Below, piece after piece: positions 1 to 64,000 of a stretch of 64,000 nucleotides of DNA. Position 1 is the stretch's first letter, and every line of letters begins with the position of its first letter. Made by a program: the position numbers and the translations under genes. Source of the DNA: Lama glama (lineage: Eukaryota); NCBI GenBank assembly GCA_028534125.1, contig CM052832.1, forward strand, positions 25,358,001 to 25,422,000, in the 5' to 3' direction. The notes under the pieces were generated by a model. That model did not search any database, was not told the DNA's origin, and saw only the letters and a list, made by a program, of their open reading frames with translations.

Positions 1-530
1 TGAAGTGACCAGGAATGAAGGCGTTTTGAAGGCTGAGTAGGAGTTCAGCAGTTTGAAGTAAGCCAAGCAACTCTCCAACATGAAAAAAAAAAAAAAAAAT
101 CATGAGACCTTAAAAAAGGAACCACACATAATGGATGGGACTCATTTTTTGTTTAGGAGTGACTAAATATGAAACCAAGAGGTGGGCAGGAGCTAGAACC
201 TGAAAGGTTCAGTCTCCCAGCCAAAGGAGTTTGGACTTTGCCTATAGGCTAAAAAGAAGCTCAGAAGGATTTCACTAGAGATACAAAGTGAATCTGTGTT
301 TTTGAAAAGTAATTTCGATTGTGAGAGATGAAATTGAGGACTGAAGAAAAGAGAGGCAGGAGGCAGGGAATTGCAATGTTATTGCATAAATGAGGTGAGA
401 AATGGTTATGATCTGAATCCAGCAGCAGAGGAAATAGCAGAGAGAGCAGTGAAGAGGCTGAGAAATATTTAGAATGTCAAAAGTCCACAGGACTTGGTAA
501 CTTTTTCGCTGGAGGACATGGTGACTAACA
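1..530 (-). mobile_element. LINE-2 remnant
   Basis: Purine-rich antisense L2 motifs (ggagtttggactttg, gttattgcataaatgaggtgagaaatgg, ccacaggacttggtaac); boundaries approximate. Confidence 0.7.
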
Positions 531-1377
531 GGGTAGAGTCTAGAAGTCATTCCTTAATCTTACCTTTTATGCTCTTAATTAGATCAGTTATCCACTGTAG
601 GAAGAATGGCAACACAACAGTAGTGAATGAGGAAGAGGTAGCAAATCATCAGACACAAATAAGAGCAGGCACTCACTATTCTGCGTCCAGATCTCTATGG
701 GCAGTCATGTTTAATCAAGTGTTCTAGTCCCTGTTTGATTTCCTATAAGAAATGACAAGGAAGGAAGTAAAAAGTTAATAAAGACCAAGTACAGAGGAAT
801 AATCCACGGTCCTGTATTATATGCATATTGAAATTTCCCTCTTTAATGCAGGGGATGATATAGGTGCTTCCAAACACCAATCATATCCATGGTTCTCCTG
901 AGAAGTAATTCAAGCTTCGTATGCTCCAGAAATCCTGCCTTTCTTTCCCCTCTTTGTATTGTGTACTTACTTGCTTACATTCTCCAGTTTTGTCTTATGT
1001 TCCCACCTCTTCTCTCCAAATAAAAAATAAGCTTTCTAAAGTCAGACCATGTTGTCTGCTTCTCATACCCTCCCCAAAGCTCCAGAAACTTCTTAGAATT
1101 TGGAAGGGTCCAGAAAATGCTCACCCAGGAGTACTTCACCAAAACTATAATGTCTGACTATTACAGACTTTTACCAGCCATTTTAGTCTGTTGACTGTCC
1201 TCTCCAGTTCCTCTTTTTGGAATACCACTGTTTTTCCTCTTACAGTACCCAAATTCGGCAGAGTGCTGTATACTTGTTAAGGCCTCAGCTCCAGTCCTAT
1301 CTCCAATTCAACCTGGCTACTTGGCTTACTCACTGCTGAATTCTCAGTGCTCCTGTTACTTCAGCCACATTTTAAAA

Positions 1378-1497
1378 AAGTAAAAATCACATGTATTTAA
1401 GGTGTACATCATGATATTCGAGTATGCATATTCATTTGGAAATGACCATTACAGTCAAGCTGGTTAAAAAAACTCTCGCCTCACAAGGCTACCATCA
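1378..1497 (-). mobile_element. L1MA-type LINE-1 3' UTR fragment
   Basis: tatttaaggtgtacatcatgat...cagtcaagctggttaa resembles the antisense L1MA 3' end. Confidence 0.7.
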
Positions 1498-1624
1498 GAC
1501 ACATTTTTTGAGCTTTAAAATTATGTTCCATGTTGTATTGTTTTCTAATTATGTCATTTGTGTATCCTGTCTCTCCTAATTAGACTGAAATTTTCATATT
1601 GAGGCAGCCCTTGGCAATGAGGCC

Positions 1625-1757
1625 CGTCCCTCGGCCTACTATTAACTCTCCGAGTGAGCTTCAGCAATTCATCTGACCCCTGTGGGCCTCCACTTTATCA
1701 TCTATAAAATGAGAGGTTAAATTCAATTATCACCAAAGAAATTTCTGGATCCAACAT
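1625..1757 (+). mobile_element. MIR SINE
   Basis: MIR core ctgtgggcctccactttatcatctataaaatgag. Confidence 0.7.
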
Positions 1758-1959
1758 GCTCTCATCATACTTTGACCTTTGTACTGAGCCTCCTTGTTCC
1801 CCTCTCAGTGCTGGTCCCTAAGTAGACTTACATACACAATTGTTGAGGAAGGATTGCTAGGGCAAATTTCTTTACACTTGTACATTATTAACTGCCTAAT
1901 ACAACCTTACATTTCTCTGTGATACCTAGTAATATCTTCCACTTATATAACTTGTTATG

Positions 1960-2155
1960 GGGTTTAAAGCACAGTCATAGTAATATAATTTAACCCATAA
2001 AACAACTCAGATTAAGATAGGTCTTATCAGCCTCACTCTTTCAATGTGAAAATGAAATATTAAGAGGTTATGATTTGCTCAAGGTCATATAACTAGTAGG
2101 GTGACAGAGCCAGGAGTCAAATCCAGGCCTCCTGGCTCCACATCCCTTGTGCTGG
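1960..2155 (-). mobile_element. MIR SINE
   Basis: Antisense core gaggttatgatttgctcaaggtcatataactagtagggtgacagagccagga. Confidence 0.8.
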
Positions 2156-2312
2156 CCACCTCCCTAGCTTTTCAAAATATGATCCAAGATGCCTTATTCC
2201 ATGAAATGTTACTAGATTCAGAAGGAAAAGAATGCTTTGAGGAAGTAGATTTGGAAATTGCTAACTCACCCACAGATACTTTACTGAAGAGTTTTAAAAC
2301 CCTAAAGAGGCA

Positions 2313-2447
2313 GCCAGGAGGGACTAGCTCAAGTAGTAGAGTACATTCCTGGCACGCAGGAGGTCCTGGGTTCAATCGCCAGTACCTCCTCTAAAAATAA
2401 ACAATAAACCTAATTACCTCCCCTGACCAAGAAAACAAAAAGAAAAC
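2313..2447 (+). mobile_element. Camelid tRNA-derived SINE (Vic-1-like)
   Basis: A box tagctcaagtagtaga, B box ggttcaatcgcc, body taaacctaattacctcccc, A-rich tail, degenerate 17-bp TSD (2296-2312 / 2448-2464, 14/17 identical). Confidence 0.9.
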
Positions 2448-3327
2448 AAAATCCCACAGAGGCATAGAACTTTCCAAACTACTTTGGCCACAGAAGCCTT
2501 TGTTTTAAGGAGCTGGTACCCGTGGAACAGTCTTAGAGACATACTTCACCCAATATGATGAATTGATGCTTCATAAATGATTGCTGACTGACAATAATTC
2601 TTACCTAAGTGCTTGAATACTCAATGTGAAGGTTCTAATTTTATATAGGTCTATCTTTGTATGTAGGGGTAAGGGAGTTAGGAGGAGTGATGTAAAAAAT
2701 AATCTTTGACTGACATCAGGTTTATAAATAACTATGAGCCAGTGTACTTATAAGGTGGGGGCTTCTACTGAGAGAAGGTAGAACAGCTATTTCAAGCTGA
2801 GATTTGCAAGAGTATTTTAAAACCTGCTAGGAGGTAAACCCAGAAGTAAACAGCTGTCTTAAGAGTGAGTGATGTCAAGGAGACATTAGTTCTTTTCGTT
2901 ACTCACTGCTTCCTGTCCCTGAATTTACAGTCTTATTTGTCAAGCTTCACTCAAATGCCGCAGCACAAACCAGATACAATAAAATGGCATTTTATACTGG
3001 TTGACTGTGGACCTCGTTTAAACAAGTCACTGAATGTCCCTGGTTCTTTGGATTATCTACAATTTTTGGACTATCATTATTATTCTGCTTAGATTATGTC
3101 TTGTGTTATTGAAAGAGAGCTGGCCCTGATTCAGAAACTCTGGTAAGGCAGCCAAGATGGGAAACCTGCAGTTCCTAAGAATAGAAGTTACTGTTTATAA
3201 TAATACTGTACTCTGTGTTTGGGGGGAAAAAATCTTATCCATGATCAACAAAACTACAGGGGATCATTATGAGGAAACTGAGGCACAAAGATTACAAGTA
3301 GGCAGGGAAAGAGGGAAGGAATATATT

Positions 3328-3800
3328 AATCAGGATGCCTTCTGTTGCAACTGAACGAAACCCCAATGAAAATGGCTAATGGAAAAAAAAAAAAAAAGAG
3401 AGGAGGTGGAGAGGTTTGTGTCATCTAACTGGGGAATCCAGAGTCCTAGTTTCAGGGTTACAAATGATGTCATCATTTCCCCCTCCCTCCTTCCTTCTGT
3501 TCTCTTTCCATGCATATCAGCATTTGTTTCTTCTGTTGGCAGCCAGCAAAGGTAGCTCCAAAGGAAAATCTTGTTTCCCACCATGGACATAGGAGTAGAG
3601 CACAATTTTTGATCAGAAGGGGTGGGGAAAAAAAAAATTCAGAGCTGCAAAAAAGCAAAAGCAGTCACGCCCACCACAGAAATCATTAGCTTTTCACTCT
3701 GTAGGGCCACAGAAGTGAGTAAGGTGGGAGAAAAGCGCCCTTTCCCCAGTCAGAAGCCTAGGGATGCACTGGATTCCAGATAAGTCTAGCTCAGTCCAGA
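3328..3800 (-). mobile_element. MLT1 (ERVL-MaLR, J/K-like) solo LTR
   Basis: caggatgccttctgttgcaactgaacgaaacccc...caaatgatgtcatca resembles antisense old MLT1. Confidence 0.65.
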
Positions 3801-4979
3801 GCTACATGCTCTCATTCACCCCAACTTCCACAGTTGGAGGTTTTCACAGACATAACCCACTCCAAGATGTTGGTTAATCTTCATATTAGACACTCTGCCC
3901 ACAGCTCCTATGACCGCATATGCTGCTCAACAAAAACAGGGCCTATCTCCTGTAAAACTGTCACATCTACAGGGTTTGTATTGTTTTCTGCAACCTTAAT
4001 GTTTCCAAAACCCCAGATTCATCCTTACCTTTACAGAAATCCAGGACCATCTTTCTTTCTGATCCTAGACACATACATGCCTATAGTAAAACAGAAGAGA
4101 TTTGGATGTCACCAGTTATACTGTGACTAGAAATCGGTGGATTATCAATGTCCAGATGTTTATCTTTCCTACAGTTGTCAAGCATTCATTAAAAAAAAAA
4201 TTATTTAACATTTACTTAGGATGTAAAATCGAATAAAACACAGACCCTGTCCTCAAAGCATGCACACAAAGCACTAAGAGTTTTCCCTTTGGAAAGGAAT
4301 GTCAGGGAAGACATTTGAAGGTAGTAGGGGATCTTTGGGCTCCACTCCACTCAGGGCTGACCATGAGCGGTTCTGGTGTCGAGCCTCCCAGCAGATTGCA
4401 GAAGAGGCCCCATTCTTACCTCCAATCCCCATCTACCCAGCCCCAGCCCCAAGACTCATGTATAACGAGAATCCAAGTCAGCCTCTTCTCCTTGTTAATT
4501 TTTTTTCCTTTCTCTCCTTTCATTTGTTAATTTATTCATTCATTCATTCATTCATCCATTATTCCAAAGAGCACCCAGTGCCTGCTTATAATGCTCCCCT
4601 TCCTCTGTACTTACCCCTGTCTAGTTCCTTGCAGCCCTTCTGAATAAGCAAAGCAGAACCCAACCATCCTCAGACAGGAAAAGAGCATGGGATGAGAAAC
4701 AGGGGAGAGGCACTGAATCTGGGTAAAGTCTAGGAAACCTAGGTCAAGGCAAGGGTACCCAGGTTGTCAGAATCTGGCCTTTATTCTTACAAAATGACGA
4801 TGACTTTTTGTGTCCATGGGTGTGTGTGCATAAGCCAAGGGAGGTGAGGACTTTTAAACAGGGTATGGTACCTGGAGGATTTTAGGCCTTTATGATTGTA
4901 GACAAAAATACAGGTACAAAGAGAAAAGCTATAAAATCAGAGTGGTTATTTAACACAGTACAGCTTACAGACAAGATTG

Positions 4980-5120
4980 TACTGGGAATCTGAAGGCTGT
5001 GGGTTTAGTCTCAGCTTTTTTTTGTGACCTTGGATAAGTCACTTTGTTAGGCCTTACTTTCTTCATTTGTGAAAAAGGAGACTGACCTAAAGACCCTCCC
5101 AAATCTACTATTCTATGTTT
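4980..5120 (+). mobile_element. MIR SINE
   Basis: tgtgaccttggataagtcacttt...ttcttcatttgtgaaa core. Confidence 0.7.
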
Positions 5121-5311
5121 CTATACAAATCAATACTAATCTGGGTAATTTATGATCATACCAATTTTACACATGGTTAACGTTGTAAATTTTAAATACA
5201 ACAATAAATTCTCACATACACACACAGTACACAAACTGTGAACGTAGTTCATTAGACTCATGGTATATGAACAGACATGCTTATCAAAAACTTATAAATA
5301 GATAGATAGAT

Positions 5312-5383
5312 AGGTAGACAAAAAGAAATAGAACAAACATTGGTCACAGGTAGACGAAAAGAAATAGAACAAACATTGGTCAC
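5312..5383 (+). repeat. 36-bp tandem duplication (2 copies, 1 mismatch)
   Basis: aggtagac(a/g)aaaagaaatagaacaaacattggtcac at 5312-5347 and 5348-5383, next to a short (GATA)n run. Confidence 0.95.
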
Positions 5384-6066
5384 AGCATATGTTTAAGGTA
5401 CTCTGGGTCAATATGTCTGAAGATGAGACTAGGGTCTGAGTTAGGACAAGAATCCATATCTCTCAAGCAACTTAGGACCCAAAAGGGTCTCAAGGGATTT
5501 TCTCAACTGGAGGGCAGGAGAAACCAGAAGGAAGAAGGCTAAGATTCTTTGACGTTACTAGAGAACAGATCCTTGGCGATTTCTCAGCCCCGTCAATATG
5601 CCTACAGCTGTCCTGAAATTTTCCAGGCCTCAGACATAGGTAGTCAGAATCATATTCCTTATAGTCTCCATTTACCCACTTGCAAAGTACCCAGCACTTA
5701 CCTAGCAAAGTATCTCCACATGGTAGATAAATGCTTCTTAAATAAATGAATGGAATCTGGCACTGTGCCAATTATCATTTTGTTCACAAATAATTCTCTG
5801 CATCTGGAGTGCTCTAAGAGGTCAGCTCCCACCAAGGAGTTGCAATTACTGAGGAAGTGAAACTGATTGACAAGTGGCACTTAAGAGATCTCCATTTTGC
5901 TTCCCAGCCAGCACTTCTCTTATGAAATGTCCAAAGAAGAGAGAATGAAATGAAACATTTCATATCACTTCAGTACCAAAACACGCCCAGACACTTTCAC
6001 AAAGTGAGTCTAAAGCTCAAGACCAGTATGGATATATTCATCTGACAAATGATATTTGTCTGCTGC

Positions 6067-6446
6067 TGTTATGGATTGAATTGTGTCCCTACAAAAAATT
6101 ACAGCATTGAAGTTCTAACCATCAGTACCTCAGAATGTGTCCATATTTGCAGACGGGATCTTTAGAGAGGTAATTAAGTTAAAATGAGGTCATTACAGCG
6201 GGCCCAAATCCAATATGACTGGTGTCTTATAAGAAGAGGAAATTTGAACACAGACACCCAGAGAGGGAAGACACAGGGAGAAGACAGCCGTCTACAAGCC
6301 AAGGAGAGAGGCTTCAGAAGAAAATGTGTTGGCAGACTCCTTGGTCTTAGATTTCCAGCCTCCAAAGATTCAAGTAAGTAAATTTCTGTTATTTAAGCCA
6401 CCTAGCCTTTGGTAGTTTGTTATGGCAGCCCCAGCAAACTAGCACA
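6067..6446 (+). mobile_element. MLT1B-like solo LTR (ERVL-MaLR)
   Basis: Starts tgttatggattgaattgtgtccc, contains gaggtaattaagttaaaatgaggtcatta, ends gttatggcagccccagcaaactagcaca. Confidence 0.9.
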
Positions 6447-7769
6447 GTTAGCTTGTAAATTTAACCTTTCAAGTGAAATTGACCAAGGGCCAAAAGGGCT
6501 TGAGGTTGAGTTGTTTTTCTAGTAATGAGCATAGGCTGTGTGGATCTCTTGTGGCATCCACGTCCCCTGTGACATGAATTTGCAGTTTGAGGTAGGTGAG
6601 ACTAGGGTACACTCCCAGCACTTGATCTGTTAGCCATGGTCTACTTGATCCAAAGATTTACAACCTTCTAGGGTATATGAGCTTGGCAATTGGGGCAGGG
6701 TGGGGAGAAGGGATGAAGCATCTCAATTTTCAGTATTGTGGCCCAAGGATGGGTCTAATAGCCGCAGAGGGGACAAGGGTGTCCCTTTTAAGAAAACTAC
6801 CTGGTCCTCTTCAGGTTTCAGGCAAGGTTCCTGCTTTTCCCCAAGATCCATCTCCACAGTTGGCCACCTGAGGGGTTTTTCTCCTAAAGAATAGGGAAAG
6901 ATGAGTTTCAAAAAGATGGAATGTCTTTTTCTGCCTAAAATATTTTCTTTTCTTCCTTAAATTTTTAAACAAATAAGCAGCCAAAGTATTTGATTTTGCT
7001 GGTTTAGTAGGTGGGCTTATACTGTAGTAGAGTATTATTGAAGCATAACTTCCATTTTTCTAACAGTCACCAGTAATTTTAAAAGCCCAACATAATGGCC
7101 TTTACATTCCCAAAAGTAACTAGTTTATGTTATCTATCCACAGCTAAAATCATTATGTAGGTGAAGAGAAGCACTTAAAATATCTCCTTTCTTAAATCTA
7201 AGGTCAAGGTTGACCACAGAGCATTTGCTGCCCTTTTAGGTAGTTAATTGGCCTACATAGAATTCTACATTACAATACCATTCTTGAAAAGAAAGAAAAT
7301 TACTCCCTTTGGGATAAGACACTCTAAGATCTAGGAATCTATCTTTACATGAAAGTTCTATGAGAGAGTTATTAAACTGTTATCAGTCATTAATACGTTA
7401 TCATAAATTAAGTATTAGAGATTAGCAACCCAGACTTCTAGCAAGGTCTAAGGAAGCAAAATAAGGAAGTGTTGATATGTATGACACTTTTAATGAAGTA
7501 TCTTTTACATCTCAGCTTTCTTAACAACAAAATGGAGAAATTCTCACATACCCTAGTATGGATTTTGATGAGGGAAAGAATATTAGATACATAAAAAACC
7601 AACTCAAAGGAAAAACAGTATGGAAACACAGGTATCACTGTAGATCTCCTTTAGTATGTGACACAGACCTATTTCTACAGTTTTTAATGAAGCAGAGTCC
7701 TTTATTATGGATTCTTGAGCCTAAGCTCATGAATGCCAGCCATGACCAGGGAATGGTGGGCGCAGGTAC

Positions 7770-7850
7770 GAGTCTACCTTTGGGTTTGTCTGAGACTTTC
7801 CTGGTATTAGCCCTGAAAGTGCTGGGCACACTGTCAAGGATGGTCACCCC
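7770..7850. mobile_element. MER81-like hAT-Blackjack DNA transposon remnant
   Basis: attagccctgaaagt and terminal ggatggtcaccc. Confidence 0.55.
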
Positions 7851-8107
7851 AGTTTAGAAAGGCACTAAGACTGCAAACTCCAAGAGGGAAGAGCCTTCGT
7901 TCCATTCTTGACTGTACACCCAAGTGAAGGGTAGAACAGGCTCCCGGGCAATATTTTTGGACTGATGGAATCAGCGAATGTCCAACGAACAAAGACTATA
8001 CCCATTCCTCTGAACACTTGGGGAAAAGGCATACATCCCAGAAACCGGTAACCATCATTCATTTGGCCTTTCGGGTCCACAAAGGAGTCTTTCTTCAGCT
8101 GAGTTAC

Positions 8108-8451
8108 CTTTCCGGGACCCCCCAGGAGATTCTTCCAGTTTTTGCCAGTCTTAGCCAAACACAGAAGTCTCAGGACTGATCTGGAGGGGGTTCTTTCACA
8201 GCTGCGATTTTAAAATCAGCTGCAGAGGAGAATCCTGGGAGTGGCACACCTTGCAAAATCCAAGGTTAATAGGCTATGAATTGTCACTTTCTTCGCTGAT
8301 CGTCCCTGCTTCAGCAATTCCTTTAACCTACTGTCACTCAGCTTGGGGAGGAGAAGAAACTGGGAAGAGCACCAGCTGCGAGGGGGCAGCAGACAACAAT
8401 GCTCTCTCCTCCCCACGCCGTCCCCTCCCCCCTGCCCTCAATCCACCTGCC
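8108..8451 (-). other. Probable non-coding first exon (5' UTR) of an unidentified minus-strand gene
   Basis: Minus-strand donor AAG|GTAACT at 8108/8107; repeat-free; no ATG on the minus strand over 344 nt; runs into a GC-rich segment and gap. True 5' end unknown. Confidence 0.55.
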
Positions 8452-8760
8452 NNNNNNNNNNNNNNNNNNNNNNNNNNNNNNNNNNNNNNNNNNNNNNNNN
8501 NNNNNNNNNNNNNNNNNNNNNNNNNNNNNNNNNNNNNNNNNNNNNNNNNNNNNNNNNNNNNNNNNNNNNNNNNNNNNNNNNNNNNNNNNNNACGGCTTGT
8601 TTTTCGTGTCGCAAATGTGATAAATCCTGCAGAGCGCTGCTCATTCATGTTTAAACTGCTTCAGATTGTTGCAGGGTTGGGGTGCTCGAACGAGTCGACT
8701 GAGTCACGTAGTGTAGATCTCACAGACAATCCTTTTAATTCGAGAAGAATTCAGTCTCAT
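8340..8760. promoter_or_regulatory. GC/CpG-rich promoter region, partly in an assembly gap
   Basis: C-rich GC-box-like tracts 8405-8451, CTCF-like CTGCGAGGGGGCAG 8376-8389, clustered CpGs 8592-8710, AP-1 TGAGTCA 8700-8706. Confidence 0.6.
8452..8591. other. Assembly gap (N run)
   Basis: 140 Ns. Confidence 1.
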
Positions 8761-9109
8761 TGAGGAGAATGGGCTGCCTTGGAAGGCGCTAGTATGAATA
8801 CTGGTACTATTTATTTCCTTTAATTTGACCAAGACTTGAAAGAATGCAAATATTTTCTTTTGCCTTTATTTTTTGCCATGAAGGATCCAATTTTCTTTCT
8901 TTTCCAGCTTTCACAGACGTATTAAATTACATTCTGTGTATAACTGTTCTAGGATTTGAGGATTTGAGAAGGTTAGAAAAACAATGATAAAATAGTCCTT
9001 GTCCTGTGGGAGATTACAGTCTATCTGAAAGAAAAGATAGGCACTCGGGGGGGGGGGGTGAGGGGAGAAGTATCAACAGAAAATTCAATAATATCTGTGC
9101 TTATGTTCC

Positions 9110-9298
9110 AAAATGGTCCAGTCCAGTGAGGCTCCAGACCAGCAGTATCAGAATTACCTGGGACTTGTAAGAAATGCAAATTTTGGGGCTTTACCCTAGG
9201 CCAACGGAATGAGGATTTTTGAGGCGGGAGGAAGCGATCTGTGTTTTAACAAGCCCTCCCAGGGGTCGTGATGCTCATCTAAGTCTGAAAGCCTCTGG
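9110..9298. mobile_element. MER5A hAT-Charlie DNA transposon
   Basis: gaccagcagtatcagaattacctgggacttgtaagaaatgcaaatt...tgtgttttaacaagccctcccagg. Confidence 0.85.
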
Positions 9299-10159
9299 TG
9301 TAGACATTTTCGTTTGGAAGAGTGATGTGGAAACTGGAAAAAAATGCGAACTGAGTTTGGCCTGACAGCTGATTTGAATTTCCCAAATTACCTAGTAAAT
9401 CTCTGTGTAAATAACTTTCTTTACAACTGCAGTTTTTAAAAAATCACTTGTCTTAAGTATTTATTTGTTATTGTCTTAGCTTCCTTCATGAAGACAGGAC
9501 CCTCTTTTCTACTTCCTTTCCAACTCTTGACAGTATGCTAAAGATAAAAATTTTAATATAGCTCTTGCTGGATTGTATATTTCTATGATTTTATATTTTC
9601 CCATGAGTTGTTAACTATAAGAGCCTATAATGTGCCTGATAATTGATACTGAAGGGAGTAAAAAGCTGTGTAAGAAATGACCCTTGCCCTAGAATCTAGT
9701 TAGAACAAAAATATATCCTCAAGAAAAATTAATAGCAGCACAAGGTGGCATATGGGTAAGCACAAATAAAGATTCAGATTAGATTAACAAATGCCATAGG
9801 ATTCCGATAAGAGAGAGAGATCCAGTGGGTGGAGAAGGCATCCTAGAAGGGGTGGAGCTTGAGCAGAGATTTCAAAACAGACTAAGAGGTTTAGGCTGGC
9901 CCAGAACAACGGGGGAAGGGGGAGGAGGACTGGAACAAAGGGGAACTGGGTGGCCTGGAGCAAGATATGTACATATTCAAGAAGCGTCAGGGTAACAGCC
10001 CTGCTACACAGGTGCTTATGAACTGGGGACAGGGTCTCAGGAGAGAACCAAGAGTAAATAGTGCCAGGAAGCCAGCTTCACTAAGAATTTCTCCCCAAAG
10101 TGTGTGCTTTGTTTTGTTTTATCTTGTTCTGAGGGCAGAGGTGGAAGAGAGCAGCTCTT

Positions 10160-10870
10160 CTCTGGAGGAGCTCATGGTCTAGTGATGGGAGACAGAATAT
10201 CCTAACATAGTGTCTTGAACTCTACTGTAGAAGAGTGGGGAGTTTCTAGCCTGGGCTATCAGGGAAGGCTTCTCAGAGGAAGGGACACCAGAAGGACTAA
10301 ATGGAGTTAGCCAGATGCAGAAGTGGGCAGAGGAACAGCAGGTGCAGAGGCACCAAAGCAAGAGAGAGCAGGGGGCAGTGTGAGAATCAAGCAGATTGGT
10401 TGGCTTTGGGCAAAGGTAGACAAGACTAGGTGACCAGAGGGGAATCTCGGAGAGATGGCAGGCATGAGGTCAGGAAAGGATATGGGAGAGAAGGGGAAGG
10501 TGTGAGGGAGTGGGGCTGGCCAGGATAGCAGTCTGATGGAAATCCTCTGATGGGAGTCTGAAAGGAGGGGAGGCGCCAGCAGGGCACTCAGAGGACGGAA
10601 GAGTGAAAGGCCAGACCCCGGGGGGAGACGAGGATTGTGGGAACTCACAAAGCTTTTGAGTGGAAGAACTAGCAAGACATGGTGCCAGTGGTGATGGGGG
10701 ACAAGGGGCAGGGAAGGGTCATCATTTAAAATACGTAGTTTTTTGAGCTTTGGCAGCTCAGAAAATGCTGTTACTGTTGACAGAAATAGGGAAGTTCAGA
10801 GGGGAAACCGGTTTTTGGAGGGGAAACTGGGGGTGGGGGAAAGACGGTGATTTCAGTTTTGGATGCGTTG
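10160..10870 (-). mobile_element. LINE-2 remnant
   Basis: ggagctcatggtctagtg, atcagggaaggcttctcagagga, gatttcagttttggatg antisense L2 motifs. Confidence 0.75.
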
Positions 10871-12104
10871 TTTGCTCTCTTGAGCTGCTTTGTTTGGTTT
10901 CTGTAGCTGTTTCTTCTTCTCTTAAAACTTAGTTTCAGTGCTTAGATGGAAAAAAAAAGAGCCCAGTTTTGTATCTTGTACAAGATTGAAGTACATCAAT
11001 TCATACAACCTAAAATGGCCCAAGAGCTTAAGGAATCAATAGACAATGGAGCTGTTCCAGATTCTAAGTGCCAGGTGCCAAGGTGAGGAGGTGCAACGGG
11101 AGAGGCTGTTCCCCCTGCATTTTTGTCCTTGTCATCCCTGGCCTCAGGTGAAGGGAGGCTTGGGAACCTCACCTGCTTGGCTAGACTTTTGTTTTTCTCA
11201 GGAGTCCTTACTCCAAGAATCAGGGCTTCCCGATGGACCTGTTGAACAAGAATCATAGGTCTGTCATCTCGGACCATCCGAGCTCAGCTTCCTAGAGCAA
11301 AAGCTTTCTCAACAGGGTCTTGCTCGCTGGGGACAGGAGCCATGGCTTCTGCAGCCTCCCAGACACTCAGTTACCTCAGGTATGTTAGAGTCCTGCTCCA
11401 GCTGGTGGCCCCGGCTACCTGTCAGAGAGAAAATAGGTCAGCCTGAGTCTCCTGATTGCTGAAGTGGAGAAAGTCCCACAGTGTGGGGTCAAGGAGGGAC
11501 AGAATAGCCTCACTCTGGCTTCTCTCCACAGGGGCTAAAGGAGAAGTGGGTTGGGGTGGGGCCGGCTGACCACTCCGCCTTCCAACACACTCACTCTCTT
11601 TCAAGCCACCAGACATGCTGCATTTTTGACACTCACACATACGCAGTGTCCCTGACTGGGCTCTTTAAGCGCAACGTGTTTAACTTGGATTCCCTGAAGT
11701 CAAGCTAACCCTACTTGAATGGCTTCCTTAGCAGGACAGAGCATTGGTGAAAGACATAATTCATTTAGGAATAAGAATAGCTTCCTTGAGTTGGGATCTC
11801 ATGGAACTAGCAGCAGCCGCTCTGAAATCAAGGAGGAATGCTGGTGACATTCTTGACTCTTCTCTCCCCATCCTTCTCCTGGCCCCAACAGCCAATCAGT
11901 CACCTGACTCTTTCTCCTGTAAAGCATCCTTTAAACCCATCCACTTCTCTTCTGTCCTCACCACTAGCCTAGACCTTCAACTCCGGCCTGTTCCACTGTA
12001 ATTCCCTACAGACCGGCCTTACTTCCCACACCCTGCCCAGCTACAATCCACTCCCTGCAGTGAAGAGAGACTGTCCTCCCCACAATTCACATCTGGTTCT
12101 GTCT

Positions 12105-12631
12105 TGTGGTGGATGTCTGCGAAGGTGGCTGCCAACAGTCACTCCCAGCCCCATGTGTGTGCTCTTCCCACGAAGAGGTGGAATCTATTTCTCTTCCTCT
12201 TGAATCTGGGCCTTATGATTTGCTTTTACCAACAGAATGTTGTTAGTGGTGGAAATGATATTTTGGGACTTTTAACCCTCAGGGTTAAGAGCTTCACTTC
12301 TGTTTTTCCTCGCTTGGGAGTCAACTGCCACGAAAAGAAACTTGGGCTGGATTACCAGATGATAACAGGCCACGTGAAGAGACAGAGGACCACCCAGCCC
12401 CCATATGTTGCAGCACCAGTGAAGTAAGTGAGGCCACGTGAACGTTTGAACCCAAGCGATGTCAGATTCTCCAATCCCAGTCTAACCACCCCAGCCAGGA
12501 CAGCACCACTTGGAGCAAAGAAGAGCCCAAATTGCAGAAGTACGAATAGATGAATGGTTGCTGTTATTTTAAGCCACCAAGCTTTGTCATCTTGGGGTGG
12601 GTTTGTTACATAGCAATGCATGGCTAAGACC
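12105..12631 (+). mobile_element. MLT1G/H-like solo LTR
   Basis: tgtggtgg start, aagaggtggaatctatttctcttcctcttgaatctggg, ends gtttgttacatagcaat...; TSD tgtct/tgtcc. Confidence 0.85.
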
Positions 12632-12947
12632 TGTCCTACACTTAAAGTCAACTTTCTTTAAAATGGTGCTGACCTAGCCCCTACATGTTCAGCCCCATCT
12701 CTCACCACTCCACCTAGGATTCTACTCTGGGCCTTTGCACACTTATATCACATCTCTCTCATCCCTCTTAATCCTACCTGGTCACCCATCAGCTTCCTTC
12801 TTCCAGGAAACATCACTCCTTCCAGGAAATCTCTAATTCCATGAGACTAGGTTGGAGGCCTTGTCAGGCCTTCTGTTGACCCTGTATTTATTTTACTGTA
12901 CCACTATTATACTGCCCTGGGTACTTACTTGTCTCCACTATTATACT

Positions 12948-13092
12948 TTTTTTTTTAATGGGGGTATATTTGATGTAAAATACCATGTAACTTTCAGATG
13001 TACAACAAAATGATTCACAGTTTTAAAGGTTATATTCCATTTATAGTTTTTATAAAATATTGGTTATAGTCCCTGTGTTGTACAATCTACCT
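12948..13092 (-). mobile_element. LINE-1 3' end fragment
   Basis: T-run then cagatgtacaacaaaatgattcacag...ataaaatattggttatagtccctgtgttgtacaat. Confidence 0.8.
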
Positions 13093-14104
13093 TTATACTT
13101 TTAGTGAAGTATATACCATGAAGGTGGGGACTTTCTGCCTTTTTTATAAGTGTATCCCTTATTCCTCACACACTACCCGCACAGCAGGTGCTATTCAGTG
13201 TTTGACAAATGAATGAATGAAAGGCCAACAGAATAAGGGACTAAAACTATGGACTGTTCTTTTTAGACTTGATCGTGTTGCCCTTCCTTTGTACCATTCC
13301 TGGTCATCCCCAGCAGATATTATTTCCTGAAAACTTTGTTTTGGATCCGCTGAATCTTGAATTTCTCCTCTCTGTCTCAGCTATCTTCAAAGGGACAGTG
13401 CCTGGTACTCACGATGATGTCCTGGGATAGGACGAAACCTTGAAGTGATGAATTGTCAGAGATTAAAGGTTAGTTTTAACTTTTGAAAATTTAGTGAGCC
13501 AGTTTATGACAGTCTACGTGTGCACCTCTTCTTCAACTCCAATGTTAAACATTCCCTAAACAACGCCAGTGTTTGTCCATGCTAGGTAAGAGGGAAAAAA
13601 TGCCTTGTTTTTAGAAATGTTCTTACTTTTTTAAAAAATTATTTTTATTTAAAAAATTTTTTTGGTTTGTTTTTACTTTCTTAGAGGGGATGTCATGCCT
13701 GTTATCCATTTGATTTTCACCCCGGTTCTGTGAGATGAATAGAAAGGTGGTGGTGGTGTAGTTCTCTGTTACAGGTTTGGAAGCAGAAGTTGTACAGGCT
13801 TCCAGGGCCATACAGCTGGTTGGTGAAACAAGTGAGTAGGATCAATTCTGCTGATGACTAACTAGCCTGCTGTTTCCTATGGTCTCTGTGACAATCATCC
13901 AGTTGAATCAGAATTTGCCCACCTCTTTCAACGCCTATTGCTATGATCCCAGTTAATCTTCCGTTTACTCAGATTATTGGTTTCCTGGCTGGTACTCTAA
14001 CCTTTAGTCTATTCTTCAACTGATGGTTCAAGGGGTCCTTTAAAAATGTAAGTCCCTAATGTTCTTCCTCTGAGTAAAAATCTCCCATGCCTTCCCATAG
14101 TGTT

Positions 14105-14485
14105 TGTTAAAGCAATCAGATTGGGCCCAAGATGGAGCTGCTCATGCCAAGACCCAGGTCAGCAAACCAAAACTTAACTACTTTCTACCCTTGGCTTTCC
14201 CAGAAAAGGAAGGCCTGGGTCAGCCAATCAGTGTTTGTCTGCTCAGCGTCAGTTAAACTCACGAGCTCAAGCCTTCTCTTCGCTCCATATAAGGAGAGTA
14301 ACTTTGCTTTAACCAATCAGCAAATGCCTTGTTTCTGCTCATTTTGGTCTGTAGAACCCTGTCTCGGATTGCACAAGTCTTTGGAGCTCCATTCTATCAG
14401 ACTGGATGCTGCCTGATTACCAAATTGCTAAATAAAGCCAATAAGGTCTTTAAAATTTACCCAGCTGACTTTTTGTTCTCCAGCA
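14105..14485 (+). mobile_element. ERV1-type solo LTR
   Basis: TG...CA termini, CCAAT 14224 and 14313, TATAAG 14288, AATAAA 14431; inserted in an L2. Confidence 0.75.
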
Positions 14486-15147
14486 GATTTAAACTGTAAC
14501 TTTATCTCCTACCACCTTCTCCCTTGCTAATAAGCTCCCGTCACCAGACTCTCCTTTCAGCCAGCGCTGAGCCAGGCTCCTGCATTGCCACTTGCCCTTC
14601 CTGGGAACAGTTCTTCTGATTCCTCCCCATCTGAGACCTTTCTATCGGTCTTAGCATAAATGTATCTTTCTAGGCAAGGCTGTCTCTGTGTTTGACCTAT
14701 ATTCCAATTCTTATACACAAGAATCAGTGTTGATGTTTTTCAATTATTTGATGAATCTTGGTCTCCTTTAGCGGAATGGAAGTTCCACAAGTGTTGATTC
14801 TTCGTCATGTGAACTGCTGTAAACCCACCGCCTTGATTAAGGGCCTTGCAGATTGTAGGTGCCTAGGCTGATTTAAAAGTTTTAAATTGACCAATAAATG
14901 AGAAAAATAAGAGATCCAAGACGCCAATCCAGACTTCAGAGCTGAGCTCTTTGGTTCAATGGATCACCTTTGATTTGAACCACCTCTGGAGGTGAGTTGG
15001 ACAGAGAAATAAGGCAAATTACCTCTATTGCCACCCGGGTTCCTGTCAGTGAGGACCCACAGTATTCTGCCTTTGTTTAACCTTTCTCAAGTTTGACTTC
15101 CTTCTTTACCCTTTCACCTTAAGGGTGCAGGAAAAAAAACAAGGACA

Positions 15148-15258
15148 AAGAATCTGAAAAGGAAAAATATATGTGTATGTGTATGTATAACTGAATCACT
15201 TTGCTGTACACCTGAAACTAACATTGTAAATCACCTACACTTCAATAAACAATTTTTT
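15148..15258 (+). mobile_element. 5'-truncated LINE-1 3' end
   Basis: gtataactgaatcactttgctgtacacctgaaactaac...cttcaataaa; perfect 12-bp TSD aaaacaaggaca (15136-15147 / 15259-15270). Confidence 0.92.
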
Positions 15259-15879
15259 AAAACAAGGACAGAAGTGACACCCATCAACAGTAGAGACGTT
15301 TCAGAGGACACTCCTTTTCAGCCTTGGAAACAGATCTAGGGAGAATTAAATATATGGCATGACTAAAATAAAGTGCTCCAGGGTGGGGCAGGGAGGGAGG
15401 TGACTTGTTTGTCTTTGGGAGGGTTTAGGATGAAAGGAATAGTTTAGAATTTAGATAATAACCATTGTTTTCTGAAAGAAGTCCCAGAGTCTCTACCTAT
15501 GGGCCAAAGGGAGAAAGCCTAACAAAAGAGGCAAAGGGGGAGAAAGAAAAAAAAAACCAAGATTTGGGATAGCCTGCTTTTTATGTAATATGCTGCTGAT
15601 TACGGAATAAGGTATTTTGGAGGGTTTTTTGTGGTCCTTTATATTTTATTTTGTCTATCATTACACTTGCTAACCTTGGAGACTGCCCCTTCCTTTGGGT
15701 GTATATTGTCAGAATATTTAGGGAAAGATTTTAAGAATTTCCCCTTCCCATCCCCAGTTCTTTGAATTGTCCCTTCAAATGCAAATGAAATCACTTACCA
15801 TTTGGATATACAGTAATTAAAGAGAGGAAGGGGCAATAACTTGAAGCTCAAACAGACTTCCTTTTTCTGTGTGTGGGTT

Positions 15880-16560
15880 CAGAGTCATTTAAGGGCAATA
15901 TGAGGACCTGTTGAGGGGGGGCTGGGCACTGGGGGTGGGTGGTGAAGGTGGCGGAGTGGGTGCTGAAAGCAACAACAGAACGTAATTGAAGCTGGATCAA
16001 ATTATAAGACATCAAATCCCACACGACTTGACAATGGACTACTCTTAATGGTAAAATGTTAAGTACTTAATATTTTATTTTCATTGCAGGTCATCTTGCA
16101 TTGCACCCCAAAGCTATTTGTTCCTAGAACAAATGTGCATATGCTTATTAGATTTAACAATCCACTGCTTCCAGTTAGTAAAGAGGTCAGGCTAAACCTG
16201 ACTCTTTTGAATGAATAAGCCTCATTTGTACTTGTGGTGACAAAAACATTAGTTCTCAAACCAAAAGGATGAGATGCGGCTAGAGAGATAATATGTGAGT
16301 AATGCTGATTCAATCCTTTTTTCCCCCTTTCATGTATTTTATTTTCCTGTGTCCCATGTGTGTGAACTCTCCCTCACCACCCTCAAGTGTTTCAATTCGA
16401 GACTGGTTTATTACACAAGAATTAATCAAGACGGAACTTCAGCCAGGCTGAAAAGCAGCAGCCACTCAGCCTCTCTCCTGCATTTACCTCTCTCTATAAG
16501 TGGCTTTTACTGATTATTTGATTGGGCAAATGCCCAGAAGGGGAAGTAACTTAGTTGAAA
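15880..16560. promoter_or_regulatory. Candidate enhancer / conserved non-coding block
   Basis: Repeat-free, with homeodomain TAATTG, TCF-like ATCAAA x2 and SOX ACAATGG motifs; conservation not tested. Confidence 0.4.
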
Positions 16561-17639
16561 ATTATTATTTCACCCATTCTGATTTTCATCTGTTCTGAGA
16601 AAATTTGATTCATTTTCCTAGGTCAGTACTAACTTTTGGATTTTCTCTCTCTCTCTCTCAAAACAAAAAAAGAGAAAGTAAAAAAAGAAAGGACGGTTTT
16701 GGGGGGGGCCAAGAGCTGAATCATGAGTTAAGTAGGAGGTGGATGGGCTGACACAGTTGACTAACAGGCTGGGCCCCTCTGCCCTTCCAAGCACCTTGGA
16801 ATAGCCCTTCCCTGGGGAAGCAAGAGTGAAATTCTGGGGCTGAGGCTCTCTTCCAGGTGATGAAATGCTTCGTCATCGGCTAGGGTGAAGACGCGTCTTC
16901 AGTAATAAGGCATGACTGTAATTCCTCACCCTCTGGCTATTATTACTCATGATTCATTTCATGAAAGAGGGAGTAAAAGCCTCCGTAGGCACAGAGCACA
17001 TCTAAACTGGAAGGATTTCAGGTTTGGGCGTGTGACGCTTTCCCCTTTACGAAGGGGGAAATGAGTGTGTTCTCCTAAGGGAGGGAGGTCTGGTTCCAGC
17101 AAAGGAGACAGTCACATGGGCCTCTGGCCCGGGAAAGGTCTTTGTCAAACTCATGAGAAAATAAACGCCCCCTTTTCTGACTCTCCATGAACAACCTGCA
17201 CTGATGTAACAGTCTGCAGTGATCTTTTTTGCCCTTTTTCCTCCTTAGGGAAAAAAAACACCCCAAAACAAAACCTGTCCAAGTGCCTTGGGCTACATAC
17301 TTAGTGCTGACTTAGCCTGGAATTATTTGGGGGTTATTCACCCTTGATAGTGAATAACTCCCAGGACTACATAGCTGGAAGGAATCTTGGAGATCATTTT
17401 CATGTATCTCGTCAATTCAAAGATGGGCGGGCGCGGAGAAACGAGGTGGACAAGATTTACTGGAACCTGCTCAGAACACTATTCCTTGATGCGGGGCTTT
17501 TGGCTTTTAGGCCTGTTCTCTTTCCTTTGCCACAGAACTTCAGCTGAGTGAACTCTGGAGAGTTCACGTGTCACACTGGACCTCAGTAAGAGGCAGACCT
17601 ATTATTACTAACAGAGGGACCGTCTGCCACATGGGGAAG

Positions 17640-17880
17640 ATCTGGGATTAAGAGGGCAGGCTTCTGGGAATCAGAGCACCTGGGTTCAACTGAAGACTAT
17701 GCCTTTGCTTGATTGCATAGTCTTGGGCAAACTCTTTACCTTTAGTGACACTAAACAATGAGAAAAATCTCAGTTTCCTCCTCTCTCAAATGGGGCCAGT
17801 AACGTTACCGTCAAGGAACAGTCATTGTAGAAAGGAAGTGCTCGGCGTAGTACTTAGTTCACACCCGGTCAGCATAGGTT
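17640..17880 (+). mobile_element. MIR SINE
   Basis: ttaagagggcaggcttctgggaatcaga...cctgggttcaa...ctcagtttcctcctctctcaaatgggg. Confidence 0.75.
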
Positions 17881-18399
17881 TGTACTACTGTTGTTAGCAG
17901 TGACACGGTTTCCTTACTGGGGGCTCAAATACCGTTCGAGGGTAAAGGATGTGTGGATTTCTCCCAGCTGTGTCTTGGCAGCTTTCATCCCTTCTCAGTA
18001 GGACAGCTTTCTTGGCCAAGGAGTCCCCCTGCCTCTCCCGGTGCCAAGCCTAGCAGTAGTGAGGATGACACGGTGACAGCTCATCCACTCCTGGGAGAGG
18101 GAATGATGCGAGTTCTTAGGGCTCATTGCTCCCCTTAGCCCAGCACAGGCCCACCCTCGAAAGCCTGGGAGTCAGGTTCCTGCTCCTGTCCCCGCCCCTC
18201 CTATCTCACTTTTCTTCTTACCCTTCTCCCCCTTCCCTCCTTCCTTTCCATCCTCCTACCTCTCTTCTCCATCAGCTGCTACCACTGGTCCAGCACCAGG
18301 AACACTAGGAAATCCTCCAATATCTTCTTTTTCCTAGTGGTTTTTAAAAAGCACTTTCAAGCGTGTGTTAAAAATAAGTGTTGTTTAGAGAGGCATGAC

Positions 18400-18730
18400 A
18401 GACCAGAGAGGCACCTTTAAGGAAGGACGGGCCGCGGGGCTGACTGTCCCCAGCTGTCTCCTTGAGGACCTGTCTCAGCTGGAGGCCGGCTTTTCTAGAC
18501 AGCCAAAGGTAACTGTCGGAGCCCGGTCTGGGGCTGTTTCTGCCCCACGAGGGACTCCTCTAACGGGCGTTCCTTGCTTCACAGCTCCCTTGGCTGGCTT
18601 GGCACAGGCTTGGTCGCATCTTTATCCTGGTCCTGAGACTTCCCCAGCCCGGTTCTGCCCCTGCCCCTTTTCTTTCACAGGTGTTCCTGTGAAAATCCAT
18701 TTCAAGCATCTGCTTCCCAGAGAAGCCAAG
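18400..18730 (+). mobile_element. LTR16-family (ERVL) LTR remnant
   Basis: 3' motif cttttctttcacaggtgtt...agcatctgcttcccagagaa. Confidence 0.55.
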
Positions 18731-18819
18731 AAGCTATGCTCCTGGGTTTTCCATCCCTAGGGCTGTATGTGTCAGGAGAGGGGACAGGTTGTCACATGCA
18801 CTGGGCTCAGAAGGCAAGA

Positions 18820-19125
18820 AATGTCTGAGCACCAACTATGACTACGTGCTGAGCTCTGAACCCGGCCCTTTGTGTTTTTCATCTAGCCTTCACACTGAAA
18901 CTGCGATGTAGGTTTTCTTACCTCCATTTACTGTCAAAGACACTAAGGCTCAGAAAGGTTAAGAAACTTGCCTGGGGTGGTTCAAACCCACCCAGGGATG
19001 CCAAAAAAAAAAAAAAAAAACCCAAAACAAACAAAAACAAAACTTGCCTGAAGTCACTTGGTTACTAAGGGGTGGAGCCAGGATTTGAACCTAGACTGTT
19101 GGGCTCCAGTGTTTGGGCTCTTTGT
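18820..19125 (-). mobile_element. MIR SINE interrupted by a tRNA-fragment retrocopy
   Basis: cactaaggctcagaaaggttaagaaacttgcctg // aagtcacttggttactaaggggtggagccaggatttgaacc. Confidence 0.85.
18975..19039 (+). pseudogene. Retroposed 3' fragment of tRNA-Asn(GTT) with CCA and A-rich tail
   Basis: ggtggttcaaacccacccagggatgcca (18976-19003) vs mammalian tRNA-Asn 3' end GGTGGTTCGAGCCCACCCAGGGACG+CCA (25/28, two differences are CpG decay); poly(A); TSD aaacttgcctg 18964-18974 / 19040-19050. Confidence 0.85.
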
Positions 19126-19869
19126 GCTGCTGTGCAGATAGTAAGACAACACAGTGGGCCCTGATTCCTTCCTGAAGTCCCAGAAGCCAAGGGCATCTTT
19201 ATCAACACTCAGTTATTTTCTCAGAGCTCAGAGCCAGGAGTGTCATTCCGGGTGGTGTGCAGGAGAGAGAAATTAGAGTCCTTCATTTCACTCAACGAAT
19301 GCCTTCCAAATTGCCTACTGTGATCCACCCCTTTCCACCACATTCAGCTTCAGACCAAGAGCTAACCCTAATAAAGGTAAACATCACCATCATTATTACC
19401 AACTAATAATAATACAAAGTTAGTTCTCACGATGAGCACTCTCTCACGGTACATACTTCTCCCTCCACCCACAGCCACACATTTCTTGCTTAATATTTGT
19501 TCTTCCATCTGCCTTGCAAAGAATTCTCTCCCCTTGTGAGTATTCTTACAGGTCTGTCCTCCTGTTGACCCCGAATTTCAAGGAGGAGGCAGATGCTCAG
19601 CTGCTGCTCAGCCCTCTGGCTATACTTTGAGCCTCCGAGAGACAAGTAGGTACACGATTTTCTGCCGCGATACAAATCGGGAAACATGGAGGAGTAAGTT
19701 GGGTTGTACGCATTATGTAGGGTGGCTCTGTGCGGCTTGGTTGGCCTCCTGTGCTTTGGCTCAAAGTAAATTACACGACCTTATGAGGCGTTTGTTAGCT
19801 CTGTCTCGTGGGAGCTTCATTTAGCCCCTTGATATATAAACGCTAGGTCCGGCCTGCCAGAAGAATGTC

Positions 19870-20090
19870 GGTACCACTTAGTGAAGATTTACTATGTGCC
19901 CGATACCGTGATGGGTACTTTACATACATCTGTTCTTTCATGGCTTTTGAGGTAGCTATGAATGTCCTATTTCGCTTATGAGAAAACAGATTCAGAGAGG
20001 TTAAGCAACTGGCTTAAGATCACACAGCCAGGCAGAATTAGGTTTCAAACCTTGCTCTTCCTGACTCCAAAGCCTATTCTGTGCACCATA
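19870..20090 (-). mobile_element. MIR SINE
   Basis: atgagaaaacagattcagagaggttaagcaactggcttaagatcacacagc. Confidence 0.8.
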
Positions 20091-20587
20091 CTGTATAGCT
20101 TTGGGAAGAAAATGGCTTAGGATGCCCTTGACTTAATATTTTTAAATGGATATTAAAGCTAGTTAATATGTGTTGTCCCATCAAGACAGTTTAGTGAGAT
20201 GGATGGCAATATTTTCCATCCTAACACATCCTTCCCTTTTCACACCTCATTCTTCTCCCAACTACCCTTTTCAATGCCAAGCTTCTAAAATAAAGTTAGT
20301 CTCCCCTTCATCACCCATCATTCTCTTCTCAGCCTACTTCCTGGGGTTCCACGCCCACCTTGTCACAGAACCTGCCCTTGTCACCGTCCCCGATGACCTC
20401 CATGTTGCCAGATTCCCTGGACTCGCCCTCCTCCCCACGTTTTTCAGATTTAGGAATATTTGACCCAGTTGGTCCCTCCCTCCCTCTTGAAAGGATGTCC
20501 TCTCTTGGTTTTGGGGACACCACACACTTCAGTGTTTCCCTTTTACCCCTAGAGCCGCCCCTCTGGCTCCTTCATGGGTTTTTATTT

Positions 20588-21239
20588 GCCAGTGGCGCAT
20601 ATCAGCAGCTGTATGTAATACCCATTCCTTCCTCCTTCCTTACGAATAAAACCCCAGTGCTGTTCAGTGCCCGGCTAAAAATACTTCCTTTTCAGGACGC
20701 ACTTGGAGTTGGGAGGATGTGTGTCATAGCTCTGGACAATGAAGAAGTTGGCAGAGCAAAGGCTTCTAGAACAGCTTTCATTTCTTGACAAAAAGGAGCT
20801 GACCTGCCCTGTGACCCTCCTGCTTCCTGCCTGGATGGTGGTTGTGCGCCTAAGGGGACAACTGCCATCTTGTGACCATGAAGCCACAAGCTCGAGGACA
20901 GAGACCTATGTGGAAAAAAAGGTAGAAGAGGAAGATTAAAGAACTTGGGTCCCCAAAGTGTTATGATCAGCTGCACCATCCTTGGGCTGCCCAGCTCCAG
21001 ACTTCACGTATGCGACAAGAATACACCCCGTCTATGACACTCAACTAGTGTTTTCCGTCATTTGTCATCAAATACATTCTTTTTTACTTTCTTACATTTT
21101 GAGGGGGAGGTAATTAGGCTTATTTATTTTTAATGGAGGTATGGGGAATTGAACCCAGGACCTTGTGCATGCTAAGCATGCGCTCTACCACTGAGCTATG
21201 GCCTCCCCGCTGTCATCAAATACATTCTGAATTGACACA
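20588..21239 (+). mobile_element. MLT1I/J-like solo LTR with a SINE inserted near its 3' end
   Basis: cccattccttcctccttcctt, gccatcttgtgaccatgaag, cagctccagactt. Confidence 0.75.
21081..21210 (-). mobile_element. Camelid tRNA-derived SINE (Vic-1-like)
   Basis: ggggaggtaattagg...ttgaacccaggaccttgtgcatgctaagcatgcgctctaccactgagcta; perfect 18-bp TSD tgtcatcaaatacattct (21063-21080 / 21211-21228). Confidence 0.95.
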
Positions 21240-21569
21240 TATACCACCTTGTAGCTGAATCTTAAAATACCCAGGATTTTAGTCCTTAGACCCTCTTCCT
21301 TCATCTTGCTAGTGATATTCAAGATCTGGGAGAAGGAAGCTCTCACCAGGCGACTTTTTCTTAGCTCTAAGTTATAATTACATACTGATAGCCACATTAA
21401 TGCCTCCAACCCAAACTTGGCACCTACATTTCAGTGTCTTATTGAGATTTCTAGGTGGTATTGTTTCTTCTCCACATCTCGCAATCTTGTCCAATGGGAA
21501 GGTCATTTATTTTGTACCTCTTCAATATGTCGAGAATCCATTGACTTCTCTCCATCCTCAGGGCTCCCA

Positions 21570-22071
21570 CTTTAGAACAAGACACAGAGAACAGAAGCTG
21601 TCTACTCCTGACACACAGCCAGGACTCAGAGAACTGAAAGAAGCTTCCACTCCCAGAATTGTCCACATTAACATGAATTTACTATTCTGTTGCCTTCCTG
21701 AGTGTGGCTTTACTCTTCCAGAAGATACTTCCAAAAGAATTTGATTGTTCCTTACAGGAAGTTCCTAGAAGATCCATTGAATTTTCACTATAAAGCATCA
21801 GCAGACACGTTATGCCCCCAAATTCTTTGAGCCCCTTGCTTTAAGATTCTCAACTTGCTAGGTTCAACAATCTGAAACTGTTCTATCATGATCCTACGTG
21901 TGCCTCCACACTGAAAGACCTATCTTAAACCACACTCCAGATTCACCAAAAAATTCGACCTTGTCTTTTCCCTTCTAAGACACTGCCCAAATCCTCCTCC
22001 GCTTTACCCTGGAAAGCAATAAACTCAGCTTTGTCTCTTCAACAGACTGTGTTGGCAAGTCAGCTTTTGAC
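21570..22071 (+). mobile_element. ERV1 solo LTR (MER90/MER110-like)
   Basis: ctgaaagacctatcttaaacc...gaaagcaataaactcagctttgtct...ttttgaca; inserted in an L2. Confidence 0.65.
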
Positions 22072-22249
22072 AACACCATCACCATCTCACCAGGACCACT
22101 TCAATAACTTCTTCATTGGTCTCCATCTCCACCCTGACTGTCCTCAGATCTATTCTCCAAGAATCTACCAGAGTGGCCGTTTTGAAAAACAGAAATTAGA
22201 CCTCATGATTTTTCAGCCTAAAACTCGGTATCAGATGCCTCTTGTCCTC

Positions 22250-22667
22250 TCCTCTCAGTCACCTGGGATTTCAGCTGTGCCTGGTCTGGGCTGCCCCGGG
22301 TGGGCTTCAAGTCAGTTCCTAGGTTAGTGGCTCCTGCTGTGCTCACCTGGGTAAGGCGGACCTTTGTTTCCTGCCTGAGGATTCCTCCACATTTGTAGAC
22401 GCTAGGAAGCCAGAGGCAAAGGATGAACAGCCCCACGTCCAGTCCATCAGGACGACCATTCTGGGAGGCTGGCTTTATGCTTCTCGGGAGGACTGGGAAT
22501 GAAGACTCACTGCTTGGGTTGTAAGTGGCAACCTGATACTTTGGTTTTTCCTCCTTTTTTGTCTTAATCTCTGGATCTTGCCATTTTCCTGAGGTCATTT
22601 CATGAAAACTCCTTGCACAGAAGTTTTCTTTTCAGGCTCTGCTTTCTCAGGGAACACAAGCTAAGGG
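22250..22667 (+). mobile_element. ERVL-type LTR remnant
   Basis: 3' terminal motif tcaggctctgctttctcagggaacacaagctaag. Confidence 0.5.
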
Positions 22668-22825
22668 TCCCTTCACTAACTTACGCTTTTACTGGAAATA
22701 ATCCACCCTGTGCCAACTGCTCACCTCTCCTTTCTCATCTCATTCTGCAGTCCCCTCTTGTACCACACTCCAGACACATTGGCCCCCTTTCAGTTTCTTG
22801 AATACATACAAAAATAAAGATGGCA

Positions 22826-23340
22826 TTAAAAGGGAGCAGAATATGCCACCCCAAAATGTGCTTCCTTGGCATGAGGATTATTTTGAGCTGATCATTTTTA
22901 AGAAAAAAGATACAAGAGAAGCTCTAAAAACAGTAGACATTTGTATTTATATTTGCATTTATGAGGGAAATCTTTACTTGAAGGGTGTTTTCCTTTCTGT
23001 ACCAGGAAGAGAAAGAGGATTCTAAATCACCAAAAACTCTCACCAGTGAAGGAGGCGCCAGATTTAAATCTGCATAGCAACCTGACTGTACTTTTCCTGG
23101 TAACCTCCCATATCTGGCCTCCCCACCCCCTATCTTTTGTCTGTAGCTGGAGATGGCATTTAAGGTGGTGACTCGGGCCATTTCAGGGAGTTACTTGGTT
23201 TTCCTGGGTCTCTCCCGTGTGTACAGGAGGTGAGTATGTTATTAAAGTTTATGTTGTTCTCTTGCCTGTCTTTTATTACACGGAGATCTCAGCCACTGAA
23301 CCTAGAAGGGTAGAAGGGAAATCATTTTTCTTCTCCTCCA
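22826..23340 (+). mobile_element. MER34-family (ERV1) solo LTR
   Basis: gcagaatatgccaccccaaaat...ggcatgaggattattttgagctga; ends cctagaagggtagaagggaaa...ctcca. Confidence 0.85.
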
Positions 23341-23830
23341 GCGGTTTGCAGATTTCAGCTGGAATTTATCCTGGCTGGAGAACCAGGGTTGTTCATCTTC
23401 AGAATAAGTAGGTTCATGGAGGAGGCCAAGGCTTGGTTCTGGGGAGTTCTGGGAGACAGGGAATGAGAGCACAGGGGAGAAGGAAGATACAGACCCCTGG
23501 AGGGAACAGCACCAACCCCCTTCTTCCCTCCAGGGATCTTTCTGCGCAGATCCAATAACATCCCATAGGGACTGGGGCTCTCCCTGGAACAGCAGGCTGA
23601 CTTGATCAACAAGAGTGTTGCTGGCATTCCTTCCTGTGGGAGCTTCACAAAACCACCTTCCCCTTCCTCCAGGGGGCTCCTCCTCTCCCCATTTCCATCC
23701 TGTTGGGAAAACTCTGTCTCCGATATACTACAATCAATCACATTCTAACTTGGAAATGGCACATGTATTTTCTAATGCTCCATGTGGTTTGAGACACACC
23801 CTAGACTCCCTGATGAAAAATGGTTTCATC

Positions 23831-24318
23831 TGTACCTGGGTGATAAAGTATTCCACCTTCTAGGTCCTGTGGCTGGTCTAATAATTAAATTGACATAAGA
23901 CAGATTAACAGGAGAGAACAAGAATGTAATTTCATATGTATGGGAGCCCCATGAAAATATGAGACCCAAAGGTAGTCAGGCAAATGAGGTTTCTATGCCA
24001 CCCAGAGCTCAGGAATGGGAGAAGAACCTGGGGCTTGAAGGCAGGGGAGGGATTTACAGGCAGATAAGAAAAGCAGGGGTTTGGTAATCAGATGTTTGCC
24101 GGGCCATGCAGGTAAGTCCTTCAGATAAAAAGTTATCTCTCATAATAGCTCTCTTTCTGGGCCAGGCCCCCTATCTAAATTCTTTTAGGCAGTTAAGGGA
24201 GAGGTAAAAGTTTTTCCTGAGTATGCTGGGGCTTGATTGCCTTCAGCTCAAAATAATCCACATGCCAAAGGGGCACATCTCGGCGGGGGGTGGTGTATTA
24301 CGCCTGTCTTCCTCGGCA
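23831..24318 (-). mobile_element. MER34-family (ERV1) solo LTR
   Basis: aaattgacataagacagattaacaggaga...cttcagctcaaaataatccacatgccaaag. Confidence 0.8.
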
Positions 24319-24546
24319 ATGTATTTTCTTTTTCCAATTAGTTTTTGTAATTTTAACCCCTCATTCCCAAGGTAATATGGCTTTTAATGGAATGTTTAGA
24401 AAATGCCAAAACTTGCAAAGAAGTAAGCAAACAGACATACCATAATTCCACCAGAAATAATGTAGTTTGGTGTATGTCCATAGATTTTTTTTTTCTACAC
24501 ATGATTTCCCTGAACATAAAAACACCTACATACTTTAAACTCTCCA

Positions 24547-25319
24547 CAGATGGTGGAGAAAAAAGAACNNNNNNNNNNNNNNNNNNNNNNNNNNNNNNNN
24601 NNNNNNNNNNNNNNNNNNNNNNNNNNNNNNNNNNNNNNNNNNNNNNNNNNNNNNNNNNNNNNNNNNNNNNNNNNNNNNNNNNNNNNNNNNNNNNNNNNNN
24701 NNNNNTAATTCAAAAAGATACATGCACCTCAACGTTCATAGCAGCACTATTTACACTAGCCAAGACATGGAAACAACCTAAATGTCCACTGATAGATGAC
24801 TGGATAAAGAAGCTGTGGTATATTTATACAATGGAAAGCTACTCAGCCATAAAAATGATAAAATAATGCCATTTGCAGCAACATGGATGGGCCTAGAGAT
24901 CATCATTCTAAGTGAAGTAAGTCAGAAAGAGAAAGAAAAATACCATATGACATCACTTGCATAAAGTGATAATATAAAAAAAAGACAAAAAATCTTATTT
25001 ACAAAACAGAAACAGACTCACAGGCATAGAAAACAAACTTATGGTTATCAGAGGGGAATGGGGTAGGAAGGGATAAATTGGGAATTCAAGGTTTGCAGAT
25101 TACTAACTACTGTATATAAAATAGAGAAACAAGTCTGTACTGTATAGCACAGGGAACTCTATTCAATATCTTGTAGTAACTTATGGTGAAAAAGAATATG
25201 AAAATGAATATATGTATATTCACGTATGACTAAAGCATGATGCTGTACACCAGAAATTGACACAACATTGTAAACTGACTGTATGTCAATAAAAAATACG
25301 TATATACAAAAAACCCCCA
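24547..25319 (+). mobile_element. Young LINE-1 3' portion (ORF2 C-terminus plus 3' UTR), spanning gap 24569-24705
   Basis: Translates to IQKDTCTSTFIAALFTLAKTWKQPKCPLIDDWIKKLWYIYTMESYSAIK (L1 ORF2p C-terminal region), disrupted downstream; TSD aaactctcca 24537-24546 / 25320-25329. Confidence 0.95.
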
Positions 25320-25349
25320 AAACTCTCCAGGATTACTGCTGTCGCCCAG

Positions 25350-25755
25350 CCCCTGGGAGACACTCAGACCCGTCAGTCTCTCTGGCATTGGGGGTGGGAC
25401 AGCCGGTCCTGTCAGAGCCCTTCCCTGGGACTGATACATGGACCGTGGGAGAAGCAAGCTTCCTTTTTTCGACTTGAACTGCCAGGCTGGCATGTGAAAT
25501 CCTGGCACTAGTGGTAGACGTCTTCTTAGGATGGAAGAAGCCTCCTGGAGAAAGAGAATGAAACCACTACACAAAGACTAGCCAAGAAAGGGAAGAGAGA
25601 GAGAGCAGACAGAGAAAAGGGCTGTTGACATGTAGGCACTTGTATCTTTTCAAGCCAGTCACATCCATGGGTGTCCTAGTTTATAGGAGCCAATACATTC
25701 CATTGAAAAAATAGTCTTACTTGGGTTTCTAATATTTGAACCAAGTGAGTCACAA
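25350..25755 (+). mobile_element. MLT1K-like LTR remnant
   Basis: gagaatgaaacc...ggagccaatacattcc...ttgggtttct. Confidence 0.55.
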
Positions 25756-26546
25756 TTCCTACAGTTCTTGTAGACATCACCTCATTTCATCCTTCAGCAA
25801 TTCTGTGAACTGGATTTTAACCATGTTTTACAGAGAAGGAGGCTGAATTTAGAGAACTTAATATCTTGCTTAAAATCCCTGGGCAGAGAGTTTATCTAAG
25901 TTTCATCCTGAATTCTTACTCTTGTCATGTTATAGTTCCACTTTTATTTTAAAGTAAGTGTTATAAAAGCCTTAGTTTTATTGCTTAATTGACTTGCTAC
26001 TGCTAAGTTCAGGATGTTAACCAGTCCCGAGCATAATAATACCTCTTTTTCACTTTCTCAAGGGTGCATGGTGGGGTGCTGGTGGCGGGGACAAGACAGG
26101 CATCCTTTCCAGGCCGGAAACAATTGGCCATCGAGCCCAGAGGGGTCCAGTGGAGTCACCCTTCTACGTGAGGGGCCTGCCTTCAGTATTCTTCACTCCT
26201 TCCCCCACCCCAACCACAACTCCCACAGGCTTACACACACTAGGCAAAGCGCAGCCTGGCCTGTGTCTCTCAATTGTGGCTAATGTTCTCAGGGCGAGTT
26301 GAGCACATGGATGTCACATGTTCTCATCACAGTCAGTGACTTGTGACAGCAGGGGCATGGAGAAGGTGGGGATGAGGCTTCCCAGATCAGGGGGTTGGCT
26401 TGTGTACCTTGAAGAAGCTTCAAGTATGATCCAGAAACTCACACTGTACTCTTCCCCCAACCCTGAGAATCCACCTCTCCTCCTGGAATTCTCTGACGTC
26501 ACTCTCTTCATGGTTTTCTTCTCTCAGAAAGATAATTTTATAGCAT

Positions 26547-26790
26547 CGCATGTTTCCTAGAGCTGCCATAACGGACTACCACAGCCTGAGTGTCTTCAAA
26601 TGATAGAAATTTCTTTTTTCACATTTCTGGAGGCCAGACAACTGAAATCAAGGTGACAGCAGGAACTAAAGCCTCGAGGGGGAGAATTCTTCCTTGTTTC
26701 TTCCAGCGTATTGTGGCCCCAGGTGTTCCTTGGCTTGTGGTAGCGTATCTCCAATCTTTGCCTCTGTCTTTCACATGGCCTTCTTCCCCT
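26547..26790 (-). mobile_element. MLT1C-like LTR fragment
   Basis: tttcctagagctgccataac...ttctggaggccaga...gttccttggcttgtgg...tcacatggccttct. Confidence 0.8.
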
Positions 26791-26866
26791 AAGTCTCATT
26801 TCAACTTTTATTATTAAAATAGCCATTTTTTTCCCCCTGTATGAGACCTGGCTTGAATGTAGGAAT

Positions 26867-27447
26867 TGTAGGATAGGAAAAACAAACAAACAAACAACTT
26901 TTTTCTCTACCCTTTTTGGTCCAGTGCCTAGAGCCTGCAAATTAAACTGACGAAGGACAGATTAACAGAAGAAAAAAACCCAGTCTGTTGATACATGCAA
27001 CAGGCATACATGTGGGAGTAGTCAGTGATGAGCAACCCAAGGGGTGGTTAGAATATGGGGTTTATACACCCTCTTAACAAAGGGTGATAAATCTATAGAG
27101 AAGTGATAAGATGCAGGGAAAGGGTTTGGGCTCCTAGAGCTGGTAAACTGTGGGAAGGTAGATATATGCGGAAATCTAATGGCAGATAAGGGTTATTTTA
27201 ATAAGGTTTGCTTACATAGACCCAATTCAGGGCTGATTTTTCTGTCTCTAGTGATAATGGTAGTTTTCCTCCTCCTACAGGAAAGGGGAGGGGGAACACC
27301 TTCACAAAGGGAAATTTATGACCTGCTTTTAGGCAGCTGGGAAAGGCAAAGCGTTCTTTCTGGGTTTGCCACTTCTTGATTGTTTTCAGCAAAACAACCT
27401 TTATTCCCCAGTGGCATATTTGGGGTGGCATATCCTGACCTCCTTCA
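26867..27447 (-). mobile_element. MER34-family (ERV1) solo LTR
   Basis: gacagattaacagaag...gtggcatattttggggtggcatatcctgacctccttca. Confidence 0.85.
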
Positions 27448-28130
27448 AAACACACCAGTGGATAAAGCTCATCCATGATGAGGGGGTTTCTGGTTATAGA
27501 ATTTAGACTTGTGGGACACCTGGGGCCCAGGGACATCCAGTGACTTGCTACTTCCCTGTCCCTCCTGTCCTGCCTTTATGATCCCTCCTCAGTCCATACA
27601 GAATAAACTCTCAGCATGGCGTGCAGGTTCCTCAGGCTCTGTCTCCCTTTCCAGACTGATCTCCCACCTATTTAGCCCTCTCTTTTGTTGCTCTCGTAAC
27701 ATCAAAGCCCTTGTAAATCCCTCTGCTGTGAATGTCATATTATTTCATGTCTTGGTGGCTTTGCCCTTGCAGGTTTCCCCTGACTAACTCTTACTCAGGG
27801 ACCGGCTCCTCCCAGATGCCTCCTCCAAACCCCAAGGATGCTCTAAACCCCACCACTCCACCTGCAGAGAAGGTCATGCCTCCACTTGATAGAGCAATTG
27901 CTCTGAATGTTGCAATGAATGAGATCTCCCAAACTCTAAGTCCCTTTAGGTCAGGGATTGTGTCACATTCATTTTCATGACCTTAGACCTAGCACAGGGT
28001 CTAGTACATAACAGACACTCCAATAATGTTTTAAAATTAAACTGCATTTCTTCTACTCACGAGTTAACAGGATAATCAGGAGAGACATTGTGCTTTATCT
28101 ACTCTATCATCTTGCAGTTTTTGAAAGCAC

Positions 28131-28345
28131 TTTCCCCCCCAGTTCTATTGAGGTATAATTGACATAGAGCACTGCATAAATTTAAGGTGTGCAGCAAATA
28201 ATTTGACTTACGTACATCACGAAATGATTACCACAAGTTTAGTGAACATCCATCATTTCATGTAGATACAAAATAAAATAAAACACTTTTTTTCCATTGT
28301 GATGAGAACTTTTAGGATTTACTCTCTTAACAATTTCCATATATT
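28131..28345 (-). mobile_element. L1MA9-like LINE-1 3' end
   Basis: tattgaggtataattgaca...tttaaggtgt...gaaatgattaccaca...gatttactctcttaacaatttcc. Confidence 0.85.
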
Positions 28346-29089
28346 TTTCCCCCAAATCCAAATAAGAGTGCTAAAATTTGTGGGTGGACATTTCCTTTGA
28401 TTTTTGTTTACTAAGTTGTCCAGTATTTAAGAAAATGCAATTTCCTTCTTTAGTCTACAGACCACCTCATTAAGTTTCTCTTTCATACACGTATGTGTCT
28501 TTGAATGTAATTGTCCTTATACTTCTGGGCATTGCTAATTTATTTACATCCCAATTTAGTTCTACAGAGCACATACCTAGATGGGGAACATCCGAAATTA
28601 GTAAGAGGTTCCACTGTTTTTTTTCTCATTACTTTGAGGAAACTGTTTCTTCTAATAGTTCTTGGAAAGTCCTGTTTTAGAGCAGAGAAATCTTATCACA
28701 ACCCTCCTTTTTTCCCTCTATTCTATCAATAACGAACAGAAGCTAAAAAGCACCTAAAATTCCTTCTTTTCTAAATCCCACCAATTTCTAGAAAATGCTT
28801 ACCATTCTGAGACTTCAAAAGCCATGGCAGCAAGAACACATAAAATGAATCTAAATGCCAAAAAATCATTGAAATCTTAGTTTAATTTCAAGCTATTAAA
28901 ATTTTATTCATGTTTTAATATAACTGATTGCTACTGAAATGCAATCAAAAACTGAAAGTAAGGGTAAGGTATTTCTAATTTCCACTAAAAGGGGAGACAA
29001 CACAATAAATTGGAATCTAGAAATTAGTGTTTGCTTTGGCTACACATCTAGGGGGAGCAAGAGCCCTCCCCCCAACTTAAAACACTCAG

Positions 29090-29720
29090 AAATTAATTCA
29101 AAATGAATGACTTATCACTGTCTCATTTTTCATCAACATTAATTCAAATGCGGGAAACATAAAACTTCAAAAATAAAAATGAAATATAAAATATGGATGA
29201 TTGAAGAAAAATGGGATAGAGAAATTTTTTTCTAACTATGCCACAAAATGTTTGGGCAAATTTGGAAAATTTTTGGCAAAGTATGTGACAAACATAAGGT
29301 TAATATTGATAATACATAGTAAACTTTTTACATGTCAACAAGAAAAAGCAGAAAAGAAAAACATGGCGAGGGATATAAGCAGCCAATTTCACAAAACAAT
29401 TAAAAGAAATAACTAATAAAAATCACATTTATGTACTTATTACTGAGAGAAATGACTTTCATCATCAAAGAATGCAAATAAAGTGTCTCATTATTTCTGT
29501 CATATTGTCAGAGATGAAAAATTGACAGAAGATTGGGAAAGAAGTAGAGAAATGAATATTGTCATGTAGTTATTGATTGTAGTTGAAATTTATCTAACCT
29601 TTCTGGATCCCAGTTGTACAATATGCACCAAAATTTAAAATATGCATTTTCATTGACCCCCAAATCCCACTTTTTATAAATGATTTTCTGATGAGTGCAA
29701 AGATATGTACATGGATATCT
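29090..29720 (+). mobile_element. Old L1ME/MC-type remnant
   Basis: A-rich decayed ORF2-like motifs (agccaatttcaca, ttgacccccaaatcccactt). Confidence 0.55.
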
Positions 29721-30369
29721 GTTGTTATTATTTTAATTTTTCTTGTTTTTATTTTTATTAAAATGATGCATTGCATGTAATTTGCAGAGTGAAAGAGTTC
29801 TACAAGGCTTGTTACTAAAAACAGCAAACCCTGATCAACTCTACCTATTCTCTGCTCCCCAGATACTTCCAACACTTTTAGTGGGTTATTTCAGTATTCA
29901 TCTTCATACATTTTTATTAATAAGTTGTATGTTTACTTCTAGAGTTTTCAGTTTTAGGCTTTATCAGTTGATTTCCCAGTGGGGCATGAGGCCATAGCGC
30001 CCTCCTGCAGCTTAGGGGAGGACACACACACACTTCTTGCCGCCACTCTCCCGTTACAGTTTTTAACCATCATTTAATTTGGATCAATACGAAGTATGTA
30101 CATTATTATTACTATGTAAATGTTAATGATAGCTTAGCCATCTGGTATAACGTGATAAGTTTTCATTCCTTGCACAAAATTTGCTTTTCCTGTTAATGAT
30201 TGCCTGTTCTCCTCTTCATTTTCTATGCACTTAACACCACTTACTCTCAACCTTGCTTTCAATTGTGTGTATCAGCAGCCAGAGGGAAAGTCATGCCATG
30301 AACGCTTTGGGGGAAATAGTGGGGTGTCCTACACACGCTGCTACAGATATGGATCACACGGGAAGCTCT

Positions 30370-30590
30370 CTCGGAGGAGAGAGCAGGGGTCCAGAACGTG
30401 GGCTAGAATCCTGGCTCTTCCACTCTCCAGCTACTAAGTCATTTCTCCTCTGTGAGCCTCAGTGTCTTCATCTGAAAGGTGGTGATAACAGAAGTACCTA
30501 CGTTGTAGTTTTATTCTAAGGAATAATGATTAAATGAGTAGCAGTGTTCAGCACAAACTAAATACTTACTAAGAGTGGTTTTTAAATTAT
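30370..30590 (+). mobile_element. MIR SINE
   Basis: gaatcctggctct...ctctgtgagcctcagtgtcttcatctgaaa. Confidence 0.75.
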
Positions 30591-30927
30591 TCTATGAGAG
30601 TAAAAGTAGTAGGAATTTAGGAGGCTAATTTCCATTCATAAATTTATTAGTTTTTCCCTTAATTTTTTTTCCTAATTAAGCAATAAATATTCATCAATAG
30701 AAAATTGAAAAGCACACTAAAGTGTAAAGACGCTCAAAGGAAAACTTCTCATAATCCCACTAAACAGAGGCAACTGCAGTTAACTTTTTGGCATATTTTG
30801 TACCTTTTTTTTTCTATAGAATTTTAAAAAATTATTTACATTATATTAAAAACATTTCTCATCTCACTTAAAAATCTTTATTAGCATTTTAAAAATGAAA
30901 ATTGCATACTATTTTACTATACTGCTA

Positions 30928-31033
30928 TCGTGTGACCACCCACCTCCATTTGCCTGGGTCTGGAGAGGGTTCTCAGGACGCAAAACTTCTATTGGAGAGT
31001 CCAGGACAAACCAGGATTGAGTTGGTCATTCTA
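30928..31033. mobile_element. MER81-like hAT-Blackjack element
   Basis: Degenerate terminal inverted repeats gtgtgacca / tggtcattcta. Confidence 0.55.
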
Positions 31034-31294
31034 CTTTTACACACCCTTTTAATTGGATAATTAGTTTTTTTCCCCCCATTTTTTAATCTTATAAATAGCA
31101 CTGATGCAAACTTCTTTTTAGCATTTAATGGTTTTTCAAGCTGTTTTTATAATAAGTGCTCTTTTCTAACTCCTTGAGGGAAAAAAAATCATCTTTCAGC
31201 CTAGATTTTTTTGTTTAACTCACAGGGCCTGGAAGGGTTAAGTAGCTGCTCAATAAATGTGGTTCTAATCAATGGAATGACTGACTGGCAAGTG

Positions 31295-32114
31295 TTGTTG
31301 TAGGTTAAATTGTGTCCCCCCCACGAAAAAAAAAAAAAGTTGAAGTCCTAACCCTGGGTGCCTGTGAATATGACCTTATTTGGAAATAGGGTCTTTGTTG
31401 ATGTAATTAAGATGTAAGTTAAGATGAGGTCAGAGTTGATTAGGGTGGGTTGTGATTCCAATAAGGTCTAGATAAGAAGAGGAGAGACACAGAGACAGAC
31501 ACACACAGACAGGAGAAGGCCAGTGAGGACACAGACACATAGGAGGAAGACGGTTGCGTGACTGGAGGCAGACTTGGGAGTAATGCAGCTGCAAACCCAG
31601 AGTCTTAGCCCATTCGGGCAGCTGTAACAAAGTACCACGGACTGGGAGCCTGCAGACCACAGAAACTCATGCCTCACTTTCTGGAGACCTGGGGTCCAAG
31701 ATCAGGCAGCCAGCATGGTCAGGTGAAGACTCTTTCCTGGGTCTCAGAACTGTTACCTGCTCACATGGTGGACGGGGCCAGGGACCTCACTGGGCCACTT
31801 TTGTAAGACACTAATGTCTTTCTTGAGGGTTCCACCCTCAGGATAGAGGCACCTCCCAAAGGCCTCACCTCTAATATCACTGCCTTCAGGGGTTAGGATT
31901 TCAGCACGAATGGATTTTGAGGGGGACACAAACATTCAGACCACAGCATCAAGGAACACCAAGGGATACTGGCAGTTACCAGAAGCCAGGAGAGTGAGAA
32001 TGGTCCTGCTGACACCACAGCCTCAAACTTCTAGCCTCCAGAAATCCAGGAGAATAAATTTCTGTGGTTTTAAGTCACGCAGTTTGTGGTAGTTTGTTGC
32101 AGCAAATTAATCCA
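31295..32114 (+). mobile_element. MLT1C-like solo LTR split by a nested MLT1A
   Basis: ggttaaattgtgtcccc...gaccttatttggaaatagggtcttt; resumes at 31949 tcaaggaacaccaagg...gagaataaatttctg. Confidence 0.88.
31601..31948 (-). mobile_element. MLT1A/A0-like solo LTR nested in MLT1C
   Basis: gtcttagcccattcgggcagctgtaacaaagtaccac...gggggacacaaacattcagaccacagca; degenerate TSD cccag/tcaag. Confidence 0.88.
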
Positions 32115-32203
32115 GGTGCCTCGTGTGAAAACGGAAGAGTATTAGCAGGAGCCAGCAATATGCATGGGACTCTGTGTAAGCAGAATGCTCCCAAATTAGT
32201 TGG

Positions 32204-32543
32204 TGTCTTAGTCTGTTAGAGCTGCTATAAGAGAACACCATGGACTGGGTGACTTATAAACAATAGAAATTTATTTCTCACACTCCTAGGGGCCAAGAAG
32301 TCCAGCAGATCTGGCGTCTGGTGATTCAGAGGTGGGCAGCTGCCTTCCAGCTATGTCCTCACATGGCATAAGGGAGAGGAAGCTTTTAGGGGTCTCTTTT
32401 AAAAGGGCACTAATCCCATTCATGAGGGCTCCACCCTCACGACCTAATCACCTCCCAGAGGCCTTACTTCCTAATACCATCACAGTGGGGGAGTAGGTTT
32501 CAACATATGGATTTGAGGAGGGACAAACATTCCATCCATAACA
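32204..32543 (-). mobile_element. MLT1A0-like solo LTR
   Basis: tgtcttagtctg...gggcactaatcccattcatgagggctccaccctc...ccataaca; TSD gttgg/gctgg. Confidence 0.9.
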
Positions 32544-34739
32544 GCTGGTATTTTCCATCCCTTATTTGCTCCTAGCTATTGCTCCAAAATGTGCCTCGTA
32601 TCTGCCCTCATTCTTGAAGTGGCTCTCCCCGAAAGGAGGACAAGAACTAATCAACTTCCTTTATTAGACTTCTTAATATGCTAAAATGATTTATGACTCT
32701 TTCCTCTAAATATTGCCAATCTTATGGGGTTTTTTTTTTTTTTTTTGGCTAATCTTATGGTTTTACAGTTCATGAGTGGCCATAAATTGATGGGTCCTAT
32801 GGGTATTGGTCATATTCTGGAAGCTTTTCTCAAAGTAGCAGCAGCAGACATTTCTAGTCAGATAAATTCTACCAGCATCCTCTTGCTTTCCCTGGGAATA
32901 TTTGAGATTCCTCATGCTCACATCTTGATTAAGGAGCCTTATTAAATAAAAGGTAATATGTTAGATTCATCTTTAAGACTTTGATGAGAACACATCAGGT
33001 AAGCAGACAATAGAGGGCTGTTTTTCCTCATGCTTATTCCCCAATTAATGAACAGTAAAAGTCCTGCCTTTCCCCCCCGCCGCCCTCTCAGGCTCGGAGA
33101 CCACCTAGGGTCACTCACACTAATATTTGAGTCTGGTACTTCTCTGATATTTGTATATCCAGGAATATCACAAACACAATTTGACCTCACTTTTGTGGTC
33201 TGCTTTAATTTTTTAATAGAATATTAATGCTAGAAAGTATTTCAAGAGGTGTGGTCGAGACCTTTGACCTTGAACATCTGAGAAAATAAATCATCTGAGG
33301 CGTGTGGTGGCCCATTCTATTTTTAATGCTCTCTAGGGATGGAGATTTGTGAGACTTTGCTTGGTTGCCTATTTTAGTGTTAAAAGACCATTATAGTTAG
33401 TCGATCTTCTTTGAGTCTCCTTAACATCTTTGTGGAATCTAAAGAGGTTTTTTTTCCCCTTTACTAATGCTTTATTCTAAAAATTACAGTTTTGTAACTT
33501 TGGAGTAGTAAAGTAGGTGACTGAAGTTTGAGGAGAAGGCAGGAGAAACAAAAACATTTGGGAGACACATTAGGTACCTTATTCTTTGGTTTAGAATATT
33601 GTGATTTGGCTTTCTGTTTCTAGAGGACAATCATAGATTAGAGCTTCAATTGTTTAGGAATTCTTGCCATTCTTTAAAACAGCACGTGCTAAACATAAAT
33701 GATTCTCAGAGACAACGAAAACATTGTTTATGAGGACTGGACGCCAAGGGTACATGGCCTTCTCTGGCGAGGTCCATTGTGTTTAAAAAGCCACAGAATA
33801 TTTTGTAACATATGTTCTTGTAATGTACTCCCCGACACAGCCAACCAAGAATGTGCAAAGAGAGGTTTTTGAAAGCAGCTGTATTATTACCATTTGTCAG
33901 CAAATAGATGATGCAAAATCTTTCATTCAATCAGGGCTGTGGGGGGGGACATGCCTTAGTCTCAGCTGATCAAAATAATAATATTGATCAATAGTTTATA
34001 TGATGGTCAAGATGCCACTTCTTCTCCGGGAGGAGAAGATAAGCAGCTCCCCTGTACATACAGACCCGCACTATCTTCCAAACTGAACTCAAAGGCGGGA
34101 TTTTACCCGTGTAGACATCATAGGGTAGACATTTTAGTGTAGCCATCATAACGCTTCTCCCCCAATCCCACTCAATACTTCAGTCTGAGCCTTCTGAGAA
34201 AAGGGATATTCTTTGACCCAACCACAATACTACTATCACGTCCAAGGACATTAACATTTATTTAATATCTAACATCTAGTATATAATCTATATTTACATT
34301 TCTCCAGTTGTTCCAAAAATACCTTTTGCAGTTTTTTTTCCTGATCATCTAGAATCCAATCAGCGTTCACGTGTTACACATGATTATTCTGATTTATTCT
34401 CAAAATCAAAATGAGTTTAAGCAAATTGTGTATGATCATGATTGAACATCTTTTTGTGAACACCTTGACTTTTTCTGCTTGGGTTTGGCAATAGAAGCAT
34501 TATCATATTATAGTGGACGGAGAACTGGGCTGAGCGTTAAGCATCCCGGATTCCAGAGTGTGTCCTACCACTAGTAATCTGCACACGTTCAGGTAAGTGA
34601 CTTTGTCCTTCTGGGCCTCAGTTGGTCCCCTGGAAAAGCTGTGTGGGGTGACAGGAAGAACATATGAGTTTCAAGACCCAGTTTCGGTCTTGGTTCTGCA
34701 CTAATTGTACGACCTTGAGCACACCCTGTGCCTTCCCAT

Positions 34740-35070
34740 TCATTTATGAATTGATTTGAGCGATCTGCCTTGGGTGCTTGCCAAGGGCCCATGTGACCAC
34801 GACAGGTTCAGCCCCTGCCCTCACAGAGCTCAGAGTGCCCTTCGGGAGACAGACGTGACACGCACAGTCACATCGGTGAGTCGTTAACGTCAGCTCTGGC
34901 AAGCTGAAACGCTCGGAGAGGAGAGCTGCTGACAGAGAGCACCAGGGAGCCCTCCTCCAGATGGGGCGCAGCGGGTGAAGGGAAGGAGGGGAAACCCCAA
35001 GCAGGCTTCTCGGAGGACGTGACTTCTACGTTGACACAAGAGCAGTGAGTGGGTGTTAACCAGGTAAGTT
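34740..35070 (-). mobile_element. LINE-2 3' end (CpG-rich)
   Basis: cccctgccctcacagagctcagagt...gggagacagac...ggcttctcggaggacgtgac...gagtgggtgttaaccagg. Confidence 0.75.
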
Positions 35071-35133
35071 TGGGGGAGTTTTCCCTCTTTGAGAATCAGT
35101 TTTTCTTTTCCAATTCAGTAAAAGGAAAACAGA

Positions 35134-35541
35134 TGTGGCAGAGATTGCTAGGGGTCCCCTAATCGATGCTCTTTGTGCTTATCATAGAATCCCCGTGTTA
35201 CTCGTGGTGACAACATTGCCAGCAACGTCTGCAGCTTCTCGCGGCCTTGTGATGAATTCCGGCATGTGGAACTCAGGCCACTTCCGGGAGGCGTTCTTAA
35301 AGGAGGTGATATACCCCATCTTCCTCTGCCCTGTGCCTTGTAATAAGGACCCGGCAGTGAGCCCTCTTTGGCCACGTGGGCAGGGCAAAGTCTGGGGGTG
35401 GTGGAGTGCTGACCGGAGCCACCGCACCATTCCTAACATCCGGTGGTCATGCTTAAATCTGAGGGAGAAATAAACCGCTGTCCAGGGGCATTGAGATGGA
35501 GCTCTGGGATCTGAAGTTGAACTTAAACCCTAAGCAGTACA
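35134..35541 (+). mobile_element. MLT1I-like solo LTR (CpG-rich)
   Basis: tgtggcagagattgctag start, gccacttccgggagg, gagggagaaataaac, ends gtaca. Confidence 0.65.
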
Positions 35542-37042
35542 GCGCGCCTATCACATCATTCACATTGAATAAAAGAATATAATGGCCCATGTAATGGGCA
35601 AAGTGCTAATGGTCTTAAAATGTAAAAGCGTCTTCAAAAACACACCCCAAACCCCAATAACCCAGTTGAATAATGAAAAAGGATATAAACAGTTAACAGA
35701 AACGGAAATATAAATGGCTTTTAACTGGTGCAAAGATATTGCCTCATTCATAATAAGAAGTTGCAAATAGAAACTGCTACAGAAACTGTAAATTAATATA
35801 CACTTTAAAAATTAAGAAGGAGAATATAATGAAAATGGATGCTTACTGCCTACATGCCTCAGAGTTGCTTTTGAGCATCAGGATAACCAGAGTGGAACAT
35901 TAGACTTCAGGTGTGAAGTGACGAGTCTCTAAAAGGTAAGGACCAGACTCTCCTTTTCTATAATTGCGCCTTCATCAATGCATTGGGGTGCACCGCTCAC
36001 CGGGTGAAACACCAGTTCACACTGCTTTTGTATTGCTCTCTGACTCGTAAGGTCATTTCAAAATCCGCCTCCACTGAGTGAGCCATGCTGCAGGATTTCA
36101 GGTCTAGAGCTCTGGTTTTATAGCATTTTGGGGTCTGCGAATCATCTTACAAAGCAACAACTAAAGTGACCTTGGCTGTACAACCTCCCCTTTCCAGACA
36201 CTCCCTGACCCGTGACCATGTACACAGACCAACCTCCATCGGCTGAATCACTTTTGTTGAGAAATCGTTCTAGGGATTCTTGATTTTTACTATTATTTCA
36301 CATCATAAACCAAAGCATAAACATGAATATACCAGAAAAGTTAAACAAGTTGAAGAACACACGGGCATGACTCACAGATCCTCCTGTGAGAACAGCTTGT
36401 CCATGCAGGGTGTCCGTGTTTGTCAGCATTGTGAGAAACACCGAGGCCCCCTGAGTCATCTACACGCTGATCCACACACTCACAAACACACACACACGGC
36501 CTGCCATCTATTTCTCCTAGAATTTAACTGGGTTCACAGGGGATCAAGATCCTTTATAGAAATGAATAGATTATGCGTTATATCGAATTAAAATCCTTCA
36601 GAGCTGGGCGGGGCCCCGAGTTTACCTGGCACCATTTTCGTTACAACTGAAGGGATTCAGTCCCTGTTAGAGACAGCAGGCTGGAGAGTTGAATGCAGAA
36701 TCTTATCAACGGATTTGTGCTCTGGCTTAGTGGATCCTGAAAAGAATTCAGTCAGATAAAAGCAGGGTATGAGAGAATATTATTTTGAGCAAAAGATTAT
36801 TATGAAATAGCATAAATCCATTGACCATAAAGAATTGGTTTTACTGAGCATTCCGTTACTACTTATTGGACACCTGCAGGGTGAGGGGGCCTATTGACAG
36901 AGAAACGTAAGACTGGGGTCCCCACAATGCACGAACAGCTAGTGGTCATTTCCAGTAGGGTGCAAAGTCTTTTCTGAAAACCTGTTTTTGATTATTTGCT
37001 TAGAATGACATTAAAGTAGACCCTTTAAGAATAGCAGTAAAA

Positions 37043-37410
37043 ATATCATATGATATCACTTATATGTGGAACCAAAAAAAAAAAAAAGCCAAATGAACTT
37101 ATTTACAAAACAGAAACAGACTCATAGACATAGAAAACAAACTTATGGTTACCAGGAGGGGGAAGGGGGTGGAAAGGGATAAATTGGGAGCTCGAGATAT
37201 ACAGATGCTAACTAATAATATGTAAAACAAACAAGTTCACACTGTATAGTACAGGGAACTCTATTCAATATCTTGCAGTAACTTATGGTGAAAAAATATG
37301 AAAATGAATATATGTATATTCATGTATGACTGAAGCATTATGCTGTTGTACACCAGAAATTGACACATTGTAAACTGCCTATACTATATATATATAAAGA
37401 TTAAAAAAAA
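37043..37410 (+). mobile_element. Young 5'-truncated LINE-1 3' UTR
   Basis: Same 3' UTR as 24950-25319; perfect 16-bp TSD aagaatagcagtaaaa (37027-37042 / 37411-37426) at a TTT/AAGA endonuclease site. Confidence 0.95.
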
Positions 37411-37603
37411 AAGAATAGCAGTAAAAGGAGGGGCTTGATCTCAGTTCTGCTTGTGGCCACCCGCCCTTCCCCAAGGTGTGCAAGGCCTTCACAGTTTGAA
37501 CTGAATGGTAGTCCTCCATGTCTCTGCAAAATTCGCTCACTCACCTTGGAATGCTTCTCTCCTTTTTGCCTTAATTCCTTCTCACTCTTCAAAACTTAAC
37601 ATA

Positions 37604-38454
37604 GTATATACCCCAAAGAACTGAAGGCAGGATATTGAAGAGGCATTTATTTACCCATGTTCATAGCAGCATTATTCACAAGAGCCAAAAGGTGGAAGCA
37701 ACCCTAGTGTTCATTGAAGGATGAATGGATAAAACAAAATATGGTTTATACCACTGCCCCTCAGTATCCACCGGGGAATGGGTCTAGGACCCCCTACAGA
37801 TACTAAGATCCTCNNNNNNNNNNNNNNNNNNNNNNNNNNNNNNNNNNNNNNNNNNNNNNNNNNNNNNNNNNNNNNNNNNNNNNNNNNNNNNNNNNNNNNN
37901 NNNNNNNNNNNNNNNNNNNNNNNNNNNNNNNNNNNNNNNNNNNNNNNNNNNNNNNNNNNNNNNNNNNNNNNNNNNNNNNNNNNNNNNNNNNNNNNGTTTT
38001 TTAATCATTTTGATTGATGGTTGAATCCACAGATGCAGAACTCACGGCTATGGAGTACATGCAATGGAATGTTATTCAGCTTTAAAAAGGAAGGACATTT
38101 TGATGCATACTACAATAGGGATGAACCTTGAGGACATGATGCTAAGTGAAATAAGGCAGTCTCAAAGGGCAAATACTGTATGATTCCACTTATATGAAGT
38201 GCTTAGAATAGTCAAATTTATACAGACAGGAAGAGGAATGGTGGTTGTCACCGGCTGGAGGGAGGGGGAGGGAGAAATTAGTGTTTANNNNNNNNNNNNN
38301 NNNNNNNNNNNNNNNNNNNNNNNNNNNNNNNNNNNNNNNNNNNNNNNNNNNNNNNNNNNNNNNNNNNNNNNNNNNNNNNNNNNNNNNNNNNNNNNNNNNN
38401 NNNNNNNNNNNNNNNNNNNNNNNNNNNNNNNNNATTAAAATAAATTAATTAAAA
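37604..38454 (+). mobile_element. L1MB-type LINE-1 3' portion containing a MER2 insertion and two gaps (37814-37995, 38288-38433)
   Basis: cccatgttcatagcagcattattcacaagagccaaaaggtggaagcaacc...atgaaccttgaggacatgatgctaagtgaa; TSD aa(a/g)acttaacata. Confidence 0.88.
37751..38058. mobile_element. MER2 (TcMar-Tigger) DNA transposon
   Basis: ccctcagtatccaccggggaatgggtctaggacccc...ggttgaatccacagatgcagaac. Confidence 0.8.
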
Positions 38455-39605
38455 AAGACTTAACATAAACATTGTCTTCTAAAACCTTCTTCTGATCCCC
38501 TCAGTCTGGGATGGGTATTCCTTCTACTTGATCCCAGCGCACACAATACTATTTTCATTACTAAACCATCTCCCACTTTTTTTTTTATATCGTTGGGACA
38601 TATGGTATCAATAATGTAAAACACTTAGCATCTTACCTATGTTGTTATTATAACATTTACCAGTTGGATTATAACTTTTCTTACTAGTCTGTCTTTTTAG
38701 ATCATAAAATCTTGGAAGACAAGAGTTTACTCTTTTATCTGTGTGCCTCCGAAGCCTATATATATAGCAAGGTATCTGGCACGTGGATTTATCAAAAACC
38801 TAAATGAAAGTGAAATGGTTAATTCATGGAACCCTAGAGCCAGAAAGAATCTTTGGAGAGCGAGGAGGACATTGCATCCACCCTCCTGAAAACTGAGAGC
38901 ATCTACATCAAGTGCATTGCACAATTCCTACACATAGTAGGCATTTAATAAATGTGAGTTGTTCCTTTTCCTCTCGTTTTACAGAGAAAGGGATTGAGGT
39001 TGACAGAGGTGAAGTAATTGGCTCAGAGTTAAACAGCTTAGTAACAGAAGAGACAAGAGCCACATCTTCTGGTCCAGTGAATCTTTTTTTTCCCCTATTA
39101 CATGGGAAACATGGGCTGTGGGAGTGACCCTTGACCCCAACAGTAATAGGCTTACAAATAACTTTTTATTACAGAAAGATTGAAACCTAAGTTTGAAAGT
39201 AGGGAGGATGGCATTAAGAGCACTATGTACCCATCACTCAGCTCCAATGATTCTCAACTCTTTGACCATCTTTCTTCAATCTATATCCCTCTAGAACCCC
39301 TCCTCCCCTCCAGAGTATTTGAGGCTAATTCTAAGTATCTTATCAAATTCTAACTGTATTTTTCATGAAATTCTTTTTCTTTTTTTCTAACACATTTATT
39401 GTGGTTTGATTCCTGTACAGTAAACTATACATATTTCAGATGTACAATTTCACGAATTTTGATAGATGTACACACCTATGAAATTACCACCACAATCAAG
39501 ACAGCTAACATTTCCATCACTCCCCAAGAGGAGCAAATGCCTTCTTTCTTCCAAAATCTACCAGTCCTTCAAGACCCATTTCAGGAACTTTGCCCTACCT
39601 AAAAC

Positions 39606-39806
39606 TTTTTTTTGTTTTTTAAATTGAAGTGTGGTCAATGTTGTGTCATTGTTTATAATGTTGTGTCAGTTTCTGGTGTACAGCATAATAGTTCAGTCAT
39701 ACATATATATATACATTTATTCCTTTTCATATTCTTTTTCATTATAGGTTACTACAAGATATTGAATATGGTTCCCTGTGCTATACAGTATAAACTTATT
39801 GTTTAT
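39606..39806 (-). mobile_element. Young 5'-truncated LINE-1 3' end
   Basis: Antisense L1 3' UTR; TSD ctacctaaaac (39595-39605 / 39807-39817). Confidence 0.92.
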
Positions 39807-40434
39807 CTACCTAAAACCTTTTTTAGATGGGCCCCACCCTTGGAATGAGCTGGCTTTTACAGTCACAGCACAGTTTTGCCCTTAATTATGATTTAATTGT
39901 TTCACCTCTATCAGTTTTGCCTCTTGAACAAGATCGCAGGCTCCTTGATAGCAAGGATTCTGTCAAATTCTTCTCATTCCTTCTGCCTGCACCCCAAGGC
40001 CACTGACAGCAGTCAGCTCATACTAAATGTTTGTGACAGTGTGTTGATTAATCTTTGCACACTCACATTTTCAAAATTTAGTTGAATCTGTGCAGTGATC
40101 TTGCCCCAAATATCAAATTTGAATCTGACCTGTTCTCATGATCCAACTTCAAATTTTTAAGAAAATAGGACAGAGGCCATTACAAGGATGCAAGCTGAAA
40201 AATCTACATTGTAGGAAACTTTACAGGAAAAGTTTCTTCAACACATAAATTTCAACGGGAAAAAAAAAAAAAAAAACAGATGGAGGGGAACACAGATGAA
40301 CTGACAACCAACCACAGTATGTGAACTTTCTGCGGATTCTAACCCAAGCAAACCAACCAAACAAAATTTATGACATTTATGAGATAGTTAAACATTTAGT
40401 GAATAGTTTATGATGTGAAGGGTTTGATTTTAAT

Positions 40435-40775
40435 TTACCATTTGAAAAAATCGTGGTAAAGTATGTACACCTAACATAAAACTCACCATTTTAATCACTT
40501 TTCGGTATATAGCTCAGTGGTATTGAGTATATTTACCCCCGTCCAACCACAGAACTCTATTCATCTTGCAAAACTGAAACTGCACCCATTAAGCAATAAC
40601 CTGCATTCCCTCCTCCCCCAGCCACTGGCAACCACCATTCCACTTTTTGTCTCTATAAATTTACTACTCTAAGAGCCTTATGTAAGTGGAATTATACAGT
40701 ATTTGTTCTTTGGTGATGGACTTATTTCACTCGGCATAATGTCCTCAAGGTTCGTCTATGTTGTAGCCTGTGTCA
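40435..40775 (-). mobile_element. L1MB-type 3' fragment inside an older L1MC remnant (about 40100-41045)
   Basis: ccagccactggcaaccaccattccactttttgtctctat...gtggaattatacagtatttg. Confidence 0.85.
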
Positions 40776-41060
40776 AAAGGGTATTTTTTGTTCTTTGAGG
40801 TCGTAATTGTTTTGTGTTTTGTTTAAAAAAAAAAAAAAGCTCCACACTGAAATATTTATGGATGAAATGATAGAAAGTCTGGGATTTCCTCCAAGATTAA
40901 CCTGGTGGGACAGTGGCTGGGGATGCAGTTGAAATAGGATTAGCTGCAAGTTATTAATTGTTGCAGCTGGTGATAGGTACATAGGGGGCCATTATAATAT
41001 GTCTATTTTGATTGATGTTTGACATTTTTCATAATAAATTGCTTTTAAAAAAGTATCTGG

Positions 41061-41185
41061 TGGGAGGGGGGAGGGTACAGCTCAGTGGTAGAATGCTTAG
41101 CAGGCACTAGGTCCTGGGTTCAATCCCCAGTACCGCCTCTAAAATAAATAATAAACCTAATTACCCCCCAAACAAAAACAAAAAC
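41061..41185 (+). mobile_element. Camelid tRNA-derived SINE (Vic-1-like)
   Basis: gctcagtggtaga...ggtcctgggttcaatccccagtacc...taaacctaattacc; perfect 14-bp TSD aaaaaagtatctgg (41047-41060 / 41186-41199). Confidence 0.95.
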
Positions 41186-42061
41186 AAAAAAGTATCTGGA
41201 AGGGGATGTGCGGATCATTTAACACTCTCCTGTCCTCTGTGGCTCTCTTCTCTCTTGCAGTGAGGACACCGTGGTCCAGGAGAGCCATGACCTTTGTTCT
41301 CAGTTGGGCCAGGACTGGAGCCTGGGCAGAACGGTTTACATGGGTGCTCGGTGCCCAGGGAAACACGGAGAAGGGTGTATATAAATCAGGCATCCCTTGG
41401 CTACTCTTGTTGATAGATTGGTCTCCAGCACTGTTAGAATCTGGGTAGGTGTGCAGAATCCAGACACCCAAAGTCAAGGGATTTGTCCTTTGCTTGTTCC
41501 CTGCGTGTGTGGATTTATTCAGCATTACCCAGCCCGTCTTAGGCCCAGAGGGGCCCACACTGAGGAACAAGAGGTGAACCTCCCAGCGCGCCCTATCTTG
41601 GGCTTGTCAACTGTCAGTCGGAGCGGAGGGGAGGGCTGGTGCCAAACAGCCTCATTGTATTAAGCTGGGTGAGAGCTGGCTCATCCCAGGGAATAGAAAG
41701 TACATTGCTTCCCTCTAGGAGTTGAATTAACTCTTTCAGGCCAATAGAATTAGTTCAGTAATGACTATCCTGTCGCCTTAGGACTTCCCCAATGGTGTTT
41801 TTAATGAGCTGTGTCTACCCCTTGCTACCCATGCCACAATTTAACGGAATTGACTGGCAAACTCAGCCAACAACAGGTTTGACTAATGTTTTTTTCTCGG
41901 AATAGACCAGGTGTTCTTGTGAAGGGATCAATTCACTGCTTGCTTCAGAACTGAGAAGGCGCAACCTCGTTAGAGGCTGCGGGTAGATGAGCTCCCTAAT
42001 CCTCATTCATTTTCAGAGTAGGGATTGTAGTTCCTTGCACCCTAGCCCATCAGCGGGTCTT

Positions 42062-42273
42062 NNNNNNNNNNNNNNNNNNNNNNNNNNNNNNNNNNNNNNN
42101 NNNNNNNNNNNNNNNNNNNNNNNNNNNNNNNNNNNNNNNNNNNNNNNNNNNNNNNNNNNNNNNNNNNNNNNNNNNNNNNNNNNNNNNNNNNNNNNNNNNN
42201 NNNNNNNNNNNNNNNNNNNNNNNNNNNNNNNNNNNNNNNNNNNNNNNNNNNNNNNNNNNNNNNNNNNNNNNNN
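42062..42273. other. Assembly gap (N run)
   Basis: 212 Ns within otherwise unique sequence. Confidence 1.
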
Positions 42274-42922
42274 AGTGTTTATAATTGCACAGCTCTGAAA
42301 TGCAAAAAAAAAAAAAGTCTACTTTTATTTGCAATCTTTTTATTTGTATCTTGCCTCCACTTCCCGCCGCAGCAAAGAAGGTTGGAGAAATAGGAAAAGT
42401 AAGGATGAGTATTTTTAAGTTAAAAACCATCTTGGGAGGTTTTAAGGACTTCTCTTCACTTTCTTTTAAGCAGAAAAGCAGTGATGTTGCCCGCAACTGG
42501 CCTTTGAAGAGAAGGCAGGGGAATTGACGCCTAAGTAGGTTGCTCAGTGGCTCCTATTTGAGAGCTAAATTTGCTCTGTGAGACCATCAGAGTGCCATTT
42601 AGTACCTTGGAAAAGATAATTAAACCAAATATGAGCCTGGCGTCTTGAAAGGGTTAAGTCTTCTCTCAAGGCCCCCAGTTTATTTCTAGAGAGTACATGT
42701 TCCCGTTGGCCGCCTCCCCCATCCCAGGATGGCACCCTCTGTGTCCTAGTCCTCTGCGCAGCTGGGGCGGTGCAGCTGGAGTGGAGCACCCAGGACCTCC
42801 CCCCAAATTAAGTGCCTTCAGAGTCAGGCTCTCCCTGCGCAGTTACCCCAAGGAGTCTACCGTCTGTTGGATGTTAGCACACAGATTTGTCTTTTGTGGC
42901 TGCTGTGTGTTAATTAACTCTT

Positions 42923-43048
42923 TTTGGAGGGGTTGAGGAAAAGGTACTTAGGTTTCTTTATTTATTTTAAAGGAAGTACTGGGGATTGAACCCGGGAGCT
43001 CATGCATGCTCAGCACACACTGTACCACTGAGCTATACCCACCCTTCC
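42923..43048 (-). mobile_element. Camelid tRNA-derived SINE (Vic-1-like)
   Basis: gtactggggattgaacccggg...taccactgagctataccc; TSD tta(a/g)ttaactctt (42910-42922 / 43049-43061). Confidence 0.93.
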
Positions 43049-43639
43049 TTAGTTAACTCTTACTAAAGCAATGCAACCATAAAGCCAGGAGGGCACCTGC
43101 TGTTCCTCGGGGCGTCAGTTTTGGAGTTAGGCACACTTGGGTTTGGATCGTGACCCTCACCCTTTCTGGCTGGGTGATGTTATTTAGAACTCTAAACTTT
43201 AGTTCTTTTCTCTGTAAAATGGGTTCGCTAGGGAAGTAGGGCTTTCCATGGAGGAAGACTCAGGGAGCGCTGTTGCTCAGGCCTGGCTCGGAGTGAGTTC
43301 TCAGTCACTGTTACCCATTGTTATTTCTGTTGTTATTACAAGCCCTCACTCTCTGGGCTGTGTGTCCTGCTTCCCCTGATGAACTGCTCCACGTCTTCTC
43401 TGTGAGGTTTCTACAGCTTTACCCCTACTGTGTTTCCTGCATAGTTTGTGGGTGTGTTTGTGATAGCCCTTAAGACATTGTATTGAAACTGCTTGTTTAC
43501 CCTACTTGACGGTGGCTGCAGGCATTAAAGTATGTGCCTGGCACTGGGCAGGCAATCAGTGAAATGTAACTTCGTTTTACTTATTAAATGTCTGTCTCAG
43601 TAGGCACAGTTTTATCCAACAAATGATCACGGAATGTCT

Positions 43640-43800
43640 ACTGTAAGCAATGGAACCCTTACAACAAGTCTAGGAAGTCGATACTATTACCGTCCCCATT
43701 TTACAGTGGAGGAGGAGGCTTGGAGCGGTCAAGTCAGTTGCCCAAAGCCAGCTAGAAGTAAGGGAGCAGAGCTGGGATTCAAACAGAAGACTGTGGGAGC
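43640..43800 (-). mobile_element. MIR SINE
   Basis: tattaccgtccccattttacagtggagga...cagagctgggattcaaac. Confidence 0.8.
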
Positions 43801-43929
43801 TGGGACAACATGGTGTCTATCTTAGACATTAGCACAGCTCCTGACACATGGTAAATGCATCATTAATGCTGAGTGGCTGCACTGGAGTCAGCTGTCAGTC
43901 TTCTCCCTACCAAGCTAAAGAGGAGCCCA

Positions 43930-44290
43930 GTGAGTCTTAGTTCAGCCCTCTGTGCTGTCCTTCGGCTGTTTGTTCTCGGATCCAGGACCCATACGTCCCC
44001 TCATCTGCTCTGGATCACTCACAATGGGCTGATCAGCAAAAGCATCTCCCAGGCTCCCTTGCTGACTGGCCTCCAGCTAGGTTCAGCCAATGGGAGGCTG
44101 CCCTGGGGGAGCTGCAACCATGGAGGAGGTGGAGCCATGGCCAAAGATGCTACTAAAGACAGAGATGAAGGGGGAGAAATATTGTGACTTCTCCATTCCT
44201 TCTGCTCCCCTGTCTCCATCCAGCCAGTGGCAAGGGGCCCTGAGAGATGGAGTTTGCACAGCTCAGCAGCTCAGTTCCCCTGTGATGTAG
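43930..44290 (+). mobile_element. LTR33-like (ERVL) LTR remnant
   Basis: ggctcccttgctgactggcctccagctaggttcagccaatgggagg. Confidence 0.65.
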
Positions 44291-44723
44291 GACAGAGGGG
44301 CAGTAAATAAATCTGAGAGCAATCAGGCAAACTGTCTCTCCTCTCTAGGTCAGAATTTCTTCCAATCAGGAGCTTGGCTTAGATACATACAGAATATCCT
44401 AAATTGGGAGAGGCTATCTGGAAAAGGAAAGAGTGGTGGTGAGGAGCAGGGTAGGGAGCAAATGTCTCTTTTGGAGTTCTATTATTGGCTTTTTTTTTTT
44501 TTTTTGCTGGTTGACCGGGGCTTGTGAAACAAGTCAAAGTGTATTTTGATATGTGTTTTTAACTTGCATAATTAAAAAAAAATACCCATTTACCTTGTGA
44601 AAAATGGCCACTTATCCTGAAGTTGTTGTATTCACTTAAGACTCCCACTAGAGTGGTCACGGGAACATTGCTCATGAATTTGTGCCAGAATGAGACTCGT
44701 CAATAGCTCACTTAATAAATATA

Positions 44724-44911
44724 NNNNNNNNNNNNNNNNNNNNNNNNNNNNNNNNNNNNNNNNNNNNNNNNNNNNNNNNNNNNNNNNNNNNNNNNNNNNN
44801 NNNNNNNNNNNNNNNNNNNNNNNNNNNNNNNNNNNNNNNNNNNNNNNNNNNNNNNNNNNNNNNNNNNNNNNNNNNNNNNNNNNNNNNNNNNNNNNNNNNN
44901 NNNNNNNNNNN
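44724..44911. other. Assembly gap (N run)
   Basis: 188 Ns. Confidence 1.
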
Positions 44912-45471
44912 TTTTATCCGAAGAAGGTTAATCATGATAGTCTTTGGAGCCTACAAAGCTTCTAATATTGGGTAGAGTTAGTGAAAGATATTTGTGTGAA
45001 TAAAATGTTTTGCTTATTTTAAGATGTTATTAAAAAAAAAAAAACAACCCACCTTTGTTGAAATCCTTGAAGGAACTAATACGGGGAAAGATATGGATTC
45101 TTAAGTACGAGGCATTCACAAAACCCATGTTTCCTTAGCAAAATTCTGTGTATTGGATAAGGAATCTTTTTATATAAAAAGAAAACAGACAAGAAAGGGA
45201 GAGACACCACAAAACTCCTTCCTTGTCAAGTGGCAGAGACCTAGTTAATGAGGACAACATTTCAGAGTTCCATGGCAGGTCTATAAAACCTGGGCCCTCT
45301 TTCTTTCCTTTTTCTCTCATTGATTTTCCTTTTTGGCCTCCCCGGTGCCTTCCAAGACTGGCTTAAATTGTCAAACAGGCCATACTTTATGATGTTTACC
45401 TCCGATTCCACATACAGCCCTGGGCCCACCTCTTCTGTCCTTGCTTCCTCTCTCTTCCTCTCCAGCTCTAA

Positions 45472-45640
45472 GCCTGAGGTTCTCACATGTTACTGTGCAC
45501 AAGGATCACAGGAGATGTTGGGTTAAAAATTCAGATTCCTGGGCCCTGGGGTCCAGGATTCTGATCCAGTGATTCTGTGTGGAGGTCCAGGAATCTGGAG
45601 TTTTACCAAACACCTTAAGTACTTCTGTCGTAGGTGTTGA
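45472..45640. mobile_element. MER5-family hAT-Charlie element
   Basis: ttaaaaattcagattcctgggccc...ccaggaatctggagttttaccaaacac. Confidence 0.7.
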
Positions 45641-46732
45641 GATATGCTGTTAAGTTATTGGATAAGACATGACCCTTTACCAGGGCATCTTCACTTTATT
45701 GGGGGAGGAAGGGTTCTTTGTGAACCTGCAGACGTCGGCCATCTGAGTGTCTAGAGAGGTTCTATGAGGAGCACCGCTTCCTGGCAAATCCTGTCGCCCC
45801 ATCAGCAGTTCTTTTTCCTTTGCTTCCTGCCCCCTCTTTTCCCTGTAGCAGTGGTGGGGAGTTGGGGGAAGGTGGGCCCCTGAGGTCTAAGGGGATCATC
45901 TGTCTCTAGCTTGAATTTCAAGGACCGGGAGAGTCCATGACCCTCATTTTTAGTAGACTACTTTCCGGCTTTGTTAGGTTTTTAAAATTTAAGTCAAGCT
46001 GAAAAGTAATCAAAACCTGTACTCAGAATTTGCCTTACACATAAGAAGTTACTTCTGTAACATGAATTGAGGGGAATCGACTCTGATTTCAAAAATGGCT
46101 CCCTACCACCTGTCAACGTACCTGAAATCCTACCGTTACAAATGATGGCCTTTGGACCCTGGAAAATTGTTAGGCCTGCAAAGTCTAGCTGTTACAATGT
46201 ATGTACTGCTGCGCCAGTAACACCTTAAACGGGAGTCTTGAGCATCTTGGTGATAGCCTGAGACGGCTGGAGTTGGGACCAAAAAGAATGGGGGGAGGGT
46301 AGAAGAAAGGGGAGTTCCACTGAATGCTGGTTATGTTCTCAGGGGAGAAAAATGTCACCTTTTCTCCCTGTACTTATTCTAACCACTTGTACTGTAAGCA
46401 AATAAGAAAATTTAAGTTGAAGGAAAACAAACAAACAAACCAAGGAGAAGTAGCTCTTTGGATGAATTCCAGACAAACTGAAGTAATTCCTATAACACTG
46501 CAAATCAACTCTCCAAAGTCTGAACATATCATGTAGTGGAAATGTCTTTTTTCTGTGTATGTTTTTTGATATCGGTATATGAGAGTAACAATATACTATA
46601 TTTGTATAACATAATACACACTGAAATCAATTTAAAGTGTCACTTTAAATTACTGAAGGCCAATGTAGTAAGTTTGACATATTAGGTAAGAGTATTCAAT
46701 ATAATTTTAAATTCTGCGATTAGAAAAGGGAA

Positions 46733-46955
46733 AGTGGGGGGGGGGGATAAATTAGGAGCATGGGATTAACAGATACAAACTAGTAAACCTAAAACAGACA
46801 AGCAGCAAGGATTTACTGTAAAGCACCGGGAACTTGTATCTTGTAACAATATCTTGTAATCCTGGAATGGAAAATAATCTGAAAAAAAAGATGAGTTACT
46901 TTGCTATACACCTAAAATTAACACATATTATAAGTCAGCTATACTTCAATTTAAA
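46733..46955 (+). mobile_element. LINE-1 3' UTR fragment
   Basis: gggataaattaggagcatgggattaacagatacaaacta...ctatacttcaatttaaaaa. Confidence 0.88.
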
Positions 46956-47451
46956 AAATGGGGAAATTTTAGAAGTATGTATTTGAGTCACACAAATTGT
47001 ATTAAATTATGTCTCCAAAACACGGTCTCCTTTTGAACAATTGTAGAAATAAATTTTTTTGAGGAGTCACAGATCAGCCTTCATTTTTCTCTTTATTCTT
47101 TTTTCCTCTTATTTTGCCACTTCCCTCAGTTAGTACTTTATCTACAAAAGTTACTCCTAGCACGTGTGCGCACAAAGTCGCTCTCTGAGCTGAGAACATA
47201 AAGTGGCCTCTTAGATGAGCTCGGGCCTGAGACAGCACGCTCTGTTAGGGGCTCTCCCTCCTGGTGGTGGCTCTGAGGAGTCTTACGACATTGGCAGGTT
47301 CTCTTTGGATGCCTTGATTTCCCCACTGATAAAGTAGAGATAGCAATTTCCATTTTTCCAAAATGGATTCATAAGATACCATCTGTGAACCTTCCTGAAA
47401 TCTGGGGTGAAAGCGGCTTATAAGTGCCCTTGTTTCTGTTCTCATTAGCAT

Positions 47452-47638
47452 TATTTTTTTTAAAAAAAGTATTCTTATTGAAGTATAGTCAGTTTACAAT
47501 ATTGTGTCAATTTCCGGTGTACAGCACAATGCTTCAGTCATATAGGAACATACATATATTCGTTTTCATATTCTATTTTCACCATAAATTACTACAAGAT
47601 ATTGAACACGCTTCCCTGTGCTACACAGTATAAATTTA
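47452..47638 (-). mobile_element. Young 5'-truncated LINE-1 3' end
   Basis: ttattgaagtatagtcagtttacaat...ccctgtgctacacagta; TSD tctcattagcat (47440-47451 / 47639-47650). Confidence 0.93.
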
Positions 47639-49229
47639 TCTCATTAGCATCATTGCAGTTACACCTGGGGACTTTCATTTGACTCAACACCCCCTTGCAT
47701 GCAGTCATTTTGTAAGAAGTACTTGGTTTTGACATTTACTCTGAGATAAGGGGAGGGAAAGTTCCCCCCTTCACCCCCAAAATAATCCAAATAAGATCTA
47801 TCTTATAGCAAATTGAAACTTTCTGTTAATGTACTTTCCTTCAACTTTAGGGAAAATTGCTTTCTGCTAGAATCTCTCCTTTGACAGTCTAACATTTGGT
47901 GTATCATTTTAAACTCCACATTTTAGCACTTGTTTTACATTGAAGCAAAAGTTGCTAAACTGTGAAGAGTCTAGTAAGATCCGTTGTAGCCACTGCAAAG
48001 GAGCAATTCTGATTCCAGGCATTAAGGCTGCAACAATTTGAGCCACACATGTTCCATCTAATCAGACAGCACCCCCCCCCCACAACACCAATTAGATGGT
48101 TTAGGGACTTTGCTTTCACATTGCCTAGGCCCTAAGCAACGGCAGAATGTGTGTATTACAAACAAGTGTTCAAACATGGATCTGCTTTTAATACTCTATC
48201 CAAGTCACCAAGTGTGTGCATTTGCTTGGAGAATTGCACACTCGGCTGCAGGCCCTTGCACATTTATACCCATGCACGGCCTTAATGGGAAACATTTGAG
48301 TCTGGTTGCAAAGATTTGCTCAGTGTGAAATCTGTTCCTAACACAATGGTCAGATTGAAAGGAGTTTCATTACATGGCTGGGTATTTCTTCTTTCTTTGG
48401 GGAATAGAAAAGGTGACTGCAATACTTTTCAGTTTATAGTTACCACAAAACTTCATAATCTTAACCTCAAAATCTACTCCTAAATTTATACAGAGGACCA
48501 GAGGCCTTGAGCTGGCTGCCACTGCCTGTTTGATCTTGGTTAAGTTCCAAAAAGCCAGGGAGAGTTCAAAGCAGGGCCAGGGGCAACTGCACACTTTAAT
48601 CCACACTCCCCTTTTCCTTCCGTCTGTAGTCTCCCTCTCCATCCTCTGGTATGAACCACAGTATATATCCATTTCAATAACCCTAGACACTGTAGATTCT
48701 AGAACAACAAGGAACGCGTCTTTCCTTATTGATACTGACAGGCCCTTTGGTCAGAAAACGTCCCTCAACAGATGTTAGGGAATGTGGTCATAAACCAGAA
48801 AGGTATCTGTTACAACTTTTAAGGCCATTTTATTTCTAGCTCTCTGAATTCCACTGGATAAGGTTTAATTCCGCCCCCAATCTTCTTTTTCTTCAGAAAC
48901 CCCTCTTGAGGGTTTAGGATACAGAAAAGTAGTTATGGCTTAAGGTAAGTTGCTGACTTTGCTTTTGTATTGGTTACCCCTTCCCCATCTTCCCACAAAG
49001 AAATAAAGAGAGAACATAAAGGACAATTACGAAGCCACACCAATAATAAAATAAGAACAAGTTCTTCAAGGTCATTATTTGAGGGACTATATTTGGAAAT
49101 TGAATAATGCCATTTTTTCCAACCTAAGTACTCTGGGCGTTATTTCAGTCCAGTCATGTTGTTCGAAGATAGTTTTAGATTGTTTTAACTCTAGCTAAAG
49201 AATACATTCATTGATATCAAAAAGAACTG

Positions 49230-49319
49230 GGGGGATGGGTTTAGCTCATTGGTACAGCCCGTGCTTAGCATGGACGAGGGCCTGGGTTCAATCCCCAGTA
49301 CATCCATTTAGGAACAAAA
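49230..49319 (+). mobile_element. Camelid tRNA-derived SINE (short form)
   Basis: tagctcattggtaca...cctgggttcaatccccagtac; TSD aaaaagaa(c/t)tg. Confidence 0.88.
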
Positions 49320-49899
49320 AAAAAGAATTGAATTGTACCCTGACTTTGAGGTGAGTTACTGAGTATGACTTGATCTGAAATTCACTTTCTGTCAGATGGG
49401 CCTCCCAGCATCAGTGAATTCAGCTTAAGATTTCCAGTGATGCCACAGGCACCATCATAAATAAATGAAACTGGAGCTTTACTGTTCAGTAAGATCTTCT
49501 TTCCCAAGTGGATTTATTCCCTATAACATAAAGCAAACACGTATGACAAACAAACAATGAAATTGAGGACTAAAAGGGACAGACATGGATGGTATGCTGA
49601 CACGGTGACAGTGGAGATGACTGTGTGTGGCTTTGCTCCTAAGTCACCCAGAGCCCAGGTGAGTCCTCTGCTTGCTGAGATAAACATTCCTAATGTCCCA
49701 CTTTTGCAGGCCCCGACCCCCCCCCTCACACCCAGCTCTGAATTGGGGCAGGAGTGGGAATGAGAGCTGTTCTGTCCATATTTTCTTTGCAGAGCTTCTG
49801 AACACTGCACAAGGAATGTGCAGGTTCCAGTGGGGGACGTCTGACAATGCAAATGGAAGGGAAGGTTTGAGCATTAATGGTGTGTATGTGTGTGTGTGT

Positions 49900-50260
49900 G
49901 TATATCCCTTAGATAATACAATATGCCATATCTGTATCTATGTCTGGATCACCCCATCCCAATGTTTTTTTTTTTTTTGTAATGTGATGTTGACATTCCT
50001 CCTTTTGAGAAGGTATGTTCCCTACCTTTGAACTCTTTGTAAGAAAATCTTTGTAAGTGCCTCGACAAATAGCATGCAGAGAAAGTGATACAGTTTGACC
50101 TCTAAGGCAATGTCACAAACAGCAGTATGGCTTCTGTCTGGCTCCCTCCCTCTCTCTCAGGATGCTCCCCTTGGGAACCCAGGCACCATGCTGCGAGGAA
50201 GCCCTGGCCACTTGGAGAAGCTGCTTGCAGGTGTTTTAGTCCACAGCCTTAGCTCAGAGG
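49900..50260 (+). mobile_element. MLT1F/G-like LTR fragment
   Basis: gctccccttgggaacccaggcaccatgctgcgaggaagccc. Confidence 0.65.
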
Positions 50261-51049
50261 TGGTCCTAGGTAGGAGGAGGATGGGAGAAAGGAAGAAGGG
50301 GTGGGGGGAAGCAGCAGGCTGGAGGTGATCATACTTCTGCTCAGTAACTGACTTTATGAATATTGAATTTCCGATTTGTGCCAGGCCCCCTTGTAGAAGC
50401 TCGGACATAGCTATAAGCAAAACAGACAAAAATAGCTCCCTTCTCAGCTACTTCTGTAGACTGTATACATTGAACTTACTGAGCCTTCTGCGACCGGAAG
50501 AACCAAGATCAGATTCTATATAATCCTGACCAAGTTTTGTAATTACAGGGAACACATTTCATGGGAATTAATTTGTTCTTTGAAATACAGTTCCCCTTTG
50601 TTACAGATGAAAAACAAAGCCTAGGGAAGTTGACGGTGATTCGCCATCATGTGACTATTGGGGATGACGGCCAAGCGTCTTTGCCCCTTATGTTTCTCTG
50701 TTTCCATAAAATCACCCGGGTCTGCTCCCCGATAGAGAGTCACTTGTGCTTAGTTCCATGGCAGACACACTTGTCCAGAAAGCACTTGGGTGGGAAGTTG
50801 AGAAGATTCCAACCCTTTCCCTACCTTGGCTGGGTGAGGTGCCCCTCCTCCATCCCACAGCACCTCCCTCCTCGGGTCGTGCTTTCTTCTCTCAGAGTAC
50901 TTACTGCAGGGCTGCTCTCTCCGGCTTGAGTGGATGTCTTTCGAGGGTAGGGGGTATGTAAGCCTCCTCTCGGGATCCACAGTACCCAGCAGAGTTCTAG
51001 ACCCAGAATAAGAATGCAGTGAACGTCTGGGGATTGTTGAATGAATCAT

Positions 51050-51533
51050 CTGCCTGGGTGGCACCCTCCCGGACTCCATCCCCCACTAGTATCGCATGCT
51101 ACAGTTCTTGGCCTCGCTGCTCCGGGAAATAGGGGAATGCAGGAGCTAGCTCCACCTCCAAGGGAAAGTTTGCGGCCCAGCTGTAGCGAGTAGAGTCAGA
51201 AGAAAGCCCTTAGCTGTCAGCTCCTCCAGGGTCTGCTTTATCCGCAGAGAGCCACCTGGTCTGAGGTCATGCCGTAGCGGGGTATTCTGAATCCCATGAC
51301 TGAATAAAGGACTTAAAGGTCTGGCTATTTTGGCCCAGTGGGAGCCAACTTAGAGGGGTAATATATTCCTGCCTGGTTAAGTGAAACTTTACTGAGCCCA
51401 CATCACACTTCAACTCCCCTCTCTGCCCGTTCCTTCGTCCCAGCTTCTTTTCACGGGGCTGGTCATTAAGTAAACATTTTTGTCCCCCAAACTCCATCTC
51501 AGCAGCTGCCTCTGGGAAGCCCAACCTGCAATG
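51050..51533 (+). mobile_element. LTR16A-like (ERVL) solo LTR
   Basis: gctgtcagctcctccagggtctgc...aaactccatctcagcagctgcctctgggaagcccaacctgcaa. Confidence 0.8.
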
Positions 51534-51829
51534 ACTTTCTCGTGCCTTTGTAAAGCTCTTTCCCTTTGGTCACCGGACTATTCACCGAGTTAGCGTACAA
51601 GATTTATTTTGTCAAGGCTGTGAGATATTCAATTATGATTGTGGCTCAGGAGACAATCGACAGCTCCAGATGAATGCTGGGCATAACATCAAGGGAGTGC
51701 TCACCTGGAGAGGCTGGTAATGCCTTTCTCGTTGCTGCTGAGTAATACACATTTGGCTGAAGTTAGACATTTTAATGAAATTGCTGCATCAACTGATAAC
51801 ACACAGATTTCGGATTTTCTTTTTAAAAA

Positions 51830-51930
51830 ATTCTTTTTGGCAGGGAGGAGGTAATTAGGTTTATTTATTTACTTTTAGAAGAGGTACCGGGGCTTGAACC
51901 TAGGACTTGAGCTTGAGCTATCCCCTCCCC
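51830..51930 (-). mobile_element. Camelid tRNA-derived SINE with an internal deletion
   Basis: ggaggtaattaggtttatttattt...gaggtaccggggcttgaacctaggac[deletion]ttgagctatcccctcccc. Confidence 0.88.
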
Positions 51931-52824
51931 TCTTTCTTTTCTTTTTTTTCTTGACCCCTATTCTGCTGTTTTGAATCATCAAATGCCCTGAAGAGAAAGC
52001 TGCTTTAGTTGACAAATATCAGGCCCACACCTAGGATTCCCCGCTGTCTGGAACTTTGCCCTCTCTGGTCCGAGGTGCCTCGGTACCTCTCTGATGCCCT
52101 CAGACAGGCTCTTCTTCCCTATCACCACTTTTTCCAATTGTTCCTAGGGGGAGTGTTAGTCTGTTACAGATTAATCTGCCACAGCTGGAGGCAGAATTGT
52201 CCAGGATCACCTTCTTCCAATTCATTAATCTTAACCAACAGAAGTGATTTGAAAAAGTAGATGTTATCTTTCAGTAAAGAAGAGGAACTCAGATCAAAAG
52301 TTGTTGGAGTTAAAAAAAAAAATCGAGCAGTTTCTGGAGAAGCATGTGTTGGTTTTTCAATCAGAATTGTGTTCCTTAGATTCATCCTTGATTAGGAAAG
52401 CATGACTTTAGTTTACCCACAAAGTCAGATTTTAAATCTTCCTGTTACTAGTTTTTATTTCTTTATGTTAGTCTTCTTAATCCCTTTATTTTAATTGTAC
52501 TTAACAGAAAGTTATCATTAGTTAAATTTTTGAGTTAAACTCATTCCTTTATTCTGAAAAAGAAAAAAAAAAACTTTAAATCACCAGTTAACTCTCAATC
52601 ATTTACAGTGAAATGTGGGGGAATTTGTATTCGTAATTCAAATCAATGATTAATTTAAAATTTTTCTTTGGCTTTGAATGTAGGTCCTATTTTGCTTGTT
52701 AAAGATTCATCTTCCTAATTATATTTTACTTAAACAAATATATTGACATTTAAATCTGTCTTTCTAGGCCAAACAACATTTCCTTTTTATCATGTGTGTC
52801 AGAGTTTCCATGTACTTTTAAGGT

Positions 52825-52898
52825 TATATGCATGAAACATTGTGCTGTCCACCAGAAATTGATACAACATTGTAAACTGTATGCTTCAAAAAAAAAAT
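52825..52898 (+). mobile_element. Very short LINE-1 3' terminal fragment
   Basis: cattgtgctgtccaccagaaattgatacaacattgtaaactg plus A-tail. Confidence 0.8.
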
Positions 52899-54929
52899 TT
52901 CCTTAAAAAAACATAGTATACAGCCTTCATCTGTTGTATGGCATTCCATCATCTTCTGTAAGATACTCCACAATCATTAACTATGGTAATTGGAGTCCTT
53001 TGTAAATGTTGATATTTTCAGTTGTGCCTACAGTTAAATTTTCTTTTCCTCCTGTCTATGTTAGACAATAGTAACACATTGAGTCTCCATTGTGTTTGTT
53101 TCATATTCAAGGAATATCAGAGAGTCCACAGTCACAGCGCCAAACCCCTGATGGCTGGCTAGTTGGTGAAGATCTCTGCTGTCTAGGTGGGTACCGGGCA
53201 ATACTCAGAGGGGGTGGAAACCAAACAATGAAAGAGAAAGCCTCTCTGAGCATATTAGGGTAAAATTCAGATCTGTTGACAAATGCTGAAAGAATGACCT
53301 TCCCCCAGGCACCTGCTGGGATTTGAGAAGGAACTGGAACAAAAGCGATGGCTGGGTGTTTCTCTTATCAGAGCGTCTCACTGCTACTGGGACACAGCTT
53401 ACCTGGTCAACCAAGGCAGCCTTGCTCAACTGGATCTGACTCTTGCCAAAACCTTGATTTTCTTTATCTGAAGACACTGACTATGATTTTCTGATTTGTA
53501 CTCAATTTATGTCTAGCTGGTTCGTTCATTCATTCATTCATTCATTCAGGGATTTATTTCAGACCTACTGTGTAGGCATCACCCACCTCCATCATACACA
53601 GCATACAGCAGCTTCCCTTTTAAAACCCACCACTCCCCTGCCTCCCTCCTCTTCGTCCTCCTTACCTTGACCACTTCCGCATTTTTCTCACTGGCATCAC
53701 ATCAGACCCTGAGGGAGAAGACTAAGGATGACTCAAGAAAGGAAAGGGGAACTCCCTCTCGAAGAGCCTTCTAGCTGACTGCTGTGGTTCTCAGCCTCTG
53801 TTCTGATTGGTGTTTTAGTTTACAAGCCATGCTCCCTTACTTTTTCTGTTGAAGGACCATGATATATTATCTAACTTTTCTTTGCAAAGTAGATGAGTTT
53901 CACACTGAGTCTTTAATGTTCACCTTTATTTTCGAAACTGTATTTGACCTGGTCATTCCGTACAGAGACGAAGCGAATAAAGAGAAAGACGTTCGAGGAG
54001 AAAATGTTTCTGTTCTTCATTTCTTACCGCTATACGCAGTGAAGATCCTTAGAAAGCCTTTAAGGTACTCTACACTTCAGAGACGGGAGGCTGGGAGAAG
54101 TTACTGGACCATATCGTATTCTGTAGCAGACCAGGGAGAAGAGAGACTTTGGTCATAAGGAACAGATGGGATGGGATAGGAGGTCTAGGGCTAATCCTGG
54201 GACCATCAGAAGAAAATAAAAGGCTTATGCAGTGCCATCTGTACCAGCTCGCACATGCATGATGTAATTTAGTGTTTCCAAATGTCTTCTTTGGAACACT
54301 AGTCCCAGGAGACGGTCTACAAGAAAAGGGGCCTGGATTTAAATGTGTTTGAGAAAAGCTACATGTCACATTCCTGTCTTGAAGAAGTCCTGCAATAGGA
54401 AATCAATTTAATCTCTCCCCCTCATCTCATTAGCAGGATTGCTGTATCCAAAGGTATGTGCATTTGCAATGTTGGTAGATACTGCAGATTTGCCTGTTTC
54501 TACGTATGTACAAGGATGTATGAGACCCAGCGTCTCTCCATTTTGGTAATACCTATTAATATCCTAGAAAGCTCATGTTACAGAAAACACAGGTTTGGAA
54601 AACTGGTCAATTGTTAATCTTCCAACCTGTGTACAGTGTACATTACTCTCCTTTTTCTACAGATGAAAAATTGAGGCTTAGAAACTTGACCACCACTTAT
54701 GAGGTTGGCTCTCTCTACCCCCAACCTGCTGGATACCCACCCCTCCACCCAGCCTGCAGTGCAGAGTCCAGCAGAGGCTGTACCTGGAGAAGCACTGACT
54801 CCTACCCCTGGGGGCTGAACTCAGGATATTCCCCTCTAGAAGCATTGTGAAGTACAGATTGCAGGTTATTAGCTATGGTGGCTTTCCCTGTGATTCTAAC
54901 TGCCACATATAGCAGAATTTTAATAATAG

Positions 54930-55135
54930 TAGTAGTAATAATAATCATAATTTATTGAGAATCTACTGTATGCCAGGAGCTTAAGACGTATTATTTGGCA
55001 CAAGCCTGCGGTAGAGACACACTTTTAAGAAGGTGTGCTTGTCTTCACCTGAGGCTCTGAGAGGTTGTGACTTGATGAAGGTTCCATTGAACCAGGATTC
55101 ACTCAGTTTGGTCTGACTTCTCTGAATCACACTGC
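54930..55135 (-). mobile_element. MIR SINE
   Basis: tttattgagaatctactgtatgccagg...ctgaggctctgagaggttgtgacttg. Confidence 0.7.
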
Positions 55136-56424
55136 CTTTTTTGAAAACGTGTTTTGAACCCCAACAAATAACCAATGTTTGGAACACACCCATTTGCATA
55201 ATTCGAGACTGCCCTAATCCCAAATCTCATTGACAATGATTGGCAGCTTTTGTCTCCAGATATGACTCTTTTTGATCCCCAAGTCCTGTTTGCCTACCCA
55301 CTGACGAAGGTCAGCTTTGGTTTAAAAAGAGTTAAGCTGGGAGATTACGATGTAGTCTTACCCTCCACTCACTGTCACTCCCTGACAATCCCCCCACCTT
55401 TTTCTTTTTCTTGTATCTCTGTTCTTCTCTTTTTTCATTTTTTATGAGACCAGAGAGGTTTGGTCTTCCCTCAGGATATAACACCTTTGCCTTCTGCCTT
55501 TTGGGCATCAAACAAAAGACCTTGTGAAGTAAATCAAAATGGCAGGAGAAAGTCAGTGATTCTCCGTGTTTTCATCCTGCTACTCTTCTTCCCCCAACTT
55601 TCCCCTCCTTATCCCATAACCCAACTTTTCCCACATCTTCCCTCCCCTTCTTCCCTCCCCTTGTACCCAGGTAGGGAGGTTTTCCTTCGAAGGGGAGGAT
55701 GGTCAACGTGTGGAGCAGACCAGGCGTGGGAGGGGTGTGTCGGTGGGGGGACACTGAGGCCAGGCACGAAGATGCGAGTGAGAGGAAAGGCCTTGATGCT
55801 ACAGAGACGGCTGAGGATGTGCAGCTGAAATCTCCAGAAGTGACAGTGGGGGAGCAGAAGAAAGAGCAACAGAAAGGGAAGGAGACGGAGATCCCACTGC
55901 CGGAGGGGGCTGGCAGGGGAGGAGGACCAAGGAGCAAAAGGGGCCAGGTGGAGGCAGGTGACCACACAGACATTTTGGAGAACAGAAGGGCATTCAGAGA
56001 GGAGAGCCAAGGCCACATAGGGTCGACTTTTTTTTTTTTTTGAGGATTAACGATGAATCACTGTTTTCATAAGCATCAGTGCACACGCCATATGTTAGGT
56101 GTTGCTAGAGTGGAAAACACGTTACACTGGCTTAGAACAGGCCTGACAGCCTCCCACTCTGCCCTGTTGGAGGCCGGGGGAGAGAACCCCGTGGGCTTAG
56201 ATTCCCCCGGAGATGAGGTAATGCTTCTCAGGCGTCTCTTGGTGCGTGACTCTCGCCCCCTCCTTCCTATAAAGTGAAACCCAAACCAATATAAACCCTG
56301 TAAATCCTCCTTGACTGCTCAAAGTTTAGAAGAGAAGTGGAGGCTCGCTGCACCACTAATGACAGATTCCACGGTAAAGGCTCAGTAAACACTTGGTAAT
56401 TAATTACAGAGAGAAGAGGAACAG

Positions 56425-56605
56425 GATACTCATTTAGGTCAGAGACTCCTTTGAAAATCTGATGAAAGCTACAGACCCTCTCCCCAGATAAAAGCACATG
56501 CCTATATGTGCCCGATTTTACTTATAACATCAGGATGTTCACTCAGATCCTGAAGCCGAGGCCAAGGAAGGAGGTCCATGGACCCCTGGATAGGAAGCCC
56601 AGACT
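56425..56605. mobile_element. MER117-like hAT-Charlie element
   Basis: cctttgaaaatctgatgaaagctacagaccctctccccaga...gtccatggacccc. Confidence 0.75.
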
Positions 56606-58774
56606 TTGAGCATGTGAAATACTTTTGCATCCATAACTGAGGCTCTGACCAAAACCCCGGAGGCAGAGTGGGTGCTACAGCATCAGACAGGTGAGGTCCA
56701 GGGGTAGGGGGACTTGCCCCCACATCTGTCATGAGGCAGCCTGGGGCTAAAGCTTGGAGCTCTAACGCCAACCTTGTTCCATTGTCCCCTAACGATTTGG
56801 AACCTGCTGGTTCGAAAGACAGACTTTTAATTTTTAACCTTTTACAAACTTTTTGTTAGTTATCAGGGAATTTAGAAAAGGGAGAAATTAGATGACATTT
56901 CTTCTTTATCCTTTGACTGGGTCAATAGCACCTTGTTCCAGCTCAACTACACACATGTTATAGTTGCTGCTTCTTTCCCTTTGTCAGAAAAAACCTACTT
57001 GTCATGGGGTCCACGTATGCCTGGATGACGACCACTGCAGGTCGCAGTTAACAGAAAGCTCACCGTGCAACCCGGATGTGCTGACGTCTGGTGCAGCCTC
57101 TCACCAGCGCCCGGACCAGGCAACATTCCAGCCACTTGCCAGTCTGAAAAAACTCTTCTCGTCAAGCAGGCCATCCTGCAGGGTTTAACGACAGAACAAC
57201 GTATGCTGGTAACTGGCAGCCCATGGAAAGTGAATATAATACTGCATGGAAGTTTCCTTTCATTACGTGATGAGCTAGTGTGAGTTTATAGTGTGAGTCG
57301 TTTTGTTGGGATTTTAACAATTTTGGGGGGTTTTTCTTTTTGGCTTTGAAATGTCCATATTGTAATATTCTGCAAACTCAAATCTCAAGAATTTATGACT
57401 AGAGTAGTAACTCTTAGTATACACTGTGCATGACATAAACTCAGGGCACTTGTTAAAAGCTCTTCAGCCCCAGCTCTAAGCTACATGCTTGATTCTATGG
57501 GTCGGACATGGAGCTAGGTGTCTGCAGCGTAAGAAGTCCCAGGAGCGGGTTTGTTGCAGAAAGTTTGACATTGGGCTTTGAGAAACTCTGACCTAGAGGA
57601 TTCGGGAGGCACCTAGTCTATTATTCCACTGGCATCCAGATTCTCATACTATAATCCCTGATTATTTTTCTGTCCCCGTTTTTCAAGGATGGTGAGCTCC
57701 TTGTGGGCAGAGACACATCTGATGCTCATCTTGATATTCTTGTGTCCTGACCCAGGTACGGGTTGTTGACTTCATGAGAGGATAGAAAGAGTAGTTAAAA
57801 TGTCAGAGGATGAATAGTAACATGCTGAGATATCTCAACTTAACACTACAATCATGAAAAAGAAATCTTTATTTAACCAGTGGAAATCCCATATGTCATA
57901 AAATCTTATAAGGAACGCGTTTAAGCGCCCAGGGTTATTCGCAACTTCCTACCCTTCACCCTGCTGTCTGGGTATACGTCTCCTTGAAGTAAGACATTTT
58001 CTGCTGTTTTGGAAAACATGATTTGGAAAACAGCAACAGTACGTAAGCGTGTACTTTGTATGTGGTTGTTGTGGCAGATAAAAACCGGAAAGATGTGGTT
58101 CCCCGCCCTCCAAGAGATTACAGTCTGGTAGGGAAAGTGGGATGTACAAGCACATTGGTGTCTATACAACAAGGCAAGATGCAGTGAGTGTGGGAAAGGG
58201 AGCGGAGCCGGAATCCAGGCCACCAGTTAGAATTGTAAGGGGGTTGAGGAGGTTATTCCAGGTTTGAGCAAAAGCAGGAATGTGAGTTTGTAAACATCTG
58301 TCTGGTTTTTGTCAGTCTAGCACTGTTTTTCCTTTTTCTGGTGCCAGGACCTTCTCTGACTTTGAAGGACTCCCCATCTCTGCTGCATGTGGTCTCCATG
58401 GTGGTGGCCTTTCTCTGGACAAGGAGTGGCATCCAGTTAGACTAAGCAGATTCTGTTTCCCTGAAATTTCGAACTTGAACCCAGAGGTTCCAAGATTGGG
58501 AGCCACTGGACCTGACTTCTCCTGATGGTGGGATTCTAAAAATGCTGTTCTTGGGCTCCTCTTTGGGAAAAGATGGAATGTAAAGAAGCGTAGACCAGAC
58601 TTATGGAACCTAAATGTTTGGGGAGGTAAAGATACCTCCCTGTTACTGGAGGTACTCTGGTCTTGGCTGGATGACCACTCGGTAGGGATGTTATCTGGGA
58701 GATTCAAGCATTGGATGACATGATCTTGAGGTTTATCTTCATCCTAAAATTCTAAAACTGTTGTTAGTCATGGA

Positions 58775-59600
58775 CTGTCAGTGACTGAGCCTCGTAATAA
58801 ATGTCCCGGCAGTCCAGGACAATCTTGGCACACAGTGACGAGGAAGGCACAAATACGCATTGTCCCACTTGTCAGTGGCGCCTTTAACAGAACCTCGTCT
58901 GCTACAGGATCTCAATTCTAAACATGTTAACCACCCTATAGGATTTGGGCAAGTGCACATCTACTTGGAGAAAGAGAATTTTGCTTTCCCTACATGAGGC
59001 AATCATTTGTAAGCCATATGTGTTACGACCGGCTTTTAAAGCAGCAGTCGCTGTAATAAAAAAATTCAACTTACGGGAAATTTCAACCATCTCTCTGCTC
59101 AGTTCTTTCATTTCCAGTGGGGTTTGGCTGGGGCCCTGAGAAAGGAGGAAATTTTCGTAGTAGTAGTCATTTCAAACCAAGCTGTTAGAGTATCGTCACG
59201 AATGAGGTTGGAGTAAAAAGCAGGAAATAATGAGACGAATTTATGGTTTATTTCAATGCCGTCCATTTTCAAAGTGTGTTTTGCAAATATTCTTTTCCTG
59301 ATCATCAACTTAACCTACCCACAAAGCTTGTTATTGTGCGCTCCTGGACTGGCAGAGAAAAACATTACAAGAGCCTGTTTTGGGCCATTAAGGCTCCTAC
59401 TGATGGGTTACAAATCAATCTTTACATTTACTCTGCAATATATAATCACCCGCCAAAGATGATCAGGAGTAGACTGCTATTCTGTTTCAGCACATCTGTG
59501 AGGACATACGTGGTATATAATATTATATATAATCTCTTAAGTTTCTGTGTCAAGGTGGGCCACCATTCAGCAAGCAAATGGGCATTTGCAATCTGCTAAG
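58775..59600. promoter_or_regulatory. Candidate enhancer block
   Basis: Repeat-free, with overlapping STAT (TTACGGGAA) / NF-kB-like (GGGAAATTTC) site and HOX/CDX- and MEIS-type motifs. Confidence 0.4.
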
Positions 59601-60049
59601 CATGGCACATGTTGAAATTTGGGGGGATGTCTCCTAAGCCATGTGGCTTCTTCTGGAAACTACTGAACATACGAAAATCACAGAGCATGGGGCTAGAGTC
59701 AATATTGATTCAATGAACACTTATTATGCACATATCATATGATATGTGATAAATAAACATGGTCTTTTCTGTTGACCAACTCACTCCTGCAGGAGAGACC
59801 AACACATACAAACAACTACATACAATTCGGGGCGGGTAGGAACGCAGACGCAGGGTACGATAAGCAAGCTCCTCTCTTTGCTTAGTGCTGAGACGGGTCC
59901 TCTGGGAATTTTTGCCTGGGAACTGAAATTGTGTAGAATTTACAGAGAGAAGATGAGGAAGAGCACTGTAAACAGAAGGAATAATATGAGCAACGGCTTG
60001 GAGCTAGGACCACATGGGACTTCTTTAGAGGATGATGGGTAATCTAGAG

Positions 60050-60220
60050 CCATGCTACTTGAAGTATGTGGAGTTCCCAGACCAATAGCGTTTTCATCAT
60101 CTGGAGATCTTGCTAAAAGGCAGATCCTGATTTAGTACATCTGGGGAGGGCTCAAGATCATGCATTTCTTACAAATTCCTGGATGATGCCGAGGGTTCAC
60201 AAACACACTCTCAGTAGCAA
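60050..60220. mobile_element. MER5A-like hAT-Charlie element
   Basis: ctacttgaagtatg...cagaccaatagc...tgcatttcttacaaattcctggatgatgc. Confidence 0.7.
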
Positions 60221-61119
60221 GGAACTAGGGCATCTGAGCATAAGGTTTGTGACGCGGAGTGACAGGATGCAGGCTGTGAAGGGGGTCCGTGCCGTCCTGA
60301 GGCATGTGCAGCTGATCCTGTAGGCCGTGTCTTTGGGGCAAGGACACCTGGGTTCTGTTTGTACCTTTGCAATTCTCTCCCCTTTCCCAAAGACCTCATT
60401 TCATAGGACTGTTAATTATTGCCCCTTATCTCGCACTACTTTGAATTCCCTGGCTAAGAGGGGTTATTGAATGGCTCTCAGTGTGCTGGTGCTTGGGGGG
60501 TTGGAACGACCTAAGAGAAATGACTCAAACACTGTGTGGTGTTAAGATACAAAGCAGATGGCCTGTGTCCTAGCACACTTGACACAGTGCCCAAACCTGC
60601 CGGAACAGTTGTTCATTTATTCACTCAATCATTCAACCCTGTACCTAGCTCTCTATGCTCAGTCCTGGGGGCCTCGGAGGGGCGTCGGGGCAGGATAGTG
60701 AGCAGGGGAAAAGGGACCATTTTGACCTGGATTTGAACGCAGACATGGAAAGCAATTTTCTTTAGCCAGATAATTCTGAGACAGAAAGAAAGAGCAGGAT
60801 CTGGGTTATATGTAGAATTTGAATAATCGGAGGATAGGAGTTCAATATAGAGGACTGACAGGGTGTCACTGAGGGGTGGATGGATGGCGTACACAGCTGT
60901 GGGCGAACCACAGTCTAAATGTGTACTTTCTGAGCTGTTTTTGCAGCACAAAGAGAGGTCATCTAGATAAGACCTAATGCAGTCAAGACATGGCCCAACA
61001 CATCATCTCAGAAGAATGACAGAATTTTAGCTTGACCCGTACTTCGCCCAATTTACAGTCTTAGAAGAATTAATGATACCTTGATGGAAAAGATTCTTCT
61101 TTATTATTATTTGGCTTTC

Positions 61120-61160
61120 AGCCTGACTAAGATGGAAAGAGCCTGACTAAGATGGAAAAG
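61120..61160 (+). repeat. 20-bp tandem duplication
   Basis: agcctgactaagatggaaag twice (second copy has one extra A). Confidence 0.92.
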
Positions 61161-62169
61161 ACCTCACTGCCAGAAAATAGATTGCTAGCTGATGGGAGGA
61201 GAAATATAAAAGTGACTGGGATTCCCCCTACCCATCACTCAGCTCAGACAAAACAAAACAGAGTGTGGAAGGAACAGGGTCTGAAAACCTCTACCTTGCG
61301 AGAGGCCTCTCATTCATTCTACTGCATAGCGACTTTGAGCCAGGTGCTTTTCGTAGAATATCTCACTTCATCCTGAAACGGCTTTCTGTTCAACTACCAT
61401 GGCTAATCGTTTGCAATTAAGTAAGCTGAGACTCGGAAAAGTAAAGCAGCGCGCCCAGGGTTTCACAGCTTGTTTTAGAGTCAAATTTGAATCCAGGTCT
61501 CCCTGCTACTAGTGCTACCTGCCTTCTGGTATAATGACAACCCGCGCCGTGCACACTTCAGTTTGACTTGAAAGACAGGGGATCCCAAACTAATGATTTC
61601 AGGAGCAATTTACGATCTCTATACTAGTAGACCTAGCGATGTCAGCTGTCTCAGGGATGAGGGAAATTCTCAGTGAATTCCTGGAAAAGTTTCTTAATGA
61701 GAAGGGAGAGTGTTAAATTGAAACCCCATAGAGATTTGTATCCTTTTAGGAATGGGTAAGACCTGGCAGTGTCTACAGTGTCTTAAACTCTAAGAAAGCT
61801 GTATTTAGCCCTCTAGGAATAGAGAATTCTTTGTTAGAGAAGCTTTTCCGAAGGACTGGAAATAGCTTTTGAAACTCTCAGTAGACATCTGGAAAATTAA
61901 GATGAATCAAAGATCAGGCATATTCTTGAGACTTGACACTATGGTGACTGCTTTTCTGGGAAAGCTCCAAATGGATGTTAAGAAAAGAGTGGAGGAGTAA
62001 GCCCCTGGCACAGAGTATTTTTCTATTTTATTTGGAAATGTTATGATGGTCTACAGGGAAGTAGAACCTAACGTTGGTGGATGATCTGAAGGCTATTTGT
62101 GGACCCGGGAGAAGGCTCCGGGATAGTTTGGCCAGATAGAGACAGCAAACAAAAGGAGATCTGGAGTGA

Positions 62170-62360
62170 GTGGACCTGTTTTAAATTTTCAGATCAACCA
62201 CTTAGTACCAAGTGAACCTGACAAGTTATTTAAACTCTCTGAGAATCAATTTCCCCAGCCAAAAAATGAGACTCATAATACCTCTCTCTCAGGGGACGGG
62301 GTGAGGCGATGTGTGTGTTAAGAGCCCAGCGTGATGGCAGATACCTGGTAGAGGCTCAGA
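62170..62360 (+). mobile_element. MIR SINE
   Basis: gtgaacctgacaagttatttaaactctctgagaatcaatttcccc...aaaatgag. Confidence 0.7.
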
Positions 62361-62877
62361 ACCTGGGGCTCCAGTAAAAGAGGATTTAGCTAGGAGTTTC
62401 AACTTTGAAGTAGGGAAACAATGAAATTATGAAATGGTTCTTAAAGCACTTGCAAAAATCATCCACTATAAAAATAAAAGCACTGTAATAACTGAAAAAC
62501 CGTTCGTTATGACCTCTGGGTTGAGATGACAGCAAGTGGTGAGGGACCCTTTGGGTGAAGGGCAGGCAGTGGATGATACAGGGACCCCGTGGGGGCTCTG
62601 TGGGGGCTCACACAGAGTGCCGGTCCTTGCTGACGGCTCAATTTGATGGGTAACAGTTGTTTTAAAGCTTTAAATCACTAGTGGGCAAGCGTGTCTCCCC
62701 AGAAATGAGTCTGAATGTGCTCCACAGCACATGGATGTGGGAAACCTCACTAATTTAATTTTTCTAAGTCAAATTGAATTTGTCTCCTTGGGCGCCACCT
62801 CCCAGGGCTGGTAATTTGGCCATTATGACCCGTCCATGGTGGGCTTCTCCACATCCCTCTCAGTCCGTAACAGGGTA

Positions 62878-63222
62878 TGTTATGGACTGAATGTCTGTAT
62901 CCTCCCCCAAATTCGCAGATTGGAATCCTAACATAGGTTGAAAGCCTTTGGAAGGTGATGAGGTCATGAGGGTGGAGCCCTCATGAATGGGCTTTGTATC
63001 CTTATAAAAGAGACCCCAGGGAGCCCCCTCGTTCCTTCTACCATGTGAGGACCCAGAACCAGGAAGCAGGACCCCACAAGGCACTGGATCTGCTGGTGCC
63101 TTGATCTTGGACATTCCAGCCTCCAGAATTGTCAAAACTAAATTTCTGTTCAAATATAAATTTCTTTATATAAGCTACCCAGTCTATGGTATTCTGTTAT
63201 AGCTGCCCAAACGGACTAAGGA
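62878..63222 (+). mobile_element. MLT1A0-like solo LTR
   Basis: tgttatggactgaatgt...ggtcatgagggtggagccctcatgaatggg...ctgttatagctgcccaaacggactaag. Confidence 0.9.
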
Positions 63223-63263
63223 ACGACTCGAAGTGTGGTTGTCAGAATCTTATTAGCAACACA

Positions 63264-63390
63264 GGGTGGGTGGGTATAGCTCAGTGGTAGAGCACATGCT
63301 TAGTATGCACCAGGTCCTGGGTTCAATCCCCAGCACCCTCATAAACAAACAAACCAACCAACCTAATTACCTCCCCCCCCCCCAAAAGTG
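63264..63390 (+). mobile_element. Camelid tRNA-derived SINE (Vic-1-like) inserted in a MER5A remnant (about 63230-63495)
   Basis: gggtatagctcagtggtagagcacatgcttagtatgcaccaggtcctgggttcaatcccc; TSD tattag(c/t)aacac (63251-63262 / 63391-63402). Confidence 0.93.
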
Positions 63391-64000
63391 TATTAGTAAC
63401 ACGGAATCTTGGGTTCCACCTACTGAATCAGAATTTGCATTTTAACAAGAGATCCAGGTGATTCGTGTGCATAGTACAGTTTGGGAGGCACTAAGGCGAG
63501 AGACTCGGATGCCTAGGCAGTCCTGAAAATTTAAGGAAGGGCCACTGGTCTTCAGATCTTCACCATCATTGCTGAATAACTTAGTGAGCAGTCTTTTGGG
63601 GCTGATTAGAAGGCAGGCATTTCTGGGCTTCTCTTGCTCCATCAGAGGTCCCGCCACCACAGCGGACCTGGGTGGGCAGGTCCCTGCCACTCTCAAATCA
63701 CCAGCATCCTTTTCCAATCCCCTGAGAACCATCATACCTCAGATGCTTGGGGCCAACAATCTCCTCTTGCATCACTATTACTGGTCCTAAGGATGGAGGG
63801 AGGTAGCACCCAGGAGAGGCCCTACATGGGCTCACTAACCTGTCAGCCACACTATCTTTTCTGCCAGGCTCTGTGAAATGGGTTTCAGGTGTGGTTGGCC
63901 AGTGACTCCTGACACCTGGTTCTAGCAGTGAACTGGAGCCATCACCAGCAGCTAATCTATAAACACGGGGAAACACTAGAGAAAGCCAGTCTAAATGCAG

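Follow-up and report, generated by a model that had tools for sequence, protein, structure and literature searches.

In the window, i.e., the whole 64,000-nt stretch of DNA analyzed here, an interspersed repeat, which we take to be a MIR, is interrupted by an insert of 65 nt (positions 18975 to 19039). The initial annotation had described such a split repeat with an insert flanked by 11-nt repeats, and this was confirmed by locating the two exact 11-mers. The tRNA-derived part of the insert, referred to as the window copy, covers only tRNA positions 49 to 76 and contains no A-box; it is followed by an A-rich tail (Table 1). By eye, the target-site duplication can be extended in its A-rich part by 3 nt in the 5' direction, giving 14 nt with 2 differences (18961 to 18974 versus 19037 to 19050). 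The true duplication is probably this 14-nt segment starting at 18961, with the nick at TT/AAGA, since the exact 11-mer begins 3 nt past the TT; the nick site, assigned by eye for the window copy only, thus requires the 14-nt version with its 2 differences. When the insert was removed by script, the flanks aligned with other, paralogous copies of the interspersed repeat in the same genome, and 7 of the 10 matches spanned the junction, one of these 7 with 15 nt or more aligned on either side. ARAGORN made no tRNA call on the window fragment, Rfam left it uncalled with sub-threshold chance matches only, and the open reading frame listing contained nothing relevant to the insert. In 20 runs from 5 organisms, between 0.84 and 0.99 of the words making up the surrounding 1 kb were present, a comparison at the level of the region and not of the insert, which says nothing on the age of the insertion. 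An 11-nt inverted repeat (18979 to 18989 and 19081 to 19091) pairs the T-loop of the insert with a B-box-like motif of the host repeat, because both are of tRNA ancestry and lie in opposite orientations. As a single locus, this insertion is ordinary and dead, and nothing points to a function.

Table 1. Features of the insert and of the host repeat (positions in the window)
Feature	Positions	Strand	Evidence
Left part of host interspersed repeat (MIR-like)	18900..18974	-	Junction-spanning alignment of the empty site with further copies of the repeat
5' target-site duplication, exact 11 nt	18964..18974	+	Repeat search; TSD score 9.5
Extra G at the 5' junction, absent from the tRNA gene (T48 there)	18975..18975	+	
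tRNA-Asn(GTT) positions 49 to 73: T-arm, 3' acceptor strand, discriminator	18976..19000	+	
CCA, post-transcriptional addition in the source tRNA	19001..19003	+	CCA encoded after position 73 in 0/20 Asn gene loci
A-tail: pure A to 19020 (18 A), then A/C-rich	19004..19039	+	
3' target-site duplication	19040..19050	+	Repeat search
Right part of host interspersed repeat	19051..19130	-	Empty-site alignment

The 2.35-Gb genome from which the window derives was searched with the segment from 18976 to 19000, allowing up to 3 mismatches, which resulted in 25 matches, compared to none with the reversed control. Among the 24 matches other than the window copy, 22 were tRNA-Asn(GTT) genes, a gene fragment at a contig edge, or a full-length pseudogene. 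An alignment with the 119 tRNA calls that ARAGORN made across the window and the retrieved loci identified Asn as the best match, with 2 mismatches over 25 positions, and the next type had 10 mismatches, the minimum for all other types. With respect to the tRNA-Asn(GTT) genes of the genome, the window copy has 2 or 3 differences over 25 nt, found at positions 57, 59, and 72. Positions 57 and 72 are CpG sites, and A57 is also present in one Asn gene (L002), whereas the G59A change may be ordinary drift, position 59 being altered in 4 of the 40 copies described below. Base A58 is retained, as in all 20 full Asn gene loci, 9 of which have the same trailer and probably represent small contigs of redundant sequence; none of the 20 encodes the CCA. 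The match to tRNA-Asn(GTT) is not due to chance, and the source is the 3' end of a mature, CCA-added tRNA-Asn(GTT), since the presence of CCA indicates that the template was a mature tRNA. Two claims of the initial annotation were thus borne out, namely, a mature tRNA-Asn(GTT) 3' end with a non-encoded CCA and, given the A-tail and the target-site duplication, insertion marks of the L1 type.

Sibling copies were compiled with queries that comprised positions 59 to 76 followed by A's only and that were blind to both the 5' boundary and base 58. The Asn, Phe, and Cys queries retrieved 13, 35, and 22 matches, compared to 1, 4, and 4 with the reversed controls, which implies at most about 9 chance matches among the 70, a few of which may persist in the final set. 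Of these, 14 duplicated other matches, 15 had a weak tail or exceeded 2 non-CpG mismatches and were excluded, and 1 was removed by hand as the tail of a SINE. The resulting set contains 40 distinct A-tailed 3'-end copies (12 Asn, 22 Phe, and 6 Cys), i.e., the window copy and 39 siblings; these counts are lower bounds, since decayed or tailless copies escape. A junction-adjacent repeat score of at least 6 was obtained for 29 of the 40 copies, compared to 24 of 150 shuffled flank pairs, and 11 copies had no clear duplication by script. CCA followed by A's was found at the 3' end of 33 copies, and the remaining ones ended in C followed by A's, CTG, or ACAG. None of the 40 Asn, Phe, and Cys copies was full length. 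The yield was uneven by tRNA type, from 22 for Phe, 12 for Asn, and up to 6 for Cys to 1 for Gln and 0 for Lys-TTT: a search for Gln returned 18 matches (control, 17) that included the seed event only, and a search for Lys-TTT returned 4 matches (control, 6) and no tailed copy. Two loci that resemble the insert but have neither tail nor duplication (L005 and L075) were left out of the counts.

Two additional motif searches did not enter the statistics. The first required G52-A58 and gave 84 matches versus 1 in the control; 29 of the 30 loci viewed corresponded to the local tRNA-Ala-like SINE, presumably Vic-1, and the search was not used for counts. This SINE is called as tRNA by ARAGORN at window positions 21134 to 21206, 42970 to 43043, and 63270 to 63341 and at loci L033 to L062, and many of its genomic copies consist only of a tRNA head, a CCA-like end, and an A-tail, the usual short body being missing. 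The one remaining locus of the 30 viewed, L048 (near 1501), contains a true 3' fragment of the tRNA-Ala type that starts at about position 52 and has a CCA, a tail, a duplication, and a conserved A58. The second motif required T58 and gave 93 matches versus 157 in the control, mostly chance; 20 of the 93 were fetched, and the search served only to find seeds. Tailed T58 copies of further tRNA types are located at L130, L131, L132, and L129; one type is Gln, for which the gene sequence was available, and the others are, we assume, probably Arg-CCT and Ile.

The start positions of the 40 copies were derived from the extension of the match, so that chance overrun is possible. They were 38 (1 copy), 49 (1 copy, the window copy), 50 (1 copy), 51 (2 copies), 52 (1 copy), 53 (4 copies), 54 (8 copies), 55 (5 copies), 56 (5 copies), 57 (5 copies), and 59 (7 copies). 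Hence, 38 of the 40 copies begin between positions 50 and 59, with peaks at 54 and 55 (13 copies) and at 59. The window copy is the longest of the 12 Asn copies; by script, the other 11 begin at positions 50 to 56, but one of them probably starts at 59, because its duplicated target covers the apparent match. The longest copy overall (L174, at about 1480 to 1530) is a 3' tRNA half of Cys that extends from position 38 to the CCA, adjoins G37, which is presumably m1G37, and has C58 and a 15-nt duplication. The initial annotation had raised a defined fragment with its boundary at the T-arm or, if many copies shared this boundary, a minimal retroposon family, an idea that receives no support, since a start at position 49 occurs in 1 of 12 Asn copies and in 1 of 40 copies overall. 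It had also named scattered boundaries as evidence against such a fragment or family, and these were found in part: the starts vary but concentrate immediately 5' of position 58.

Base 58 was analyzed in those copies in which the match reaches position 55 or beyond and the duplication ends before position 57, search seeds being excluded; these rules also excluded three G58 candidates (L063, L149, and L154). In the resulting 18 clear read-through copies, base 58 was T in 13 (6 Asn, 6 Phe, and 1 Cys), A in 4, and C in 1, whereas A was present in every gene examined. Three of the Phe copies counted here with T were initially noticed in the search requiring T58, and the blind search recovered them independently. 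The background elsewhere in the same copies amounted to 22 non-CpG mismatches in 484 positions and to 0 A-to-T changes in 68, a rate that is biased low by the mismatch cap. Without a filter on the start position, T58 was present in 21 of 32 Asn and Phe copies, compared to 27% T in the flanks, and 16 of these 21 had CG, CA, or TG, i.e., CG and its decay products, at positions 56 and 57 (flank expectation, 14%; p of about 3e-10), which indicates that T58 is located within the tRNA-derived sequence and not in the flank. A T58 gene as the source of the copies was sought with a T58-bearing query, and no intact Asn gene with T58 was present among its 24 matches, which comprised 19 A58 gene loci, 1 seed, 1 tailless T58 copy (L109), and 3 unrelated sequences. 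The window copy, with its A58, is an exception and provides no evidence for the T58 scar; it reflects either correct read-through or an unmethylated template. One Phe copy (L170, near 1501) has an apparent 2-nt deletion around positions 58 and 59, possibly because the polymerase skipped over the modified base. In mature cytosolic tRNA, the base at position 58 is m1A (PMC4787781). With a laboratory reverse transcriptase, as distinct from the L1 enzyme, m1A causes arrest at +1 and misincorporation, dATP (read as T) being favored when U follows (PMC4787781). Since position 58 carries m1A in the mature tRNA, the T58 excess is likely a fossil of its misreading by a reverse transcriptase, and the simplest reading is that the base was misread independently in each event.

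Taken together, we assign a probability of about 0.85 to the reading that the window copy is a single promoterless insertion of the last 28 bases of a mature tRNA-Asn, formed by target-primed reverse transcription, in which LINE-1 used an A-tailed tRNA as template and halted at the T-arm base. The A-tail, the duplication, and the A-rich target point to this process, of which they are recognized marks (PMC5322556 and PMC2912911), and the tail and duplication suggest that the L1 machinery, including ORF2p, likely made the insertion. According to this mechanism, ORF2p would nick the TT/AAGA site, prime on the A-tail, and copy the acceptor strand. At m1A58, the enzyme would stop (copies starting at 59), insert dA (T58 copies), or insert the correct base (the window copy), and, once past this position, it would usually drop off within about 10 bases. 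Each copy would correspond to a separate event from cellular tRNA, with no master element. On a wider scale, a class of A-tailed retrocopies of tRNA 3' ends is quite probably present in mammalian genomes and preserves an error and stop signature of the LINE-1 reverse transcriptase at m1A58 and perhaps at m1G37.

As to the origin of the 5' ends, we lean toward abortive copying of the whole tRNA. The starts are widely spread (38, 49 to 57, and 59), the Cys copy ends at 38 beside G37, and copies without T58 reach slightly farther 5' (Mann-Whitney p = 0.048, 13 versus 5 copies, a weak difference), all of which favors polymerase stops. A possible, more tentative alternative is that pre-cut 3' tRNA fragments (tRF3a of 18 nt, tRF3b of 22 nt, or longer ones) were A-tailed and copied whole by L1, the ends corresponding to nuclease cuts; the T58 scar would arise identically. 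The start peaks at 54 and 55 and at 59 fit 3' tRNA fragments of 22 and 18 nt, respectively, TENT2 adds A-tails to fragments of about these two sizes (10.1101/2025.05.12.650695), and the tRNA halves that occur in chimeras with L1 were interpreted as pre-cut (10.1101/2025.02.02.635956). However, the starts are widely spread, and the 28 nt of the window copy are a non-canonical size. In addition, Lys-TTT is reported to be enriched among 3' fragments, with tails mostly of 1 to 3 nt (10.1101/2025.05.12.650695), yet no Lys-TTT copy was found, which again argues for polymerase stops.

A self-propagating mini-SINE with a fixed T-arm boundary, or a master copy carrying T58, would account for the T58 shared by 8 of the 12 Asn copies, but this reading is largely refuted and very improbable. 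The start at position 49 is limited to a single Asn copy, T58 is also present in Phe and Cys copies and, in the motif search requiring T, in Gln-like and other copies, the 3' ends vary, the A-box is absent, the search for a gene with T58 returned none, and the B-box is disrupted by T58. The idea that the tailed copies form a SINE family was rejected, since starts from 38 to 59, varied 3' ends, and three tRNA types leave no master with shared ends; a new retroposon family is not what the window copy represents. Retroviral target-site duplications measure 4 to 6 nt, compared to the 11 to 14 nt observed here. It is thus most improbable that the tRNA piece derives from a known SINE, now decayed, or from the primer-binding site of a retrovirus and that the A-run is a later microsatellite: primer sites of ETn/MusD do contain 18 to 22 nt that are complementary to tRNA and mismatched at the m1A position (10.1101/2025.05.12.650695), but the 28-nt copy runs directly into the A-tail and splits an older repeat, no LTR end is evident by eye beside the window copy or the siblings inspected, and local SINE-type sequences differ from it at no fewer than 11 of 25 positions, which agrees with the initial annotation that the insert is unrelated to the local SINE body.

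The window copy has the features of tailed L1 retropseudogenes, namely, a processed template (CCA), an A-rich tail, and a duplication within about 7 to 20 nt. Tailless retropseudogenes, reportedly described by Schmitz in 2004, differ from it in that the window copy is 5'-truncated, 3'-complete, and tailed. In PMC5322556, tailless retropseudogenes are likewise truncated tRNA copies with target duplications that are attributed to L1, but they are 5'-intact, 3'-truncated, and without a tail, so that the copies reported here are their mirror image. The screen described there was limited to sequences of 30 nt or more with an almost complete 5' end and would therefore have excluded the 3'-end class. 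L1-mobilized small-RNA retropseudogenes (PMC2912911 and 10.1101/2025.02.02.635956) share with our copies a small-RNA template, an A-tail, a target-site duplication (9 to 19 nt in the known ones), independence from a promoter, and, probably, in the case of the window copy, an L1-endonuclease-like site; only 3 of 25 young noncoding RNA retrocopies were tailed (PMC2912911). Our copies differ in that they comprise the last 18 to 28 nt only, keep the CCA, have 5' ends clustered at a modified base, and carry a recurrent T58. The extended primer-binding sites of ETn/MusD (10.1101/2025.05.12.650695) also have a mismatch at the m1A58 position, for which the authors invoke misincorporation by reverse transcriptase. 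There, however, a retroviral enzyme produced one inherited mismatch (C on the primer-binding-site strand, which corresponds to G when read as tRNA) within an LTR element, whereas many independent A-tailed insertions with T are observed here. The incomplete tRNAs of the RepeatMasker tRNA class, of which 716 of 50 nt or less are known in human and which are a recognized problem in tRF mapping (PMC5318995), are similar as short pieces outside tRNA genes, and the accessible portion of that article gives no analysis of mechanism, tail, duplication, or position 58. In the literature searched, with most subscription journals outside its scope, we found no description of tailed 3'-end tRNA copies with T58, and the precedent for a mismatch at position 58 was confined to the primer sites of endogenous retroviruses; the supplementary tables of PMC2912911 and PMC5322556 may include copies of this kind. 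Retropseudogenes of tRNA are a known kind, and the T58 signature at the level of a class looks new.

If real, this class would amount to a fossil counterpart of modification sequencing, performed on germline tRNA of the distant past and readable per tRNA type and lineage. It would reveal how the reverse transcriptase of LINE-1 deals with methylation of a base in its template in vivo, and it would record the modification, tailing, and decay intermediates of germline tRNA across evolutionary time. It would also explain the absence of CCA-bearing full-length copies for the three tRNA types examined. Copies with T58 that end in CCA match the misread form of tRF-3 reads and can therefore confound small-RNA mapping.

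Several siblings differed at their 3' ends. Three Asn copies (L074, L072, and L109, near 1501) end not in CCA but in 3 or 4 bases that match the trailers of the genes at L006, L007, and L002, and L074 and L109 carry T58 as well. Their templates may have been partly trimmed precursor tRNAs that were already methylated; alternatively, the CCA may have mutated. Three other Asn copies (L066, L067, and L070, near 1501) have a single C before the A-tail, as if the CCA had been trimmed or incomplete before tailing, or else these copies retain the start of the trailer that is most common among the genes. Lastly, a Phe copy that starts exactly at position 59 (L167, 1501 to 1760) contains a copy of the local SINE inside its A-tail, with the duplication located beyond the SINE, which indicates that this tRNA copy is older than that SINE copy.
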